From the NCBI GenBank assembly GCA_011523185.1, contig WTHI01000092.1:3048-58337 (forward strand): a DNA stretch of 55,290 nt, given 5' to 3'. Positions within the stretch are counted from its first letter, which is position 1, and every line of letters begins with the position of its first letter. A program made the position numbers and the translations under genes. The notes under the pieces are model-generated. The model saw nothing but the letters and a program-made list of their open reading frames with translations. It made no database searches and was not told the DNA's origin. Below are positions 1-55,290 of the stretch, one piece after another. This stretch comes from Methanobacteriota archaeon. Its GTDB lineage: Archaea; Thermoplasmatota; Poseidoniia; Poseidoniales; Thalassarchaeaceae.

Positions 1-868
1 GAGATTTCATGCTAGCAGAAGAACCGGTAAGGAGCCTTGCAGTGTCCGAGATTGGAGTGCAAATAACCACTCTCTCTGCAGCAAGAAAACCATCTTTTGT
101 ATTGACTCCGGTGACTATGCCTTCTTCACGAAAGAGGCTAGTAACAGGCGATGAGAGAACTACATCCACTCCAGAAGCCGCTAGTGTCCTCCGTAGACTA
201 GAGGATACAGCATTCGTAAAGTCGTTCGTAAAGCAACCAACATCTAATGCATCGGCATTACCGATAAGGGCCTTCTTGAACAAGAATATTGCAGATGCTG
301 CACTAGCTTGAGAGCAATCTACATTCAATGCCAATTTACTTATTGGATTCCAAAAACGTGAGATTGCTCGTTTAGTCTGTCCATTGTTTTCTAGCCATTC
401 GAGGAAACTTAAATCGTCGAGTTCCCGCCTTTGCTCTTGATCTATATTTTGCATAGCTTGGACAGCCTTTTGCATTGAGAATTTATCACCAAGTCCTAGG
501 AAATTAGCATTAAGAAAGGACGCCGATAGATGATTCGGAGGAGGAAGAGTTCCAGATTGAATCTTCGATATTCTTCTTTGCTCAACTTCGAGAAATGCAA
601 GCAAAGTGGAGTTTTGCAACTTTACCGATCCTCTCGCCTCACATGTTGCAAGTAATTGCAAAAAGCGTTCAAAATTTCTGAAAAATACATTTTGAGTCCC
701 GTCAATTGGTCGTTCTATTCCGCCAATATCTACACTACAATAACGGCCACCTAATCTTGGCGATGCCTCTAGCAGCGTAACACTCACACCTCTTCCTGCA
801 AGAGCGAGTGCCGAGGAACAACCGGCTATTCCTCCACCAATTACAACCACTCGCGATTGCGAACTCAC
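1..868 (-). CDS. FAD-dependent oxidoreductase, HpnE (hydroxysqualene dehydroxylase)/phytoene-desaturase-like; 3' end runs off the window; not in ORF track
   Basis: Manual minus-strand translation from GTG 868: SSQSRVVVIGGGIAGCSSALALAGRGVSVTLLEASPRLGGR...IDGTQNVFF...LDDLSFLEWLENNGQTKRAISRFWNPISKLALN...ASA. It has the GxGxxG dinucleotide fold plus HpnE-like internal motifs and is open to the window edge. Confidence 0.75.
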   Translation of the reverse strand, partial: MSSQSRVVVIGGGIAGCSSALALAGRGVSVTLLEASPRLGGRYCSVDIGGIERPIDGTQNVFFRNFERFLQLLATCEARGSVKLQNSTLLAFLEVEQRRISKIQSGTLPPPNHLSASFLNANFLGLGDKFSMQKAVQAMQNIDQEQRRELDDLSFLEWLENNGQTKRAISRFWNPISKLALNVDCSQASAASAIFLFKKALIGNADALDVGCFTNDFTNAVSSSLRRTLAASGVDVVLSSPVTSLFREEGIVTGVNTKDGFLAAERVVICTPISDTARLLTGSSASMKS

Positions 869-932
869 GAATGGCTCGTCGCATTATTTGGATTAAGTCT
901 GACCGTGAATACTAAGCCAAAACTATCGGTCT

Positions 933-1856
933 TCATAGAAGACCGGATTCTTCCAGAGCCACCTTCAACACAGCACCAATTTCAGAAGGATCACGTGCAA
1001 TATGAATTCCTGCGGCCTCAAATGCTGCGAATTTCTCGGCGGCTGTTCCCTTTCCACCAGAGATGATTGCGCCTGCATGCCCCATCCTTTTTCCTGGTGG
1101 AGCGGTAGAACCAGCAACGAAGCCGACAATTGGTTTACTCATGTTCGCGGCTGCCCATTCAGAAGCATCTTCCTCAGCGGTGCCTCCGATTTCTCCAATC
1201 ATTACTACGGCTACGGTTTGGGGGTCGGCTTCGAAGGCCGACAAACAATCAATGAATCCGGTTCCATTTACTGGATCGCCACCTATTCCAATGCAGGTGG
1301 ACTGTCCTTCTCCAATACTCATGGTCTGTGCTACTGCTTCATAGGTCAATGTTCCTGATTTCGATACTACCCCAATCCTACCTTTGGCGTGGATATGGCC
1401 TGGCATGATTCCGATTTTACAACCGCCATTATCTCCGGGTGTAATAATCCCAGGACAGTTTGGCCCTATGAGTCTGATTCCTTCTCTTTCGTTTACGTAA
1501 GCGACTGCCTTTACCATATCCAGAGTTGGTATTCCTTCGGTGATACATACAATGACTCCCTCTCCTTTGATTTGGTGGAAGGCATCGGCCGCTTCCATGA
1601 TTGCCGCAGCAGCAAATGGAGGCGGGACATAGATGACTGAAGCGTCTGCATCAGTTTGGTTGATGGCTTCCATCATGGTGTTGAAAACCGGGAATTCATT
1701 ACCTGCTAATTCTATACTTTGGCCACCCTTTCCAGGAGTTACACCACCGACTAAATTGGTACCATATTCAACCATCTTTTCACCATGGAACCTACCTTGC
1801 GAACCGGTAATTCCTTGGATTAGTAATTTCGAATCTTCTTGAACCCAAATCGCCAT
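933..1856 (-). CDS. sucD: Succinyl-CoA synthetase subunit alpha
   Basis: [23 protein letters not shown] and phospho-His motif RMGHAGA; ATG overlaps the sucC stop (TGATG). Confidence 0.97.
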
Positions 1857-3064
1857 CACTGACCACCTCCTATTAATCCAACAATTGCTTCAGCACCTTC
1901 AGCCAATGTTTCCACAGATGTACAATCAAGGTCCGAGGCATCGATTATTGCTCGTCCCTCTTCGAACATAGTTCCTGATAAACGGATTACCAGTGGCACT
2001 TGTAATCCCATCTTTTCAGAGGCAGCAAGTACAGCTTTTGCAACAATATCGCATCGTTGGATACCTCCGAAGATATTGACTAATATCCCCTTGACGTTGG
2101 GGTCTTCGAGGATTATCTCAAAGGCTTCCTGAACCTTGGCTTCATCAGCACCTCCGCCAATATCAAGGAAATTGGCCGGTTCGCCCCCGTAGAGTTTGAT
2201 TACATCCATAGTTGCCATTGCTAGCCCTGCTCCATTGACCAAGCAACCAATATCTCCATCGAGTTTGACGTAGGAGAGGCCGGCTTCGTTGGCTCGAGTT
2301 TCGGTAGGTTCTTCCTCTGAATAATCTCTCAAATCTTCCCATTCTTTGTGTCTGAATGAGGCGTTTTCATCAAATCCAACCTTTGCATCAAGAGCCACTA
2401 TTTCATCAGATTTTGTTCGAACCAATGGATTGATTTCTACCATTGAACAATCGTTCGATACGAATAGATCGTAAAGACTTCCAATCATACCTACAAAGTC
2501 CTCTAATGCTGCCCCAGAGAGTTCGAGGGAAATGCCGAGTTCTTCCTTTTGCGAGTCTAGTAGACCAGTTGATGGATTCACCCAAATTTTGTGAATAGCT
2601 TCAGGAGTCTCTTCGGCCACTTCTTCAATATCCATTCCGCCTTCAGTCGAGGCCATGATTAGTACCTGTTTTGCTTCTCTATCTACCAATAAGGCGAGAT
2701 AGTATTCATGCGCAATTTCGCAACCAGCCTCGACGTAGATATTACTGACTAATTTTCCTGTGGGGCCTGTTTGCTTTGTTACAAGTATGTGGCCGAGGAT
2801 ATTTTCTGAATAGGTTTCAACCTCATCTCGGGAGAATGCTATCTTGACGCCACCCTCCATTAGAAGGTCTCCAGAATTTGGACAATACAGGTTTCCTTTT
2901 CCTCGCCCACCGGCATGGATTTGGCTCTTTACAGCAACAACTTTTGAGCCAAGGGAATCGTAAGCCGCAAGTGCATCTTCAACGGTTTTACAATGCACTC
3001 CTTCCTGTACCTTTACTCCTGCAGAACGAAACAATTCCTTCCCTTGATACTCGTGAATGTTCAT
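1856..3064 (-). CDS. sucC: Succinyl-CoA synthetase subunit beta
   Basis: MNIHEYQGK start, [35 protein letters not shown]. Confidence 0.97.
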
Positions 3065-3173
3065 GTCGACGCTCCGGCGACCCAACAACCGTCTTTCAAC
3101 GATGCGCCTAACGAGTATGCACTAGGCGTCGGGGACACGAAGTGCTGAAAGTGGTAATTGCGCCCGCCCAACC

Positions 3174-4130
3174 ATGGACGTAGTGGTTCTGGCGGGCGGA
3201 TTTGGCACCCGACTCAGGCCTTTGACAGAAGGTAGAGTCAAGCCGTTACTGAGAATTCTCGACAAAACTCTGCTGGAGAGAGTCGTTGAGGTCGTACCCG
3301 AGGAGATGGTCGATAGAGTGGTAGTGGCGGCAGGCTATGGAATAGAGGAAATGCGTAACTGGGCCGAGAACACTAATCTTCCATATGAGATTGTATTGTC
3401 TGTAGAGGAAGAAGCACTCGGCACAGGTGGTGCTATCGCCCTTGCACGTGAGCACTTAACCGGAGAAGGCCCTGTTTTGATTTTGAATGGAGATTTAGTT
3501 TCAAGCGTGGACGTAGTAGCCTTAACTCAGCACCACGAGCAAACTCAGGCAAAAGCGACACTTTCACTTTGGCAAGTTGAAGATCCTAGCCGTTTCGGAG
3601 TTTGTGATTTGGATGATTTTGGAATGATTCGTCGCTTCCAGGAAAAACCGGCACCTGGTACTGAATTTTCCAATCTAATCAACGCAGGTTGCTATCTAAT
3701 CGAGCGTGAAGTGCTTGATGACATGGGTGTTCACAAACACTCCATGGAAAGAGAGATATTCCCTGATATTGCAAAATCGGGAGATATGGCAGGGCTTACA
3801 TTTGAGGGTTACTTTGTAGATGCTGGAACTCCTTCTTCCTTCATCGATGCAACTCAGGTTTGTATTTCCTCAAGCCGTTTTGATAGCGGGTCCTCATGCT
3901 GTGAATCTTGGTTTTCTGATTCTGTTTGCAAATCAGGAGTTACTGGCTCATCAATTGGAGTAGGGGCCGAGTTAGGTGAAGATGTGACAATTACGGATTC
4001 TGTTGTAATGGATGGTGCTCAAATCGGCTCAAGAGTGCAATTGACTAGATGTATAGTAGGCGAGGGGGCTCGCATTTCAGCCGGAACCGAGTTGAGCGAT
4101 GCAGTAATTGGTCATGGTTCGGCTATTTGA
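3174..4130 (+). CDS. NDP-sugar synthase / sugar-phosphate nucleotidyltransferase (mannose-1-P guanylyltransferase-like)
   Basis: LAGGFGTRLRPLT, LGTGGA, NGD, FQEKP and a C-terminal hexapeptide-repeat region. Confidence 0.9.
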   Translation: MDVVVLAGGFGTRLRPLTEGRVKPLLRILDKTLLERVVEVVPEEMVDRVVVAAGYGIEEMRNWAENTNLPYEIVLSVEEEALGTGGAIALAREHLTGEGPVLILNGDLVSSVDVVALTQHHEQTQAKATLSLWQVEDPSRFGVCDLDDFGMIRRFQEKPAPGTEFSNLINAGCYLIEREVLDDMGVHKHSMEREIFPDIAKSGDMAGLTFEGYFVDAGTPSSFIDATQVCISSSRFDSGSSCCESWFSDSVCKSGVTGSSIGVGAELGEDVTITDSVVMDGAQIGSRVQLTRCIVGEGARISAGTELSDAVIGHGSAI

Positions 4131-4179
4131 GCCGATTCTAATCCGTCAGCGTCAAAGAGTGTATTCATCTCGCCGATGC

Positions 4180-4842
4180 GTGACTCAACCAATCGTCGTG
4201 GTCAATCTGAAGACATACGAGACCGCACATGGCGCTAGTGCAGAGGCTTTAGCCAGAGCGATTTCAAGCGTAGAGACAAGTGCTCGCATGGTTGTCGCAG
4301 TATCCGCTTTCGACCTTAGCTCGGTAGTTGCTGCAGCACCTAATTTAGAGGTCTGGTGCCAACATCTAGACCCAGTCGGATTCGGTTCATTTACTGGTTG
4401 GTTACATCCTGCAACCGCTGTTGAAAGAGGTGCTACTGGAACACTAATCAATCACGCAGAGCACAAAGTGGAAATCGAGCATGTAGCCATGTTACTCGAC
4501 CAAGTCCCGGAAGGATTCACTGTATGCGCCTGTGCAGCAGACATTGAAGAGGCCCGTGCATTGACTGCATTAGGCCCGGATTTTGTCGCGGTCGAACCAC
4601 CGGAATTGATTGGCGGAGACATTTCTGTTACAACCGCAGACCCTACAATAGTAAGTGGAACAGCCGCTGCTGTAAAGGAAATTTCACAGCAGGTTGGCAT
4701 CCTATGTGGCGCGGGGGTAAAGAACGGTGCTGATGTTGCAGCGGCGATTGAACTTGGGACAACCGGAGTTCTTCTGGCTAGTGGAGTCACTAAGGCAGAG
4801 GATCCGGCATCAGTAATTGCGGACCTTGTTTCTTCTCTCTGA
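4180..4842 (+). CDS. tpiA: Triosephosphate isomerase (archaeal short type)
   Basis: VVNLKTY, INHAEH, AVEPPELIG, LCGAG, GVLLASG; probable GTG start at 4180. Confidence 0.95.
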   Translation: MTQPIVVVNLKTYETAHGASAEALARAISSVETSARMVVAVSAFDLSSVVAAAPNLEVWCQHLDPVGFGSFTGWLHPATAVERGATGTLINHAEHKVEIEHVAMLLDQVPEGFTVCACAADIEEARALTALGPDFVAVEPPELIGGDISVTTADPTIVSGTAAAVKEISQQVGILCGAGVKNGADVAAAIELGTTGVLLASGVTKAEDPASVIADLVSSL

Positions 4843-4848
4843 TTAGTG

Positions 4849-4956
4849 TCATTGGCGAGCTTGCTTACGAGCGGCCTTTCGCCTTCGTAGCTTCTTCTTT
4901 CGCCACTTCCAGCGCTGCTTCCCAGCCTTCTTCCACGCACGGGAACCTCGCTTCAT
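4849..4956 (-). CDS. rpl41e: Ribosomal protein L41e (eS32), 35 aa; not in ORF track
   Basis: Manual translation MKRGSRAWKKAGKQRWKWRKKKLRRRKAARKQARQ*, matching the long archaeal L41e pattern (WKK.G..RWKW.KK..RR.K..RK). Confidence 0.85.
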   Translation of the reverse strand: MKRGSRAWKKAGKQRWKWRKKKLRRRKAARKQARQ

Positions 4957-5028
4957 GCGTCGCGCCGACCTGCTGGGTGTATTTGATGTAAACGGTGAAT
5001 CCCTACGGGATTATTCGCCAGAGAATGG

Positions 5029-5105
5029 TGGTGGGCGCGCCAGGATTCGAACCCGGGTCACCGGCTTAGAAGGCCAGCATGATATCCAGACTACACCACG
5101 CACCC
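5029..5105 (-). tRNA. tRNA-Arg(UCU), intronless, CCA encoded
   Basis: Reverse complement GGGTGCG...CTGGC-CT-TCT-AA-GCCGG...GGTTCGAATCC...CGCGCCC-A-CCA forms a cloverleaf. Confidence 0.95.
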
Positions 5106-5187
5106 ATGCCATGCGCGGCACTTCCCCTTTGTGAAACCTGCACCTTGTCATCTAGAGTAAGATTCTGCTCAGAAAGGAAAATCAACA

Positions 5188-5913
5188 CTACTCGTTAACG
5201 TCTTCACCCGAACTATAATTGAGTATTCCATCATCCAGCATATCTTCACGAATATCAGACTTTGAGCGACCGGTTTCCTTCGCCATTTTCTTCAATTTCT
5301 TGTTTACTCTGCGTTGTCCGCCAATCAATTCTCTAAGGCCATGGTAGATACGTAATATAGTCTCTAAGATTGATAACAAAATGAGGCTATTGAGGTAAGA
5401 TTGAGCCAATTCGTTTCGATTCTCGATTAATTCTTCGAATTCACTGAACTCTACAGAAATTGAACTGACCAAGAATACACCAAGAACCGCAAATGGCAAC
5501 ATCTTCGCGACATCTCGAGACAAATCCTCAGTCCAATAAGACAGGATTCGCACCGATCCTACAACGGCTGTGGCAAGCAATGCATTCCTTGCGTGATCAT
5601 CTCCATCAGCTAGGAGAGTTAGAATCACTGCCATAACAACGGTCCAGAAGCCGATGAGAACAGGTATCGCCAGAGCGTATTGGATTAACCAAACAGCAGT
5701 CCTAAAGAAGGCACGAATCTTTCCATCCATTGTCTGGTCATATTTGCTTAAGTCCAGATTCAGGATATCTCTTCTTGCTAGAAGCCTATAGAACATGAAG
5801 ACGAACCCAGAGTAGGCCGCGATAGCAATAATCGCCATCAGTGTTGGAAAGGACTCAGCGATGAAATCGTCAACCAAATTAGAGATATCATCTGCTGTTG
5901 GAGGGAATTCCAT
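5188..5913 (-). CDS. Hypothetical integral membrane protein
   Basis: 241-aa ORF with about 5 hydrophobic segments; no family motif recognised. Confidence 0.75.
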   Translation of the reverse strand: MEFPPTADDISNLVDDFIAESFPTLMAIIAIAAYSGFVFMFYRLLARRDILNLDLSKYDQTMDGKIRAFFRTAVWLIQYALAIPVLIGFWTVVMAVILTLLADGDDHARNALLATAVVGSVRILSYWTEDLSRDVAKMLPFAVLGVFLVSSISVEFSEFEELIENRNELAQSYLNSLILLSILETILRIYHGLRELIGGQRRVNKKLKKMAKETGRSKSDIREDMLDDGILNYSSGEDVNE

Positions 5914-5976
5914 TGGTTGGCCTTACCGGCTAGGAGTTCATGGTGATTTTGCAGGCATTATCTCTTCTGATGCAAA

Positions 5977-6522
5977 TTATCGACTACTAAACGGGCGAGC
6001 ACATTTTGGACATCTTTGAGGTAAAGAGACTCTTCTTCTCTGCCATGTGTGGCCACATTCTCCGCAAATCCAGGACTGTTCAGGAAGTTCCGCTAGAACT
6101 TCTTCTCGCATGCTTCTCAACACAGGTGATTCGGACAACTTTGGGGCCGGTGCTATTTCATTGACAAGTTCACTATGGCGGTTCCCATGATCGACTAAAC
6201 CTGCAGCGTGGAGTAATTCATGAACTAGAGTGTGTAGGTATAGTTTCTCATCATCTTTCAATCTTGGATGTAGGGCGATTGTAATCGGACCCGGTGAGCC
6301 TCTCAGTCTACGCCTGCGAAAAAGTTCGTGATGGTCAAATTCAAACCGAGTGTAACCTAAGCGATTATCCGAGGCATCAGCCCACTGCAAGGAAAGTTGC
6401 TTTGGCAGATGTCGCAGAAAAGGTGCATCATCACGAGTTAATCTAGATGATAACTCCTCCATGATACCCTCTGGTAAATTAGGGGTTCCATTTGGACTGG
6501 ACGAGACAGGCCCCTCACTCAT
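5977..6522 (-). CDS. SprT-like zinc metalloprotease with C-terminal zinc ribbon
   Basis: TLVHELLH (HExxH) plus downstream DHG; C-terminal CGECG...CPKC. Confidence 0.75.
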   Translation of the reverse strand: MSEGPVSSSPNGTPNLPEGIMEELSSRLTRDDAPFLRHLPKQLSLQWADASDNRLGYTRFEFDHHELFRRRRLRGSPGPITIALHPRLKDDEKLYLHTLVHELLHAAGLVDHGNRHSELVNEIAPAPKLSESPVLRSMREEVLAELPEQSWICGECGHTWQRRRVSLPQRCPKCARPFSSR

Positions 6523-6575
6523 GCCGTTGCCTGCTCAGTTCTCCTTAAATGGCCGTCGCAAGTCGTAATCTCACT

Positions 6576-6652
6576 GGGCGTGTGGCGCAGCTTGGAAGCG
6601 CGCTTCCTTGGCATGGAAGAGGCCCCGAGTTCAAATCTCGGCACGTCCACCA
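6576..6652 (+). tRNA. tRNA-Ala(GGC), CCA encoded
   Basis: GGGCGTG/CACGTCC acceptor stem with G3:U70, anticodon arm CTTCC-TT-GGC-AT-GGAAG, T-loop TTCAAAT. Confidence 0.95.
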
Positions 6653-6744
6653 CTTCTTGCTCCTGATTTCCTCGCTTACGAATTGTTTTCTAGAACAAAT
6701 CCCGGGTCGGAATAATAATTTTACACAGGTAATTTTTCAAACAG

Positions 6745-6766
6745 TCGGTGTTATTTCCAACACCGA
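6745..6766. promoter_or_regulatory. Inverted repeat (candidate operator) upstream of the peptide ABC operon
   Basis: TCGGTGTT-N6-AACACCGA, perfect 8-bp arms, about 40 bp upstream of the TATA box. Confidence 0.4.
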
Positions 6767-6795
6767 GTCGTCAAAACTCGAATTCGATGAGCAAT

Positions 6796-6815
6796 AAAGG
6801 GATATTCTATATATG
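6796..6815 (+). promoter_or_regulatory. BRE/TATA box of the ABC operon (probably leaderless mRNA)
   Basis: Purine-rich AAAGGG followed by TATATATG at 6808-6815, 30 nt before ATG 6838. Confidence 0.6.
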
Positions 6816-6837
6816 AACCAAAGACTCGCTCGCGAGG

Positions 6838-9090
6838 ATGGACTCTAAATTGAGAGCCTTATTGATGTGTACGCTGATGATTGCATCAGCTCTTGCCGGG
6901 TGTCTCGGCGGAGATGATGATGATGGTGACGACGTCGTAGAAGTATTGGGGTGCACTTATGCAGATGCCAATAACTACAACGCCGAAGCCACAAAGGACG
7001 ACGGATCTTGTGAATATGATCCGGGCTTCGAGCCTGTAGATGGTTGCACTAACCCTGCTGCAACAAACTACAACTCGGCTGCGACCCGTGATGATGGATC
7101 CTGTACCATGCCTGAAACTGTAATGGGCTGTATGGACGAGGCTGCGAATAACTACAATTCCGCAGCTGAAGCCGACGACGGCTCTTGCGATTATGGAATG
7201 GCACAGGGAGACATTATGGCCGCATACGCCAGTGGAGAAATGGCATTCTCTGATGCATGGTACAACCTATCTGTATCACGAAAGTGCCGTGACTTGGGTA
7301 CGAACAACCCGTGTGAAATGACACAAATGACGATTGGTGAGGCAGATACTCACGATCCAGCAGATGCTTACGATTCAGCATCTGGTGACGTTATTTCCAA
7401 CGTCTATGATACCCTATACCGATACGAGGGAGACGGTGATGGTGGTTCGATTATCGTACCACGATTGGCTACCGGACACACAGTTAGTGAAGACGGTCTA
7501 ACCTACACCTTTACGCTACGTGACGATGTTTACTTTAGCAACGGTGATCACATGACCTCTGCAGATGCAGTATACTCATGGTGCCGTGTTATCGGAATGG
7601 GTGCTCCGTCCTCTGGAGTCAACTGGATTCTAACTCAGTCATTCGACTGTAACGATGCAGATGGCAACCACGATGATTGGGGTGGCGAAAGACTGAACGT
7701 CATCGATGACTACAGTTTCTCCGTTGAAATCTTCGATCCATCTGCTGCTTTCGTAGCGACAATTGCTTACACTGTTGGTTCAGTTATCAACTCACAGCTT
7801 TGTGAAGACAACAGAGTAATCGAGACTGACGAAAATGGCACAGTAACATCCGATGACTTCTGTCATGAATTCATGGACGAGGCGCAAGTAGGTGCTGGAA
7901 CCAACGCTTACATGGTAGCACAGTGGGCTCGCGGAACTCGCTTGGTTATGGAGCCTAACTGGATGTACTGGGAACATGCAGACTTCAACCTGAACAGGGT
8001 TGTTGTCGACCTGGTAGAAGAGACTCAGACTCGTGTACTTGCTCTACAAGATGGCGAAGTTGACCGAGCATACATCCCGTCTGCTCAGAAGACCGAATTC
8101 TGCAACAATATGGAAGATCTACCTAACGCAGAAGGTAAGGAAGGATTCCGCTGCACATACCGCCAAACATACAGTGTTGTGAATGTACCATACAACTTCA
8201 AGCCAAAGGCAGACATGGCTGATGGTACCGCAGATTACATCGTCAATCACGACTGTGACGGAGATGGAACAAACGACTGTAACGTACTGAGTCAGTCAGC
8301 TGTGAGAGAAGCACTAAGCTACACTTTGGATTATGATACTATCCACACTGAAGCATATAAGGGCGAATTGATGCCAATCTATGGACCAATCCCTACTGGA
8401 TTCCCATATGACGACACACAGTACGAAGTATTCACCTATGATCTTGATTATGCAGAATCAGTACTGGACGCTGCTGGATTCATTCGTCAGTATGATTGTG
8501 CTTCGCTCACCCTAACAGGCGAGCCTACAGTAGTTCCTGAAGCAGACAGAGATGGTACAGAATGCAGACTGCCAAATGAACTTAGAATTCTGACAAACAC
8601 TGGAAATGACCAGAGAATTGCAGTAGCACAGCTTTGGGGCCCTGCGCTAGAATCAATCGGAATCGCTAATGACAACGCTGACCAGCCTTGGGCTACAGTG
8701 ATTGACAACTACATCTATGGAAAGTGGGACCTTTGGGTCATTGGCTGGGGACCAGACTACCTGGACCCAGACAACTATTGGTCACCATTTGCAGGAAGTG
8801 CTGACATCGGTGGAGATGCCTACCACGGCTACTTCGAGAATGATGCATTGGACGCAATTCTGCTAGATGCTAGAACAGAACAAGATTCTGACGCTCGAGA
8901 AGATCTGTATGCTCAGGCTTACGATCTTTGGGTAACCTCGCCAACAATGGCTCTATTGGGTCAATATGCTGGTGTAGGGGTCGGTTCCGACCACATGTGC
9001 CCACCAGCATATGATGCAATTGGAGGAGACTATTTCTTCAATTGGGACAAGTTGGCAAAGGTCTCCGGATCATACGTCGGCGAGTGCTGA
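6838..9090 (+). CDS. Peptide ABC transporter substrate-binding lipoprotein (SBP family 5, DppA/OppA-like)
   Basis: Lipobox LAGC, DPADAYDSAS...NVYDTL, SEDGLTYTFTLRDDVYFSNG, GWGPDYLDP; first gene of the dppBCDF-like operon. Confidence 0.93.
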   Translation: MDSKLRALLMCTLMIASALAGCLGGDDDDGDDVVEVLGCTYADANNYNAEATKDDGSCEYDPGFEPVDGCTNPAATNYNSAATRDDGSCTMPETVMGCMDEAANNYNSAAEADDGSCDYGMAQGDIMAAYASGEMAFSDAWYNLSVSRKCRDLGTNNPCEMTQMTIGEADTHDPADAYDSASGDVISNVYDTLYRYEGDGDGGSIIVPRLATGHTVSEDGLTYTFTLRDDVYFSNGDHMTSADAVYSWCRVIGMGAPSSGVNWILTQSFDCNDADGNHDDWGGERLNVIDDYSFSVEIFDPSAAFVATIAYTVGSVINSQLCEDNRVIETDENGTVTSDDFCHEFMDEAQVGAGTNAYMVAQWARGTRLVMEPNWMYWEHADFNLNRVVVDLVEETQTRVLALQDGEVDRAYIPSAQKTEFCNNMEDLPNAEGKEGFRCTYRQTYSVVNVPYNFKPKADMADGTADYIVNHDCDGDGTNDCNVLSQSAVREALSYTLDYDTIHTEAYKGELMPIYGPIPTGFPYDDTQYEVFTYDLDYAESVLDAAGFIRQYDCASLTLTGEPTVVPEADRDGTECRLPNELRILTNTGNDQRIAVAQLWGPALESIGIANDNADQPWATVIDNYIYGKWDLWVIGWGPDYLDPDNYWSPFAGSADIGGDAYHGYFENDALDAILLDARTEQDSDAREDLYAQAYDLWVTSPTMALLGQYAGVGVGSDHMCPPAYDAIGGDYFFNWDKLAKVSGSYVGEC
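6949..7194 (+). repeat. Three tandem Cys-bracketed protein repeats GC(T/M)xxxAxNYNxxAxxDDGSC in the SBP stalk
   Basis: GCTYADANNYNAEATKDDGSC, GCTNPAATNYNSAATRDDGSC, GCMDEAANNYNSAAEADDGSC. Confidence 0.9.
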
Positions 9091-9128
9091 TAACTGAAAA
9101 CCAGATTAGTATCTGATTTTACGAAAAC

Positions 9129-9158
9129 CCCCGCGTCGGGATACCTCCCGGCGCGGGG
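9129..9158. terminator. GC-rich intercistronic stem-loop between the SBP and permease genes
   Basis: CCCCGCGTCGGGA-TACC-TCCCGGCGCGGGG: 13-bp stem with one G.U pair and a 4-nt loop. Confidence 0.65.
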
Positions 9159-9270
9159 TAAATATTCTATTAAATCGCAGGCGGAAGCGTTGAGAAAATA
9201 ACGGAAGGATTCATTCATCTAAGCGACTGATTTCCTTCCATAAACTAGAGATTGCCGGTTGTGAATTAAA

Positions 9271-10452
9271 ATGAAAACGAGTGAATTCATTATTCGACGC
9301 TTCATACTTCTAATCCCAGTTATGGTTGGGGTAACGGTATTTACATTCGCAATTGCCCAAATCATTCCGGCTGATCCTGCGGCTATCTTGTGCGGAGAAA
9401 GATGTGGTTTGGTTGATCCTGTAACTGGAAAGACAATGCTTGAATTGCAAAGAGAAAGATTGGGGTTGAATGAACCGGTTATAGTACAATTTAGGTTATA
9501 CATTGAAAACTTACTTGCAGGAGATTGGGGAGAATCTACAACCTACAATCGGCCTACTTCAGATGTTGTTCGCGACGCCGCTCCTGTAACGCTAGAAATG
9601 GCGCTTTTCGCACTATTGATGGCTTACCCCATAGGGATAACACTAGGTATCCTTAGTGCGGTTTGGCAAGACCAGGTGTTTGACCACATATCTCGATTTT
9701 TAGCAATCGCATTTGTCTCCCTACCAATTTTCTGGTTAGCAATGATGCTTCAGTTAGTCTTCGGTACGGGGTCGGAAGTAGGTGGAATATGTGATCCTAT
9801 TTTTGGAACTGAAGGCGGCTGTTTTCCGATTTATGGAAGGCATGATTCTGCGTTGACTTATCCAGACAGAACATCCACTCTGTGTGATACAATAAATTCT
9901 GGAATTGCGTGTTACCCCTCATGGTATCCCTCAGGGGGTACTGGATTTCATCTAGTTGACAGCTGGTTTGTTACAGATGAAGCACTAGAAAACATCCACC
10001 CTGACTATGCCTCAAACTCAAAATTATTTGATGACACCCTTGTTCACCTAATCCTTCCTTCCTTTACGCTGGGAATTGCAAGCGCAGGCTCATTGTTGAG
10101 ATATATGCGGGCAAGTTTGTTAGAGGTAATGAACGAAGATTACGTCCGGACTGCCAGAGCGAAGGGGCTTTCCGAATCTCGTGTAATTATCGTCCACGCT
10201 TGTAGAAACGCATTAGTTCCTATTTTGACAATACTTGGTTTCTCGATAGGTGGAGCAATAGGTGGTGCTGTACTTACTGAATCTATATTCGCTTTCTACG
10301 GAATGGGTAACGTTGCGGTTGATGCCATCATCAATCTGGATTATTCAGTCCTAATGGGAGTTACTCTCATCACAGCCATTATCTTCCTAATGTCGAATTT
10401 AATTGTTGATATTCTGTATGGCGTTGTTGATCCAAGGGTGAGGCTAGAATGA
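9271..10452 (+). CDS. Peptide ABC transporter permease (DppB/OppB-like)
   Basis: IIRRF...IPADPA, HLILPSFTL, EAA loop EDYVRTARAKGLS, terminal VDPRVR. Confidence 0.95.
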   Translation: MKTSEFIIRRFILLIPVMVGVTVFTFAIAQIIPADPAAILCGERCGLVDPVTGKTMLELQRERLGLNEPVIVQFRLYIENLLAGDWGESTTYNRPTSDVVRDAAPVTLEMALFALLMAYPIGITLGILSAVWQDQVFDHISRFLAIAFVSLPIFWLAMMLQLVFGTGSEVGGICDPIFGTEGGCFPIYGRHDSALTYPDRTSTLCDTINSGIACYPSWYPSGGTGFHLVDSWFVTDEALENIHPDYASNSKLFDDTLVHLILPSFTLGIASAGSLLRYMRASLLEVMNEDYVRTARAKGLSESRVIIVHACRNALVPILTILGFSIGGAIGGAVLTESIFAFYGMGNVAVDAIINLDYSVLMGVTLITAIIFLMSNLIVDILYGVVDPRVRLE

Positions 10453-12197
10453 GTTGGAAAGATGGCGCTGAGGAAAGGGCTGAAAGCCTTCGTCGAATTA
10501 GGGAGAGCGCCGCTCAAGCTAGTTATGATTTCAAACGTGGATGGAAAATTTACAGAAGGTCTTTATTGGCAGTTGTCGGATTATTAATGGTCATTTCGAT
10601 TTCGGTTGTATCAATCTTTGCCGACGATATCGCTGTAGAACATCCTGGAAGAAATTTACAGGATACCAGAGATGTCTGGCATATCGACTACGAACCGAGA
10701 AAGGCCGCCCCTTTCTCAGAAGAATGTGACACGCGCTATCAGAAGGTCTCCCTCACAACTCTAAGGCGTTGGGGCGATAATGGCACCAGCGCTCTGAGTC
10801 CGACTAGAGTCGCAGATGACAACTCATTCTATCAGGACACACTTGTCGTGACGGAATTCATTGAAATGCAAGACCGTTATGGGGTTACCCTTGCGAGTGA
10901 TTTGGTCACTCTTGAGCCTTCAAATAATACATATTTCTGGTTTTCAGATGAGTTGATGGACAACAATTCTTTGACTCAAATCAAACTAATTTACACATTC
11001 GAGAACGATGCTATGCATCATTGGTGGTTGCCAGATGGTTATGATGTGTGTATCTTCGGCACGAATGACGAAGGTCAGGATTTATTCAGTAAAATTCTCT
11101 ATGGTTCCAGAGTATCCCTTACGATAGGATTCACCGTTGCGACCCTGACAGTGATTATTGGGACAGTTATAGGAAGTATTAGTGGATACTTCGGAGGTAG
11201 AACCGACGAGGTAATAATGAGAATTACAGATATCTTCTTCGCTGTCCCTGGGTTAATTTTAGCACTCGCTTTCGTCGCTGCATTACAAGCCGTAGATAAC
11301 TTCACAATTCCCCTTGCTTTGGCATTTTTAATTCCGATTATTGCCCTTGCAGTATACGCTAGAACGAATTTAATCGAGGTATTCATGCCAGGTTCGGAAG
11401 GTGTATCATTGCCAAAGATAAATCCAATTATTGGACTAACCCTGTTTATTGCTGCAACATTTTTCATAATTATTATTGAAGCACACCATGTATGGTACGA
11501 CGTCTTCGAGTTAAGTGATAGTAGATTTTGGAGACTATTGCTGAGTTTTATTGCAATTTTCACAATTGCAGGATTGTTGACTTTAGACAAACGACTAATT
11601 GAAAATTTTTCAACCGACGGATTTTCCAATCGAGCTCTAGATGTATTTGATTGGAAAAACCCATACCGATATCTCTCATTTAGGACGGTTGTGATTTTTA
11701 TTGCATCAATCGCTCTATTTTCATGGTCTGGAAACGGAGAAAATGAGATTGTTATTATAGAAAATTTTGATCGTCTCTGGAAAATTCAAATCGCTCTAGT
11801 ATTTACTGGATGGCCCGGCTATGCGAGATTGATTCGCGGTCAAGTATTGTACGTCAAAGAGATGACATTTGTCGAGGCCGCAAGGAGCGTCGGAGCACCT
11901 TCAGGCCGAATAATGTTCAGGCACATTTTACCTAATGCTTGGGCGCCATTACTAGTTGCTTTCACCTTGGATATCGGAGGTACCATACTTTCGGCATCAG
12001 GGCTTTCATTCATTGGATTAGGCGCAGAGCCAGGTGCTGCAGAATGGGGCAAACTAGTCTCCGATGGTAGAGCCCATTTCCCTCAGGATTACTGGTTGGT
12101 ATTATTCCCCGGTCTTGCCATCGCTTACACAACATTAGGATTCAATTTACTCGGTGATGGCTTACGAGATGTGGTAGATCCAAAGAACAGGAGGTGA
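10449..12197 (+). CDS. Peptide ABC transporter permease (DppC/OppC-like), enlarged
   Basis: FGTNDEGQDLFSKILYGSRVSL, FVEAARSVGA, HILPN, FNLLGDGLRDVVDPK; ATGA overlap with the upstream gene. Confidence 0.93.
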   Translation: MSWKDGAEERAESLRRIRESAAQASYDFKRGWKIYRRSLLAVVGLLMVISISVVSIFADDIAVEHPGRNLQDTRDVWHIDYEPRKAAPFSEECDTRYQKVSLTTLRRWGDNGTSALSPTRVADDNSFYQDTLVVTEFIEMQDRYGVTLASDLVTLEPSNNTYFWFSDELMDNNSLTQIKLIYTFENDAMHHWWLPDGYDVCIFGTNDEGQDLFSKILYGSRVSLTIGFTVATLTVIIGTVIGSISGYFGGRTDEVIMRITDIFFAVPGLILALAFVAALQAVDNFTIPLALAFLIPIIALAVYARTNLIEVFMPGSEGVSLPKINPIIGLTLFIAATFFIIIIEAHHVWYDVFELSDSRFWRLLLSFIAIFTIAGLLTLDKRLIENFSTDGFSNRALDVFDWKNPYRYLSFRTVVIFIASIALFSWSGNGENEIVIIENFDRLWKIQIALVFTGWPGYARLIRGQVLYVKEMTFVEAARSVGAPSGRIMFRHILPNAWAPLLVAFTLDIGGTILSASGLSFIGLGAEPGAAEWGKLVSDGRAHFPQDYWLVLFPGLAIAYTTLGFNLLGDGLRDVVDPKNRR

Positions 12198-12201
12198 AAG
12201 C

Positions 12202-13932
12202 ATGTCGGAACTATTGGATATCCAAGGACTTAGAGTTCACTTCGATACTCTTGATGGTCCTGTTGAAGCCTTGCATTCAGTATCACTTTCGGTGAAAGAA
12301 GGACAAATAATGGGTGTCGTCGGAGAATCTGGTTGTGGCAAGTCGGTTACATCTTTGGTCACAATTGGATTGGCAACTTGTGATGTTGATGAGGGAAGTA
12401 TCAAATTCGAAGGAGACGAATTGATACAAAAAACACCCGTAAAAACACAAAAAATCCTTTCCGTTCTAAAGTATTCTAGTTCAGCTTTCACTATTGGATT
12501 GATCCTTTCTATATTTTGGACCTTCTTGGAGCCAATACAAGGTTTACAAGGATCTGCAATAATGCTGACTGGATTTATCATTTGCTTTATCTCAGCGCGC
12601 ATACTAGACGCTCCGCGTAGTCGTCACGAGAAATTTATGCGTTCAATTAGGGGCAACAAAATTTCAATGATTTTCCAAGAACCAATGACTGCGCTAAATC
12701 CTCTATACACGGTAGAGAAACAAGTCGCCGAAGTACTGAAGCAACACAATAGATTAGACCATGCAGAAATCAGCAAAGTCTTAAAATTCGGCAAATCAAT
12801 AATTAGCCCGGCCGAAATGTTGGTCCGTTTCTTGAAAAATGATTGGAAAGGGGTTCTACCCCTAGTCTCAGTTTTCTTGTTAATTCTTATTTTTCATCAA
12901 ACGAATAACGCTTCTTTGATACTCGGATTGATAGCAAATAAATACGCTGTAATGATAATTGTCTCTGCGTTTGTTTGGCTAGTATTTTCTACTCTGTTTT
13001 TTGATAGGGGTGATGAAGATAGGGATTTCATCAAACATGATACAACGAGCACAGAGGAGATACCTGGCAGCATTGGATTACTCGAATATGTTAGGATAAT
13101 TGATGATTTCACAAGAGCTAATTATGCGTTAATTGTAGTGTCTTGGCTAGTGATTTCAATTCTTCTTTGGATACCCTTTGGGGTCTTGATGACTATTATT
13201 TTCAGCGGGGCAATTTTAGCGATTCCCCCCATTCAAATTTCAAATTATTTTTCTCTAGATCCCGCTCACACGAGGCAAGTTGTAAGAATCCTCAAAGAGG
13301 TTAGAATTCCAAATCCTGAAGCCGTCGTTAAGATGTATCCTCACGAACTATCCGGTGGAATGCGACAGCGAGTTATGATTGCAATGATGATGGCTTGTGA
13401 GCCAAAGTTACTAATCGCTGACGAGCCAACCACTGCACTCGATGTGACTATACAGGCTCAAATCCTCAACTTAATGAAAGATCTCCGAGATAGAGAAGGA
13501 ACTGCAATTATGATGATCACTCACGATTTAGGTGTAATTGCAGAAACCTGTGATGCAGTAACCGTCATGTACGCTGGATCGGTAGTTGAGACTGGCTCAC
13601 TCAAACAAGTTTTGGGCTCGCCAAGAATGCCCTACACAATCGGCCTTCTTCACAGTATCCCAAGAATCAAAGAAGCCGGTGAGGAGAGAGTTGACCTTCC
13701 AATTATCCCTGGTCAAGTCCCCGATCCCAATGAGAAGTTCGATGGTTGCAGATTCCATCCAAGATGTCCATTTGCGGATGACCTGTGTAGGACTAAACCG
13801 CCACAAATGCAAGAAGTCGCTCCCGGTCATTATGCGGCCTGCCACCATACTGAATTAACTGATAATCTAGTTGTGGCTCAGGAAGCATTTTCTTCAGAAG
13901 GGTTCCTTCAATCGGGGGTGAATGTTCAATGA
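12202..13932 (+). CDS. Peptide ABC transporter ATP-binding protein (DppD/OppD-like) with two hydrophobic insertions
   Basis: Walker [10 protein letters not shown]-loop IFQEP, signature LSGGMRQR, Walker B LIADEPT, H-loop ITHD, C-terminal GCRFHPRCP...C...ACH. Confidence 0.92.
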
Positions 13933-14975
13933 GTGAAGAAGATTCCAAACAGGTTGCAAACAATAAGCCTACAGAAGACCCCCATCCTATGATTAAAATT
14001 CGGAATGCAAAAAAGTGGTTTCCAATTAAGGCAGGAATGTTCTCTCCTGTAACCGCTCATGTTCGCGCAGTCGATGGAGTTGACTTAGATATCCAAAGGG
14101 GAGAGACTGTTGGAGTAGTAGGCGAATCAGGTTGCGGAAAAACAACTCTTGGCCGTTTGGTCATGGGACTTATTCCGAGAACCGAGGGTTCAATCGAATT
14201 CGACGGGATGGATATTTCCAACATGAAGCGTAAGGAACTCAGACGCCGTTTACAGATTGTATTCCAAGACCCCGGAGGCTCAATGAATCCTAGAATGTCA
14301 GTACGGTCGATTATTGCTGAACCCCTAATTGTGAATGGATTAGCCGACGGAGCGGAATTAACCAAGAAAGTCTCTGAGTTGCTAACAATTGTTGGTTTGA
14401 AGCCAAATCACATGACCCGATTCCCCCACGAGTTTTCAGGAGGTCAAAAACAGAGGATTGCTCTGGCTAGAGCCTTATCCTTAGATCCGGAGTTTATTCT
14501 TCTAGACGAACCTACATCAGCACTAGATGTTTCAGTTCAAGCACAGGTCCTGAACTTACTTGACTCGATCCAGAAGGAGAGAGGGCTTACCTTCATCTTC
14601 ATTACTCACTCACTAAATGTTGTCAATCATATTAGTGATAGAGTTGCGGTCATGTATCTTGGAAAGATTGTGGAAATAGCCGAGACCGACGAACTATTTG
14701 CTAATCCGGCCCACCCATATACTCATGCTCTATTGTCAGCAATCCCTCAGCCATCTGTAGAAGAAAATCAGAAGCAAAGAATCGTACTTTCAGGCGATGT
14801 CCCTAGTCCAGCAAATCCACCTAGTGGATGTAGCTTCCACACCCGCTGCCCCATAGCTGTAGAAGGCAAGTGTGACGTCGACGAACCAGAACTAAAGGCC
14901 ATAATCGGCGGCCACAAGGTAGCCTGCCATTTCCCGGTAGAAGCAGGTGGAAGTCTACCTATGCTGAACGATTGA
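13929..14975 (+). CDS. Peptide ABC transporter ATP-binding protein (DppF/OppF-like)
   Basis: GESGCGKT, FSGGQKQR, LLDEPT, HPYT, GCSFHTRCP. Confidence 0.95.
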   Translation: MSEEDSKQVANNKPTEDPHPMIKIRNAKKWFPIKAGMFSPVTAHVRAVDGVDLDIQRGETVGVVGESGCGKTTLGRLVMGLIPRTEGSIEFDGMDISNMKRKELRRRLQIVFQDPGGSMNPRMSVRSIIAEPLIVNGLADGAELTKKVSELLTIVGLKPNHMTRFPHEFSGGQKQRIALARALSLDPEFILLDEPTSALDVSVQAQVLNLLDSIQKERGLTFIFITHSLNVVNHISDRVAVMYLGKIVEIAETDELFANPAHPYTHALLSAIPQPSVEENQKQRIVLSGDVPSPANPPSGCSFHTRCPIAVEGKCDVDEPELKAIIGGHKVACHFPVEAGGSLPMLND

Positions 14976-15026
14976 CATACCGGAGACTTTCTCAGTCTGA
15001 ACGACTTAGCGGGTTAGAGGGATTTG

Positions 15027-15401
15027 ATGTCTGACGATTCGTTATCAACTTCTGAAGTTGAAATCGAACCCCCTGAATTCATTGACAAGAGAGAGGAGGC
15101 GGAAGCGGCGTTCTGGAGATTAAAGAGGGCAGCCGATTTATGGAGAGAAAATCGGGTAAAGCGCGTCTTAGCACAAGAGGGAGAGAGTATTTTTCGCACA
15201 CTCGGCCGTGTTCTGTACGTCATTACGTGCATTCTTTTCGATGGATTAATTCTGATAGAATTACCAATTTACTTGGAGCGTACTGCAGTGGCATGGACAC
15301 TATACATACTCATTCTGATTTTTGCCGTCAGATTCCAGCATCAATACTACAAGAAATGGTTTGAAGTCGATATTAGTCAGATTGAGTTTGAGAATCATTG
15401 A
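15027..15401 (+). CDS. Hypothetical 2-TM membrane protein
   Basis: About 124-aa ORF with acidic N-terminus and two hydrophobic helices; GAGGG upstream; 3' end overlaps the convergent MFS gene. Confidence 0.65.
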   Translation: MSDDSLSTSEVEIEPPEFIDKREEAEAAFWRLKRAADLWRENRVKRVLAQEGESIFRTLGRVLYVITCILFDGLILIELPIYLERTAVAWTLYILILIFAVRFQHQYYKKWFEVDISQIEFENH

Positions 15402-16623
15402 TTGGAAATAAGTCGGAATCGACTCTCTCAAATCTCCTGAAAGAAGGTACGATTAGACCCCCCATGGTTGTTAGAACCATTATAGAGACGGCTAGTGTAA
15501 AAGTAGTCAAAACGTTAGTCGCCTCAATCATCCAACCCCCAATAAGAGGTGAAAATGGGATGAAAATTAGGGATCCAATCGCATCTAGAGAGTTGACCCT
15601 TCCTCTTAGGTGCTGGTCTACACTATCCGACATTGTAGTCCTCCAGATTACCCCAAGAGTTCCCCCCAGGAATCCCTCGATAAGAACGAATAGCAAGATC
15701 AGTAGGAATGGTATTGGCATTGCCCACATGAGCATGCACCACGCGATACCGCCTATCAGAACGTAGAAGACTAGGCCCCTAGACTTCTTCGAGATAGGTC
15801 TGAATCCGGCAAACAATGAACCAATCATCGCTCCCCCGGCGCCAACAGCGCCGAAGATTCCGAATTCCTTAGCGCCTAGACCTTTATTCTCGATTATGAA
15901 TGGAATTCCTATTTCTATCGCCGAGTCGCCGATGTGCCAAATCATGAACATTACAATCCCAGCTAATAACCATGGTTGGGTTTTCACGAAAGCCCATGCC
16001 TCGGCTACTTCTTCCTTCAGACTCTCTACACCATCTTCCCTCTCAATTGGAATTTCGGAGATTGTCCACAAAACCGCGCCGCTAAAGAGGAAAGTCAAAA
16101 CATCAAGCAATAGGCATAATTCAATGCCCCACTGTTCTACTGTGAATCCTCCAATTAGAGGCCCCAGCATCCAAGCTGCGGTCATCGCTACCCCTCTAAG
16201 TGCGTTAGCTTGTGGTAGAATTTCCTCCTCTACTAAGTCAGGTACTAGAGCACCAATTGCGGGAATTGAGAAGGCACCTGCGCCTCCTGTTAGGAAGGTG
16301 ATTACGAGTAGTGTATTTATGACGTCAAAGCCGGCCATCAATGCAAACATTGCTAATGCAACTAATACTGCCTGGGATAAATCTGAGATTAGAGCAACAG
16401 TTCTCCTGGGCATTCTGTCTACGACCATGCCTCCGTAAAATAGCAAAGGGAGATGTCCAAGAAAATAGGCGGTGAAAACCATACCGTATGCCTTCGGTCC
16501 ACCTACCTCTGCTATGGTCCACCCCATTCCGATAATGAAGATGGAACTACCGAGCATATTGACGCCGTTTCCGATCAACAAACGACGGAACTCAGGGATA
16601 TTCCATGCCTCGGCCAACCCCAT
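15373..16623 (-). CDS. MFS transporter (DHA3/MFS_3-like)
   Basis: About 12 TM segments; motif A GGMVVDRMPRR; HLRGRVNS. Confidence 0.9.
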   Translation of the reverse strand: MGLAEAWNIPEFRRLLIGNGVNMLGSSIFIIGMGWTIAEVGGPKAYGMVFTAYFLGHLPLLFYGGMVVDRMPRRTVALISDLSQAVLVALAMFALMAGFDVINTLLVITFLTGGAGAFSIPAIGALVPDLVEEEILPQANALRGVAMTAAWMLGPLIGGFTVEQWGIELCLLLDVLTFLFSGAVLWTISEIPIEREDGVESLKEEVAEAWAFVKTQPWLLAGIVMFMIWHIGDSAIEIGIPFIIENKGLGAKEFGIFGAVGAGGAMIGSLFAGFRPISKKSRGLVFYVLIGGIAWCMLMWAMPIPFLLILLFVLIEGFLGGTLGVIWRTTMSDSVDQHLRGRVNSLDAIGSLIFIPFSPLIGGWMIEATNVLTTFTLAVSIMVLTTMGGLIVPSFRRFERVDSDLFPINDSQTQSD

Positions 16624-16845
16624 GACAAAAATGGGGAATGATTTTCATTTCAACCTACTTACCATCTACCAAGCAGATTTACAATTTGTTGAGAATTAAT
16701 CGTTTGCCAAATTGACAGGATATTCTAGGGTGTATATTGTTCATTCGAATTAGAAATAACAATAATAATTTTCATTCGTTTAATATATAGAAGATATGTT
16801 GTAATTTCTTCAAGTATTCATTTCATTTATTGAACATGTGGTGAG

Positions 16846-16853
16846 TTATATTA
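16846..16853 (+). promoter_or_regulatory. TATA box of the glutamine synthetase gene, within an AT-rich divergent intergenic region
   Basis: TTATATTA about 30 nt before ATG 16878. Confidence 0.5.
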
Positions 16854-16877
16854 ACCGTACATTATTCGGGATATCCT

Positions 16878-17885
16878 ATGGACCCCAAGGCCAAACTTGA
16901 GTACATCTGGTTAGATGGATATGAACCGACACAGAGCATGCGAAGTAAGACAATGATTAGATCAAATTTCGGGGGTACAGTAGAAGAGTGCCCGATGTGG
17001 TCATTCGATGGTTCATCAACCCAGCAGGCAGAAGGCGGTGATTCCGATTGTCTCCTAAAGCCGGTCTTCATTTGCCCAGATCCTGATAGAATCAATGGTT
17101 ACCTTGTAATGTGTGAAGTCTTGAATGCTGATGGAACGCCTCACGCTTCAAACGGAAGAGCAACAATAGATGAGGACGACGACGACTTTTGGTTCGGATA
17201 TGAGCAAGAGTACTTCCTATGGGATCCTGAATCCAACCTACCACTTGGATTCCCACGAGACCAAACTCCTCAAGGGCAATTCTATTGCTCTGTTGGAGCA
17301 ATGAACACTTTCGGAAGAGATGTTATCGAAGCCCATCTTGACATGTGCCTGGATGCTGGTTTGAATGTCGAAGGTATCAACGCAGAGGTTGCAGTAGGGC
17401 AATGGGAATACCAAATATTTGCAAAGGGAGCTAAAGAAGCCGGCGATCAAATATGGGTCTCAAGATACCTTGCAGAAAGAAATGCAGAAAAATACGGGCT
17501 AGCAATCGAATGGCATCCGAAGCCGCTTGGCCAAACAGACTGGAATGGTTCAGGAATGCACGTAAACTTCAGTGATGGAAGAATGAGAGATGAAGGTGGA
17601 GAGGAGCTCATGAGTCAGATTTGCGAGGCCTTTGGTCAGAATATCAAGAAGCATATCGATGTCTACGGGGCACACAATGAGCAGAGGCTAACCGGTCTTC
17701 ATGAGACTCAAAGTATACACGAATTCTCATATGGCGTATCTGATAGAGGCGCCTCAATTCGAATTCCTATTGGTACAATCGAAGATGGTTGGAAGGGCCG
17801 ATTAGAAGACAGACGCCCATCCTCAAATGGAGATCCTTACAAGATTGGAGCGGTAGTAATTACAACTACTAAATCTGCGTATTAG
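16878..17885 (+). CDS. glnII: Glutamine synthetase type II (GSII)
   Basis: 335 aa; KLEYIWLDG, LRSKT-like MRSKT, WSFDGSSTQQAEG, GINAEVAVGQWEYQI, DWNGSGMH, RLTGLHET, DRGASIRIP, EDRRP. Confidence 0.95.
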   Translation: MDPKAKLEYIWLDGYEPTQSMRSKTMIRSNFGGTVEECPMWSFDGSSTQQAEGGDSDCLLKPVFICPDPDRINGYLVMCEVLNADGTPHASNGRATIDEDDDDFWFGYEQEYFLWDPESNLPLGFPRDQTPQGQFYCSVGAMNTFGRDVIEAHLDMCLDAGLNVEGINAEVAVGQWEYQIFAKGAKEAGDQIWVSRYLAERNAEKYGLAIEWHPKPLGQTDWNGSGMHVNFSDGRMRDEGGEELMSQICEAFGQNIKKHIDVYGAHNEQRLTGLHETQSIHEFSYGVSDRGASIRIPIGTIEDGWKGRLEDRRPSSNGDPYKIGAVVITTTKSAY

Positions 17886-18402
17886 AATTAGAGTCTAGAT
17901 TTTTCATTAATTTACTCCAAATTAATGAGAAAGCGGGTGAGAAAACCGATGAGTCGTGTAGATTAAAATCATCTAAAGTTTCTATTGTGAACCAACTAAT
18001 TTCAGAAATTTCATCCACATTGGGTGAAAATGGGCCTTCAGAAAAATGCCGATAAACCCAACAGAACTCATTGTCAGTTTCCTTACAAGCGGCCACTTTC
18101 AAAATCTTCTCAGGGACTAGTTCGAATTTAACACCTAATTCTTCCCAGGATTCTCTAATTACGGCTTCGTCATAATTCTCTCCAGAATCAACATGTCCGG
18201 ATACTGAAGAGTCCCAAGTTCCAGGAAATGTATCCTTTTCCATAGATCTCTTTTGCAATAGTACTGACCCCTGTTTATTGAAAATTAGTAGATGGACAGA
18301 TCTATGTTTCAGACCCCTTTTGTGAACCTCATTTCTACTAGCAGACCCAATGACTTTGTCACTGTCGTCGACTATATCAAAAATCTCAGAATTCTCATTC
18401 AT
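17869..18402 (-). CDS. Nudix hydrolase (YfcD / IPP-isomerase-like fold)
   Basis: HRSVHLLIFN, LLQKRS..K.TFPG.WD, Nudix box GHVDSGENYDEAVIRESWEELG. Confidence 0.88.
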   Translation of the reverse strand: MNENSEIFDIVDDSDKVIGSASRNEVHKRGLKHRSVHLLIFNKQGSVLLQKRSMEKDTFPGTWDSSVSGHVDSGENYDEAVIRESWEELGVKFELVPEKILKVAACKETDNEFCWVYRHFSEGPFSPNVDEISEISWFTIETLDDFNLHDSSVFSPAFSLIWSKLMKNLDSNSNTQI

Positions 18403-19357
18403 AGGATTCCTCAATTAGTGAAACGACCTCGTCAGCACAACCCCATGAGAGAGTTACGCCTGCGCCTCCGTGTCCATAATTATGGATGATTAAGGTGCCA
18501 TTTACTACCTCTGATTCTAAACGTACTTCACTTCTTGAAGGACGAAGTCCAACGGATTCCCCGATAATCTTGCTACGATCGAGTTCTGGCCAAACTGCTT
18601 CGCATTTTTGTAGGATAGTTTCACGATCAGAATCACGTAATTCAAGACTCCAATCGTCACTTTGAGCCGTCCCTCCAAGTACTGTACAATCTCTCCTTGC
18701 TATGGTATAGGTCAGGGTCTCTGGTTGTTGGTCAAACCGACCAAATCCAGGGTCTTGATCTATGTATATAATCTGGCCACGAACTGGTTTGACCTCCGCA
18801 TCTAGACATAATTCTCTTGCCCCGATTCCGCTACAGTTGACAATAACTTCCGCAGAAATTTCGGCTAAATCTTCCACTACACTTTCTTCGATTATTCCAC
18901 CCAGATCACGAGTGCGTTGCAATAACCAAGGCATGTAGTGATGCATCTCAATAATTGGTGATTCAAATTCCCATCCGAAAATCCAACCTTCCGGAATTTC
19001 ACCTGAATCTAGAACTCGGAAGTGAGTGATATCTTTTCTCCAACCGGGAAGTTCCACAACTTCACGAAGGTATTCTCTCCCAAATCTCATTGTAATTCCA
19101 GACATAGGTTCTTCTTCACCCAATCTCATTAGTTCAGTATAAGTTTCAGCACCCCAACGATCTGTTTTCTCGATTGGATGAGCTAGAAATGGGTACCACA
19201 AAGCGGCAGCCACATCCGATACCAAATCCGGTGAAAACTCTCTAGCCAAAACTCGAACACTATGACCGGCCTCTAGTAAACGGATTGCAGAAGAGAGCCC
19301 GGATACACCCGCCCCAATCACAACGCAATCCATATCCGTCCGGAGCTGAACAACCAC
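18395..19357 (-). CDS. D-amino-acid oxidase (DAO/DDO family)
   Basis: VIGAGVSGLSSA, SDVAAALW, VNCSGIGA, PVRGQ, VGLRPSR, signature HNYGHGGAGVTLSWGCA; start may be 19333. Confidence 0.9.
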   Translation of the reverse strand: MVVQLRTDMDCVVIGAGVSGLSSAIRLLEAGHSVRVLAREFSPDLVSDVAAALWYPFLAHPIEKTDRWGAETYTELMRLGEEEPMSGITMRFGREYLREVVELPGWRKDITHFRVLDSGEIPEGWIFGWEFESPIIEMHHYMPWLLQRTRDLGGIIEESVVEDLAEISAEVIVNCSGIGARELCLDAEVKPVRGQIIYIDQDPGFGRFDQQPETLTYTIARRDCTVLGGTAQSDDWSLELRDSDRETILQKCEAVWPELDRSKIIGESVGLRPSRSEVRLESEVVNGTLIIHNYGHGGAGVTLSWGCADEVVSLIEESYE

Positions 19358-19418
19358 TTCACATCAACGGTCCAAAAGTGTCTTGAGACACTCCATGATG
19401 TCGAGTATATCCGATAGT

Positions 19419-19613
19419 ATGCCGAAGGTCAGAAAACCCAAGGGTGGATGGTATGTTCCCCGCAAGAAAAAGCGCCGAACAGGGCCTAGAGTAGCTCCTA
19501 GTGAAAAGGGCCTTCCTCCTTGCCCTGCTTGTGGGGAGTGGTCGATGCAGAAGGATAACAATCGGGTTGAGTTGTATTGTGGCGCTTGTGGAGCAATAAT
19601 GGGTTCACGCTAG
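19419..19613 (+). CDS. Small basic protein with C4 zinc ribbon (TFIIB-ribbon-like)
   Basis: MPKVRKPKGGWYVPRKKKRR... followed by CPACG-x14-CGACG. Confidence 0.65.
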   Translation: MPKVRKPKGGWYVPRKKKRRTGPRVAPSEKGLPPCPACGEWSMQKDNNRVELYCGACGAIMGSR

Positions 19614-19656
19614 AAATTAGGGCTGAACCTCATATGCGACGCCATCTACCGGGTGT

Positions 19657-19723
19657 TGTCGCTGTGATGAGGAACCGCACCGGATGCCTTGGGCGTCGCG
19701 AGTGATGGGCGATCTGAGCGGCA
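19657..19723 (+). ncRNA. Candidate box C/D guide sRNA
   Basis: Box C GTGATGA 19664-19670, D'-like CGGA 19681-19684, box D CTGA 19714-19717, terminal stem GTCGC/GCGGC; intergenic, with TATA-like CTCATATG about 25 nt upstream. Confidence 0.65.
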
Positions 19724-19736
19724 CTAGGGTGATTCC

Positions 19737-21311
19737 ATGTCTAGGATAATCACAGATGCAACTGGAAAGAGGTATTTGCTGGAAGATCCAGTGCCTCTAA
19801 CCCAAGCACCCGGGAATATTCAATTGGCTACAAAAAGCACGCCATGGAAGAATTATTGGAGGATGCTGGGGACTGTTATTCTTGCATTTATTTTAATTTG
19901 GTTTGGACTTAGTTCTGTTATTGCAGGTTTAATCTATCAAGTGGTTGAGATTACTGCTCTGGGGGCAATTTGTTCGCTAATTCCCCTTCCATTCCTAATT
20001 ATCCTACATAGGCCTAAATTGATGCATGTTAGGTTGGCAACTCCTGACCCATCTGGAAAGAATCACCATCCGTTGCCAGAGGGTGGATCCCTCAAGACCC
20101 CTCAACCAACAATCTTCCAACGGTTTGTAATCACAGATGACTCGATTCTAGACATGCCACCGCTTAGCCAGATATGGGGTGCTTTCATTGCAATATTGGT
20201 AATTGGTGTGGCGCTATCTATTCCACTAATTCTATCATTAGTATCGGGGGATGAGGATTTACTTGGCGTAGTTTACCTGCTATCTTTCTTCCCGGTTCTT
20301 CTTCTTTCTATAGCGGCATTTTCTATTCCTGTTTTCGCTTGGTGGGCGACGTCCTCGAAAATAATTGGTTTACCAACTAAGAGAAGGGACGCTGAAGCCT
20401 GGATGATTGCTGGAATGGCTTCAGCTCTTCCGGCATTAATTGTCAACAGTTTCATCTTCCCTCTAATTCTTCCAGGTGGTCTTTCATATGGTGATCAAAT
20501 GGCTTTGACCGCAGCAATTAGTGCACCAATAGGAGAAGAGATTTTCAAATTATTAGCAGTATGTTTGTTTTTACAAACAATTCGTAATGCAAAAAAGGGA
20601 TTCCAAGTGGGATTTACCGTAGGGTTGGGATTTGCTTTGATAGAGAATCTTGCCTATATTCTGGGAAGCGCTTTTGGTGGTGCTCCTTCTCTAACCCTAA
20701 CGGCTCTAATGAGAGGTATTGGGTCAATTCCAGCACATGGATTGTGGACAGGCATCTCAGGATTTGGGCTCGGCTATTACTCCCAAACTACAGATGCGGA
20801 TAAGAGAATGAAATGGATGATTAATCGGTTTAGCATTAAGTCGGTTGACTTTGCGGAAAATCTAGGCTTCGATATAGATGGGGATGGAGACCATTCTGGT
20901 TTTGATGAATTTAGACCTACCTTTGAAGAAATTTTGGAAAAGGACGAGACCGACTCTAACTGGAAATTGATAGACAAAAAAACAGGGGAACTAATCGATG
21001 CCCCAGGTGTCGAGACGATGGAAGTCAGTCATTCATTGGTTACTCCTTGGGATGCTGCAAATCTAAGAAAAGAAGATGGGTTCAGAATATTACCCGCAAA
21101 GAATGTTCTAGCATGTCTAGGAATCGCTATCGGCGGCCATGCATTTTGGAATGGCACACTGGTGAGTATCGAGAAATTGGGAGAGGCTCTTGGGCTTGGA
21201 TGGGGAGGTGTGTTTATCCTGAACATAGCCTGGGTTTCAGTACTGATTATTGTTTTACTAATCCTCGCTCGTGGTATTTTCAAGGGGGTACGTACTCTAC
21301 CTGCGACATAA
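19737..21311 (+). CDS. PrsW family glutamic-type intramembrane protease
   Basis: PIGEEIFK (EExxK), GLGFALIEN, PAHGLWT and GHAFWN motifs; multi-TM. Confidence 0.88.
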   Translation: MSRIITDATGKRYLLEDPVPLTQAPGNIQLATKSTPWKNYWRMLGTVILAFILIWFGLSSVIAGLIYQVVEITALGAICSLIPLPFLIILHRPKLMHVRLATPDPSGKNHHPLPEGGSLKTPQPTIFQRFVITDDSILDMPPLSQIWGAFIAILVIGVALSIPLILSLVSGDEDLLGVVYLLSFFPVLLLSIAAFSIPVFAWWATSSKIIGLPTKRRDAEAWMIAGMASALPALIVNSFIFPLILPGGLSYGDQMALTAAISAPIGEEIFKLLAVCLFLQTIRNAKKGFQVGFTVGLGFALIENLAYILGSAFGGAPSLTLTALMRGIGSIPAHGLWTGISGFGLGYYSQTTDADKRMKWMINRFSIKSVDFAENLGFDIDGDGDHSGFDEFRPTFEEILEKDETDSNWKLIDKKTGELIDAPGVETMEVSHSLVTPWDAANLRKEDGFRILPAKNVLACLGIAIGGHAFWNGTLVSIEKLGEALGLGWGGVFILNIAWVSVLIIVLLILARGIFKGVRTLPAT

Positions 21312-21365
21312 GTCGCATTGGGGAATCCTTCATCATCCTCTGACGTCGTAATGGAAGCGTAGGAC

Positions 21366-22103
21366 ATGGACCCAACAACTGACCAGATGATTTCAGTTGG
21401 CCTAGTATTTGGCTTGATGATGCTCTCCGCAGTGCGTGGGATGCTCAACAGAACTGGATTAATTGCTGCCGCATCAGTCGGACTTACAGTGTCTTTGTTC
21501 GGTCATTGGACATGGTTAACAATTCTCATTTCATTTCTCGCGGTAGGATCATTAGCCACATTATGGAAGTATGAAGAGAAGGCCGCGTTGAGATTGGCAG
21601 AGGACAACAAAGGAGCCCGTGGTTGGCGGAATGTTATGGCTAATGGTGGCGTCGCTTCATTAGTCGCAATTGCAAATTTCACTCTCGACCAACCAGAATG
21701 GGCTTACTTGGCGGCTTGTGCTTCAATCTCTGTTGCTGCCTCCGATACTTTAGCTTCCGAAATTGGAAGTCTAGATCCTAGAACTCGAAGTATCATCAAT
21801 CTAGAAGCAGTACCGGCTGGAACTAATGGAGGAATGTCGGTAACAGGCACTTTTGCAGCATTTGGTGGTGCCGCACTAATTGCAATACTGTCGGTTAGTC
21901 TTGCTTCAATTACGGATGTTGAAATTCCTTTGTTGACAATGTTGGTAGTGGTTACAGCAATAGGATGGCTTGGCTGCCAAGTCGATTCTGTTTTAGGCGC
22001 TCTTTTTGAGAATAAAGGGCTGATTGGGAAGCACACTGTAAACTTCCTAGCAACACTATCTGGTGCGCTGATGGCTATATTTGTCCATATCCGCTTCCTC
22101 TAA
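21366..22103 (+). CDS. DUF92 (TMEM19-like) membrane protein
   Basis: RGWRNVMANG, SDTLASEIG, VPAGTNGGMS..GT, DSVLGA..E, VNFLAT. Confidence 0.9.
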   Translation: MDPTTDQMISVGLVFGLMMLSAVRGMLNRTGLIAAASVGLTVSLFGHWTWLTILISFLAVGSLATLWKYEEKAALRLAEDNKGARGWRNVMANGGVASLVAIANFTLDQPEWAYLAACASISVAASDTLASEIGSLDPRTRSIINLEAVPAGTNGGMSVTGTFAAFGGAALIAILSVSLASITDVEIPLLTMLVVVTAIGWLGCQVDSVLGALFENKGLIGKHTVNFLATLSGALMAIFVHIRFL

Positions 22104-22206
22104 GAGGAAGCGTTTGTGAAACCTAAAGAATACGTTTTTGTCGAACTCACAGAAGCGCGAGGTTTGAATGCCGGTCCAATTAGCGGTGGGGCAAGAGGTG
22201 TAACCG

Positions 22207-24531
22207 TTGTTGAGGTCAAGAGCGCTTTCGGCAGCAATTTTCCTACTTCTCATTGGTACTTTTGCAGCAAGTTCTACCAGTGGCCAAGAGGTAGAAGAAT
22301 TTGGCCCTGGACTAGAACTCAGCATCCCTCAAAATCACAATATTTTCCTTCATGGAACAGAAGAGACCCCCGAACTTCGTAGAGACTGGCCAATTCTCAC
22401 AGGTATACCGGGAGGTTCGGCAAGTTTCTCCAAGACAGCAGGGGCGCCTGAAAATCTCGTCGATGTTCAAGGAATACCGATTGTAGAGGCCCTTTCCCTA
22501 AACGGCACAGTAACTGTTGAATTGTATGCTTCATTAGAGGCGAAATCTCCAGTTTGCAGGCAAACTAACGTTATTCCTGGTTCTCCCGCTGGTGCAACAA
22601 CTCAATTCTTTGTGACTCTAAGGTGGGGTTCTTTCACTCTTCTCAACGGTATGGCAACTAATGTTGTAACTATGGAAGAATCCTATACTCAATCTCATAT
22701 TTTCCAAGTTGAGGCACCTGTTGATGATGTAGACCTAGGGCCAGGAGACGTCCTATCTATGCAAATTTCAGTACAACACGATTGCGTTCAGCCGGGCTCA
22801 TTGTGGTGGGGGACTTATGATGCGAAAAGTGGAATCACATTTTCCGGTGACTTAATTGATCCACAATTAGAACAAGTCACTGATTCAAACAGAATAACAA
22901 GAATCGAGTTTACCCCTATTTCACCATGGGGCCCTTCGGATTTTTCACAACAAGTTATCGAAGTTGTTGGGCCGATGGATAGCTACGAATCTATGGTTCA
23001 TGGATTCGGTCAAGAGGATCAAAGATTGGAGCACTTTGAATCTCCTCATTCCTTTAGGGTCGGTGAAGCAAACAGGACTGTTCTTACTTGGTCTACATCA
23101 AAACCCTTGGAACCTGGATTGTACATGATAGATGGTTGCTTCAAACTTCAAGATCAAGATCCCGCTGAACCTTGTGATGTGATTGGTGTTCTGAAATTCA
23201 AAGTTGAGGAAGACCCTCAGGCTCTATTGAGCGGAACATGGGTCGCCATAATGATTCCACTTGGGGTAATTGCATGGCTCGGTGCATCAATGAGAGAGGC
23301 CATGTTGCCTCTTCCTGCTTATGCAGTAATTCTTGTTCTTGCCATTGCGAGTATTGGACCCGCCATCCACCTGCCAGATATAGATGCCAATGCACCACGT
23401 TCAGATGGCGCCGCCCCATCCTTCACTCTCTTGGAGCACGGGGGGGATGGTTCGGTATCTCTGTTTGAATTACTCTCAGATTCCGATGCTGTTGTTGTTG
23501 GATTGTATGTCCCCGGATCTGCTAATGCAAACCGTCAAGCAAATGATTTCCAAATGGCTGATGCACTGATAGATAGAGATATTTCATTTGTTCAAATTGC
23601 TACTGGCGAGGGGGTCAGAGCAGTCGATTTAGACGCTCATTCCGAGTTAATCAATGGTTCTTGGCCATTATTGATGGATAATGCTGATTCTAGTGTCGGT
23701 AAATCCTTCCCAAGTGGGGCAAGTGATGCTGTAATTATCATCGATGCAGCGGGTTTCATCACAGATTGGTCACCTGGAATTTACTCAAGTTCGGAGATTG
23801 CTGACGCGGTCGAAGAAGCAACGAAGGGCTCCGGGCATAGTGTGTTCGACCCACTTACCTTACTTTGGGGTACGGCCTTACTTCCTTTGTTCGTTCTAGC
23901 TATGCCGCGAGAAAGGAAATATGAGCAGCCGGATGAGGTTCTCCTCCCTGGCTCGGGAGTTTTGTTGACATTACTTGCGGCAGGTGTGGGCTTTTCCCTG
24001 TGGGCAATACCCATTTCCCTGATGGCAGCATTTGGCTTGGGTGCATGGTGGATATGGATTGAATTGATACTCGCCATTATTCTAACCTACCATGGTATAC
24101 GAACCTTAACCAGTGGCAGAATCCCAGAGATGGATTGGATTTCAAATAAGATTCATTCGAGACTACCAGATGAATATCGAGATTGGAGAAAGGCATCTTC
24201 ATTTAGCGACGACCTTCATTTAGGAATTTGGGTGGCCTGGTTGATTTGGCTGCGTACACCCGATTTGGTTGCTCAGGGTGTAGGCGCAGTAGCTCGCACC
24301 GGAGTTTTTGGAATAATTCTCTCTGTATTCATGTTACTAGGTCTAATCCTCGCAGCAGGTTTGACTGTAGTAATCGCTCGTGCTATAATCGGAATAACCG
24401 GTCCAATCCCTAGAACGCTTGGTAGTCTGAGTGTAGGAATTCGCCCAAGAGCATGGGGCCTAGCGAGTGCAATATTGGGGTCTTGGTTACTTATCAGTCT
24501 ACTAGTTGGTCCAGTATTGGGTAATTTTTGA
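22207..24531 (+). CDS. Large membrane protein: signal peptide, beta-rich extracellular region, redoxin-like domain lacking CxxC, multi-TM C-terminus
   Basis: 774-aa ORF (TTG start); GAAPSFTL...VVVGLYVPGSANANRQ...WPLLMD...VIIIDAAG resembles the AhpC/TSA-redoxin fold. Confidence 0.7.
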   Translation: MLRSRALSAAIFLLLIGTFAASSTSGQEVEEFGPGLELSIPQNHNIFLHGTEETPELRRDWPILTGIPGGSASFSKTAGAPENLVDVQGIPIVEALSLNGTVTVELYASLEAKSPVCRQTNVIPGSPAGATTQFFVTLRWGSFTLLNGMATNVVTMEESYTQSHIFQVEAPVDDVDLGPGDVLSMQISVQHDCVQPGSLWWGTYDAKSGITFSGDLIDPQLEQVTDSNRITRIEFTPISPWGPSDFSQQVIEVVGPMDSYESMVHGFGQEDQRLEHFESPHSFRVGEANRTVLTWSTSKPLEPGLYMIDGCFKLQDQDPAEPCDVIGVLKFKVEEDPQALLSGTWVAIMIPLGVIAWLGASMREAMLPLPAYAVILVLAIASIGPAIHLPDIDANAPRSDGAAPSFTLLEHGGDGSVSLFELLSDSDAVVVGLYVPGSANANRQANDFQMADALIDRDISFVQIATGEGVRAVDLDAHSELINGSWPLLMDNADSSVGKSFPSGASDAVIIIDAAGFITDWSPGIYSSSEIADAVEEATKGSGHSVFDPLTLLWGTALLPLFVLAMPRERKYEQPDEVLLPGSGVLLTLLAAGVGFSLWAIPISLMAAFGLGAWWIWIELILAIILTYHGIRTLTSGRIPEMDWISNKIHSRLPDEYRDWRKASSFSDDLHLGIWVAWLIWLRTPDLVAQGVGAVARTGVFGIILSVFMLLGLILAAGLTVVIARAIIGITGPIPRTLGSLSVGIRPRAWGLASAILGSWLLISLLVGPVLGNF

Positions 24532-24609
24532 TTTCGAATAATCAACTCAACTCTAAACTAATCAACCGAGAGCATCATAAGAGCATAGCCACTCGTCTAA
24601 TCACAGATT

Positions 24610-24685
24610 GGGGGTATAGTATAGCCCGGTATTATTACCGGCTCCAGACCGGTGGAGGGGGGTTCAAATCCCTCTGCCCCCACCA
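24610..24685 (+). tRNA. tRNA-Trp(CCA), intronless, CCA end encoded
   Basis: GGGGGTA/TGCCCCC acceptor stem, ACCGG-CT-CCA-GA-CCGGT anticodon arm, GGTTCAAATCC. Confidence 0.93.
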
Positions 24686-24768
24686 TATAACTCAGCCATG
24701 CATTACCCATTATCTTCAGATTCATTATGTGGTGGGATTGATGAAGTGCGGCCGTTGGCGCTTGCTCA

Positions 24769-26898
24769 ATGGATAGTAGGTCGGTTGCAGTTGCGCTTGT
24801 GCTCATTCTATTATCTCCACTTGCTGGAAGCATTGCGGCCCCTAGTGCAAATTCCAAACACACCCCATTGGACTCAACAGGATTTCAATTAATTGAAGAA
24901 GGCCTTACAACTGAAATCCCGATTCAGGAACCAATTTGGTGGGATTCCAACCTAAATTGGTGGGAGCACACTTCATTGGATTCAGATCGTAATGGAATCC
25001 ACGACTCATTACAATTAGCAATAGGCCCTGTAAATGTCGGTATATCCTATTCACGCGAGGTTACAAATGTGGACAAAGAAACATTGGAAAACTTGGGTTT
25101 TGATGTCCACATTGAATTGCCTATAGTAGACGCATTATTGCTTGGAGATGTCGATGCAAGTCAAGTTTGGCAATTAGCAGAATTGGATGGAGTAGTTATG
25201 GTAGAGAGATATGGCTCTCTAGTTTTCTATGGAGATGTCCAAACTCCAGCAGTGAAAGCCATGAATTCTTCAGAATATCCGATTGGGGCGTGGGATTTTG
25301 GAGTAACAGGTAAAGGAATTAACATCGCGATGGTAGATACTGGTGTTGACAATGAACATCCAGGACTCAATACGAAATTTGTAGCAGGATATGATGCTGT
25401 TTGTTTCGTACATTCAGACCCACAGTGCATCCTTGCAGGAGGCCGGGAAGATGATGGGTCATTCGATCCAGATGATGGCAATCAGCACGGGACTGCATGT
25501 ATGGGTATGGCTAGTGCAACTGGTATCGAGGCCGATGGCTCCCAATCCGATTTCTACGGGTCAGCTCCAGATGCAGGTTTAGTAGACGTAAGAATAGGGA
25601 CAGATGTTGGCGCGGGGCCATTTGAAAATTATCTTCTAGAACAGGAATTTTACGAATCAGCAATGAATGGCCTACAGTGGATTATCGACCATCGAGATGA
25701 TGCGTGGCCAGGAGTAGAAGAAGAGAGTTATGGAATCGATATCATCTCTCTTTCTTGGGGAATAACCAGCCACGAGAATGGAGGTTCGGATGGAACTGAC
25801 ATGCATAGTAGAATTCTCGATGAAGCTATGGAATTAGGAGTAGCCGTTTCTAACGCTGCGGGTAATGACGGAGAGGACAATGATGGGCTATCTGGAATGA
25901 GCGCATCTTCTCTTTCAATCACTGTGGCATCAACTGATGATCAGAATACTGTTGACAGATCTGACGACACCATTGCTGGATATTCATCCAGAGGGCCTCG
26001 CAAGGACAATGGTGATGGTAATCCTGTGAACGAATTGATACCAGAAATTAGTGCACCGGGTACAAATATAATTCAAGCCGAGGGGTGTGTGTCTAGTGGA
26101 GGGTGCAATAATTTCCTTGGTGGAGATGCATCCCAGAACACCTACACTGGAAGAGGTAGTGGAACCTCTTATGCGGCTCCAGCAGTAACTGGCATCGTAG
26201 CATTGGTTTGGGAGGCAAACGAAAACCTGACTCCTTTACAAATCAAGGAAGTTCTCAAGCATACATCTGAATTACGGGGAGAAGCCAGTGCCCCAGAAGT
26301 CGACCCATATTGGAATAGAGAATTCGGATATGGTATGGTCGATGCTTTGGCCGCTGTTGAACTTGCGATTTTCCTTAGAGATAGTGGACAAACTCCACTA
26401 ATCGAACCAACATTACAGAATCATAAACTCAATCTTTCCTCGGGTGAGGTAATCAATATGACCGGTCATGCTTGGGGTCAAGAAGGAAGCGTTGACCGAG
26501 TAGAATATCGAATTGATGGCGGCGAATGGATGGAGACAACTTACTCCGCCACTCCAAGTGAGGTAGGCGCTCTAACTCCCTTCTTGTGGCACATTTTATT
26601 GGACCCAGATAAACTGACATCAGGCAACCATACTGTCGAGGTTCATGCTGTCGCAGGTGCTATGCATTCACTACCGGTATTCTTCGAAATCGAGGGTACA
26701 GGTGGTGCTTCAGAATCACTAGCAATTCCCCCAATCGCAATCGGCATTGTTGTTATCGTTGCATTGGCTTGGGTCGCTTCATTGGTTCTAATCCGCATGC
26801 GTTCAGATGATGAGATTGAGACAATGATTAGCAGTATTAGAAATCGAAATGAGATAGAGGAAGTTGTAGAAGCAGAGTTACTCGATTCTGAAAATTGA
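24769..26898 (+). CDS. Secreted, C-terminally anchored S8 (subtilisin-like) serine peptidase
   Basis: Signal peptide; catalytic motifs VDTG, QHGTACMG, GTSYAAP; oxyanion AAGN; Ig-like domain and C-terminal TM. Confidence 0.95.
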   Translation: MDSRSVAVALVLILLSPLAGSIAAPSANSKHTPLDSTGFQLIEEGLTTEIPIQEPIWWDSNLNWWEHTSLDSDRNGIHDSLQLAIGPVNVGISYSREVTNVDKETLENLGFDVHIELPIVDALLLGDVDASQVWQLAELDGVVMVERYGSLVFYGDVQTPAVKAMNSSEYPIGAWDFGVTGKGINIAMVDTGVDNEHPGLNTKFVAGYDAVCFVHSDPQCILAGGREDDGSFDPDDGNQHGTACMGMASATGIEADGSQSDFYGSAPDAGLVDVRIGTDVGAGPFENYLLEQEFYESAMNGLQWIIDHRDDAWPGVEEESYGIDIISLSWGITSHENGGSDGTDMHSRILDEAMELGVAVSNAAGNDGEDNDGLSGMSASSLSITVASTDDQNTVDRSDDTIAGYSSRGPRKDNGDGNPVNELIPEISAPGTNIIQAEGCVSSGGCNNFLGGDASQNTYTGRGSGTSYAAPAVTGIVALVWEANENLTPLQIKEVLKHTSELRGEASAPEVDPYWNREFGYGMVDALAAVELAIFLRDSGQTPLIEPTLQNHKLNLSSGEVINMTGHAWGQEGSVDRVEYRIDGGEWMETTYSATPSEVGALTPFLWHILLDPDKLTSGNHTVEVHAVAGAMHSLPVFFEIEGTGGASESLAIPPIAIGIVVIVALAWVASLVLIRMRSDDEIETMISSIRNRNEIEEVVEAELLDSEN

Positions 26899-26994
26899 TA
26901 GCAAAAATAATTCATGTTAATCTCTAATGTTATCCTACGAATCCGAAGGATTCGAAGGTGTTAGTTCAAATGCTCATTCTGTTCTCCGTAGGTC

Positions 26995-28143
26995 ATGGTG
27001 CGGTTTTCGGAACGGGCGAACAGCATACGGCCAACTGGAGTTCGCCGTATGTTCGACATGGCTGGTGATGACTCGGTTCAATTTGGTTTAGGAGAACCGG
27101 ACTTCCAGCCGCCTGATTTGGCCATAGACGCTTTCGAAAAAGCCATGCGAGAGGGCCGCAACAAATACACAACCACTGCAGGCCTTCCTGAATTGAGGCA
27201 AAAGATAGCAGAAACATGGCACTATCTTTCTCCAGAACTGGATGAAACTAATGTCTGCATTACAATGAGTGGAACAAATGCATTACTGGATATTTTCCTC
27301 GCGCTAGTCGACCCGGGTGATGAAGTACTAATTCCAGAACCCTACTTTCCATTATACCCTCCAGATGTGGTGATTTGTGGAGGGCAACCTTCGCTTTATC
27401 CGTGCAGATTTGAAAATGGATTTGTGCCGAAGATTGAGGATCTAGAGGAACGAGTAAATGAGAATACTGTGGCGATTTTGTATAATTTCCCAAGCAATCC
27501 AACAGGAGGAAATGTCACACCGGAAGAACGTGATGAATTACTTGCTTTTGCAGAGCGAAACGATCTATGGGTAATTACCGATGAAGTCTATGACCGAATA
27601 GTCTACGATTGTGAACACGTATCATTCCTTGGAGCAGGTTATGACAAAGTCATAATGATTAATTCCTTCTCCAAAACCTTCGCGATGACAGGTTGGAGAA
27701 TTGGATACATTCTCTCTGAAAATTTAGAGGCGATGAGCCACATAACAAAGATGCAGTATTATGTCACTGCTTGTAGTAATGATGCTATGCAATATGCAGT
27801 CTTAGAAGCGATGGAAAAGGCTCCAGACTATCCTGCAAAAATGTGTCAAGAATTCAAGGCCAGAAGAGATCTAATTTGTGAAAGGCTAAACGCAATGGAA
27901 GGAGTTTCATGCCATATTCCAACAGGAGCCTTCTATGTCTTTCCTAAGGTCGATGTACCTGGAATGAACAGTGAAGAGATTGCAATGGCACTTCTCGAAG
28001 GAGGTGTTCTTTGTAGCCCTGGTTCAGCTTTTGGTGAGGCTGGAGAAGGGCACCTTCGATTTGCATACACAATCGGCCGAGAAGACATCTCAAGAGGTAT
28101 GGATCGAGTTGAGAAGGTCCTAGCAGATCTTCGTAACAATTGA
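26995..28143 (+). CDS. PLP-dependent aminotransferase class I/II (aspartate aminotransferase-like)
   Basis: GEPDF, PSNPTG, TDEVYD, SFSKTFAMTGWRIG, GAFYVF. Confidence 0.95.
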   Translation: MVRFSERANSIRPTGVRRMFDMAGDDSVQFGLGEPDFQPPDLAIDAFEKAMREGRNKYTTTAGLPELRQKIAETWHYLSPELDETNVCITMSGTNALLDIFLALVDPGDEVLIPEPYFPLYPPDVVICGGQPSLYPCRFENGFVPKIEDLEERVNENTVAILYNFPSNPTGGNVTPEERDELLAFAERNDLWVITDEVYDRIVYDCEHVSFLGAGYDKVIMINSFSKTFAMTGWRIGYILSENLEAMSHITKMQYYVTACSNDAMQYAVLEAMEKAPDYPAKMCQEFKARRDLICERLNAMEGVSCHIPTGAFYVFPKVDVPGMNSEEIAMALLEGGVLCSPGSAFGEAGEGHLRFAYTIGREDISRGMDRVEKVLADLRNN

Positions 28144-28155
28144 GATGGTGAAACT

Positions 28156-28377
28156 TTGTCTGGAATCAGCATTCTCATTCAATTTGTTATTGGATTCACA
28201 ATTTTTTCCTATGGCTCTGGTAAGATTGATTCTAAGCTGGTCTTTGGTTTAGCAATTATTGCCGTAATTGGGTTATACATTGCCGGACCTCAGCCATTTC
28301 TTTTCGGAATGATTTTGGCTACAGGATGGTCTTTGCTAAACATGGGCGTTGAGAGGATTTTTCCAATCTTAGATTAG
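28156..28377 (+). CDS. Small hydrophobic membrane protein
   Basis: 73-aa ORF with TTG start after SD-like GGTGA; about 3 hydrophobic segments; fills the gap between genes. Confidence 0.55.
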   Translation: MSGISILIQFVIGFTIFSYGSGKIDSKLVFGLAIIAVIGLYIAGPQPFLFGMILATGWSLLNMGVERIFPILD

Positions 28378-29492
28378 TCATCAAATAACCCAAATGGCAA
28401 ATCAATCATACGACTTTCATCTTCATTGGATTCATTTTCGCGCTCATCGCTCTCTGTAAGATTAGTAGTGCGACGCCATGGTGGAAATTCTTCAGAGATT
28501 TCATCTGAACTCTCAGCATCTATCTTCGTTGATTTTTTCTCTTCGAGCAAATTTTGATTCAGGTTCTCAAGTTTCTCTTCTGGGTCGCGCATCCAATCGG
28601 GCATATCATGTGCTCCAGCGAGGACTGAAATGGTGGTAAATACGGCAACAGGAAGAACAGAAATAGCCACTAGGAAATCAATGATTGCTGCATCCGGAAT
28701 TTGGTCTGCTGGCATAATTGATTTCATTAAAACAGCCTCAAGTTGAACATTATGCCAGGCTTGGTAATCCACATCGAGTCTGTCTAGTGATAACTGTAGC
28801 ATTACCCTTGCAATAATCCAGAAAATAATGATAGGAAGAATCCAAGAAAATTTTGATATTCTTGCGAGAATTTTTCTAAACCAAGCGGCTATTCCAATTA
28901 GGTGGCTTGAGTACATAGGTTGTATTCTGAGGCCAAACCAAAGAGCGATAAAATAACCAACCATACCCAATTCAAATGCACGTTCGGGTTCAACAAACCT
29001 TTCAGGTATGCCCTCCATAATTAACAGAGGAATTGCAATTAATGCAACCTGAATTGGTATGGCTAGAATTTGTAATCCTCCATGGATTGAAAACAAATCA
29101 TATGTGTCGGTTCTACTACTAACCAAACGTGCCATTTGCCCATAGGGGCTTCTTTGCAAATTCAGTCTGGCTCTATCAATTAACTCAGGTGTATTGACGT
29201 TCCTTCTTAGGCCTAGAACCGTCAACCAACCTCCCCTGTCTGCAACGCTTGCCGGAGAATATGCACCTGCAATAAGGGCCAAAAGTAATGAAAGTGAACC
29301 GTACATTAATCCAGCAACAATTATCCAATCTAAAGCTGCCAAGTCGATATCAAATGAGAGTTGATCTCCTTCGTTATTTATCGACAATAGGTAGGTCAGT
29401 GAAAATCCAATAATCGGTGCAATTGTGACTTGTCCAAGAACAATGATGGCTAGAACAAAGCGTGGGAATAAGGGGTTTGCACGCCTAGCCAT
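28374..29492 (-). CDS. Hypothetical multi-TM membrane protein with acidic C-tail
   Basis: About 6 hydrophobic segments; likely start MARRANP at 29492. Confidence 0.75.
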   Translation of the reverse strand: MARRANPLFPRFVLAIIVLGQVTIAPIIGFSLTYLLSINNEGDQLSFDIDLAALDWIIVAGLMYGSLSLLLALIAGAYSPASVADRGGWLTVLGLRRNVNTPELIDRARLNLQRSPYGQMARLVSSRTDTYDLFSIHGGLQILAIPIQVALIAIPLLIMEGIPERFVEPERAFELGMVGYFIALWFGLRIQPMYSSHLIGIAAWFRKILARISKFSWILPIIIFWIIARVMLQLSLDRLDVDYQAWHNVQLEAVLMKSIMPADQIPDAAIIDFLVAISVLPVAVFTTISVLAGAHDMPDWMRDPEEKLENLNQNLLEEKKSTKIDAESSDEISEEFPPWRRTTNLTESDERENESNEDESRMIDLPFGLFDD

Positions 29493-29666
29493 ATAGCCGT
29501 CGCACCTTGAGGTCAACATAAGGCCTTCATAGATTGAACAACATTGCATACCCGTTCCTAAACACCTCATAGATTTGCCAAAAACCAGTCTGTTGCCGCC
29601 CGTAGGGCGGCGCACGCTGTGACCGAACCTTCATACCCGAACCGATATCGCAGAACTTTGTTATCC

Positions 29667-32600
29667 ATGCGTAATCTGTCACCTCTAGCCCTTTTTGCCA
29701 TTCTTATGGTGACGAGCCTTTCGCCATTGGCGTTTGGCCCGACACTGGAACATAATCCACCTCGAGAAGTGTCACCTAGAGCTTTGATTGATTTCGAAGT
29801 TTCTGACATCGAATTAGGTAACGGTTCATTGCAGGCACGTGAATGGGTAAACCCAGATGGCAGCATTGTTCAGTATGTGATGAGGGACGAATTGATTCAA
29901 ATTAATGTCACATTTACTCAGGCTGGAACATCCGGTCAACCGGCTAGTGCAATTGGAAAAATGCAAATTTGGCACCCTGTTGGAGTAATGGTAGCAGAAT
30001 GGTCAGTGAACATGACTCTATCCGGAGCCCAATCATTCCGAGCTGAATTTTATTGGACTCCCACTGCTGCTCAGAGTTACCTCGACGATGATGGATATCT
30101 GCTTGGAGGAATCATCCTCAGAGGAATTGTCGATGGTGGTCTAGCAGACGATAATTACGACAATAACCAATTCGATCGCTTGATGCCGGTTGCAATTTGG
30201 AACGATCCTATGGAAAACGGAATTTGTGGTGATGTTGATGGAGATGGCACTATTGATTGTCCAAATCAACTAAGCTACAACAACCCTACATGGGTAGGCG
30301 CTGGGTATGATACAGACGGCTCACTTTCTGATGATCCCGACTATTACGGCCACTGGAGAATGGAAAACGCATCAAGCGCCGTAGGCGAAAAACATTGGAG
30401 GGTATCTAGGCCAGGCGCTGATTATGCCAGCAACAGGATGGACAGACTTTGGTGGGGTTGGTTAACTCCGTTCGACTCCTGTGAAGACCCCGGTCATGGA
30501 CTAGGGAGCGGAACTTACGACCCTACAGTCTCAACAATTTATGCCAACTATTTCTGCCGAGCACGAATTCGTGGGTTCGATTACCTAAACTTGCAATTAG
30601 TAACTAATGCTTGGGGCAGTATGGGTCAAGGAGACACTGTTAGATTAGAGGCGGATGCAGGTAATGAGGAATTCTTCAACTATTCCGCAATGCCATTGTC
30701 ATCGACCTTTGGAAACTGGACCCAACTAGTTTGGAACATGACAGACGTTCACCCAACAGGCGATTACACATTGGCTTTCAGATTCGACTCAGATTCATCA
30801 GTTGCGACCCAAGGAATCCATCTCGATGGTTTCATTCTCTTTGGAATAGAAAGAGTTCCTGAATATACTCTCGACGTCGAATGTGACGATCCTCTTCCCA
30901 ATGCATACATTGTGATTCCTGCAGACCCCACTCCTCCTACATTGGGTTGTACTGTGAAAAACAATGGATACGTAGATATTACACTTCGAGTTTATACCGA
31001 CGTATCCAATCAATCTTGGATGTGGGATTTCCCACTAAGGATTGATTCTAACCATCCAACCGATTTCGACAACAACGTTGTAACAAAGAACATCAAGCCT
31101 TTGGAAACCATGGATTTGTGGGTCAATCTTACAATTCCTGATGGAGCAACGGTACAAGAGGTAGATTGGTATGTTCATATCGGTGACGGGATAACAAATT
31201 TTTCCAAATGGAGCATAAATCTTCCAGTTGACGTAACTGCTTCGTATTCCTCGTATCTTACCCAAAAGACATTGGAAAATCCTGCAATAACTCTACTTCC
31301 CGGAGAAACCGGTGATGTAGTCATGACTCTGAAGAATACAGGAAACCAAAGGGCGATATGGAATCTAGGAGGTACATTTGCCGACAATCGTTGGAGTGCA
31401 TCCAATCTTGTTTGGACGAATGAAACCGGAGTTGAGATAACAAGTATCGAGATGGACTTGAACGAAAAATTGGAATTGAATGCTCGCATTACCTCTCCAG
31501 AAGAGATAACTCCGGGAACATATGCAATAACGCTGATTGCTAGTGGTAGAGCTCCTGCAAATTTCCAAACTGAATGGACAATTCATGTGGAAGTTCCGGT
31601 AGATCATGACCTGAAACTAGTTCCACAAATTAGGGAAATGATGGCGCCTGCTGATGGGGCTTTGCGTTGGATAGAAATTCAACTGGTAAATGATGGTAAT
31701 TCCGAAGAGGCTTTTGATTTGTCAATCGCCGCTGATTGGCGCCTCGGATTGGAGATGAATGCTGAACAAACCCTCGGAATAGACCCATTCGGAGGCGATA
31801 CAAGCGTCCTGTTGATGTTCCCAATGCCGTATGGAATAGAAAACGAAACCTACCAAATTTGGGTTCATGCTACAAGCCAAATTAACCCAGAATACCAAAG
31901 AAGCGTACAACTTTTACTCACCGTTCCTGAAACATACCTCATCGAAGTGCCAGACCTAGATTTGACCAATGAGGTCTACCGTGCAGGTGATGATGCCAGA
32001 ACAATGCGATGGGAGGTTTGGAACAATGGAAACATGCCTGACAAGTTCACGGTTTCCTTCGATAAGAGCCATGAGGATATCACAGTCTTCGCTACTGGGC
32101 TAAACAATGGTAAGACAGATTGGATTCAACCAGGTTCATCAGTCAATCTGACCGTAAGTTATGCCTTTGACCAAGGTGCCGATGGCGATAGAACAGTCAC
32201 CTTGATTGCCGAAAGTCAACAAGCAGGAACAGTAGGGCAAACGGTTTCTGCAGAAGGTGAAGCGGACTTCAAGGTTGGACAAGTGGGTTGGCTTCTTGTC
32301 ACCCCTCCAGCAGGCATAGTGATTGAAGATAAGGGAGAAGTCACCTTAGAATTCGTAGTGATGAATCTAAACCCTTCTTCGGAGCAATTAATGCGAGCGG
32401 ATATCGACAGGACTTCTTACCCTGACTTATTCTTCAACGTCGAGGATGTACGCGTAAACAGTGAAGATCGAGATTTTGTTCTTCCCGCAAACGCAACAAA
32501 GATCGTCACAGTCACTGTTGACCTGAATCAGGAGAATCTTGATAATTTGGCAGAAAATACGATGACCTTCAATGTGGTTTTGACAGTCGACTCGGATATC

Positions 32601-33152
32601 GATAAAGTATCGGCATCAACAACAATACGACTTGTGAAAACAGTCCCAGTTGAAGATGGACCCGATGTAGGATTCATGGCCAAGTTGGCCGCTAACATCG
32701 TATTTGTGATTGCAGGTTTGGTAGCGATGATTGTAGTATCGGTAATGACATACAGAATTGTCAAAGAAGCGAGAGCACCATTAGAGGAGTATTCAAGCAT
32801 CGAGGATTATTCTTCGAGTTTTGTCAATCTTGGAGATGACAGTTCAGTTCCTGCAGCTCCAGATCTTCCGGCAGCAGACGAAGTAGCCAATTCGATGTAC
32901 GGTGGGTCCGCTGAGATATTTGAAAATCCGGCCGCAGAAATGCCACCTCCGCCACTTCCAACAGACGAAGAGCCTACTTCTTCTGAAATGCCTCTTACAG
33001 AAGAATCTGAACCAGAGGTTGAATCGTCTCAAGAAGCGGATTTACCTCCTGGCGTACCACCAATTCCAGAGGAAGGCTTACCTCATGGGTGGACCATGGA
33101 GCAGTGGGCCTATTATGGTGAAAAATGGTTAGAGCAAAACAAGGGCGAATAA
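29667..33152 (+). CDS. Large cell-surface protein with tandem Ig/CARDB-like beta repeats, C-terminal TM and Pro/acidic tail
   Basis: Signal peptide MRNLSPLALFAILMV; repeated (V/L)xNxG(N/Y) units (VKNNGY, LKNTGN, LVNDGN, VWNNGN); TM near the C-terminus; ends GLPHGWTMEQWAYYGEKWLE. Confidence 0.8.
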   Translation: MRNLSPLALFAILMVTSLSPLAFGPTLEHNPPREVSPRALIDFEVSDIELGNGSLQAREWVNPDGSIVQYVMRDELIQINVTFTQAGTSGQPASAIGKMQIWHPVGVMVAEWSVNMTLSGAQSFRAEFYWTPTAAQSYLDDDGYLLGGIILRGIVDGGLADDNYDNNQFDRLMPVAIWNDPMENGICGDVDGDGTIDCPNQLSYNNPTWVGAGYDTDGSLSDDPDYYGHWRMENASSAVGEKHWRVSRPGADYASNRMDRLWWGWLTPFDSCEDPGHGLGSGTYDPTVSTIYANYFCRARIRGFDYLNLQLVTNAWGSMGQGDTVRLEADAGNEEFFNYSAMPLSSTFGNWTQLVWNMTDVHPTGDYTLAFRFDSDSSVATQGIHLDGFILFGIERVPEYTLDVECDDPLPNAYIVIPADPTPPTLGCTVKNNGYVDITLRVYTDVSNQSWMWDFPLRIDSNHPTDFDNNVVTKNIKPLETMDLWVNLTIPDGATVQEVDWYVHIGDGITNFSKWSINLPVDVTASYSSYLTQKTLENPAITLLPGETGDVVMTLKNTGNQRAIWNLGGTFADNRWSASNLVWTNETGVEITSIEMDLNEKLELNARITSPEEITPGTYAITLIASGRAPANFQTEWTIHVEVPVDHDLKLVPQIREMMAPADGALRWIEIQLVNDGNSEEAFDLSIAADWRLGLEMNAEQTLGIDPFGGDTSVLLMFPMPYGIENETYQIWVHATSQINPEYQRSVQLLLTVPETYLIEVPDLDLTNEVYRAGDDARTMRWEVWNNGNMPDKFTVSFDKSHEDITVFATGLNNGKTDWIQPGSSVNLTVSYAFDQGADGDRTVTLIAESQQAGTVGQTVSAEGEADFKVGQVGWLLVTPPAGIVIEDKGEVTLEFVVMNLNPSSEQLMRADIDRTSYPDLFFNVEDVRVNSEDRDFVLPANATKIVTVTVDLNQENLDNLAENTMTFNVVLTVDSDIDKVSASTTIRLVKTVPVEDGPDVGFMAKLAANIVFVIAGLVAMIVVSVMTYRIVKEARAPLEEYSSIEDYSSSFVNLGDDSSVPAAPDLPAADEVANSMYGGSAEIFENPAAEMPPPPLPTDEEPTSSEMPLTEESEPEVESSQEADLPPGVPPIPEEGLPHGWTMEQWAYYGEKWLEQNKGE

Positions 33153-33263
33153 TGTCCGTAAATTGAGTATTGGCTCGCTACCTCCTGCCCGCGCCTACGT
33201 GTGCGAGGCCTTATGACCCCCACTTGGGTCGGCGGATTGCTGGATTCTGGAGCGTGATTTCCG

Positions 33264-34874
33264 ATGTACAACGGTCAACAACCAATTTTCATTCTCAAAG
33301 AAGGAACGACTAGAACAAGTGGTAAGACTGCACAAAGCAACAATATTGCTGCCGCAAAAGCAGTTTCTGACGCGGTTAGGAGTACCCTTGGTCCCAAGGG
33401 TATGGACAAGATGTTAGTCGATTCTATGGGTGATGTTGTAATCACCAATGATGGAGCGACCATACTCAAAGAGATGGATATTGAACATCCCGCTGCAAAG
33501 ATGATAATTGAAATCGCAAAGACTCAGGAACAACACTGCTTCGATGGAACAACTAGTGCGGTTGTAATTGCTGGAGAATTGCTAAAGCGCAGTGAAGATT
33601 TAGTTGAGCAAAACGTTCATCCAACCGTCATTTGTGAAGGATTTAGGCTTGCTTCAGATAAGGCCGCTGACCTTATCGATGCTCACGCAATTGAAGTAAA
33701 CGAAGAAAAATTGCACGAGGTCGCAAAGACCGCATTAACTGGTAAGAGTGCAGGAGCGGTCAAGGAATTCCTCGCCGACATATCCGTAAGGGCAGTATTG
33801 GCAGTTGCGCAAGATTCCGATGATGGATTAGTTGTCGATTTGGACGATATCAAGATCGAGAAAAAGCAAGGTGGCTCAATCAAGGATAGTACGCTGGTTG
33901 ATGGAATTATCCTAGACAAGGAAAGAGTCCACTCAGGCATGCCACGATCCGTAGCCGGTGCTAAGGTTGCGTTGATTAATTCCGCAATTGAGGTAAAGAA
34001 GACTGAGGTAGATGCAAAGATTCAGATTACAGATCCGAATATGCTTGCTCAATTCCTCGATGAAGAGGAAGCCTTCCTGAAAGGGCTAGTTGACACAATC
34101 ATTGCCAGCGGTGCTAATGTTGTAATCTGCCAGAAGGGAATCGATGACCTCGCTCAACACTACATGGCCAAGGCTGGTCTTTTCGCTATCCGTAGAGCAA
34201 AGAAGAGTGATATGGAAGCCCTATCAAAAGCAACTGGTGGAAATATCATCACAAATATCGACGACCTTAGCGAAGGAGATCTTGGCCAAGCAGCCAAGGT
34301 AGAAGAGCGAAAAATTGGAGATTCTGACATGGTTTTCATCACTGGTTGCCCTCAAGCCAAGAGTGTTAGCGTACTACTTCGAGGTGGTACCGAGCATGTT
34401 GTAGATGAGATTAGGCGGGCTTTCGACGACGCGGTAGGCGTTGTTGCAGTAGCTCACGAAGATGGAGCGGTATTGACCGGAGGAGGTTCTGTTCTGGCTG
34501 CGATTAGCCGAGACCTGCGCTCCTACGCAGAAGGAATCGGTGGCAGAGAACAGATGGCAATCGAGGCCTTTGCCGGGGCACTGGAGGTCATCCCGCGAAC
34601 GCTCGCTGAGAATGCTGGATTAGACCCAGTCAACACAATCATTGATCTGCGAAAGGCACATTCCGAAGGCCTCTCTTCACATGGTGTAAACGTCTATGAT
34701 GGAGGAGTTGTCGATATGGCAGATAGCAAGGTCTACGAGCCAAGCCGAGTTGTTGAACAGGCGATTCAAAGTGCATCAGAGACTGCAGTCATGATTCTCA
34801 GAATAGACGATGTAATCTCAAGTAAGGGTGGAGGCGGAGCCGACCCTGCTGACTTTGATGGCTTTGATATGTAG
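33264..34874 (+). CDS. ths: Thermosome (group II chaperonin) subunit
   Basis: [47 protein letters not shown]. Confidence 0.97.
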
Positions 34875-34969
34875 GGTCCAATACGACCGTAGGTCGTAAC
34901 CCTAGTTTACATCAAGTTCAAGAATCGCTTTCCGCTGGAGTGACCATAAGTCGGGGCTGAGTTAGGAAG

Positions 34970-36943
34970 ATGGCTATCGTCAGCGTCTATATCGAAGAGG
35001 GTTGTATCACCTGTGATGCCTGTGAAGAGACACTTCCCGAAGTATTCCATGTGACCGACGATACCTGTTACATCAAGGCCGATGTCAGACTTGATGGCGG
35101 CTATGATAGGAATGAAGGTAAAGCGGGTCTAAAACCCGATACCATCTCACAATTTCAGGACGACATTCTTGATGCAGCCGACGGCTGTCCTGTCGATGTA
35201 ATCATCGTAGTTGAAGGCGGAGAAGCAGAGGCAACTGTCGAGGAAGAAGCTCCTGTTGCGGTAGTAGAGGTCGTACCTGAGCCGGCGGTCGAAGAGACTG
35301 TTGAGGTGGCCGGAGATGACCTTGAACAACTTCTGAGTGCTGGTGATCGAAGTCTAGCTATTCTATTCGGTTCTCAGTCAGGAAACTCCGAAGCCCTGGC
35401 TGCTAAGTTTGCAAAGCAGGCATCAGACTATGGTCTTGAGGGTACAGTCTACGACATGGATGGTTTTGACTTCGCTTCTCTTTCCGCTATGAAGCGGGTT
35501 CTGATCATCTGCTCAACTTGGGGTGAAGGGGAGATGCCAGACAATGCCGAAGACCTTTGGCAGACCGCTCAGAAATCGGCCGCTGGGTCTCTCAATGGAG
35601 TTCATTACTCAGTCCTAGCACTAGGAGATACAAGCTACGAATTATTCTGCGAATCTGGAAAGGATTGGGATGAGCAGTTAGAGAAATTAGGGGCAACCCG
35701 TCTTGTAGATCGGGTTGATTGTGATGTTGATTACGAATCAATGGCTGCCGCTTGGGCAGTTGACTCATTGGCAGCCATGGCGGCTGTCGACGGCACCGGT
35801 GTATTCCACGAAGATATGGTGGAAGCAATCAAAGAATACGTTGCAGGTGGAGATGAAGGCGCCGATGGAGAAGATGGATTTACTGTCCCCGATATTTCCG
35901 CAGAGTCGATTCAAGCAGAGATTAGCATCTTCCGATATGACCCAGAGGCCGCAACAACCGGATCTGACACATGGGTCTGTGCGATGCCAGGTCACTTGAG
36001 TCTCTTAGAGGCGCTCAGAACCATCAAGAGCACTCACGATGGCAGCCTTTCATTCCGCGATGGTGCATCCGATGACTCAACCACTGCGATTTGTGTAAAT
36101 GGTCGTTTAGTGCTACCTGGATTAGTTCGGCTAGACGCGGTAGCACCAACTCGTGACGGCACACTTAGACTGCGAATTGACCCGTTACCAGGATTCGAGG
36201 TAATTCGAGATTTGGTAGTCGACCACTGGTCTATGGAGCGTCGAAGAGAATCTACCGCACCGTGGATGATTGCGGCAACCCGAGAAGGGGCTGTAACCAT
36301 GCAAGGAAACATTGGGTTGATGGAGCCTAATGTTGCAACCGCTTTACACTCAATTACTGACTTTGGTAGTTCAGCCTTATTGCAAGCATCTTCCGACGCA
36401 GTCCCACATGCAAATGGTTACCTCGGGCCTGCAGTTTTGGCATCGGTTTGGGCAAGGAGAAATGACCCTAGATCCTCTGCTTCTTCTGTCAGTGAGCTTG
36501 ATGAAATATTGGCTAGCTCGAATGGAATCAAAGCTGAAACAGACCTTGCAAGTATCCGTAGGCAGAATGGTTCTGGATTAGTCGTCTCAGAAGCCTTGTT
36601 AGACGCAAAAACACATGTCTTGGAGCGCGACGCATTCAATGGCCGCCACGGTAAGCATGTTTGGTGGTACACCTGGACTCTCAAGTCAAGTGGAAAGGTC
36701 AATGACACCGTGTTATATCGTCAGGTTTTGGGTCCAATTGGACTATTGGGTAATCTGACATCTGGCGTGACCGCTAGAATGATGACTGGATTTAGCCGTA
36801 CGGGTGGCGACATGATTACTGATATGCTAGCTTTCATCGCTCCACCTGCAGGTATTGGAAAGATGCCACGTCAATTCAATTCCTCTGTGGATAATCACCA
36901 TGAAGTAGTGGCGATATTCAACGAATTAGATGGTAGGTTCTGA
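34970..36943 (+). CDS. Fusion protein: monocluster ferredoxin + flavodoxin + degenerate SdhB/FrdB-like domain
   Basis: CITCDAC...CPVDVI; flavodoxin FGSQSGNSE, STWGEGEMPDNA, ALGDTSYELFC; SdhB-like IFRYDP, SLSFR, IDPLPGFEVIRDLVVD, YLGPAVL without the Fe-S Cys motifs. Confidence 0.82.
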   Translation: MAIVSVYIEEGCITCDACEETLPEVFHVTDDTCYIKADVRLDGGYDRNEGKAGLKPDTISQFQDDILDAADGCPVDVIIVVEGGEAEATVEEEAPVAVVEVVPEPAVEETVEVAGDDLEQLLSAGDRSLAILFGSQSGNSEALAAKFAKQASDYGLEGTVYDMDGFDFASLSAMKRVLIICSTWGEGEMPDNAEDLWQTAQKSAAGSLNGVHYSVLALGDTSYELFCESGKDWDEQLEKLGATRLVDRVDCDVDYESMAAAWAVDSLAAMAAVDGTGVFHEDMVEAIKEYVAGGDEGADGEDGFTVPDISAESIQAEISIFRYDPEAATTGSDTWVCAMPGHLSLLEALRTIKSTHDGSLSFRDGASDDSTTAICVNGRLVLPGLVRLDAVAPTRDGTLRLRIDPLPGFEVIRDLVVDHWSMERRRESTAPWMIAATREGAVTMQGNIGLMEPNVATALHSITDFGSSALLQASSDAVPHANGYLGPAVLASVWARRNDPRSSASSVSELDEILASSNGIKAETDLASIRRQNGSGLVVSEALLDAKTHVLERDAFNGRHGKHVWWYTWTLKSSGKVNDTVLYRQVLGPIGLLGNLTSGVTARMMTGFSRTGGDMITDMLAFIAPPAGIGKMPRQFNSSVDNHHEVVAIFNELDGRF

Positions 36944-36952
36944 GGTGAGAAT

Positions 36953-37813
36953 GTGGCAATAAAATACGCATATCATCCCGGAAACGTATCTCACAGCAGT
37001 TCTCCAGAAGTCGCTGTGACTATGGAGTCTTTCGCCCGAGCAATGGGGATTACTCTAGTCCCTCTGCCAGGTGCAACAAGTTGTGGAGCAGGAATTGTTC
37101 GGCAAGCAAATCGCAGACTGCAACTTACTCTCAATGCTCGAACTTTTGCCATGGCAGAAGCGGAGGGTCTGAACATCCTTACTCCCTGCGCCGCAACCGC
37201 TGGAAATCTACAAGAGGACTTGATGGCATTACAATCTGACCAAATTCTCATGCAAGAAGTCAATGAGACTCTAGAGAATACCTGTGGATTAACTATGACT
37301 GGTGAGGTAGAGATTCACCATATTTTACACGCTTTAGTCGATGAAATCGGTCTTGATAAACTAGAGGAGAAGGTCAAGAATCCAATCGATTTTACCGCTG
37401 CAGGATATTACGGTCCAAATATACAGCAAGAGGGTGCTTGTGGCGGCGACGACGTATACGATCCAAATTATCTTGAGCAGGTAATTTCGACTTTGGGAGG
37501 TACTCCTGTAAGTTGGGAAGCAAGGACCCAAAGTGTGGGTGTACCAGGTCTCTTTGGAGAAGAACCTACGGTAATGAAGCAGGCTGCTGAGGCCCTATCC
37601 GAAGCAAAAGCAGAGGGTGCAGACCTAATTGTAAGCGCATGCAACCTATCCCAAGCAGTACTCGATATTTACCAAGGTAAAGCCGGTAGAAATACAGGAC
37701 TTTCAACAAATATTCCTGTGATTCATCTTTGTGAGATGCTTTCGTTTGCACTTGGATGTCACAACAAGAGATTGGCTCTTTTGAGGACTAGAATCGCAGT
37801 AATCGGCGATTGA
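36953..37813 (+). CDS. HdrB/SdhE-like CCG-domain protein, degenerate
   Basis: KYAYHPG, GATSCGAG, LNARTFAMAE, ILTPCA, YYG, GADLIVSACNLSQ..LD..Q, IPVIHL..L..ALG; SD GAGGTGA upstream. Confidence 0.82.
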   Translation: MAIKYAYHPGNVSHSSSPEVAVTMESFARAMGITLVPLPGATSCGAGIVRQANRRLQLTLNARTFAMAEAEGLNILTPCAATAGNLQEDLMALQSDQILMQEVNETLENTCGLTMTGEVEIHHILHALVDEIGLDKLEEKVKNPIDFTAAGYYGPNIQQEGACGGDDVYDPNYLEQVISTLGGTPVSWEARTQSVGVPGLFGEEPTVMKQAAEALSEAKAEGADLIVSACNLSQAVLDIYQGKAGRNTGLSTNIPVIHLCEMLSFALGCHNKRLALLRTRIAVIGD

Positions 37814-37818
37814 TTTTC

Positions 37819-40413
37819 TCATCTATGGCTAATTCGCTCTCCCGATCCAAATGTGCGCCAAATCTCTCTAACTTGAGTTTCTGTTATACCCTCAACTTGT
37901 CTTAGGTCATCTTCATCAGCCCAAATCAGCGCAGCTATTGTTCCATATCTGTTCAGTAAACGATTGGCAAGGTCCTGATCGACACTAGGTATGGCGATTA
38001 GAAGGGACATCGCAGTGAATTTCTCTTGATTGGGGGATTTGCGTAATTCTCTTGCTCCTGCTGCCGCTTGGGTTACTGGGTCCATCCAGATTTCCGGTTT
38101 TACTGCTTCCAATCTATCTCTTGCTTGAGGGGTTAGACCGTCCAACATTGACTCTTCTCTCCTCGATGCAACGGTGAGGAATCGAGCAGTTTCAGCCCCA
38201 TCTTTTGTCGTTACAATTGGTATTCCAAAATCGAGTGCCAATGTTGTCAATGCACCCATTAACGCATGGGGGTGAACTCTGTTTGATTCGAATAACCCTT
38301 CACCTTCGATTAACAATAGGCTTCTAGGAGCTGCACCCACTAGTCTGCTAGCTTGTTCAAGTAGACGCCCGTCGACCAATGAATCAACAAAATCTCGCAC
38401 TGTCTTTCGTTCTACCAAGATTCGTTCTCCGATGCGGAAATCTCCTGTCACAAGCCGGTCTATTCTGACATCTGCTCCAAGAGATTTCAAACGGGCTACA
38501 ACAGAACTGTTGAGTTCTCGGTCATCTGCACAAATCAAAGCCCCTGGAACGTCTGGTGGACTATCGTCTAAATCTAACAAATCCTGGGCGGATGATACAG
38601 GATTTTTCTCCTTCAGTCGTATACTTGGTTGCTGCTCAGAGTCATCCAAATCTTGTTTCTTTTTTCTTGGTTTGAATTGCTCAAGCCCAGTCTGACCTCT
38701 TGGTCTGAATATAGAGGGCGGAAGTTGCCCCGAGTCAGCGGGTTCGTTTTCGTCGGTTGTTTCTTCAACTTCCTTTAGAACGGGTCGATTTTTTTTCCTA
38801 ACTGCAATAACGAACTCAGTCGCGGAAATTTTACTTCCATTTTCGACAACTGAGAAGTTACTCAAATTAGATAGGTCAACATGCGTACTGCGAGCAAGTT
38901 TACGTCCAACTCTAGCAACGGCTCGATGCATGTTTTGTTCACGTCGGAGAGCCGCCGCTCTAGCTCCTTCGTCGCGGGTATCTTCAGCAATTAATACCAC
39001 AACATCTCCATCACGTTGTCTTCCTGTTCTACCTCTTCTTTGGATTGTCCGAATCTCACTTGCAACCGGCTCGTAGAAGATCACCAAGTCGGCGGTTGGT
39101 ATGTCCAATCCTTCTTCTCCAACGCTAGTCGCTATCAGGACATTTCCTTCTCCTGCACGGAAGGATTCGATTCGCTCAACTTGTTGTTTTGGAGTCAAAC
39201 CTGTACCACTAGCTCTTTTGCTCTGGCCGATGAATTGTATCGGCCTTACATCCTTTAGATTCAGTAAAGCGGTTTCCAGTGCACTGACTGTATCTCTATA
39301 AGTTGCAAAGACAATAATTCTTGATTCCGGGTCACGGCGTATTCTTTCCCTTACCAGCCTTCTAACGGCACCAACTTTACTATGAGATTCTGGCATTTCT
39401 GCTAGGCTGTCACGAAGGCTCCTAATCCGAGAATCTCTAAGCAAATTTCGGGTATTTTTCTTCTCAGCATCTTCACCGGTTTCCTTCCTATCGAGAAATT
39501 CTTTCGCTGCCGCCAATCCTTGGCAAAGAAGGTGGTTGATTAGGTGGTGGAGGGACATGGCTAGGCCAATTCGACTCATCGATCCATAAGCATCCGCTTG
39601 ACCTCTGCGAACGGCCAAATTTGCTCGTTCCATCGCATTGGCAAGACCTCGATGAGTTACTGCACCAGGCATCACATACCTACCCAATCTTCTTTCCCTT
39701 TCGACAATAGATTCCTGCCATCGAACTAAGGGTTCTGCTAACTCGCGAATCTCATCGGGAACTCTCACTTTCAATTCTTCAATATCGAGATTCGCTAAGT
39801 GTTCTGAAAGCATATTATCTTCTGATGTACGTAGATGAATTCGGCCTACTCGCAGCCTATTACAAATTTCTTGGACCTTTTCTGTATTCGAGCCGGGGCT
39901 CGCGGTCATTCCGAGAATTAGTGGCTCATTTGCCAACTCTAGGTATAGGTCGGCTACCTGTGCCTCGGCTCGCTCTCCGGTTGAGTGATGGGCCTCATCG
40001 ATAATCAACAGACAACAATCTGAGAGATCGAGCAATCCTCGATTAACATCATTACGAACTACTTGCGGAGTCGATACTACCAATCTACCCTTATTCCACA
40101 TCCCTTCTCTTTTGCTTGGCGGGATTGCTCCGCTCATCGAAATCGGTTTGGTCGAATCCTTGTCGAATACTAATTCTAAATCGTCAAAGTGTTGTTTGAC
40201 TAGAGCCGCAGTAGGGGCAATCATCAATGCCCAACCATTTGTTCTCTCTAGCATCTCGGCGATGGCCATCCAAGCAACAGCCGTTTTACCCGCAGCTGTG
40301 GGTAAGACAAGTAGGGTCGAACTAGACAATGCAACATCCACTGCTTCCAGTTGGTAAGCCCTAGCCTCAACTACTCCCTCTTGGAGTCCGTCGTGGTGAA
40401 GGCTAGTGCTCAT
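37819..40413 (-). CDS. hef: Hef: SF2 (FANCM/MPH1-like) helicase fused to ERCC4/XPF nuclease and HhH
   Basis: RAYQ, LPTAAGKT, DEAHH, MTASPG, ATSVGEEGLDIP, QRRGRTGR; GDF...VERKT nuclease motif. Confidence 0.93.
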   Translation of the reverse strand: MSTSLHHDGLQEGVVEARAYQLEAVDVALSSSTLLVLPTAAGKTAVAWMAIAEMLERTNGWALMIAPTAALVKQHFDDLELVFDKDSTKPISMSGAIPPSKREGMWNKGRLVVSTPQVVRNDVNRGLLDLSDCCLLIIDEAHHSTGERAEAQVADLYLELANEPLILGMTASPGSNTEKVQEICNRLRVGRIHLRTSEDNMLSEHLANLDIEELKVRVPDEIRELAEPLVRWQESIVERERRLGRYVMPGAVTHRGLANAMERANLAVRRGQADAYGSMSRIGLAMSLHHLINHLLCQGLAAAKEFLDRKETGEDAEKKNTRNLLRDSRIRSLRDSLAEMPESHSKVGAVRRLVRERIRRDPESRIIVFATYRDTVSALETALLNLKDVRPIQFIGQSKRASGTGLTPKQQVERIESFRAGEGNVLIATSVGEEGLDIPTADLVIFYEPVASEIRTIQRRGRTGRQRDGDVVVLIAEDTRDEGARAAALRREQNMHRAVARVGRKLARSTHVDLSNLSNFSVVENGSKISATEFVIAVRKKNRPVLKEVEETTDENEPADSGQLPPSIFRPRGQTGLEQFKPRKKKQDLDDSEQQPSIRLKEKNPVSSAQDLLDLDDSPPDVPGALICADDRELNSSVVARLKSLGADVRIDRLVTGDFRIGERILVERKTVRDFVDSLVDGRLLEQASRLVGAAPRSLLLIEGEGLFESNRVHPHALMGALTTLALDFGIPIVTTKDGAETARFLTVASRREESMLDGLTPQARDRLEAVKPEIWMDPVTQAAAGARELRKSPNQEKFTAMSLLIAIPSVDQDLANRLLNRYGTIAALIWADEDDLRQVEGITETQVREIWRTFGSGERISHR

Positions 40414-40510
40414 GGGCCCTGTGTTTCAAGGTCAGGGTTCAAAATACTTACACAAGCCCCCCTCTATCACTTACACCCCGTAGGGGTGGAATCTTTCAAT
40501 GCCCGATTCG

Positions 40511-40706
40511 TTCATATAGGGTATGGAGGTCGCAAGGCCGCTCACTACGTGAGGCACCAGACACCACAGGGCTCTGTACTAACATCCCGGAAACCCGAAT
40601 TCCACTCGGAAATCGGCTTTCGGTGTCACGGTTCCTCCCTAACGTGGTGGCCCGGTCTGAATCCGCTTCGGCGGCAAACTTACCGGTAAATACTGGAGGA
40701 CAAACA
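40511..40706 (+). promoter_or_regulatory. Promoter and long structured 5' leader of the ribosomal protein operon
   Basis: TTCATATA at 40511; hairpins CTCAC-TAC-GTGAG and CCGC-TTCG-GCGG; long-range CAGAC/GTCTG and ACCAC/GTGGT pairing; SD GGAGG. Confidence 0.5.
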
Positions 40707-41783
40707 ATGGCCGACCGACATAACCCCCGCCGTGGTAGCATGGGCTTTAGCCCTCGAAAGAGGGCAATTCGACCCTATGGACGAATTACTTCCTGGCCCG
40801 AAAGCGATGCAACTGAGATCCGAGTTCAGGGATTCGCAGGATGGAAAGCCGGAATGACTCACGTCTTGATGAGAGACACAAACCCCAACTCTACTTCAGC
40901 CGGTCAAGAGGTTCGAAAGGCGGTTACTGTTGTTGAGGTTCCTCCGATGAAGGTTCTAGCCGTTCGTGGCTACCATATGACTCCTTACGGTATGCAAACC
41001 GCAGGAGAAGCTTGGGCTAATTCCGATGAAGGTCCAACAGGCCTTCATCCTCGCTTCGCTAACCAGACTCGCGGAGAGCGCGATGCTGAAGAAGGACGAA
41101 AGCCTTCCAAGCGTGCTGGTCGAATTCCGCTAAGAGATGCTGAAACCAATGAAGATGCATTCGAAGCACTTTCCAGCGCATCTCTTTGCGATATACGCCT
41201 CATTGTTGCAACTCAACCTTCACTAGTAAAGAGCGTACCATCTAAGACTCCAGAAATCATGGAAGTTGGTTTAGTTGGTGGAGATAACGCTGCAAAACTC
41301 GAATGGGCTAAGGAGCGATTAGGCGGGGAAATTACCGTTGCTGATGTTTACGATTCTGGTCAAGAGATCGACGTTGTTGGAATCACTAAGGGCAAGGGAT
41401 TCCAAGGTGTTGTGAAGAGATTCGGAGTTAAGCTACTGAGCCACAAGAACTCAAAGAAGCGCCGTCAGATTGGAAACATGGGTGACTTCGGTACTGGTTA
41501 CGTTCGAAAGACAATCCGTCAAGCAGGTCAGATGGGATACCATCAGCGCACAGAATTGAACAAGCGCGTACTTCGAATTTCAAATCCAGATGAGTCAGAT
41601 GTGACTCCAGCTGGTGGCTTCCTACATTACGGAGAAGTTACCAATCCTTACATGATAGTCCAGGGTAGTTTACCAGGTCCGGCAAAGCGCCTTCTGCGCT
41701 TCCGTGACGCTGTTCGCCCCAATGCGAAACTGCACGAAGTCGATTTGACCTATGTCAGTACTTCGAGCAAGCAGGGAGTGTGA
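40707..41783 (+). CDS. rpl3: 50S ribosomal protein L3 (uL3)
   Basis: PRRGSMGFSPRKRA, GWKAGMTH, TKGKGFQGVVKRFG, AGQMGYHQRTE. Confidence 0.97.
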   Translation: MADRHNPRRGSMGFSPRKRAIRPYGRITSWPESDATEIRVQGFAGWKAGMTHVLMRDTNPNSTSAGQEVRKAVTVVEVPPMKVLAVRGYHMTPYGMQTAGEAWANSDEGPTGLHPRFANQTRGERDAEEGRKPSKRAGRIPLRDAETNEDAFEALSSASLCDIRLIVATQPSLVKSVPSKTPEIMEVGLVGGDNAAKLEWAKERLGGEITVADVYDSGQEIDVVGITKGKGFQGVVKRFGVKLLSHKNSKKRRQIGNMGDFGTGYVRKTIRQAGQMGYHQRTELNKRVLRISNPDESDVTPAGGFLHYGEVTNPYMIVQGSLPGPAKRLLRFRDAVRPNAKLHEVDLTYVSTSSKQGV

Positions 41784-41787
41784 TAAT

Positions 41788-42666
41788 ATGAAGACAAAGT
41801 CATACAATCTGGTAAACAATGTCGAGCAAGAAGAAATGGACGCAGGTCTACTGGCTGAGATGTACGAAGTCGAGGCAAAGGATGGCAAATCTGTAACTCT
41901 ACCTTCTGTATTCAGCTCGGAAATTCGTGAAGATCTAATTCGAAGAGCAGTTTTGGCTAGTCGAGCAAATCGTCGCCAAGCATACGGACATCGAGAACAC
42001 GATGGAAAGCGTGCACCTCAACCTGGAATGAAGCATTCTGTAGAATGGTGGGGTAAGGGACGAGGTGTCTCTCGAATTATGAGAAAAGCAGGACAGCGTA
42101 CCGCCGCTCAGAACCCTCACACACGAGGCGGTCGAAGAGCTCACGGCCCTATGGTCGCAAAGGACTGGTCCCAGAAGATAAACAGCAAGGAAAATGCAAC
42201 CGCTCGTGATTCAGCAATTGCAGCAACAGCAAATGCAGAAATTGTCGCAGCACGAGGTCATCAATTCGATAGCCAAGTTCGATTCCCAATCGTAATCGAC
42301 GGATATGTTGAGAGCCGCGAAGAAGGAGACGAGAAGTATTCCATCGAGTCCATCCCTCTACAGTATTCAACTCGCAAGTTCGTCGCCATGATGGAAGGTC
42401 TTGGTCTAGGCGAAGATCTAGAGCGAGCTCGAACCGGCCGCAACATTCGCGCAGGTAAGGGTACAATGCGTGGCCGAAAATACAGGACGCCGAAGAGCAT
42501 TCTATTGGTAGTCGCTCAATCTGACGGCTTAGCTAAGGCTGCTCGTAACGTTCCAGGAGTCGATGTTGTCGCTGCTAAGGACCTCAGCGCTGAGGATTTA
42601 GCTCCCGGCGGCGATGCAGGCCGTCTCACAGTTTGGACCAAGGATGCAATAGGAGCACTGGAGTGA
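41788..42666 (+). CDS. rpl4: 50S ribosomal protein L4 (uL4)
   Basis: IREDLIRRAV, WGKGRGVSRI, RGGRRAH, IRAGKGTMRGR, LAPGGDAGRLTVW. Confidence 0.97.
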   Translation: MKTKSYNLVNNVEQEEMDAGLLAEMYEVEAKDGKSVTLPSVFSSEIREDLIRRAVLASRANRRQAYGHREHDGKRAPQPGMKHSVEWWGKGRGVSRIMRKAGQRTAAQNPHTRGGRRAHGPMVAKDWSQKINSKENATARDSAIAATANAEIVAARGHQFDSQVRFPIVIDGYVESREEGDEKYSIESIPLQYSTRKFVAMMEGLGLGEDLERARTGRNIRAGKGTMRGRKYRTPKSILLVVAQSDGLAKAARNVPGVDVVAAKDLSAEDLAPGGDAGRLTVWTKDAIGALE

Positions 42667-42671
42667 TTGAC

Positions 42672-42962
42672 ATGGTAGACCCGTATGCTATTATTGAGAT
42701 GCCTTGGATTACCGAGAAGACACTCGAAGCACGCCGAGTTGCTGACCAAGAGGGCGGCTATCGAGAGAATAACAACAGAATCGAATTTATCGTTAGGCGC
42801 GAAGCGACAAAAGCCGAGATCAAAGCAGCAGTTGAGGAATTACTTGACGTTCAGGTTGCTAAGGTCAACACGAAGATTACTATCACAGGCAAGCACGCAT
42901 CAGTGCGCCTTGCCGATGGCTATGATGCGGAGGAAGCAGCGCTCAAGTTAGGAGCATTCTGA
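42672..42962 (+). CDS. rpl23: 50S ribosomal protein L23 (uL23)
   Basis: PWITEK, ATKAEIKAAVE, KVNT; operon position. Confidence 0.95.
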   Translation: MVDPYAIIEMPWITEKTLEARRVADQEGGYRENNNRIEFIVRREATKAEIKAAVEELLDVQVAKVNTKITITGKHASVRLADGYDAEEAALKLGAF

Positions 42963-42974
42963 TGAGGTGATATT

Positions 42975-43691
42975 ATGGGTAAGCGAACACGTTCACAACG
43001 CCGCGGTTCAAGTCCAAAGAACCGGGTATCAAGTCACAGGTTCCCTGCAGCTAACCGCATCCCACGCGTAAGCGAGAAAATGGGTGAGGTAACTGACCTC
43101 GTTCACAGTGCGGCTCACACCGCCCCCCTTGCTCGTGTCAAGTTCGAAGATGGAACAACTGCTCACATCGCAGCACCAGAGGGTGTTTCAGTGGGACAGG
43201 AATTGGCCTTCGGAGACAATGTAAGCCTGCGACCAGGAAATGTAACCAAACTCTCAGAGATTCCTGAGGGTACTCCAATCTGTAATGTTGAATCGCGTCC
43301 AGGAGATGGCGGCAAGTTCGCTCGCTCTGGCGGTAACTCTGCAGTATTGGAAACTAGAATGGGCGACAAGGTGAGAATCAGAATGCCTAGTGGCTCTTTG
43401 AAAGATCTTCCAGCATCCTGCCGTGCTACTATTGGGGTACTAGGTGGACACGGACGAACCGATAAGCCACTGATGAAGGCTGGTGCTGCTCACTACCGTC
43501 AAAAGGCTCGAGGAAAGCTCTACCCAACAGTCAGTGGTGTTGCAATGAATCCAGTCGACCACCCGCACGGTGGTGGAAATCACCAGGCGGTTCACGGACC
43601 TAACTCTGTCAGTCGTAATGCACCACCTGGTCAGAAGGTAGGAAACATCGCTCCACGCCGAACCGGACGTGGAAGGACAAGGGAGCAATGA
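42975..43691 (+). CDS. rpl2: 50S ribosomal protein L2 (uL2)
   Basis: MGKR...QRRG, PGDGGKFARS, GVAMNPVDHPHGGG. Confidence 0.97.
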   Translation: MGKRTRSQRRGSSPKNRVSSHRFPAANRIPRVSEKMGEVTDLVHSAAHTAPLARVKFEDGTTAHIAAPEGVSVGQELAFGDNVSLRPGNVTKLSEIPEGTPICNVESRPGDGGKFARSGGNSAVLETRMGDKVRIRMPSGSLKDLPASCRATIGVLGGHGRTDKPLMKAGAAHYRQKARGKLYPTVSGVAMNPVDHPHGGGNHQAVHGPNSVSRNAPPGQKVGNIAPRRTGRGRTREQ

Positions 43692-43701
43692 GGTGTGAGA
43701 T

Positions 43702-44202
43702 ATGGCACGTAAATCAAAGAAGATGTTCCGCTCACCTAAGACTGCTCGACGTCAGGCTCGAAAGCGCCGCTCGACAATTGCTGAGCGCCGCAAGAAAGAG
43801 TTCCTTTGGCGCGGATTAACCATGGAGGAGTTGACTGAACTTCCACTCTATCCTCCAGAAGATAACCCAGAAGCACCTTGTATCGCTACATTGATGCCTT
43901 CTCGCGCCAAGAGGTCACTATCTCGTGGTCTTTCTGAAGAAGCAGAGAAATTCCTAGAGAAGGTTCGTGCGAATGGTGGCTCCAAGATGATTAGGACACA
44001 CTGCCGAGGTATGTTTGTCCTACCAGAGATGGTGGGTACTACAATCGGTGTACACAATGGCCGAGATTTCGTCAAGGTCGAAGTTATTCCAGAAATGATA
44101 GGGCACGCCTTGGGCGAGTTTGCTCCAACCCGCAGATCGGTAACGCACACTGGTCCTGGTGTAGGTGCTACTCGATCAAGTAAGCACGTGGCATTGAAGT
44201 GA
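43702..44202 (+). CDS. rps19: 30S ribosomal protein S19 (uS19)
   Basis: IRTHCR, LPEMVG, EMIGHALGEF, GVGATRSSKHVALK. Confidence 0.96.
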   Translation: MARKSKKMFRSPKTARRQARKRRSTIAERRKKEFLWRGLTMEELTELPLYPPEDNPEAPCIATLMPSRAKRSLSRGLSEEAEKFLEKVRANGGSKMIRTHCRGMFVLPEMVGTTIGVHNGRDFVKVEVIPEMIGHALGEFAPTRRSVTHTGPGVGATRSSKHVALK

Positions 44203-44213
44203 GGTGAAGAAGA

Positions 44214-44741
44214 ATGAGTCGAATTTCAGGTAAGCCACAATCCGGATACACTCAATTGCTTGAGGGATCGAATCTAGCTACTGCACGTGCAGTAAACCTA
44301 GATATTCATCACAAGCACTGCTACCAAATTGCTAAGTTCATTCGAGGGATGAATGCAGTTGATGCTATCGAATACTTGGAGAAAGTGATGGATAAGAAGG
44401 AAGCAATTCCGTACTCTCGCAGATCTAGAAAGGGTAAGGGTGGAAACACCATGGCCGGTCATAGAAAAGGAAAGATGGGCCCAGGTCGCTATCCATACAA
44501 AGCATCAAGAGAATTCATCAAACTGATTAACAGTGCTATGGAGAATGCCCGTCAGCGCTACGATACAATCGATGCTGAAGACATGGTAATTACTCACTGT
44601 GCCGCACACCGCGGTCAAGTACACACTGGTTGGAAGCCTCGCGCGCGCGGACGTGCTACACCCAAGAACCACTACCAAGTGAATCTCGAGATTTTCCTCG
44701 AACACTTCGGCGATGAAGAAGAAGAGGAAGACGAATTCTGA
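44214..44741 (+). CDS. rpl22: 50S ribosomal protein L22 (uL22)
   Basis: GRYPYKA, PRARGRATP. Confidence 0.96.
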   Translation: MSRISGKPQSGYTQLLEGSNLATARAVNLDIHHKHCYQIAKFIRGMNAVDAIEYLEKVMDKKEAIPYSRRSRKGKGGNTMAGHRKGKMGPGRYPYKASREFIKLINSAMENARQRYDTIDAEDMVITHCAAHRGQVHTGWKPRARGRATPKNHYQVNLEIFLEHFGDEEEEEDEF

Positions 44742-44751
44742 GGTGAAAAAG

Positions 44752-45549
44752 ATGAGTAAAGTAAACACAATTCGAAACATCGTTCACCGTAATATCGAAC
44801 GCCAGCTAGTTCGCGAGTATCTTCTCAAGGAGACCGAGCGTGCTGGATTTGGCGGTCTTGAATTCAACCGTACTCCTGACGGGACCAAGGTTACACTGTC
44901 TGCAGAACAAGTCGGTCGTGTAATCGGTAGAAGAGGTAAGGTAATTCACGAATTACAGCGCAGACTGAAAGAAGACTTCGATCTAGAAAAGCCTCATCTC
45001 GAGGTAAACGAAATCGAAGAACCTCGTCTAAATGCACAGGTTATGGCGAGCAGACTAGCTTCCTCTCTAGAGAGAGGTTGGTTCTTCCGCCGAGCAGGCC
45101 ACAGTACATCCCAGAATATTATGGATGCAGGAGCACGTGGATGTTTGATTATTCTCTCAGGAAAGATATCGGGTGCACGTCACCGAGTTGAAAAGTTCCA
45201 ACGAGGTCACATCAAATTCTGTGGCGAAACCGCTCTTCAATTAATGGACGAAGGATTTTCGACAGCAGTCAAGAAATTAGGAACAATTGGCTGCACAGTC
45301 CGTATCATGCGGCCAGGTGTAAAGCTACCACACGAAATTACTATTCAAGACAGACAGGAATCGGGTCTAGGACCTATCGAAGAAGTCTCCATGCTGGAGA
45401 TTCCTGATGAGGAGCCGGAGTCAGCATCTCAAGTCGAAGAGGCAGATGTTGCCGACGCCGAAGAAGTCGTCGACAGTGTTGTCGAAAAGATGGCTGAAAT
45501 GGAAGCAGAAGCCAATGAAGAATCAACAGATGTAGGAGAGGAGGAGTGA
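44752..45549 (+). CDS. rps3: 30S ribosomal protein S3 (uS3)
   Basis: AGFGG, VIGRRG KH domain, LERGWFFRRAG, GARGC; acidic tail. Confidence 0.97.
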   Translation: MSKVNTIRNIVHRNIERQLVREYLLKETERAGFGGLEFNRTPDGTKVTLSAEQVGRVIGRRGKVIHELQRRLKEDFDLEKPHLEVNEIEEPRLNAQVMASRLASSLERGWFFRRAGHSTSQNIMDAGARGCLIILSGKISGARHRVEKFQRGHIKFCGETALQLMDEGFSTAVKKLGTIGCTVRIMRPGVKLPHEITIQDRQESGLGPIEEVSMLEIPDEEPESASQVEEADVADAEEVVDSVVEKMAEMEAEANEESTDVGEEE

Positions 45550-45551
45550 AA

Positions 45552-45755
45552 ATGGCACATATCAAGTCAAGAGATATTGACCAGATGAACCCTGAACAAC
45601 GTGAGCGTCGTCTCGCCGAGCTAAGGGAAGAACTTCTCCAACTACGTGCTCAGCAAGCCCTTGGAGGTTCATCCTCCAATGCGGGCGCATACAAGCAAAC
45701 ACGTAGGAGCATTGCACGTCTTCTTACGAAGATGTCCGAGGAGAGTAAGGAGTAG
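45552..45755 (+). CDS. rpl29: 50S ribosomal protein L29 (uL29)
   Basis: LAELREELL, RRSIARLLT. Confidence 0.93.
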   Translation: MAHIKSRDIDQMNPEQRERRLAELREELLQLRAQQALGGSSSNAGAYKQTRRSIARLLTKMSEESKE

Positions 45756-45761
45756 ACCCAA

Positions 45762-46061
45762 ATGGCAGGCATTTGCAATCTATGTGGTCTACCCGATGAA
45801 CTATGCATCTGCCAGGAAATAGCAAAAGAACAACAGAAAGCAATCATTTCAACAGTAAGAAGGAGGTATGGAAAGATGGTAACAATGGTAGAAGGAATCG
45901 AAGATTCTGCTATCGATATTGGTAAGTTAGCAAAGTTGCTGAAAAGCGCTTGTGCTAGTGGTGGTACTGTAAAGGGCCGCACCATCGAACTCCAAGGCGA
46001 GCACAAGAAGCGTGTCGCCAAGGTCCTTGAACAGAATGGATATCAAGTAGAGGTGCGCTAA
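45762..46061 (+). CDS. sui1: Translation initiation factor SUI1 (aIF1)
   Basis: CNLCGLPDELCIC, RRYGK, LKSACASGGTVK, IELQGEH. Confidence 0.96.
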   Translation: MAGICNLCGLPDELCICQEIAKEQQKAIISTVRRRYGKMVTMVEGIEDSAIDIGKLAKLLKSACASGGTVKGRTIELQGEHKKRVAKVLEQNGYQVEVR

Positions 46062-46319
46062 ATGAGCATCATGCATGCACCTTGGTTGGCTCGGGAAATC
46101 GAAGTTATTGGAAGCCGAGATCCAAGCCTAGTTGGAGTAACTGGGATGATTGTCGAAGAAACTCGTAGAACTCTAAGAGTTCGAACAATTGGTGGAGAAG
46201 TCACTCTGCCTAAGGATGTAATCACATTCACAATAGATTCTGAGGAGGTTGAAATCGATGGCGCAAGCGTCACACAGAGACCTGAGGATCGCATCAACCG
46301 AAGATATAGGAGGAACTGA
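46062..46319 (+). CDS. rnp1: Ribonuclease P protein subunit Rpp29 (Rnp1)
   Basis: SLVGVTGMIVEET, LPK, RPEDRI; conserved position between sui1 and rps17. Confidence 0.9.
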   Translation: MSIMHAPWLAREIEVIGSRDPSLVGVTGMIVEETRRTLRVRTIGGEVTLPKDVITFTIDSEEVEIDGASVTQRPEDRINRRYRRN

Positions 46320-46321
46320 AA

Positions 46322-46654
46322 ATGAAAGATATTGGAGTAGACGTCCGCGCACCTGAGGGTGAATGGGATGGTGACCAAAACTGCCCATTCTACGGTAGTC
46401 TAAGGCTACGAGGACAAATCATCGAAGGAACCGTATCATCTGTTGGTATGAGTAATTCAATTATCGTCCAGCGCGAAGTTACTCGATACATGAAGAAGTA
46501 TGAGCGCTACGAGAAAAGAACTCGCAGATATGCTGCACACTTACCGTCTTGTATTGGCGAGGTTGCAAGTGGGGAAAGCGTCCGAATAATGGAATGCAGG
46601 CCACTATCGAAAACCGTCAAATTTTGCGTAATTGAGAAGGGGGGTTCTGAATGA
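46322..46654 (+). CDS. rps17: 30S ribosomal protein S17 (uS17)
   Basis: CPFYGSL.LRG, KYERYEKR, ECRPLSKT. Confidence 0.97.
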   Translation: MKDIGVDVRAPEGEWDGDQNCPFYGSLRLRGQIIEGTVSSVGMSNSIIVQREVTRYMKKYERYEKRTRRYAAHLPSCIGEVASGESVRIMECRPLSKTVKFCVIEKGGSE

Positions 46655-47049
46655 GAGGAGTAGCAGGTAGAGCAACAGCCGGATTGCCAAGCATGGCAAG
46701 GATGGATTGTGTTGACAACACCGGAGCTAAGGTCGTACAACTGATTACCGTGCTAAAGAAGGGAGGCGTTGCTCGCCGATATCCTTCAGCAGGTGTTGGA
46801 GATATGATTCGCGTTACTGTCCGCAGAGGAACACCAGAAACTCGCCGTCAAATCTTCAATGCGGTTGTAGTACGTCAGAAGAGGCCATTCCGTCGAGTTG
46901 ACGGAACTTGGGTACAATTCGAAGACAATGCTTGCGTCATCACAAACGAGCGAGGAGATGTCAAGGGTTCCGATATCAAGGGACCAGTTAGCCGTGAGGC
47001 GGCTGAGCGGTGGCCTAGGATTGCTGCTACTGCTAAGCAGATTGTGTGA
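46651..47049 (+). CDS. rpl14: 50S ribosomal protein L14 (uL14)
   Basis: DNTGAK, AGVGD, FEDNA, IKGPVSREAAERWP. Confidence 0.97.
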   Translation: MRGVAGRATAGLPSMARMDCVDNTGAKVVQLITVLKKGGVARRYPSAGVGDMIRVTVRRGTPETRRQIFNAVVVRQKRPFRRVDGTWVQFEDNACVITNERGDVKGSDIKGPVSREAAERWPRIAATAKQIV

Positions 47050-47059
47050 GGTGTGAAGT

Positions 47060-47497
47060 ATGGTAAGTAAGAAAGCAGGAAAACAGCGTCAGGCACAAAC
47101 TGACGCCCCAATTCACGTCCGCAGGAAGCGAATTCGTGCTCGTCTGGTCAGTGATGATCCAGACTTAGCATTGATTCGTACAGTAACGGTAAGAGTAGGC
47201 GATGAAGTAGAAGTTCTTCGTGGAGATTTTGGATTCCCAAACAGTGCAAAGACTGATTCACGTGGAAAGAGACTTGGACAATCCCGCGGTCGAGCAGGGG
47301 TCAAGTCGAGTATCGTTGGCGTCGATACCAAGAGCGGTTATGTGCTAGTCGAAGGAGTAACCACTAGCACCGCTGATGGTAAAGAAGAGGCACTACCGAT
47401 TCATCCTTCCAATCTCATAGTTACAAAGTTGTACGAGGGAGACCCACTTCGCATAAAGCGAATCATGGAGAGAGCTAATGGAGGTGCTGAACAATGA
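47060..47497 (+). CDS. rpl24: 50S ribosomal protein L24 (uL24)
   Basis: KQR...AP.H.R, VRVGDEVEVLRG, PIHPSNL. Confidence 0.95.
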   Translation: MVSKKAGKQRQAQTDAPIHVRRKRIRARLVSDDPDLALIRTVTVRVGDEVEVLRGDFGFPNSAKTDSRGKRLGQSRGRAGVKSSIVGVDTKSGYVLVEGVTTSTADGKEEALPIHPSNLIVTKLYEGDPLRIKRIMERANGGAEQ

Positions 47498-48192
47498 GCA
47501 GTAGCCACATGAAGAGATTAACAATGCCACGAAGCTGGCCACTTACTCGAAAGACAGACATTTGGGTACAGAAGCCGAACCCTGGTGGGCACAGCGATGA
47601 GATGTGTATGCCTCTTGGTGTCATTTTGCGAGATGTGTTAGGACTCGCTCACTCAAGGAGAGAGGCAAAGCGAATGGTCGCCACACGTAAGGTTCTCGTC
47701 GATGGAAGAATCGAGACAGATTCTGGTCGAGGAGTAGGCTTGATGGATGTCCTAACAGTTGGTGAAGACCACTACCGCTGTGTTTTGGATGAAAATGGTA
47801 AGCTAAGATACCGTTCAATTACTGCTAAGGATTCCTCAAGCAAACTCTGCCGAGTTATGGGTAAGACAACAATTCGTGGTGGAAAGACTCAGGTTCACCT
47901 TCACGATGGAAGAAATATCACCGTCGATGATGCGAAGAAATACAATTCAGGAGATACACTGGTTATTTCGCTACCAGACCAGGAGGTCTCGGGACATCAT
48001 GCATTCTCTGAAGGAGTTCTAGCATACCTCACCGGTGGTAGCCACATCGGTAGCACTGCAAAGGTAGTGTCAAAGGACGTAAAGCGTTCCTCAAAGGCTA
48101 ATGAAGTACAATTCGAAGATTTCGGAACAGTCGCAGATTACGTCTTCGTGATTGGTTCTGAGAAAGATCTTCCGTTGGAGGTGGAAGCTTGA
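47494..48192 (+). CDS. rps4e: 30S ribosomal protein S4e (eS4)
   Basis: HMKRL..P.SW, VGLMDV, LHDGRN, GGSHIG. Confidence 0.96.
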   Translation: MSSSHMKRLTMPRSWPLTRKTDIWVQKPNPGGHSDEMCMPLGVILRDVLGLAHSRREAKRMVATRKVLVDGRIETDSGRGVGLMDVLTVGEDHYRCVLDENGKLRYRSITAKDSSSKLCRVMGKTTIRGGKTQVHLHDGRNITVDDAKKYNSGDTLVISLPDQEVSGHHAFSEGVLAYLTGGSHIGSTAKVVSKDVKRSSKANEVQFEDFGTVADYVFVIGSEKDLPLEVEA

Positions 48193-48716
48193 GTGATAAC
48201 GCCAATCCAATGTTAATTCCCCGAATCGCCAAAGTCACCGTGAATATCGGTGTCGGCGAAGGTGGGGCTCGTCTACAATTAGCCGAGAGGGTACTTGAGT
48301 TACTTACAGACATGAAGCCTGTTCGAACTCTAGCAAAAAGCACCAACCGTGAACTTGGAACACGAGAAGGCGCTCCTATTGGCTGTAAAGTAACAATTCG
48401 TAATCAAACAAATGCCGAAGCATTCCTCAAGGACGCATTTTGGGTTAGAGAAAACACCCTGCCTGCCTGGAACTTCGACCAATCAGGCAATCTATCCTTT
48501 GGAATTGCAGACTACACCGATTTCCCTGAGCAGAAGTATGACCCAGACATAGGTATCTTCGGCATGGACATCAACATCGTACTCGAACGCCCCGGTCACA
48601 GGGTATCTCGCCGTCGCCGACGTGCGGCAAAGGTTGGGATACCTCACCGAGTGGGCAAGACCGAGTCCATGGAGTGGTTCAAAGAACACTTCGGACTAAC
48701 CCTTGTGGAGGAGTGA
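48189..48716 (+). CDS. rpl5: 50S ribosomal protein L5 (uL5)
   Basis: NPM, NIGVGEGG, IGCKVTIR, FDQSGNLSFG, YDPDIGIFGMD; TTG start. Confidence 0.96.
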   Translation: MSDNANPMLIPRIAKVTVNIGVGEGGARLQLAERVLELLTDMKPVRTLAKSTNRELGTREGAPIGCKVTIRNQTNAEAFLKDAFWVRENTLPAWNFDQSGNLSFGIADYTDFPEQKYDPDIGIFGMDINIVLERPGHRVSRRRRRAAKVGIPHRVGKTESMEWFKEHFGLTLVEE

Positions 48717-48719
48717 AGT

Positions 48720-48872
48720 ATGGCAAAAGATCACGGAGAAAGTATCGGTAGAAGCAATGGATGCCGCCGCTGCGGACGCAAGCGCGGAATGATTCGCCGA
48801 CATGGCCTGAGGTTATGCCGACAATGCTTCAGAGATGTGGCACCACAAATCGGGTTCAAGAAGTATACATGA
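48720..48872 (+). CDS. rps14: 30S ribosomal protein S14 (uS14, zinc-binding); not in ORF track
   Basis: Manual translation [50 protein letters not shown]. Confidence 0.96.
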
Positions 48873-48883
48873 GGTGATGAAGG

Positions 48884-49273
48884 ATGCAGTTTGACCCATT
48901 GAGTGACGCATTTGTCCGCATCTTTAACGCGGAGCAAGCAGGACATTACGAAGTGACTGTTAACCCAGCAAGCAAGCTTCTAGGAAGTATGCTTTCAATT
49001 ATGCAACAGTCAGGATACGTAGGAGAATACCAAAAGATCGATGATGGCCGTGGAGGCGGATTCCGGGTAGAGTTGATTGGAGCAATCAACCGTTGCGGTG
49101 TAATCAAGCCACGACATTCTGTAAAGAGAACCGATTATGATAAGTGGGAATCAAGATACCTTCCTGCACAGGATTTCGGTCTACTTATTCTAACAACCAA
49201 TCAAGGTGTAATGAACCACCACGATGCAAAGAAGGAGCGTGTCGGCGGGCGTTTGCTCGCGTACATTTTCTGA
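48884..49273 (+). CDS. rps8: 30S ribosomal protein S8 (uS8)
   Basis: DPLSDA, PASKL, DDGRGG, INRCGVIKPR, GGRLLAY. Confidence 0.97.
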   Translation: MQFDPLSDAFVRIFNAEQAGHYEVTVNPASKLLGSMLSIMQQSGYVGEYQKIDDGRGGGFRVELIGAINRCGVIKPRHSVKRTDYDKWESRYLPAQDFGLLILTTNQGVMNHHDAKKERVGGRLLAYIF

Positions 49274-49286
49274 GGAGGGATTAAGG

Positions 49287-49841
49287 ATGCCAAAGTTGGA
49301 TATGATTTCACACAGTATCAAACTCCCTGACGGAGTTTCCGCAACTATTTCCGGTCACGATGTTACAGTGGCAAAGGATGGTAAGTCACTGACTCGTGAG
49401 TTCCGTCATCCTAGAATCGAAGTTAGAGATTCTGCCGATGGTATGGAGGTCTTTTGTAACCTGCCACGACGTAAGGAGAAGGCACTTGCTGGAACCTGGG
49501 CTGCACATCTCAACAACATGGTAAGAGGTATTGATTCTGGATTTGAGTACAAATTGAAGGCTGTTTATTCTCACTTCCCTATGACTATCAAGGTTCAAGG
49601 AAATGAAATGACAATAACCAATCTATTCGGTGAAAAGGTCCCTAGAGTAGCCGCACTACCATGGTCACCTGCCGAGGTAGAAGTAAAGGTGGCAAATAAG
49701 ACGGAAATTACAGTCATTGGAGCCGATCGTGAGAAGGTTGGACAAACAGCTGCCAATATCGAAAGGGCTTGCCGAATCAAGAAAAGAGATCGACGTGTTT
49801 TCCAAGATGGAATTTACATTGTATCAAAGGGGAATGAGTGA
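49287..49841 (+). CDS. rpl6: 50S ribosomal protein L6 (uL6)
   Basis: YSHFP, NLFGEK, GQTAANIE, DRRVFQDGIYI. Confidence 0.97.
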   Translation: MPKLDMISHSIKLPDGVSATISGHDVTVAKDGKSLTREFRHPRIEVRDSADGMEVFCNLPRRKEKALAGTWAAHLNNMVRGIDSGFEYKLKAVYSHFPMTIKVQGNEMTITNLFGEKVPRVAALPWSPAEVEVKVANKTEITVIGADREKVGQTAANIERACRIKKRDRRVFQDGIYIVSKGNE

Positions 49842-49853
49842 GGAGGGATTTGA

Positions 49854-50510
49854 ATGGATTACGATAGCATGACAGTCGCTGAACTCAAGGATTTACTACG
49901 CGATGCGGGAATGCCGGTTTCAGGTAAGAAGGCGGACTTAATCGCCAGATTACAAGAGGCCGCAGACGTTCCTGAAGAATCAGAAGAAGTAGAGGAAATG
50001 GTCGAAGAAGAAATGGATATCGAGGAAGACGAGTTCGAATCCGACGATTTCTTCGAAGACGAATGGGATGACTTCCATACAGCTCGTCAAAAGCCAGTAC
50101 TCGACGATGCAACAAAGGAAGCATTAGCAACCCGTGCTGCTCAAAAGAAGAAAACTCCAACCTTCAGAAGGCAGGAATGGTTCCGCTACAAGCGCCTTTC
50201 CCGTACTGGCTGGAAGAAACCTAGAGGTGATGATTCCAGCCAAAGGAAGAACCGCAAGTATCGTTCTGCTCTAGTCCGAGTAGGGCACGGAAAGATAGCT
50301 GCAGCACGAGGACTACACCCCTCTGGATTTGAAGAGGTTCTAGTCAACAAGAGTAGCGATCTCGAAGGTTTAGACCCGGAGACGCAAGCAGTCCGAATCG
50401 CGAAAACAGTAGGAAACCGAAAGCGATCCGCAATTCACGATAGAGCAGATGATTTGGGCCTTAGGGTTCTCAATCGCCGCCGCATCTCGCGGAAGGGGGA
50501 CTTGCGATGA
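49854..50510 (+). CDS. rpl32e: 50S ribosomal protein L32e (eL32) with N-terminal SAP domain
   Basis: FRRQEWFRYKRL, WKKPRG, RGLHPSG; N-terminal MTVAELKDLLRDAGMPVSGKKADLIARL. Confidence 0.95.
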   Translation: MDYDSMTVAELKDLLRDAGMPVSGKKADLIARLQEAADVPEESEEVEEMVEEEMDIEEDEFESDDFFEDEWDDFHTARQKPVLDDATKEALATRAAQKKKTPTFRRQEWFRYKRLSRTGWKKPRGDDSSQRKNRKYRSALVRVGHGKIAAARGLHPSGFEEVLVNKSSDLEGLDPETQAVRIAKTVGNRKRSAIHDRADDLGLRVLNRRRISRKGDLR

Positions 50511-50983
50511 TGATCACAAATCAAAAGAGACTCGCGGCTGCAATTTTCAGCCAGCGAGAAGGCCGCGTTGTTGGTGTTCATAGAATTTGGATAGACAAAG
50601 ACTACCTAGACGATGTCGCAAATGCTGTACAGAAGGATGATGTTCGCAGACTTATCGATGAGGGGATCATCAAGGCACGCCCATTAGTCGGAACTAGTCG
50701 TTCGCGCGCTCGAAAGGCTTCTGCTCAGAAGTCAAAGGGACGCAGGACAGGCCAAGGTTCGAGAAAGGGAACTTCAAATTCACGTCATCCAAGAAAGGAA
50801 CGCTGGATGAGAACAATTCGTGCTCAGCGCAGAGCTTTGAAGGAAATGAGAGGAGATGAGTCTCTGACTCCTTCAGAATATCGTTACTACTACAGGAAGG
50901 CAAAGGGCGGTAGCTACCGTTCTGTCTCCCACATGAGGTCGAATATGGAAATCGACGGAATCAAGCTCGGAGGTGAGCAATGA
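50507..50983 (+). CDS. rpl19e: 50S ribosomal protein L19e (eL19)
   Basis: QKRLAA, RIWI, GQGSRKG, WMRTIRAQR, YRKAKGG. Confidence 0.96.
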   Translation: MMITNQKRLAAAIFSQREGRVVGVHRIWIDKDYLDDVANAVQKDDVRRLIDEGIIKARPLVGTSRSRARKASAQKSKGRRTGQGSRKGTSNSRHPRKERWMRTIRAQRRALKEMRGDESLTPSEYRYYYRKAKGGSYRSVSHMRSNMEIDGIKLGGEQ

Positions 50984-51492
50984 TGGCATACGGAAAAAAT
51001 CAGAGGTTACGCTTCAAGCGTCGCCGAAACGGTGAGACTGACTACCGACGCAGAATGAAAATGCTACGAGGAGGTTTTGCTCGTGCTGTGGTTCGAGTAA
51101 CAAATACTCAGACAATCTGTCAATTAGTGAATTACGAACCAACAGGTGATACAGTCAAGATATCTATTGATGGGCGCACCTTAGTTGAGAAGTATGGATG
51201 GCCAATAGATGCATCTAGAAAATCAATTCCTGCAAGTTACATTTCCGGATATGCAATGGCTAAGGCGGCTATTGCTGCGGGACACAAAGAAGCCGTTCTC
51301 GACATTGGCCTAGCAGCATCAACACCAGGAAACAGGGTGTTTGCAGCCCTCAAAGGAATGGTCGATGCTGGTATGGAAATTCCATATGGTGAAAGTGTCC
51401 TGCCGGATGATGATAGAATCAACGGTTCACACATTGATGACTCGATTGCTAAAGCGGTCGAGGCAGCAAAGAAGTCTATTGAGGAGGCCTAA
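50983..51492 (+). CDS. rpl18: 50S ribosomal protein L18 (uL18)
   Basis: RRRNGETDY..R, VLDIGL, FAALKGMVDAG. Confidence 0.96.
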   Translation: MAYGKNQRLRFKRRRNGETDYRRRMKMLRGGFARAVVRVTNTQTICQLVNYEPTGDTVKISIDGRTLVEKYGWPIDASRKSIPASYISGYAMAKAAIAAGHKEAVLDIGLAASTPGNRVFAALKGMVDAGMEIPYGESVLPDDDRINGSHIDDSIAKAVEAAKKSIEEA

Positions 51493-51494
51493 TC

Positions 51495-52265
51495 ATGAGT
51501 GATGAAGAATCCGAAATTGTAGAAACTGCTCCAGCAATCGCTCCGGGTTTGGCCCTAGCCTTGGCAGAGGAAGAAGATGCTCCTGTTCGCCGTCGCCGTG
51601 GCCCAGATCCATTAGCAGCCCTTCGAACCTGGCAACCTCGTACCCGTCTAGGGAGGATGGTTGCAAACGGAGAGATTCTAACCTACGAGCAAGCATTGGC
51701 TACTGGATTGCCGATCCGTGAAGTGGAAATTGTCGATGCACTTTTGCCAGGTCTTGAGGACGATGTGCTTGCGGTCAACATGATTCAGAGAATGACTGAT
51801 TCAGGTCGACGTGTAAGATTCAATGTACTGTGTGTAGTTGGAAACAGCGATGGATACGTTGGTTTGGCTATCTGTAAGGGTAAGGAAGTCGCTTCAACGA
51901 TAAAGAAGGCTATCGATAAGGCCAAACTAAACCTAATTCCAGTCATGAGAGGAAATGGGTCCTGGGAATCTGGTGGAGGACCAGGTACTTCCGTTCCTCT
52001 GAAAATCACAGGACGCTCCGGTTCAACCAGAGTCACTCTAATGCCTGCTCCAGCAGGTAAGGGTCTGGTCATTGGTGACTACGGCCGTAGAGTTCTACAA
52101 TTGGCAGGTGTAACTGATGTATGGAGTCGTTCTGCAGGACAAACACGAACCACAATCAACTACGCTAAGGCTACTTTCAATGCCCTTGTCGAACTAAACA
52201 AAACAAGAATTGGCGATGGCGATAAAAGGCGCCTAAACATTACAAGCGGGAGGAGTAATCAATGA
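51495..52265 (+). CDS. rps5: 30S ribosomal protein S5 (uS5)
   Basis: WQPRTRLG, QRMTDSGRR, PAPAGKGL, GQTRTTIN. Confidence 0.97.
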   Translation: MSDEESEIVETAPAIAPGLALALAEEEDAPVRRRRGPDPLAALRTWQPRTRLGRMVANGEILTYEQALATGLPIREVEIVDALLPGLEDDVLAVNMIQRMTDSGRRVRFNVLCVVGNSDGYVGLAICKGKEVASTIKKAIDKAKLNLIPVMRGNGSWESGGGPGTSVPLKITGRSGSTRVTLMPAPAGKGLVIGDYGRRVLQLAGVTDVWSRSAGQTRTTINYAKATFNALVELNKTRIGDGDKRRLNITSGRSNQ

Positions 52266-52732
52266 CTTTCCTAATCGTTCGAGTTCGCAGTGATCGTGGT
52301 GTTGAGAGAAGCATTCGCGACACAATGGCAATGATGAATCTAACTCGCGTTAACCATGCAACGATTGTACCTGAAAGTTCCACCTACGCTGGAATGCTTC
52401 AGAAGTCAAAGGATTTCGTCACATGGGGTGTAGTTGACGCAGGAACTATCGAGACTTTACTCAAAGAACGTGGCCGAATGGTCGGAGATAAGCCGGTGGA
52501 TGATGCTGCAATTAAAGCAGGTTCTGAATTCAAATCTGTCAAAGATTTCGCTAAGGCTCTAGCATCTGGCGAGGCTACTATGAAGTCGGTTGATGGGCTA
52601 AAGCCTGTCTTACGACTTCACCCTCCAAGAGGCTCAAAGGGTTGGGGCGGAATCAAGAGGGCTTACTCTGTTGGTGGCGCTCTAGGATTCCGAGGCGATG
52701 AGATTTCATCTCTAGCCGAGAGGATGATGTGA
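52262..52732 (+). CDS. rpl30: 50S ribosomal protein L30 (uL30)
   Basis: GML.K.KDFVTWG, LRLHPPR, GGALGFRG. Confidence 0.96.
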   Translation: MTFLIVRVRSDRGVERSIRDTMAMMNLTRVNHATIVPESSTYAGMLQKSKDFVTWGVVDAGTIETLLKERGRMVGDKPVDDAAIKAGSEFKSVKDFAKALASGEATMKSVDGLKPVLRLHPPRGSKGWGGIKRAYSVGGALGFRGDEISSLAERMM

Positions 52733-52741
52733 GGTGAAAAT

Positions 52742-53170
52742 ATGGTATCAAGAACAAACAAATTCCGAGGTCGCTCGCGCTATCACGGTCGCGGTAAGAA
52801 GGCAGGCCGAGGTGCAGGTCTTCGTGGCGGACGCGGTAACGCTGGAATCAACAAGCATCGCCTAATGACCCGCCTGAAGTATATGCCTGGCCACTGGGGT
52901 ATGCACGGTTTCAACCGTCACCCTAAGTTGAGAAATGTCAACGTCAGTATCAATTTACTAGAAGTATCCCAGATGGCGGAAGGCGATTCAATCGACCTGA
53001 CAGAAATGGGCTATGACAAACTCCTAGGCAGTGGTCGTATTGACCGCGCTCTAAACATCACTGTAGCTTCTGCAAGTGCTCGTGCTATCGAGAAGGTAGA
53101 AGCGGCTGGTGGTTCAGTGAACCTCAGCGGCGACGATGATGAAGATTGGGAAGAATGGGAAGAAGAGTGA
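52742..53170 (+). CDS. rpl15: 50S ribosomal protein L15 (uL15)
   Basis: RGAGLRGGRGNAG, GYDKLLGSG, AIEKVEAAGG. Confidence 0.96.
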   Translation: MVSRTNKFRGRSRYHGRGKKAGRGAGLRGGRGNAGINKHRLMTRLKYMPGHWGMHGFNRHPKLRNVNVSINLLEVSQMAEGDSIDLTEMGYDKLLGSGRIDRALNITVASASARAIEKVEAAGGSVNLSGDDDEDWEEWEEE

Positions 53171-53204
53171 TTTGCACTGTTCAAAATAAATCAGAGGTGA
53201 AAAA

Positions 53205-55127
53205 ATGGTCGAGCGTCGTCCTTCAGTACTTGGGATTGTGACTCTATCCGTAGTTTACTGGGGGGCTTTGGCTTGGTGGCAACAAGATGCATTGTTTGGC
53301 ACTGACTCAGATGCCCAAATGAAGGCACTGACAATGTTTGCTACATCTTTCCCATACATCGGTTTCGTGATTTGGGGCACTTCTAACGATCTTCCTGAAA
53401 ATATTGCCGAGATTCCATATGTTGGACGGATGCTGAAACCAGCAATTTGGTTGGCATTCATTGCCTTCTTCTTCGGTTGGGGGTTAGAAGACTCCTCAAC
53501 CGTTGGGTTCCTTTTGGTCGGCGTTGGTATTCTTGGACTAGGAGCAGGTCTTGCGTTGGCGTGTCTAATGTATTCAGGCTCTGAATCTAGTAGGCTGTAT
53601 GCTTTGCAAAGACTCGTCGATGTTTATCCTTCGATAACGAAACCCGACGGTCACGTTAGATTCAACCAAAAATTGTGGACTACAACACTTGTCCTAATCA
53701 TCTACTTCATGATGACAAACGTAATGATTTGGGGTCTTTCTGAATCTACACTCGACGTGTTCTCTTCATTCCGTGCGATTATGGCTGGTGCCTCTGGTTC
53801 GATTATGCACCTTGGAATAGGTCCTATCGTTACTGCATCGATTATCATGCAGCTTTTCGCTGGTGCAAAGATCATCCAACTGGACTTACAGGATTCTGCG
53901 GACAAGCAACTCTACCAGGGTGTGCAGAAGATCTTGGTTCTATTGATGATTCCAATTGAATCGATTCCTCAAGTATACGGTTTCCTTGACCCACATGAGG
54001 ATATTATCATTCAATACGGCCTAGGTTGGGCTAATGCAATTATTGTGGCTCAACTATTCATAGGCTCATACCTTGTTTTCCTACTTGATGAATTGGTCAG
54101 CAAGTGGGGTATCGGAAGTGGTATTTCTCTATTCATCGCTGCAGGAGTTGCTCAGTCAACCTTCGTTGGAACATTATCCCCTATAGCAACAGTACAGGGT
54201 AGCCCTTACTCACTACAAAATCCTCCTTCGGGAACTCTTCCAATGATATTCTACACACTCAGGACGGCAACTAATGCCGAATTGGTTTCGCAAAATGGTT
54301 TCGAACTAATATTGCTGAATCATGCTAATCCTGTTGCTGCTTTGATATCTTCAATTATCGTGTTCCTCGTAGTTGCCTATGCCGAATCGAGTAAGTTGGA
54401 ATTGCCACTGACACATGGTAAAGTTAGAGGACATAGAGGACAGTATCCAATCCGACTAGTTTATGCGAGCAATATTCCAGTGATTTTGATGGCTGCTCTA
54501 CTAGCAAACGTCAATATGTTCACTCTGCTATTCTGGTCCCATCCAGTACTATCCACCGTGCCTATACTCGGTAAGGAAGGATCCTGGAGTATGGCCCATT
54601 GGTTCGGTTCTTATGAGCCAGGAGCCACCACTCCGTCAGGAGGATTTGCTTGGTATTCCTCCATGGTCAATGGTGTTGGTGATTGGCTAATTCCGTTATT
54701 GAATCAACAAGGGGATGCTTATGGCCACGAACTTTGGCAGATTATGGTGCACGTCATAGTCTATGTGACATTCATGACTGTCGGTTCGACTATATTCGCC
54801 AAGTTCTGGATTGAGACGACAAATATGGGCGCCAAAGACGTCGCAAAACAAATCGAGAGAACAGGTATGCAAATACCTGGATTCCGAAAGAACCCAGTTG
54901 TTCTAGAGAGGATTCTAGAGCGATATATCCCACCTGTAACAGTCTTCTCCGGTGCCTTCGTAGGTCTTCTAGCAGCTGGTGCAGATCTGCTCGGAACTGT
55001 AGGTAATGCCACTGGTACCGGTTTGCTTCTAGCGGTCGGAATTATCCTCAGAACTTACGAACAAATTCAGAAGGAACAGGCCATGGAAATGCATCCTGTT
55101 TTGAGAGAATTCTTCGGCGCAGAATGA
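53205..55127 (+). CDS. secY: Preprotein translocase SecY with extra N-terminal membrane domain
   Basis: LGIGPIVTASII.QL, DELVSKWGIGSGISLFI, YASNIPVIL, MQIPGFR, LERYIP, GTGLLLAVGI. Confidence 0.97.
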   Translation: MVERRPSVLGIVTLSVVYWGALAWWQQDALFGTDSDAQMKALTMFATSFPYIGFVIWGTSNDLPENIAEIPYVGRMLKPAIWLAFIAFFFGWGLEDSSTVGFLLVGVGILGLGAGLALACLMYSGSESSRLYALQRLVDVYPSITKPDGHVRFNQKLWTTTLVLIIYFMMTNVMIWGLSESTLDVFSSFRAIMAGASGSIMHLGIGPIVTASIIMQLFAGAKIIQLDLQDSADKQLYQGVQKILVLLMIPIESIPQVYGFLDPHEDIIIQYGLGWANAIIVAQLFIGSYLVFLLDELVSKWGIGSGISLFIAAGVAQSTFVGTLSPIATVQGSPYSLQNPPSGTLPMIFYTLRTATNAELVSQNGFELILLNHANPVAALISSIIVFLVVAYAESSKLELPLTHGKVRGHRGQYPIRLVYASNIPVILMAALLANVNMFTLLFWSHPVLSTVPILGKEGSWSMAHWFGSYEPGATTPSGGFAWYSSMVNGVGDWLIPLLNQQGDAYGHELWQIMVHVIVYVTFMTVGSTIFAKFWIETTNMGAKDVAKQIERTGMQIPGFRKNPVVLERILERYIPPVTVFSGAFVGLLAAGADLLGTVGNATGTGLLLAVGIILRTYEQIQKEQAMEMHPVLREFFGAE

Positions 55128-55134
55128 TTTTTTC
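55127..55134 (+). terminator. Oligo-T archaeal terminator after secY
   Basis: TGATTTTTTT directly at the stop codon, followed by an AT-rich intergenic stretch. Confidence 0.5.
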
Positions 55135-55290
55135 CTAATCGGAATTATTCATTATAATTTGATTGAAAAGTGAAGCGCGGCGTTTATATCTCAATACGAG
55201 GTAACAGCGGCGCAGTACGCTGTTTTCGATTCTTACCCTTCTCGTCATATTCATATACATAAGGTCGGTCGGCGACCTGCTGCGTCAGAC

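Follow-up and report, generated by a model that had tools for sequence, protein, structure and literature searches.

The OppD and DppD ATPases of canonical peptide importers are soluble, peripheral subunits, and in the accepted mechanism of ABC transporters this soluble motor speaks to the membrane domain through short coupling helices only. The end-to-end fusions of ABC half-transporters likewise carry membrane helices and an ATPase domain on one polypeptide, and their helices lie wholly before or after the ATPase domain. The window, i.e., the whole stretch of 55,290 nucleotides of DNA analyzed here, encodes an ATPase of DppD/OppD type (DppD) that differs from both. Membrane-type helices interrupt its ATPase domain at two internal loops, and, unlike in the fusions, the translocation pathway still comes from separate permease genes. 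End-to-end fusions also occur in the same genome (ORFs of 583, 628, and 486 aa).

The operon has the A-B-C-D-F gene order of the canonical Opp/Dpp systems (Table 1). Besides DppD, it encodes a binding protein of family 5, a pair of BPD_transp_1 permeases, and another ATPase, and relatives keep this order. The first gene, also kept in relatives, codes for the substrate-binding protein, which has a hydrophobic N-terminal signal with LAGC at its end. The permeases retain the coupling-helix motifs (RTARAKG in DppB, which has six hydrophobic helices). NCBIfam profiles of DppC/OppC type matched DppC in two stretches, as Pfam did. The stop codon of DppD overlaps the start of the DppF gene, and DppF contains neither an insert nor a hydrophobic segment. 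In the explanation that we favor, these five genes would form a peptide (Opp/Dpp-type) ABC importer with DppD as its working ATPase, which we consider likely. One homologue is labelled 'Euryarchaeota archaeon', and others come from Tara and further marine data. Judging by these origins, the organism is uncultured.

Table 1. Features of the operon and of the inserts, in window coordinates.
Feature	Positions	Strand	Basis
DppA/OppA-type substrate-binding protein, family 5, 750 aa	6838..9090	+	Pfam SBP_bac_5, E 4.8e-60
DppB-type permease, 393 aa	9271..10452	+	Pfam BPD_transp_1, E 1.1e-42
DppC-type permease, 582 aa	10449..12197	+	Pfam BPD_transp_1 in two stretches
DppC insert, aa 284-438, four extra hydrophobic helices between TM3 and TM4	11298..11762	+	alignment to short-form L028
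DppD/OppD-type ABC ATPase with two inserts, 576 aa	12202..13932	+	Pfam and phmmer
Insert 1, aa 76-144, 69 residues, at the boundary of beta-subdomain and Q-loop strand	12427..12633	+	gap relative to 8j5q_D
Hydrophobic helix 1, aa 93-109	12478..12528	+	hydrophobicity; modelled contact with DppB at residues 94-108
Hydrophobic helix 2, aa 117-135	12550..12606	+	hydrophobicity
Q-loop segment of the ATPase core, aa 145-183, separating the two inserts	12634..12750	+	aligns to 8j5q_D 82-120
Insert 2, aa 184-355, 172 residues, helical subdomain before LSGGM	12751..13266	+	gap relative to 8j5q_D
Hydrophobic helix 3, aa 215-233	12844..12900	+	hydrophobicity
Hydrophobic helix 4, aa 247-267	12940..13002	+	hydrophobicity; 19-residue sum -2.2 kcal/mol
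Hydrophobic helix 5, aa 306-323	13117..13170	+	hydrophobicity; modelled contact with DppB at residues 313-320
Hydrophobic helix 6, aa 326-346	13177..13239	+	hydrophobicity; modelled contact with DppB at residues 327-339
DppF-type ABC ATPase, 348 aa	13929..14975	+	Pfam ABC_tran in one stretch, and oligo_HPY
Small ORF, 125 aa, charged N-terminal half, two hydrophobic helices	15024..15401	+	conserved beside DppF

The core of DppD matches the canonical proteins in sequence and fold. With phmmer, residues 1–75, 145–183, and 356–554 aligned with residues 1–76, 82–120, and 128–324 of M. tuberculosis OppD (Rv1281c, 8J5Q, chain 8j5q_D; E 5.6e-104), and E. coli DppD (8Z1V, chain 8z1v_C) matched again in three stretches (E 1.8e-77). 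The limits of the inserts are the gaps in this alignment to the solved structures. A sequence-only reading of the window had placed the inserts at about 12433–12630 and 12750–13270 and proposed the comparison with E. coli DppD; the alignments to the solved structures delimit them within a few nucleotides of these positions. It had also contrasted the lengths of DppD and DppF, quoted six hydrophobic strings, split two and four between the inserts, and described the catalytic motifs and the C-terminal Cys residues as intact and in frame. The two ORFs have these lengths, all six strings were found in the translation, and the motifs were located in order: GESGCGKS (Walker A, 41–48), Q159 (Q-loop), LSGGM (signature, 383–387), D407-E408 (Walker B with the catalytic Glu), ALD (D-loop, 412–414), and H441 (H-loop). 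Across an alignment of 32 sequences, these motifs vary little or not at all. The ABC_tran domain (PF00005; E 2.1e-25, 90.4 bits, cut-off 25) is interrupted, being split in two stretches by Pfam and in three by the solved OppD. The oligo_HPY domain (PF08352) is intact at residues 462–529 (E 9.2e-18, 64.8 bits, cut-off 27.1), as in the canonical proteins. Four C-terminal Cys, C516, C522, C529, and C547, are conserved and may correspond to the [4Fe-4S] site of the canonical proteins. [4Fe-4S] clusters are borne by E. coli DppD/F, according to PMC12136057. The curated cut-offs of NCBIfam are missed (NF007010 (OppD), 315.1 bits against 575; NF008246, 295.7 against 541). These low scores accompany the alignment in three stretches; owing to the inserts, DppD falls short of the cut-offs and can be under-called by automatic annotation.

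To describe the inserts, we counted hydrophobic segments on the Kyte–Doolittle scale (17-residue window, ≥ 1.5). DppD has six segments between Walker A (residue 41) and LSGG (residue 383), two in insert 1 and four in insert 2. Eighteen ABC_tran matches of the same genome were examined, and all 10 stand-alone single-cassette ATPases among them have none; a single segment in the one two-cassette protein lies between the cassettes. On a scale of Hessa-2005 type, the best 19-residue window within the DppD domain gave -2.2 kcal/mol, compared with +6.3 to +15.8 in 15 other ORFs with Walker A and LSGG. On the same scale, four 19-residue DppD windows ranged from -2.2 to +1.8 kcal/mol and the DppB and DppC helices from -2.6 to +1.1; for helices 1 and 2 the hydrophobicity is no more than moderate (+1.5 to +1.8). 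The insert helices are as membrane-like as the operon's own permease helices, with the length and hydrophobicity of bilayer-spanning stretches, and no other ABC ATPase of the genome has a comparable segment inside its domain.

The arrangement of these helices is also regular. The numbers in DppD, two and four, are even and allow both ends of each insert to be back in the cytoplasm. Exactly two segments were found in insert 1 in 15 of the 15 orthologues that carry it. Insert 2 had four in nine of the 15; the remaining counts from our crude caller were 3, 5, 5, 6, 6, and 7, i.e., odd in four orthologues (3, 5, 5, and 7). Over the 15 orthologues, K+R per residue was 0.156, 0.272, 0.156, and 0.081 in the predicted cytoplasmic flanks (the last being the C-flank of insert 2) and 0.022, 0.058, and 0.000 in the predicted outer turns. 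The inserts obey the positive-inside rule, and the predicted hairpin topology of both appears self-consistent. The hydrophobic character is kept where the sequence identity of the inserts drops to about 40%.

AlphaFold2 modelled DppD with a mean pLDDT of 82. Insert 1 formed long helices at 80–109 and 111–152 (pLDDT about 87–93), and seven helices were predicted for insert 2. The fold matched solved OppD/DppD structures with a TM-score of ~0.9 when normalised to the target and ~0.5 when normalised to the query, because the two inserts leave about half of the model covered by the solved structures. The fold search returned only ordinary ATPase domains, none of which covers the inserts, and is uninformative about them. 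We modelled DppD in a two-chain complex with DppB only, this partner being picked by analogy with E. coli, as given in PMC12136057. The model scored 0.75, against 0.00 for the best of three controls, which were unrelated proteins, not decoy hairpins; 58 of 80 solved complexes attained this mark, as did 2 of 110 mismatched pairs. At least 84% of the contacts were common to the runs, and the partner pLDDT was at least 74. The Q-loop segment contacted the DppB coupling helix, and the pass is partly owed to this textbook contact of solved Dpp/Opp complexes. The confident interface residues also included 94–115 and 313–339 of the inserts and, on the DppB side, 101–112 and 163–177, the outer ends of TM2/TM3. 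In the model, these ends would be reachable only by a membrane-crossing part of DppD. Structure predictors ignore the bilayer, and hydrophobic helices tend to pack together regardless.

DppD is a real, conserved nucleotide-binding domain with inserts, a variant of a known transporter component, and this domain is probably membrane-integrated. As a likely explanation, we propose that DppD is an OppD/DppD-type ATPase with two membrane-directed insertions, whose six helices lie in the bilayer and pack on DppB. Insert 1 would be one helical hairpin on a stalk that leads straight into the Q-loop strand, and insert 2 would form two hairpins arising from that part of the helical subdomain which is variable and faces the membrane. 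Each hairpin would exit the cytoplasm, span the membrane, and come back, so the catalytic core would be cytoplasmic with six helices in the bilayer. These helices would pack on the lipid-facing side of DppB, adjoining the retained coupling-helix contact. The motor would then likely be permanently anchored in an assembly of fixed stoichiometry, with a much larger permease–ATPase contact, and the Q-loop and the helical subdomain, the two ATP-sensing elements, would likely be tied rigidly to membrane helices. What counts against membrane insertion is that a hairpin would have to enter the membrane once 75 residues of a cytoplasmic domain had already been made, which is unusual for an insertion substrate. 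The suggestion of the sequence-only reading, that paired hairpins would make this an integral-membrane ATPase, gains support from the hydrophobicity, the positive-inside bias, and the DppB model, in which the insert helices lie against the DppB transmembrane helices; the step into the membrane itself is one that we infer. The architecture was unfamiliar to it for peptide importers. In the full text of openly accessible articles, we found no description of membrane helices inside an ABC ATPase domain, and searches there on Marine Group II peptide transporters and on mycoplasma OppD gave no mention of them either.

The inserts are widely kept. The long form was present in 115 of 120 homologues among the matches listed, in 17 of 24 further genomes from the same genus, and in each of the 12 order-level operons whose DppC and DppD genes are complete; an apparent DppD of 852 aa (L026) was left out of all counts because its length reflects a scaffold gap. 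The dN/dS values were 0.07–0.16 for insert 1 and 0.06–0.26 for the flanks of insert 2, and the middle of the latter (residues 236–304) was almost neutral (0.4–0.8). Among the usable pairs, the three closest gave 0.016–0.03 for the core, and the fourth gave 0.125. The inserts are under purifying selection. A library search with residues 76–355 yielded 6843 matches at E ≤ 0.001, mostly to the ~40-residue Q-loop segment, and only about a dozen clusters covered the inserts. Among its 149 representative proteins, only P0122, P0126, and P0132, all of this DppD family, had internal hydrophobic segments. An ESM Atlas look-alike search with insert 2 gave no usable match. The isolated DppD inserts, the DppC insert, and the small ORF had only sub-threshold, chance-level matches in Pfam (DUF751, E 0.015; Pex24p, E 0.063; Herpes_LMP1, E 0.74).

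It is highly improbable that the inserts stand outside the working protein, as an assembly chimera, a decaying gene, or an intein- or intron-like element that is removed first. Their G+C content (0.36–0.41) is lower than that of the flanks (0.43–0.48), as such an origin might predict, and the codons for F, I, and L account for the difference. An independent DNA run gave a 2050-nt contig spanning 11928–13977, with the whole DppD gene inside and 0 differences; the two independent runs showed neither differences nor joints over the gene, and the inserts are not an assembly artefact. The sequence-only reading had taken absence from reads or close relatives as the sign of a chimera, and the inserts occur in both. 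The frame is open, and dN/dS stays below 0.3 over most of the inserts. RNA-library contigs from two libraries (12474–12823 and 12506–12808) cross the Q-loop segment without a break, joining insert 1 to insert 2. They do not reach the outer borders at 12427 and 13266; these contigs cover the operon partially and at low depth, are no proof of transcription, and are uninformative for uncovered parts. Pfam matched no intein or other family beyond the ABC type. An intein was rejected specifically: the junctions have no N-terminal Cys/Ser and no His-Asn, no Hint domain was matched, and insert 1 is only 69 aa. Another reading keeps the inserts in the protein as a peripheral anchor only, i.e., as re-entrant (monotopic) hairpins that dip into the cytoplasmic leaflet, or as a bundle of greasy helices lying on the surface of the membrane or of the permease. 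We regard this as unlikely. The turn between helices 5 and 6 has only 2–10 residues and is itself hydrophobic (WIPF), each hydrophobic stretch is short (about 17–20 residues), and the insertion scale puts helices 1 and 2 at the margin. In L028, L031, and L036, loci from other families of the phylum, soluble or amphipathic, basic inserts occupy the same sites, so a surface-binding role could be ancestral. The conserved turn of hairpin 1, EPIQGLQG, contains E, Q, and P, which are costly inside a bilayer, the 19-residue windows score as high as real permease helices do, and outer-face residues of DppB are among the confident model contacts.

The reading that concerns the operon as a whole starts from DppC, which has an insert of its own: nine hydrophobic segments were counted, against six in the short-form DppC of L028, which has no insert. 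The conserved small ORF adjoins DppF at 25 of the loci examined that have this operon type, and the loci examined from other orders or other families lack it; it belongs to no Pfam family and is a candidate sixth subunit. Each of the 12 order-level operons in which both genes are complete combines extra helices in DppC with extra helices in DppD. In the divergent operon L023, DppC has an N-terminal extension, DppB has extra segments, and DppD keeps one hairpin only; the extra helices are redistributed among the subunits, not lost. These observations would suit a separate accessory membrane module of six DppD helices, four DppC helices, and two from the small protein, serving docking, regulation, or a second path and not mainly DppB. 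We find such a module quite improbable. Co-occurrence within one clade is a single evolutionary event and provides no independent evidence. BLASTP among the DppC insert, both DppD inserts, and the small ORF gave nothing better than E 0.93, and this lack of similarity leaves no sign of an origin by duplication or transfer between the genes. The AlphaFold2 model of DppC has a low confidence (pLDDT 61.6 with 13 sequences; low for the insert helices as well) and was therefore used only for helix positions, and the sole model run puts the DppD insert helices on DppB itself.

The two insertion sites recur beyond this DppD. Site 1 lies between the beta-subdomain and the Q-loop, and site 2 between the Q-loop helix and LSGG. 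In other families of the same phylum, DppD-type ATPases (L031, L036, L037, and L040; 474–524 aa) carry inserts of similar size at both sites, which, unlike those described above, are highly charged or coiled-coil-like or contain CxxC pairs, and have no hydrophobic segment. A DppF-type ATPase of family f23 (L039, L045–L047) has three to four hydrophobic segments at site 1 in all four genomes looked at, and a DppD of family f4 (L020, L048, and L049) has two at site 2 in all three genomes of one genus. Each represents the other subunit type or one site only, and both fall on other branches of a tree that was a quick one. Both sites are hot spots for insertion throughout the phylum, and in at least two more cases the insertion is hydrophobic and independent; among those seen, only the clade of this DppD has both filled hydrophobically, with two plus four helices. 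The inserts described in the sequence-only reading stand, and they are not an isolated feature, given the helices added by DppC and the small ORF and the hot spots elsewhere.

These data also invite a bolder reading, which we offer tentatively and hold to be rather doubtful. The operon would define a new class of ABC importer, with the ATPase as an integral membrane subunit and twelve accessory helices, of which DppD would supply six, DppC four, and the small protein two, ringing the canonical pore as a second membrane domain. Helices extending from the Q-loop strand and the helical subdomain might relay ATP-driven movements to the membrane, parallel to the coupling helix; alternatively, the membrane or the permease might gate ATP hydrolysis through them. 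If so, the hot spots would testify that ABC motors have entered the membrane more than once and independently. A conserved natural motor whose Q-loop strand and helical subdomain are wired to membrane helices would couple ATP to transport in a new way and would give models of coupling a test case that nature already provides. The operon seems to encode the main peptide importer of a very abundant group of archaea in the surface ocean, putatively Marine Group II; PMC6336850 reports an oligopeptide transporter in most genomes of that group.

Two further proteins were compared. A 751-aa protein (C8), seemingly a second inserted ATPase of the genome, turned out to be PstC-PstA-gap-PstB, with a scaffold gap joined by N. 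The OppD of Mollicutes (NCBIfam NF043079, MMSYN1_0167) is described by a 561-position profile. Unlike the DppD studied here, it has no site-2 insertion, profile position 343 being followed by 346. The Q-loop segment of DppD aligned at positions 293–343, which, from the profile alone, suggests a large site-1 insertion in the Mollicutes protein.

DppD, the inserted OppD/DppD-type ATPase, is encoded in a compact plus-strand operon of five genes, all of which fall into the expected Pfam families. Its ABC_tran match is split into two stretches, and the C-terminal oligo_HPY domain is intact. Walker A, Q159, LSGGM, D407–E408, H441, and four C-terminal cysteines are conserved, in line with the sequence-only reading, which had described the catalytic motifs and the Cys cluster as intact. 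M. tuberculosis OppD (8j5q_D, E = 5.6e-104) and E. coli DppD (8z1v_C, E = 1.8e-77) aligned in three separate stretches only, which delimited both inserts; query aa 1–75, 145–183, and 356–554 corresponded to OppD residues 1–76, 82–120, and 128–324. Insert 2 is bordered by the first helix after the Q-loop on one side and by the helix before LSGGM on the other. The coordinates, lengths, and quoted strings previously assigned to the inserts were all correct, as judged by the alignment to solved structures and by translation.

Coordinates of the operon features and tRNA genes in the window
Feature	Position (nt)	Strand	Length or residues	Remark
tRNA gene	5032–5105	-		
tRNA gene	6576–6649	+		190 nt before the start of the binding-protein gene
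Family-5 binding protein	6838–9090	+		
DppB-type permease	9271–10452	+	393 aa	
DppC-type permease	10449–12197	+	582 aa	
DppC insert	11298–11762	+	aa 284–438	adds four hydrophobic helices between TM3 and TM4
DppD, inserted ATPase	12202–13932	+	576 aa	
Insert 1	12427–12633	+	aa 76–144	between beta-subdomain and Q-loop-leading strand (site 1)
Insert 2	12751–13266	+	aa 184–355	helical subdomain (site 2)
Second ATPase (DppF), ordinary size	13929–14975	+	348 aa	
Small ORF	15024–15401	+	125 aa	48 nt after DppF
tRNA gene	24610–24682	+		

The N-terminal ~120 aa of the binding protein contain a lipobox-like LAGC followed by an Asp-rich linker, downstream of which lie three ~30-aa Cys-containing tandem repeats (pattern NYN..A..DDGSC).

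Hydrophobic segments were called between Walker A and LSGG on the Kyte–Doolittle scale (17-residue window, threshold 1.5). DppD has six (aa 93–109, 119–135, 215–231, 250–266, 310–326, and 330–346), and none was found in the 10 stand-alone single-cassette ATPases among the genome's 18 ABC_tran matches. One two-cassette protein has a single segment, located between the cassettes. The helices of three fused half-transporters lie wholly outside the ATPase domain, as in the end-to-end NBD–TMD fusions named in the sequence-only reading. An apparent second inserted ATPase turned out to be a Pst scaffold gap. On the Hessa-2005 scale, applied in 19-residue windows, the four best windows of DppD ranged from −2.2 to +1.8 kcal/mol, the canonical DppB/DppC helices from −2.6 to +1.1 kcal/mol, and the best Walker A–LSGG windows of 15 other ORFs from +6.3 to +15.8 kcal/mol. 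Insert 1 has exactly two segments in all 15 orthologues that carry it; by a crude caller, insert 2 has four in 9 of the 15 and 3, 5, 5, 6, 6, and 7 in the rest. Of the four predicted cytoplasmic flanks, the C-terminal one of insert 2 has a K+R content of 0.08 per residue and the other three have 0.16–0.27, compared with 0.00–0.06 in the predicted outer turns. Even helix counts and such a charge bias are demanded of an insertion into a cytoplasmic domain that crosses the membrane and returns.

Explanations of the inserts as an artefact, a pseudogene, an intein, or an intron are poorly supported. A DNA run of another study yielded a single 2050-nt contig over 11928–13977 with zero differences, and two overlapping error-free contigs of a third study cover the DppD gene. 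No joints were found in the DNA-run contigs across the gene; the possibility of misassembly raised with the first description is thus answered by independent DNA. In two RNA libraries, contigs 12474–12823 and 12506–12808 connect insert 1, the Q-loop segment, and insert 2 without a break, although they leave the outer insert borders uncovered and are no proof of transcription. The Nei–Gojobori dN/dS was calculated over five close relatives, only where dS was unsaturated. The core gave 0.016–0.03 in three pairs and 0.125 in a fourth, insert 1 gave 0.07–0.16, and insert 2 gave 0.06–0.26 at both ends and 0.4–0.8 in its middle (aa 236–304). By these values, the inserts are translated and constrained, save for a fast-evolving central loop.

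The AlphaFold2 model of DppD (32-sequence alignment) had a mean pLDDT of 82. Insert 1 forms a hairpin of two long helices (80–109 and 111–152, pLDDT about 87–93), the second of which continues straight into the Q-loop-carrying strand; insert 2 was modeled as seven helices. Foldseek retrieved ordinary ATPase domains only, with TM-scores of ~0.9 when normalized to the nearly fully covered target and ~0.5 when normalized to the query. Half of the query was covered, so no solved structure accounts for the inserts. Since DppB pairs with DppD, and DppC with DppF, in E. coli DppBCDF (excerpts of PMC12136057), DppB was chosen as the sole modeling partner. The DppB–DppD model, predicted without a bilayer, scored 0.75, and the best of three controls, which were not hydrophobic decoys, scored 0.00; of 80 solved complexes, 58 reach this mark, as do 2 of 110 mismatched pairs. 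At least 84% of the contacts were common to the runs, and the partner pLDDT was at least 74. Much of the pass is the textbook contact between the DppB coupling helix (289–301) and the DppD Q-loop region (146–168), which may stem from likeness to solved complexes. New in the confident interface are DppD insert residues 94–115 (helix 1 and the hairpin tip) and 313–339 (helices 5 and 6). On DppB, the interface comprises residues 8–15, 135–140, and 370–389 at the cytoplasmic face, and 101–112 and 163–177 at the outer ends of TM2 and TM3. According to the model, these outer ends would be reachable only by a membrane-crossing part of DppD.

In the main rival explanation, the inserts anchor the protein peripherally or as re-entrant structures, without spanning the bilayer. 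Such an anchor is made less likely by the polar and conserved turn of hairpin 1, and by the outer-face DppB contacts in the model. The best reading is that DppD is a functional peptide-importer ATPase, the catalytic core of which would lie in the cytoplasm, with three hairpins serving as a membrane anchor beside DppB. Both permeases retain the coupling-helix motifs (labels as in excerpts of PMC12136057); therefore, the inserts would supplement the normal coupling without replacing the coupling helices. Being short and uncharged, the outer turns would be suited to insertion that does not fully translocate a loop. Maltose transporter structures show the helical subdomain moving as one body with the coupling helix and the permease core. 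If the same applies here, helices that emerge from the helical subdomain could keep their packing on DppB throughout the cycle.

The long form, i.e., DppD with the inserts, is widespread among relatives. Of the best 120 homologues listed, 115 align to 94% or more of the query (69–96% identity, 547–587 aa), and the remaining five are fragments or partial matches. Of 24 further genomes of the genus, 17 also have long-form DppD (E ≤ 1e-60), so the inserts are present in close relatives, as the sequence-only reading had proposed to check. A query with the insert region retrieved further, more distant full-length proteins (P0122, P0126, and P0132; 568–651 aa), whose inserts occupy the same places and are still hydrophobic at only ~40–50% identity. 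Thirteen further loci of the same order share the gene order A-B-C-D-F. In the 12 operons where both genes are complete, DppC (576–766 aa) and DppD (500–595 aa by ORF call) are of the long type; L024 contains only a cut DppC, and L026 was left out since a run of N fuses two genes. In a quick maximum-likelihood tree, all 16 order-level DppD proteins form one clade (SH-aLRT 100) with the short forms of two other families as its sister group (SH-aLRT 84); the alignment retained those insert columns in which 30% or more of the rows were occupied, and this lengthened the stem. In L017, L027, and L023, a different tail (CRFCQRM...) replaces the usual Cys-cluster region (...C...ACHH) in the C-terminal ~50 aa, so the iron–sulfur site may not be universal in the clade.

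Across the phylum, both sites are hot spots for insertions. DppD-type proteins of several other families (474–524 aa) carry highly charged, coiled-coil-like, or CxxC inserts at the same positions, but these have no hydrophobic segment, unlike those of the window's DppD. Charged, coiled-coil-like inserts occur at both sites in L031, L036, L037, and L040, and the site-2 insert of L037 and L040 has zinc-ribbon-like CxxC...CxxC motifs. In one genus of another order, the 384-aa DppD bears a hydrophobic hairpin of two helices at site 2 (3/3 genomes examined). Family f23 independently has membrane-type helices in its ABC motor: its DppF-type ATPase has 3–4 hydrophobic segments at site 1 (L039, L045, L046, and L047; 4/4 genomes examined), and in three of the four loci (L039, L045, and L046), the DppD-type partner bears an N-terminal extension with four or five. 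These three partners also have a soluble site-2 insert. Hence, this phylum has acquired hydrophobic hairpins inside an ABC ATPase domain more than once; of the cases seen, that of the window's clade is the fullest. For mycoplasma OppD, the NCBIfam profile also points to a large insert at site 1. Searches of the main text of freely accessible articles returned no account of membrane helices within an ABC ATPase domain, and neither did searches on related questions. The operon appears to encode the principal peptide importer of an abundant marine archaeal group (excerpts of PMC6336850), to which we infer that the genome belongs, and the DppD inserts are of real interest to transporter specialists.

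Accessory helices are also found in DppC, which has nine hydrophobic segments compared with six in a short-form relative (582 versus 335 aa). Of 11 long DppC orthologues examined, all but one likewise have nine segments, and the exception has ten; the AlphaFold2 model of DppC was of low confidence. DppC also has a ~170-aa domain between TM1 and TM2. The small ORF after DppF, with a charged N-terminal half and two hydrophobic helices, may encode a sixth subunit. It adjoins DppF in 25 fetched loci of the window's operon type (37–100% identity), was absent from the fetched loci of other orders or families, and matched no Pfam family. In the divergent operon L023, insert 1 of DppD has been lost and site 2 retains just one hairpin; DppC (766 aa) lacks the internal insert but is extended at its N terminus by four segments, and additional hydrophobic segments occur in DppB (474 aa). 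Since L023 is nested on a long branch inside the long-form clade, its layout looks like a secondary remodeling, with the accessory helices redistributed. Its DppC also carries a very long Asp-rich outer domain. In family f4 of the class's other order (L019, L020, and L029), both permeases are fused (787–813 aa), and the ATPases are short.

Follow-up and report, generated by a model that had tools for sequence, protein, structure and literature searches.

What becomes of an iron-sulfur (Fe-S) enzyme scaffold once the cysteines that ligate its clusters are gone? The question is raised by two adjacent genes in a window of 55,290 nucleotides, the whole stretch of DNA analysed here, from a Methanobacteriota archaeon. 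Gene 1 joins a ferredoxin and a flavodoxin to an SdhB-like domain and gene 2 resembles HdrB and SdhE, with most cluster ligands of the two resembling parts replaced. A preliminary description, made from sequence, proposed that the cysteines had been lost in a coordinated way, leaving a conserved scaffold that either spares iron, FMN standing in for Fe-S clusters, or docks electron carriers on a canonical paralogue. The homology itself is real: Pfam, NCBIfam, orthologue profiles and Foldseek all find the SdhB and CCG relationships.

Organization of the locus

Gene 1 (34970..36943; all features lie on the plus strand) starts with ATG and encodes 657 aa, read from the ORF, Pfam and NCBIfam as ferredoxin, linker, flavodoxin, linker and a cluster-less type-E SdhB-like domain. 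Gene 2 (36953..37813) starts with GTG and encodes 286 aa with an HdrB/SdhE fold and two degenerate CCG domains. The gap between the gene 1 stop and the gene 2 start is 9 nt; a Shine-Dalgarno-like GAGGTGA (36942..36948) overlaps the TGA stop of gene 1, with the GTG of gene 2 following 4 nt on. Translation of both frames returned the ORF positions and every string quoted earlier: CITCDAC...GCPVD, GSQSGNSE, STWGEGEMP, FRYDP, SLSFRDGASDDSTTAI, PLPGFEVIRDLVVD, TDFGSSALLQASS, YLGPA and GIKAETDLASIRRQN in gene 1, and PGN, TSCG, PCAAT, YYGP, QSVG and CNLS in gene 2. Gene 2 lies directly downstream of gene 1 in all 68 loci read. The operon sits in a housekeeping region between a thermosome gene and Hef, a position kept in a distant orthologue; no partner gene was seen within the operon, and the SdhB-like gene is not encoded with an SdhA.

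The carrier modules of gene 1 are typical of their families. The ferredoxin module (residues 1-83; 34970..35218) scores 31.6 bits with Fer4_13 (Pfam cut-off 24.5) and carries the four ligands CxxCxxC...CP of a single-cluster ferredoxin, implying one [4Fe-4S]; all 41 rows share C12, C15, C18, C73 and P74, and the model has a pLDDT of 78-89. The CysJ/CPR-type FMN domain (residues 124-292; 35339..35845) is matched by Flavodoxin_1 (E 1.4e-32, 113 bits against a Pfam cut-off of 25) and by the NCBIfam cysJ model (E 8e-42), and VIA-align superimposes residues 124-293 on the FMN domains of NOS, NDOR1, CysJ and CPR with Z 21-23, rmsd 1.3-2.4 Å and 26-34% identity. Its FMN-binding motifs (G134, S135, Q136, G138 and N139; S182-G187; G219, D220 and Y223) are invariant in 41 rows; score, fold and motifs place it among flavodoxin/diflavin FMN domains, and FMN binding is predicted. 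The acidic, flexible linker 1 (residues 84-123; 35219..35338) is rich in E, A, V and P, falls below a pLDDT of 50 at residues 84-115 and varies in length and sequence among orthologues; linker 2 (residues 293-312; 35846..35905), likewise flexible by its low pLDDT, falls below 50 at residues 293-309. Both linkers are thus predicted to be disordered. The order of modules proposed for gene 1 holds, each domain being recognized well above chance by its own Pfam family (Fer4_13, Flavodoxin_1 and Fer2_3).

A complete SdhB scaffold without cluster ligands

The remainder of gene 1 comprises an N-terminal domain of the 2Fe-2S type (residues 313-422; 35906..36235), from which the four cysteines are missing, and a C-terminal domain lacking its seven, prolonged by a type-E-style C-terminal extension with an insertion of ~25 residues (residues 423-657; 36236..36940). 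Domain content, overall sequence and fold are those of SdhB/FrdB: Fer2_3 is found at E 4e-10 (40.1 bits, cut-off 27; Pfam), over positions 12-200 the orthologue profile matches solved SdhB (E 1e-16), and Foldseek matches FrdB/SdhB chains at E 1e-10, although the superposition of the whole gene 1 model on SdhB is poor, with TMt about 0.5 and an rmsd of about 10 Å. NCBIfam SdhB models span residues 314-520 below their curated cut-offs, with TIGR00384 at 53.5 bits against 88, short of the curated SdhB/FrdB family, and the SdhB equivalog models at 27-53 bits against 228-600. The last ~345 residues align end to end, C-terminal extension included, with Cys-bearing SdhB relatives of ~312-319 aa; what lies beyond residue ~520 is the extension typical of the ~319-aa relatives plus the ~25-residue insertion, and no new sequence.

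Alignment with four such Cys-bearing relatives defines 11 conserved cysteine columns, and the window protein has Cys in none of them: the ligands of the [2Fe-2S], [4Fe-4S] and third clusters are all absent, as had been proposed for the three motifs. For the third cluster the loss stands, while the quoted residue-for-residue replacement is approximate because the region aligns with gaps. The same part lacks every cluster cysteine in 66 of 68 orthologues, the other two rows having one stray Cys each. By contrast to the ligands, the SdhB scaffold motifs are kept, and the C-terminal domain has invariant motifs of its own (GRHGKHVWW, GFTRTG, PPAGIGK and HHEVV).

Gene 2 retains the HdrB fold and three of ten motif cysteines

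The two-CCG-domain fold of HdrB/SdhE is clear in gene 2. CCG scores 35 bits in two stretches (Pfam cut-off 20.6), and NCBIfam HdrB and SdhE models span the protein end to end (E 3e-35 and 4e-34) below their curated cut-offs: TIGR03288 (HdrB) reaches 121.8 bits of 345 and the MFR SdhE model 118.4 of 500. The AF2 model (pLDDT 89.8) matches HdrB 8rvy_B in Foldseek at E 7e-19, TM 0.86 and rmsd 2.6 Å over 277 columns; identity to 8rvy_B and 5odc_B is 26%, and the orthologue profile matches solved HdrB at E 6e-55. A hydropathy scan found no membrane segment in the pair (maximum KD19 1.4), and amphipathic moments are modest, speaking neither for nor against a peripheral attachment to membranes.

The two CXnCCGXmCXXC motifs, ten cysteines in all, are incomplete. 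Replacement of these ligands, as described before, is right for seven of the ten; C44, C79 and C230 are still present, and C79 and C230 are invariant in 54 rows. Most CCG cysteines are missing in 56 of the 68 gene 2 rows. The C-terminal motif is down to one Cys in every one of the 68 orthologues, while the N-terminal motif is complete, with all five cysteines, in 12 of them, from 8 of 22 genera and one further MAG. Elsewhere the N-terminal motif was lost twice independently, once in the window's lineage, and the residues left behind differ (NSCCT and NSDCS). The idea of a coordinated loss therefore does not hold: the 11 SdhB-like cysteines are absent in every lineage sampled, N-terminal CCG motif or not, and the pattern across orthologues indicates that their loss is ancestral and separate from that in gene 2.

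The two proteins are predicted to bind each other, with an ipSAE of 0.91 against 0.00 for the best of 3 controls; 58 of 80 solved complexes attain the mark set for this score, as do 2 of 110 mismatched pairs. The partner has a pLDDT of at least 91, and the runs have at least 98% of their contacts in common. The SdhB-like C-terminal domain and its extension supply most of the predicted contact surface (gene 1 residues 476-484, 521-534, 544-613 and 640-657); the two former CCG loops of subunit 2 are predicted to pack on the C-terminal extension of subunit 1 and on the loops that once held its clusters. The ipSAE may partly reflect resemblance to solved HdrBC.

Distribution, selection and expression

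The pair is order-specific and universal within the Poseidoniales sampled. All 151 genomes searched, from 22 of 22 genera, carry it; in the sister family, of the same class, it was found in 0 of 8 genomes, and elsewhere among 301 genomes of the phylum only weak canonical-SdhB matches appeared (best E 3e-12). A search of 1.84 billion representatives gave 27 matches at E <= 1e-30, all of them the family itself or its fragments. For ortholog pairs with dS < 1.2, dN/dS is 0.03-0.16 in the SdhB-like part and 0.03-0.09 in gene 2; the predictions that orthologues share the cysteine loss and show dN/dS below 1 are both borne out for the SdhB-like part. Both genes, and the junction between them, are spanned by marine metatranscriptome contigs (four runs, three studies), whereas the adjoining Hef gene is nearly uncovered, most of its bins having a depth of 0-7.

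With all gene 1 cluster ligands and seven of ten in gene 2 missing from the window, the pair might be taken for a decaying sdhB-sdhE duplicate or an artefact of gene calling. The chance of this is vanishingly small: the frames are intact in 151 of 151 genomes (a single in-frame stop occurs in one, G147), dN/dS is well below 1, numerous non-cysteine residues are invariant, contigs from RNA libraries cover the pair, and the fold and predicted interface are confident. That both ORFs are full length, as first described, evolve under strong purifying selection and are represented in RNA-library contigs argues for a conserved scaffold and not decay. Pseudogene and chance-ORF readings were rejected on conservation across the order and on selection.

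Exchange of carriers and iron content

On one core and in the same synteny, one or two small carriers of low potential are arranged in four architectures: Fd-Fld, Fld-Fld, Fld only and Fd-Fd. At least 4 times a duplicated flavodoxin took the place of the N-terminal ferredoxin, this minimum being the number of flavodoxin gains forced by the starred branches. A ferredoxin match is absent from all 10 g4, 7 g12, 3 g13 and 2 g11 genomes, and the CCG motif is lost in the loci read from them (3, 3, 1 and 2 loci, respectively). One syntenic Poseidoniales orthologue has two ferredoxins, one of them at the inner position, and no flavodoxin; minimal forms with one tethered carrier also exist, and P0251, a 446-aa relative encoded on a 3.0-Mb contig, has a single ferredoxin only. 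Carrier swaps and CCG losses together imply an iron content per complex ranging from 12 to 0 atoms. An apparent link with small genomes is seen in one family only.

The proposal of an iron-sparing complex thus survives as a trend, visible in the recurrent ferredoxin-to-flavodoxin change and the two CCG losses, but not in its strict form: the Fd-Fd orthologue and the Fd-only relative show that flavodoxin is not an obligatory cluster replacement. Judging from the two loss events and the module swaps, the exchange of Fe-S for FMN modules may reflect an economy of iron in surface-ocean waters.

The one natural fusion lies in L059, where genes 1 and 2 form a single frame of 997 aa. Because a search of the protein collection turned up no protein of greater length containing gene 2 at E <= 1e-10 (itself weak evidence), this fusion is not counted in support of binding; the L059 lineage also yields a frameshift-like fragment, P0254.

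Comparison with known systems

The closest overall parallel is with SdhB and SdhE of type E SQR and of methylmenaquinol:fumarate reductase (Sulfolobus; Campylobacterota MFR), where a gene with two CCG domains comes after one of SdhB type; a Thermoplasmatota genome (L078) shows this order in its sdhA-sdhB-sdhE operon. The end of gene 1 aligns across the full length of the Cys-bearing SdhB relatives, and an SdhE model runs across gene 2. Unlike type E enzymes, the pair has no adjoining sdhA, lacks 11 of 11 SdhB cysteines, bears ferredoxin and flavodoxin modules in front and scores far under the curated cut-offs; no orthologue keeps the C-terminal CCG motif of gene 2, and most have lost the N-terminal one as well. 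SdhE is described as a putative monotopic anchor with two CXnCCGXmCXXC motifs, which provide the ligands of a [4Fe-4S] cluster and of a zinc site (PMC2754724).

Methanogen HdrB, which works with HdrC, matches gene 2 best in both structure and sequence, and the predicted interface likewise runs through the CCG loops toward the ferredoxin-like half of the partner. The ten cysteines of HdrB (5ODC) reportedly hold two noncubane [4Fe-4S] clusters that reduce CoM-S-S-CoB. Gene 2, by contrast, has 3 of the ten, its partner is a cluster-less SdhB-like protein instead of HdrC, and there is no HdrA; Hdr hosts are methanogens, whereas the pair belongs, by source names, to a lineage of aerobic heterotrophs. 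The thiol:fumarate reductase subunit TfrB shares the same two modules in the same order, SdhB-like and two CCG domains, but as one Cys-rich polypeptide acting with TfrA. Here they are two genes with a Cys-free SdhB part and no TfrA neighbour, and the TfrB model matches gene 1 weakly (E 1.6e-6, 27.1 bits against a cut-off of 385), which sets the pair outside TfrB.

The FMN domains of the diflavin reductases CysJ, cytochrome P450 reductase (CPR) and NOS reductase resemble the gene 1 flavodoxin in fold and in the disordered linkers on both sides. The CPR FMN domain shuttles between donor and acceptor, and by analogy the gene 1 flavodoxin, held between two disordered linkers, fits a shuttling carrier domain. 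Gene 1 differs in having no FAD/NADPH (FNR-like) domain; its flavodoxin adjoins a ferredoxin module and a cluster-less Sdh/Hdr-like core. Its repeated Fd-to-Fld change at the N-terminal position recalls the substitution of isiB/fldA for petF in marine microbes short of iron, the isiB/petF contrast having been drawn for the open ocean (PMC13096325); an inner-position ferredoxin also exists. The swap in gene 1 is fixed lineage by lineage in a fusion gene and is not a regulated choice between free-standing genes. At lead level, ESM Atlas clusters with Fer2_3, DUF5644 and HdrB-like_C lie near the SdhB-like part of gene 1 (scores 0.75-0.88), and gene 2 finds its best structural match outside Hdr in 3kwl, a Campylobacterota DUF5644/HdrB-like_C protein (E 3.6e-10, TMq 0.72). 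Neither domain was found in the window proteins by Pfam at E <= 10 or by PDB sequence search. A table in PMC3397514 lists 3KWL under 'unknown function'.

The rest of the genome holds canonical counterparts, as anticipated. A single operon on contig C60 encodes sdhC-like, sdhA and Cys-complete sdhB genes, and Cys-intact HdrD-like proteins occur on contigs C56 and C123. There is one 2-oxoacid:ferredoxin oxidoreductase (OFOR), on C81, and a NadB-like flavoprotein on C11. Gene 1 is the only Flavodoxin_1 match, provisionally so since the genome is 81% complete; candidate free-standing ferredoxins elsewhere mean that the fused carriers are not the sole ones.

Possible roles

On balance, and with modest confidence, the pair is viewed as a conserved Poseidoniales-specific reductase or adaptor linked to ferredoxin and flavodoxin, in which tethered carriers have replaced an Fe-S wire. 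It would descend from a duplicated sdhB-sdhE (TfrB/Hdr-like) pair whose internal wire gave way to swinging carrier domains, the last cluster site, presumably the N-terminal CCG motif of subunit 2, being still encoded in basal genera. The carriers may take electrons from low-potential donors, e.g., the 2-oxoacid:ferredoxin oxidoreductase, and pass them to the HdrB-like cleft of the core for a disulfide or quinone-type acceptor, or to a partner enzyme bound to the core. In lineages that have lost the CCG cluster, the final redox center would be FMN.

Because the core of the window's lineage has no recognisable cofactor site, it may be a docking adaptor only, free of chemistry, that holds the carriers beside a redox enzyme through its SdhB/HdrB-type surfaces; SdhA (C60), the NadB-like flavoprotein (C11), the OFOR (C81) and the membrane HdrD-like proteins (C56, C123) are candidate partners. 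The presence of such enzymes, the retained SdhB scaffold motifs, the single-carrier forms and the missing cysteines (66 of 68 rows for SdhB; most of those of CCG in 56 of 68) all suit this reading, which is nonetheless doubtful: none of the 68 loci read has a candidate partner gene linked to the pair, the canonical SdhA already has a Cys-complete SdhB and a membrane anchor in its operon, the N-terminal CCG motif of basal genera argues for a redox-active core, and invariant C79 and C230 of gene 2 (54 rows) are left unexplained. A role outside electron transfer, as a sensor or regulator of ferredoxin/flavodoxin redox state with the carriers as sensing inputs, or as an assembly or chaperone factor, is improbable. 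Pseudoenzymes frequently become regulators, and the conserved place of the operon beside a thermosome gene and Hef is in keeping with such a role, but Pfam and NCBIfam find no DNA-binding or signalling domain in the pair, repeated like-for-like Fd/Fld exchange is what working electron carriers would be expected to show, and the ancestral CCG motif points to catalysis.

The favoured reading, a carrier-linked reductase or adaptor, has a bolder and rather unlikely form: the pair could be the first known iron-free Sdh/Hdr descendant, tethered FMN having replaced every Fe-S center in whole genera and feeding electrons directly to the cysteine pair C79/C230 or else to a ligand site of the HdrB-like cleft, as a central ferredoxin/flavodoxin-oxidising reductase (disulfide or quinone) of Marine Group II. 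If true, living genomes would preserve a 12-to-0 iron series, a natural experiment in turning an Fe-S wire into flavins under ocean iron scarcity.

Poseidoniales are archaea that abound in the ocean and remain uncultured, and what is known of their energy metabolism comes from genomes alone; finding the substrate of the pair would supply a missing piece of the electron-transfer map of a major marine lineage. The pair clearly exemplifies a conserved Fe-S enzyme scaffold working without its clusters and offers an unusually well-resolved instance of repeated, convergent ferredoxin-to-flavodoxin replacement within one fusion protein. Its alleles (ferredoxin- or flavodoxin-type; CCG-intact or CCG-lost) offer a testable marker of iron adaptation for ocean metagenomes. 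A literature search on Poseidoniales/Marine Group II, flavodoxin, Sdh/Hdr and CCG/pseudoenzyme found no paper describing the pair, though supplementary gene tables might list it. Existing annotation calls the products only 'flavodoxin domain-containing' and 'heterodisulfide reductase-related', and protein records of the family name Poseidoniales (Marine Group II) as their source.

Gene Layout and Domain Assignment

Gene 1 is a 657-aa ORF at 34970..36943 on the plus strand, followed on the same strand by gene 2, a 286-aa ORF with a GTG start at 36953..37813. The two are spaced by 9 nt, and GAGGTGA overlaps the gene 1 stop and lies 4 nt ahead of the gene 2 start. Every motif string cited in the preliminary description is found in the two translations. 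Pfam places Fer4_13 at gene 1 residues 9-79 (31.6 bits, above the cut-off), Flavodoxin_1 at residues 131-256 (E 1.4e-32) and Fer2_3 at residues 318-422 (E 4e-10), and marks two CCG stretches within gene 2. NCBIfam SdhB models match gene 1 residues 314-520, and the HdrB (E 3e-35) and SdhE (E 4e-34) models match gene 2 end to end, all with scores far under the curated cut-offs. The homology to SdhB and CCG proteins proposed earlier is borne out by these matches. No hydrophobic segment is detected in either protein by a hydropathy scan.

Conservation, Selection, and Expression

In a search of 151 genomes sampled evenly across the order Poseidoniales, the gene is present in all 151, in 58/58 high-quality genomes and in 22/22 genera; identity among the matches drops to 43%, and one in-frame stop is found, in a single genome. 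With the SdhB-like part alone as the query, strong matches are obtained in 21/21 and 42/42 genomes of two large families and in 0/8 genomes of a sister family of the same class; elsewhere in the phylum, 26 genomes match at the level of canonical SdhB only (best E 3e-12, 21-34% identity). When 1.84 billion representatives are searched with a profile, 27 matches reach E <= 1e-30. Each is a full-length family member or a fragment of one, and the matches ranked next are Cys-bearing SdhB proteins.

Nei-Gojobori dN/dS, calculated for pairs with dS < 1.2 only (more divergent pairs are saturated and were left out), is 0.03-0.16 in the SdhB-like part, 0.04-0.19 in the carrier part, i.e., the modules ahead of it, and 0.03-0.09 in gene 2. 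The preliminary description suggested a conserved scaffold and was right about conservation; the ratio stays at 0.03-0.19 in all three regions. Both genes are covered at 95-100% likeness by contigs from four metatranscriptome runs (three studies), and these contigs run across the gene 1/gene 2 junction. Neither a single transcript nor an expression ranking can be read from such RNA-library contigs. Carried-over DNA is an unlikely source, because the neighboring convergent Hef gene has an RNA-contig depth of 0-7 in most bins. A pseudogene pair is ruled out by the presence in every genome sampled, the low dN/dS and the RNA-contig cover.

Cysteine Loss in the Two Subunits

Gene 1 includes a cluster-less SdhB-like subunit. 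For comparison, 68 orthologues were aligned with four Cys-bearing SdhB relatives (312-319 aa), of which one belongs to a Thermoplasmatota sdhA-sdhB-sdhE operon (locus L078) and three were taken from a representative library. The relatives share 11 conserved cysteine columns, 0/11 of which are occupied in the window protein; 66 of the 68 orthologues lack all 11 cysteines, and the other two have one stray cysteine each. In the alignment, the last ~345 residues of gene 1 are homologous to type-E-style SdhB over its full length, C-terminal extension included, with an additional ~25-residue insertion (GFSRTGG...PPAGIG).

Gene 2 encodes an HdrB-fold subunit whose ancestor still carried one cluster motif. 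It retains three of ten motif cysteines, C44, C79 and C230. The C-terminal CCG motif is down to one cysteine in 68/68 orthologues; the five N-terminal CCG cysteines are complete in 12/68 and absent in 56/68. The complete rows represent four genera of the window's family (g2, g3, g7 and g10), one of a second family (g14) and three of a third (g19, g20 and g22), plus the MAG locus L101. A tree was built from the SdhB-like part joined to gene 2, with motif columns removed (quick IQ-TREE without a mixture model). On it the N-terminal CCG state changes twice, a number forced by starred branches, and the residual residues of the two derived clades are unlike (NSCCT vs. NSDCS/NGDCA). Because the N-terminal motif is intact in 12/68 orthologues, the tree requires two changes and the residues differ, the sequences indicate that the gene 2 loss postdates the gene 1 loss, occurred twice and is not universal; the cysteine loss had been described as coordinated, which does not hold. 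C79 (37187-37189) and C230 (37640-37642), one from each ancestral CxxC, are the sole cysteines invariant across 54 aligned gene 2 orthologues, and may form a redox pair or a metal site. Invariant residues other than cysteine include D476, E523 and D525 in gene 1 and H123 and S194 in gene 2.

Interchangeable Carrier Modules

Ferredoxin (Fd) and flavodoxin (Fld) modules are interchangeable on disordered linkers. Gene 2 directly follows gene 1 in 68/68 loci, and the gene 1 front varies: 46 rows are Fd-Fld, 16 are Fld-Fld, five have Fld only (four genuine, one cut by a contig end), and one, L101, is Fd-Fd with thermosome/Hef synteny kept. These proportions are biased, as L017-L076 are the best matches from the order-wide and SdhB-like-part genome searches, and L081-L100 were chosen by hand to bring in genera not yet represented and frames of atypical length. 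The order-wide search serves as the unbiased guide: ~41/151 genomes lack a ferredoxin match because the best match begins after query residue 80 (a few are contig-truncated); these include all 10 of g4, 7/7 g12, 3/3 g13 and 2/2 g11.

According to a carefully built tree of 83 domains, the N-terminal flavodoxin copy needs at least four origins; one of these falls within the third family, and another is a tandem duplication of recent date in g11. Both copies keep the three FMN motifs in 16/16 Fld-Fld rows. Counting one [4Fe-4S] per intact motif, the heterodimer would by implication hold 12 iron atoms in one of the 68 rows, 8 in 10, 4 in 37 and 0 in 20. Flavodoxin had been proposed to replace the clusters; as a necessary substitute it fails, given the Fd-Fd arrangement of L101 and P0251, a 446-aa library relative that has a single ferredoxin and lacks flavodoxin.

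MAGs of Holophagaceae, Solibacteraceae, Planctomycetota and Kuenenia contain relatives of the ferredoxin module (52-69% identity, best segment), in some cases as tandem copies (L103-L180). At L059 (G019:C27), gene 1 and gene 2 share one 997-aa frame from which the last ~26 gene 1 residues are missing. This fusion may be an assembly error, since P0254, a library protein of the same lineage, is a frameshift-like fragment and a search for longer proteins found no long fused protein (weak evidence).

Predicted Structure and Complex

The gene 2 model is a confident fold (pLDDT 89.8) that can be superposed on the HdrB subunits of four methanogen complexes (E 7e-19, TM 0.86, 26% identity). The gene 1 model consists of separate confident domains connected by disordered segments (residues 84-115 and 293-309); its middle domain matches the FMN domains of NOS, NDOR1, CysJ and CPR (Z 21-23), and its last part matches FrdB/SdhB chains, although the overall superposition is poor. 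Gene 1 residues 300-657 and gene 2, each with a separate custom alignment, are predicted to bind: ipSAE is 0.91, and none of three controls exceeds 0.00, with partner pLDDT >= 91 and >= 98% contact agreement between runs. The ipSAE mark is reached by 58/80 solved complexes and 2/110 mismatched pairs; part of the score may reflect likeness to HdrBC, since HdrBC complexes have already been solved. In the predicted interface, the ancestral cluster loops and C-terminal extension of gene 1 pack against both ancestral CCG loops of gene 2.

Interpretation

The pair is conserved, under selection, covered by RNA-library contigs and, by prediction, heterodimer-like. It probably originated as a duplicate of a type-E sdhB-sdhE pair (TfrB/Hdr-like) in which the Fe-S wire was exchanged for tethered carriers; electrons would enter from low-potential donors and leave via the HdrB-like cleft or a docked partner. 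Iron economy would then account for both the swapping of modules and the loss of CCG motifs, and the iron-sparing flavor suggested earlier fits the repeated ferredoxin-to-flavodoxin exchange and the two CCG losses. The main rival reading casts the core as a pure docking adaptor. In the literature searched, no description of the pair was found, and source annotations read "flavodoxin domain-containing" and "heterodisulfide reductase-related" or "hypothetical". The pair keeps the folds of SdhB, HdrB/SdhE and TfrB but fails their defining cofactor features. It is therefore classed as a variant of the Sdh/Hdr kind that belongs to none of the three.

Genomic Surroundings

The source genome (G000, 81% complete) encodes the canonical paralogues whose presence had been raised. 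An operon on contig C60 (L006, L009) runs from a 309-aa multi-helix membrane protein through sdhA (616 aa) to a Cys-complete sdhB (256 aa), with nothing similar to sdhD, sdhE or sdhF downstream. Two HdrD-like membrane proteins with intact cysteines could be partners of the pair or its functional analogues: a 928-aa protein (C56:8909-11692) in which two complete CCG domains accompany two CxxCxxCxxxCP motifs, and after which comes a 112-aa ferredoxin-like ORF with two clusters (C56:8509-8844), and a 527-aa HdrD/EtfD-like protein cut by the contig end (C123:3-1583). One NadB-like flavoprotein, one OFOR and several free ferredoxin candidates are encoded elsewhere; gene 1 provides the sole Flavodoxin_1 and Fer4_13 matches in this 81% complete genome.

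The window is a housekeeping region in which a large Pfam-less protein, the thermosome, the pair and Hef (opposite strand) precede a ribosomal protein cluster, a gene order kept in L101. The large protein, a 1177-aa ORF (29619-33152) that has a signal-like segment at the N-terminus, a hydrophobic stretch at the C-terminus and an acidic/proline tail, is possibly a surface-layer protein; a 1128-aa counterpart lies upstream of the thermosome in L101. Pfam likewise gives nothing at E <= 1e-5 for ORFs of 774, 413, 241 and 181 aa (22207-24531, 28374-29615, 5188-6522). The 95-nt spacer ahead of gene 1 contains a perfect inverted repeat of 6 bp, ACGACC-GTA-GGTCGT (34883-34897), located 9 nt past the stop codon of the thermosome gene; RNA-library contigs cross the spacer anyway. 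Contigs from two metatranscriptome runs of different studies (X3 and X5) join both ends of 37817-38672, omitting 854 nt of the Hef 3' part and carrying 14 other letters between the ends; they probably derive from a related strain whose Hef differs in its C-terminus or in where the gene ends. Ribosomal protein L32e (49854-50510) has a SAP domain at its N-terminus (PF02037, E 2.4e-15).
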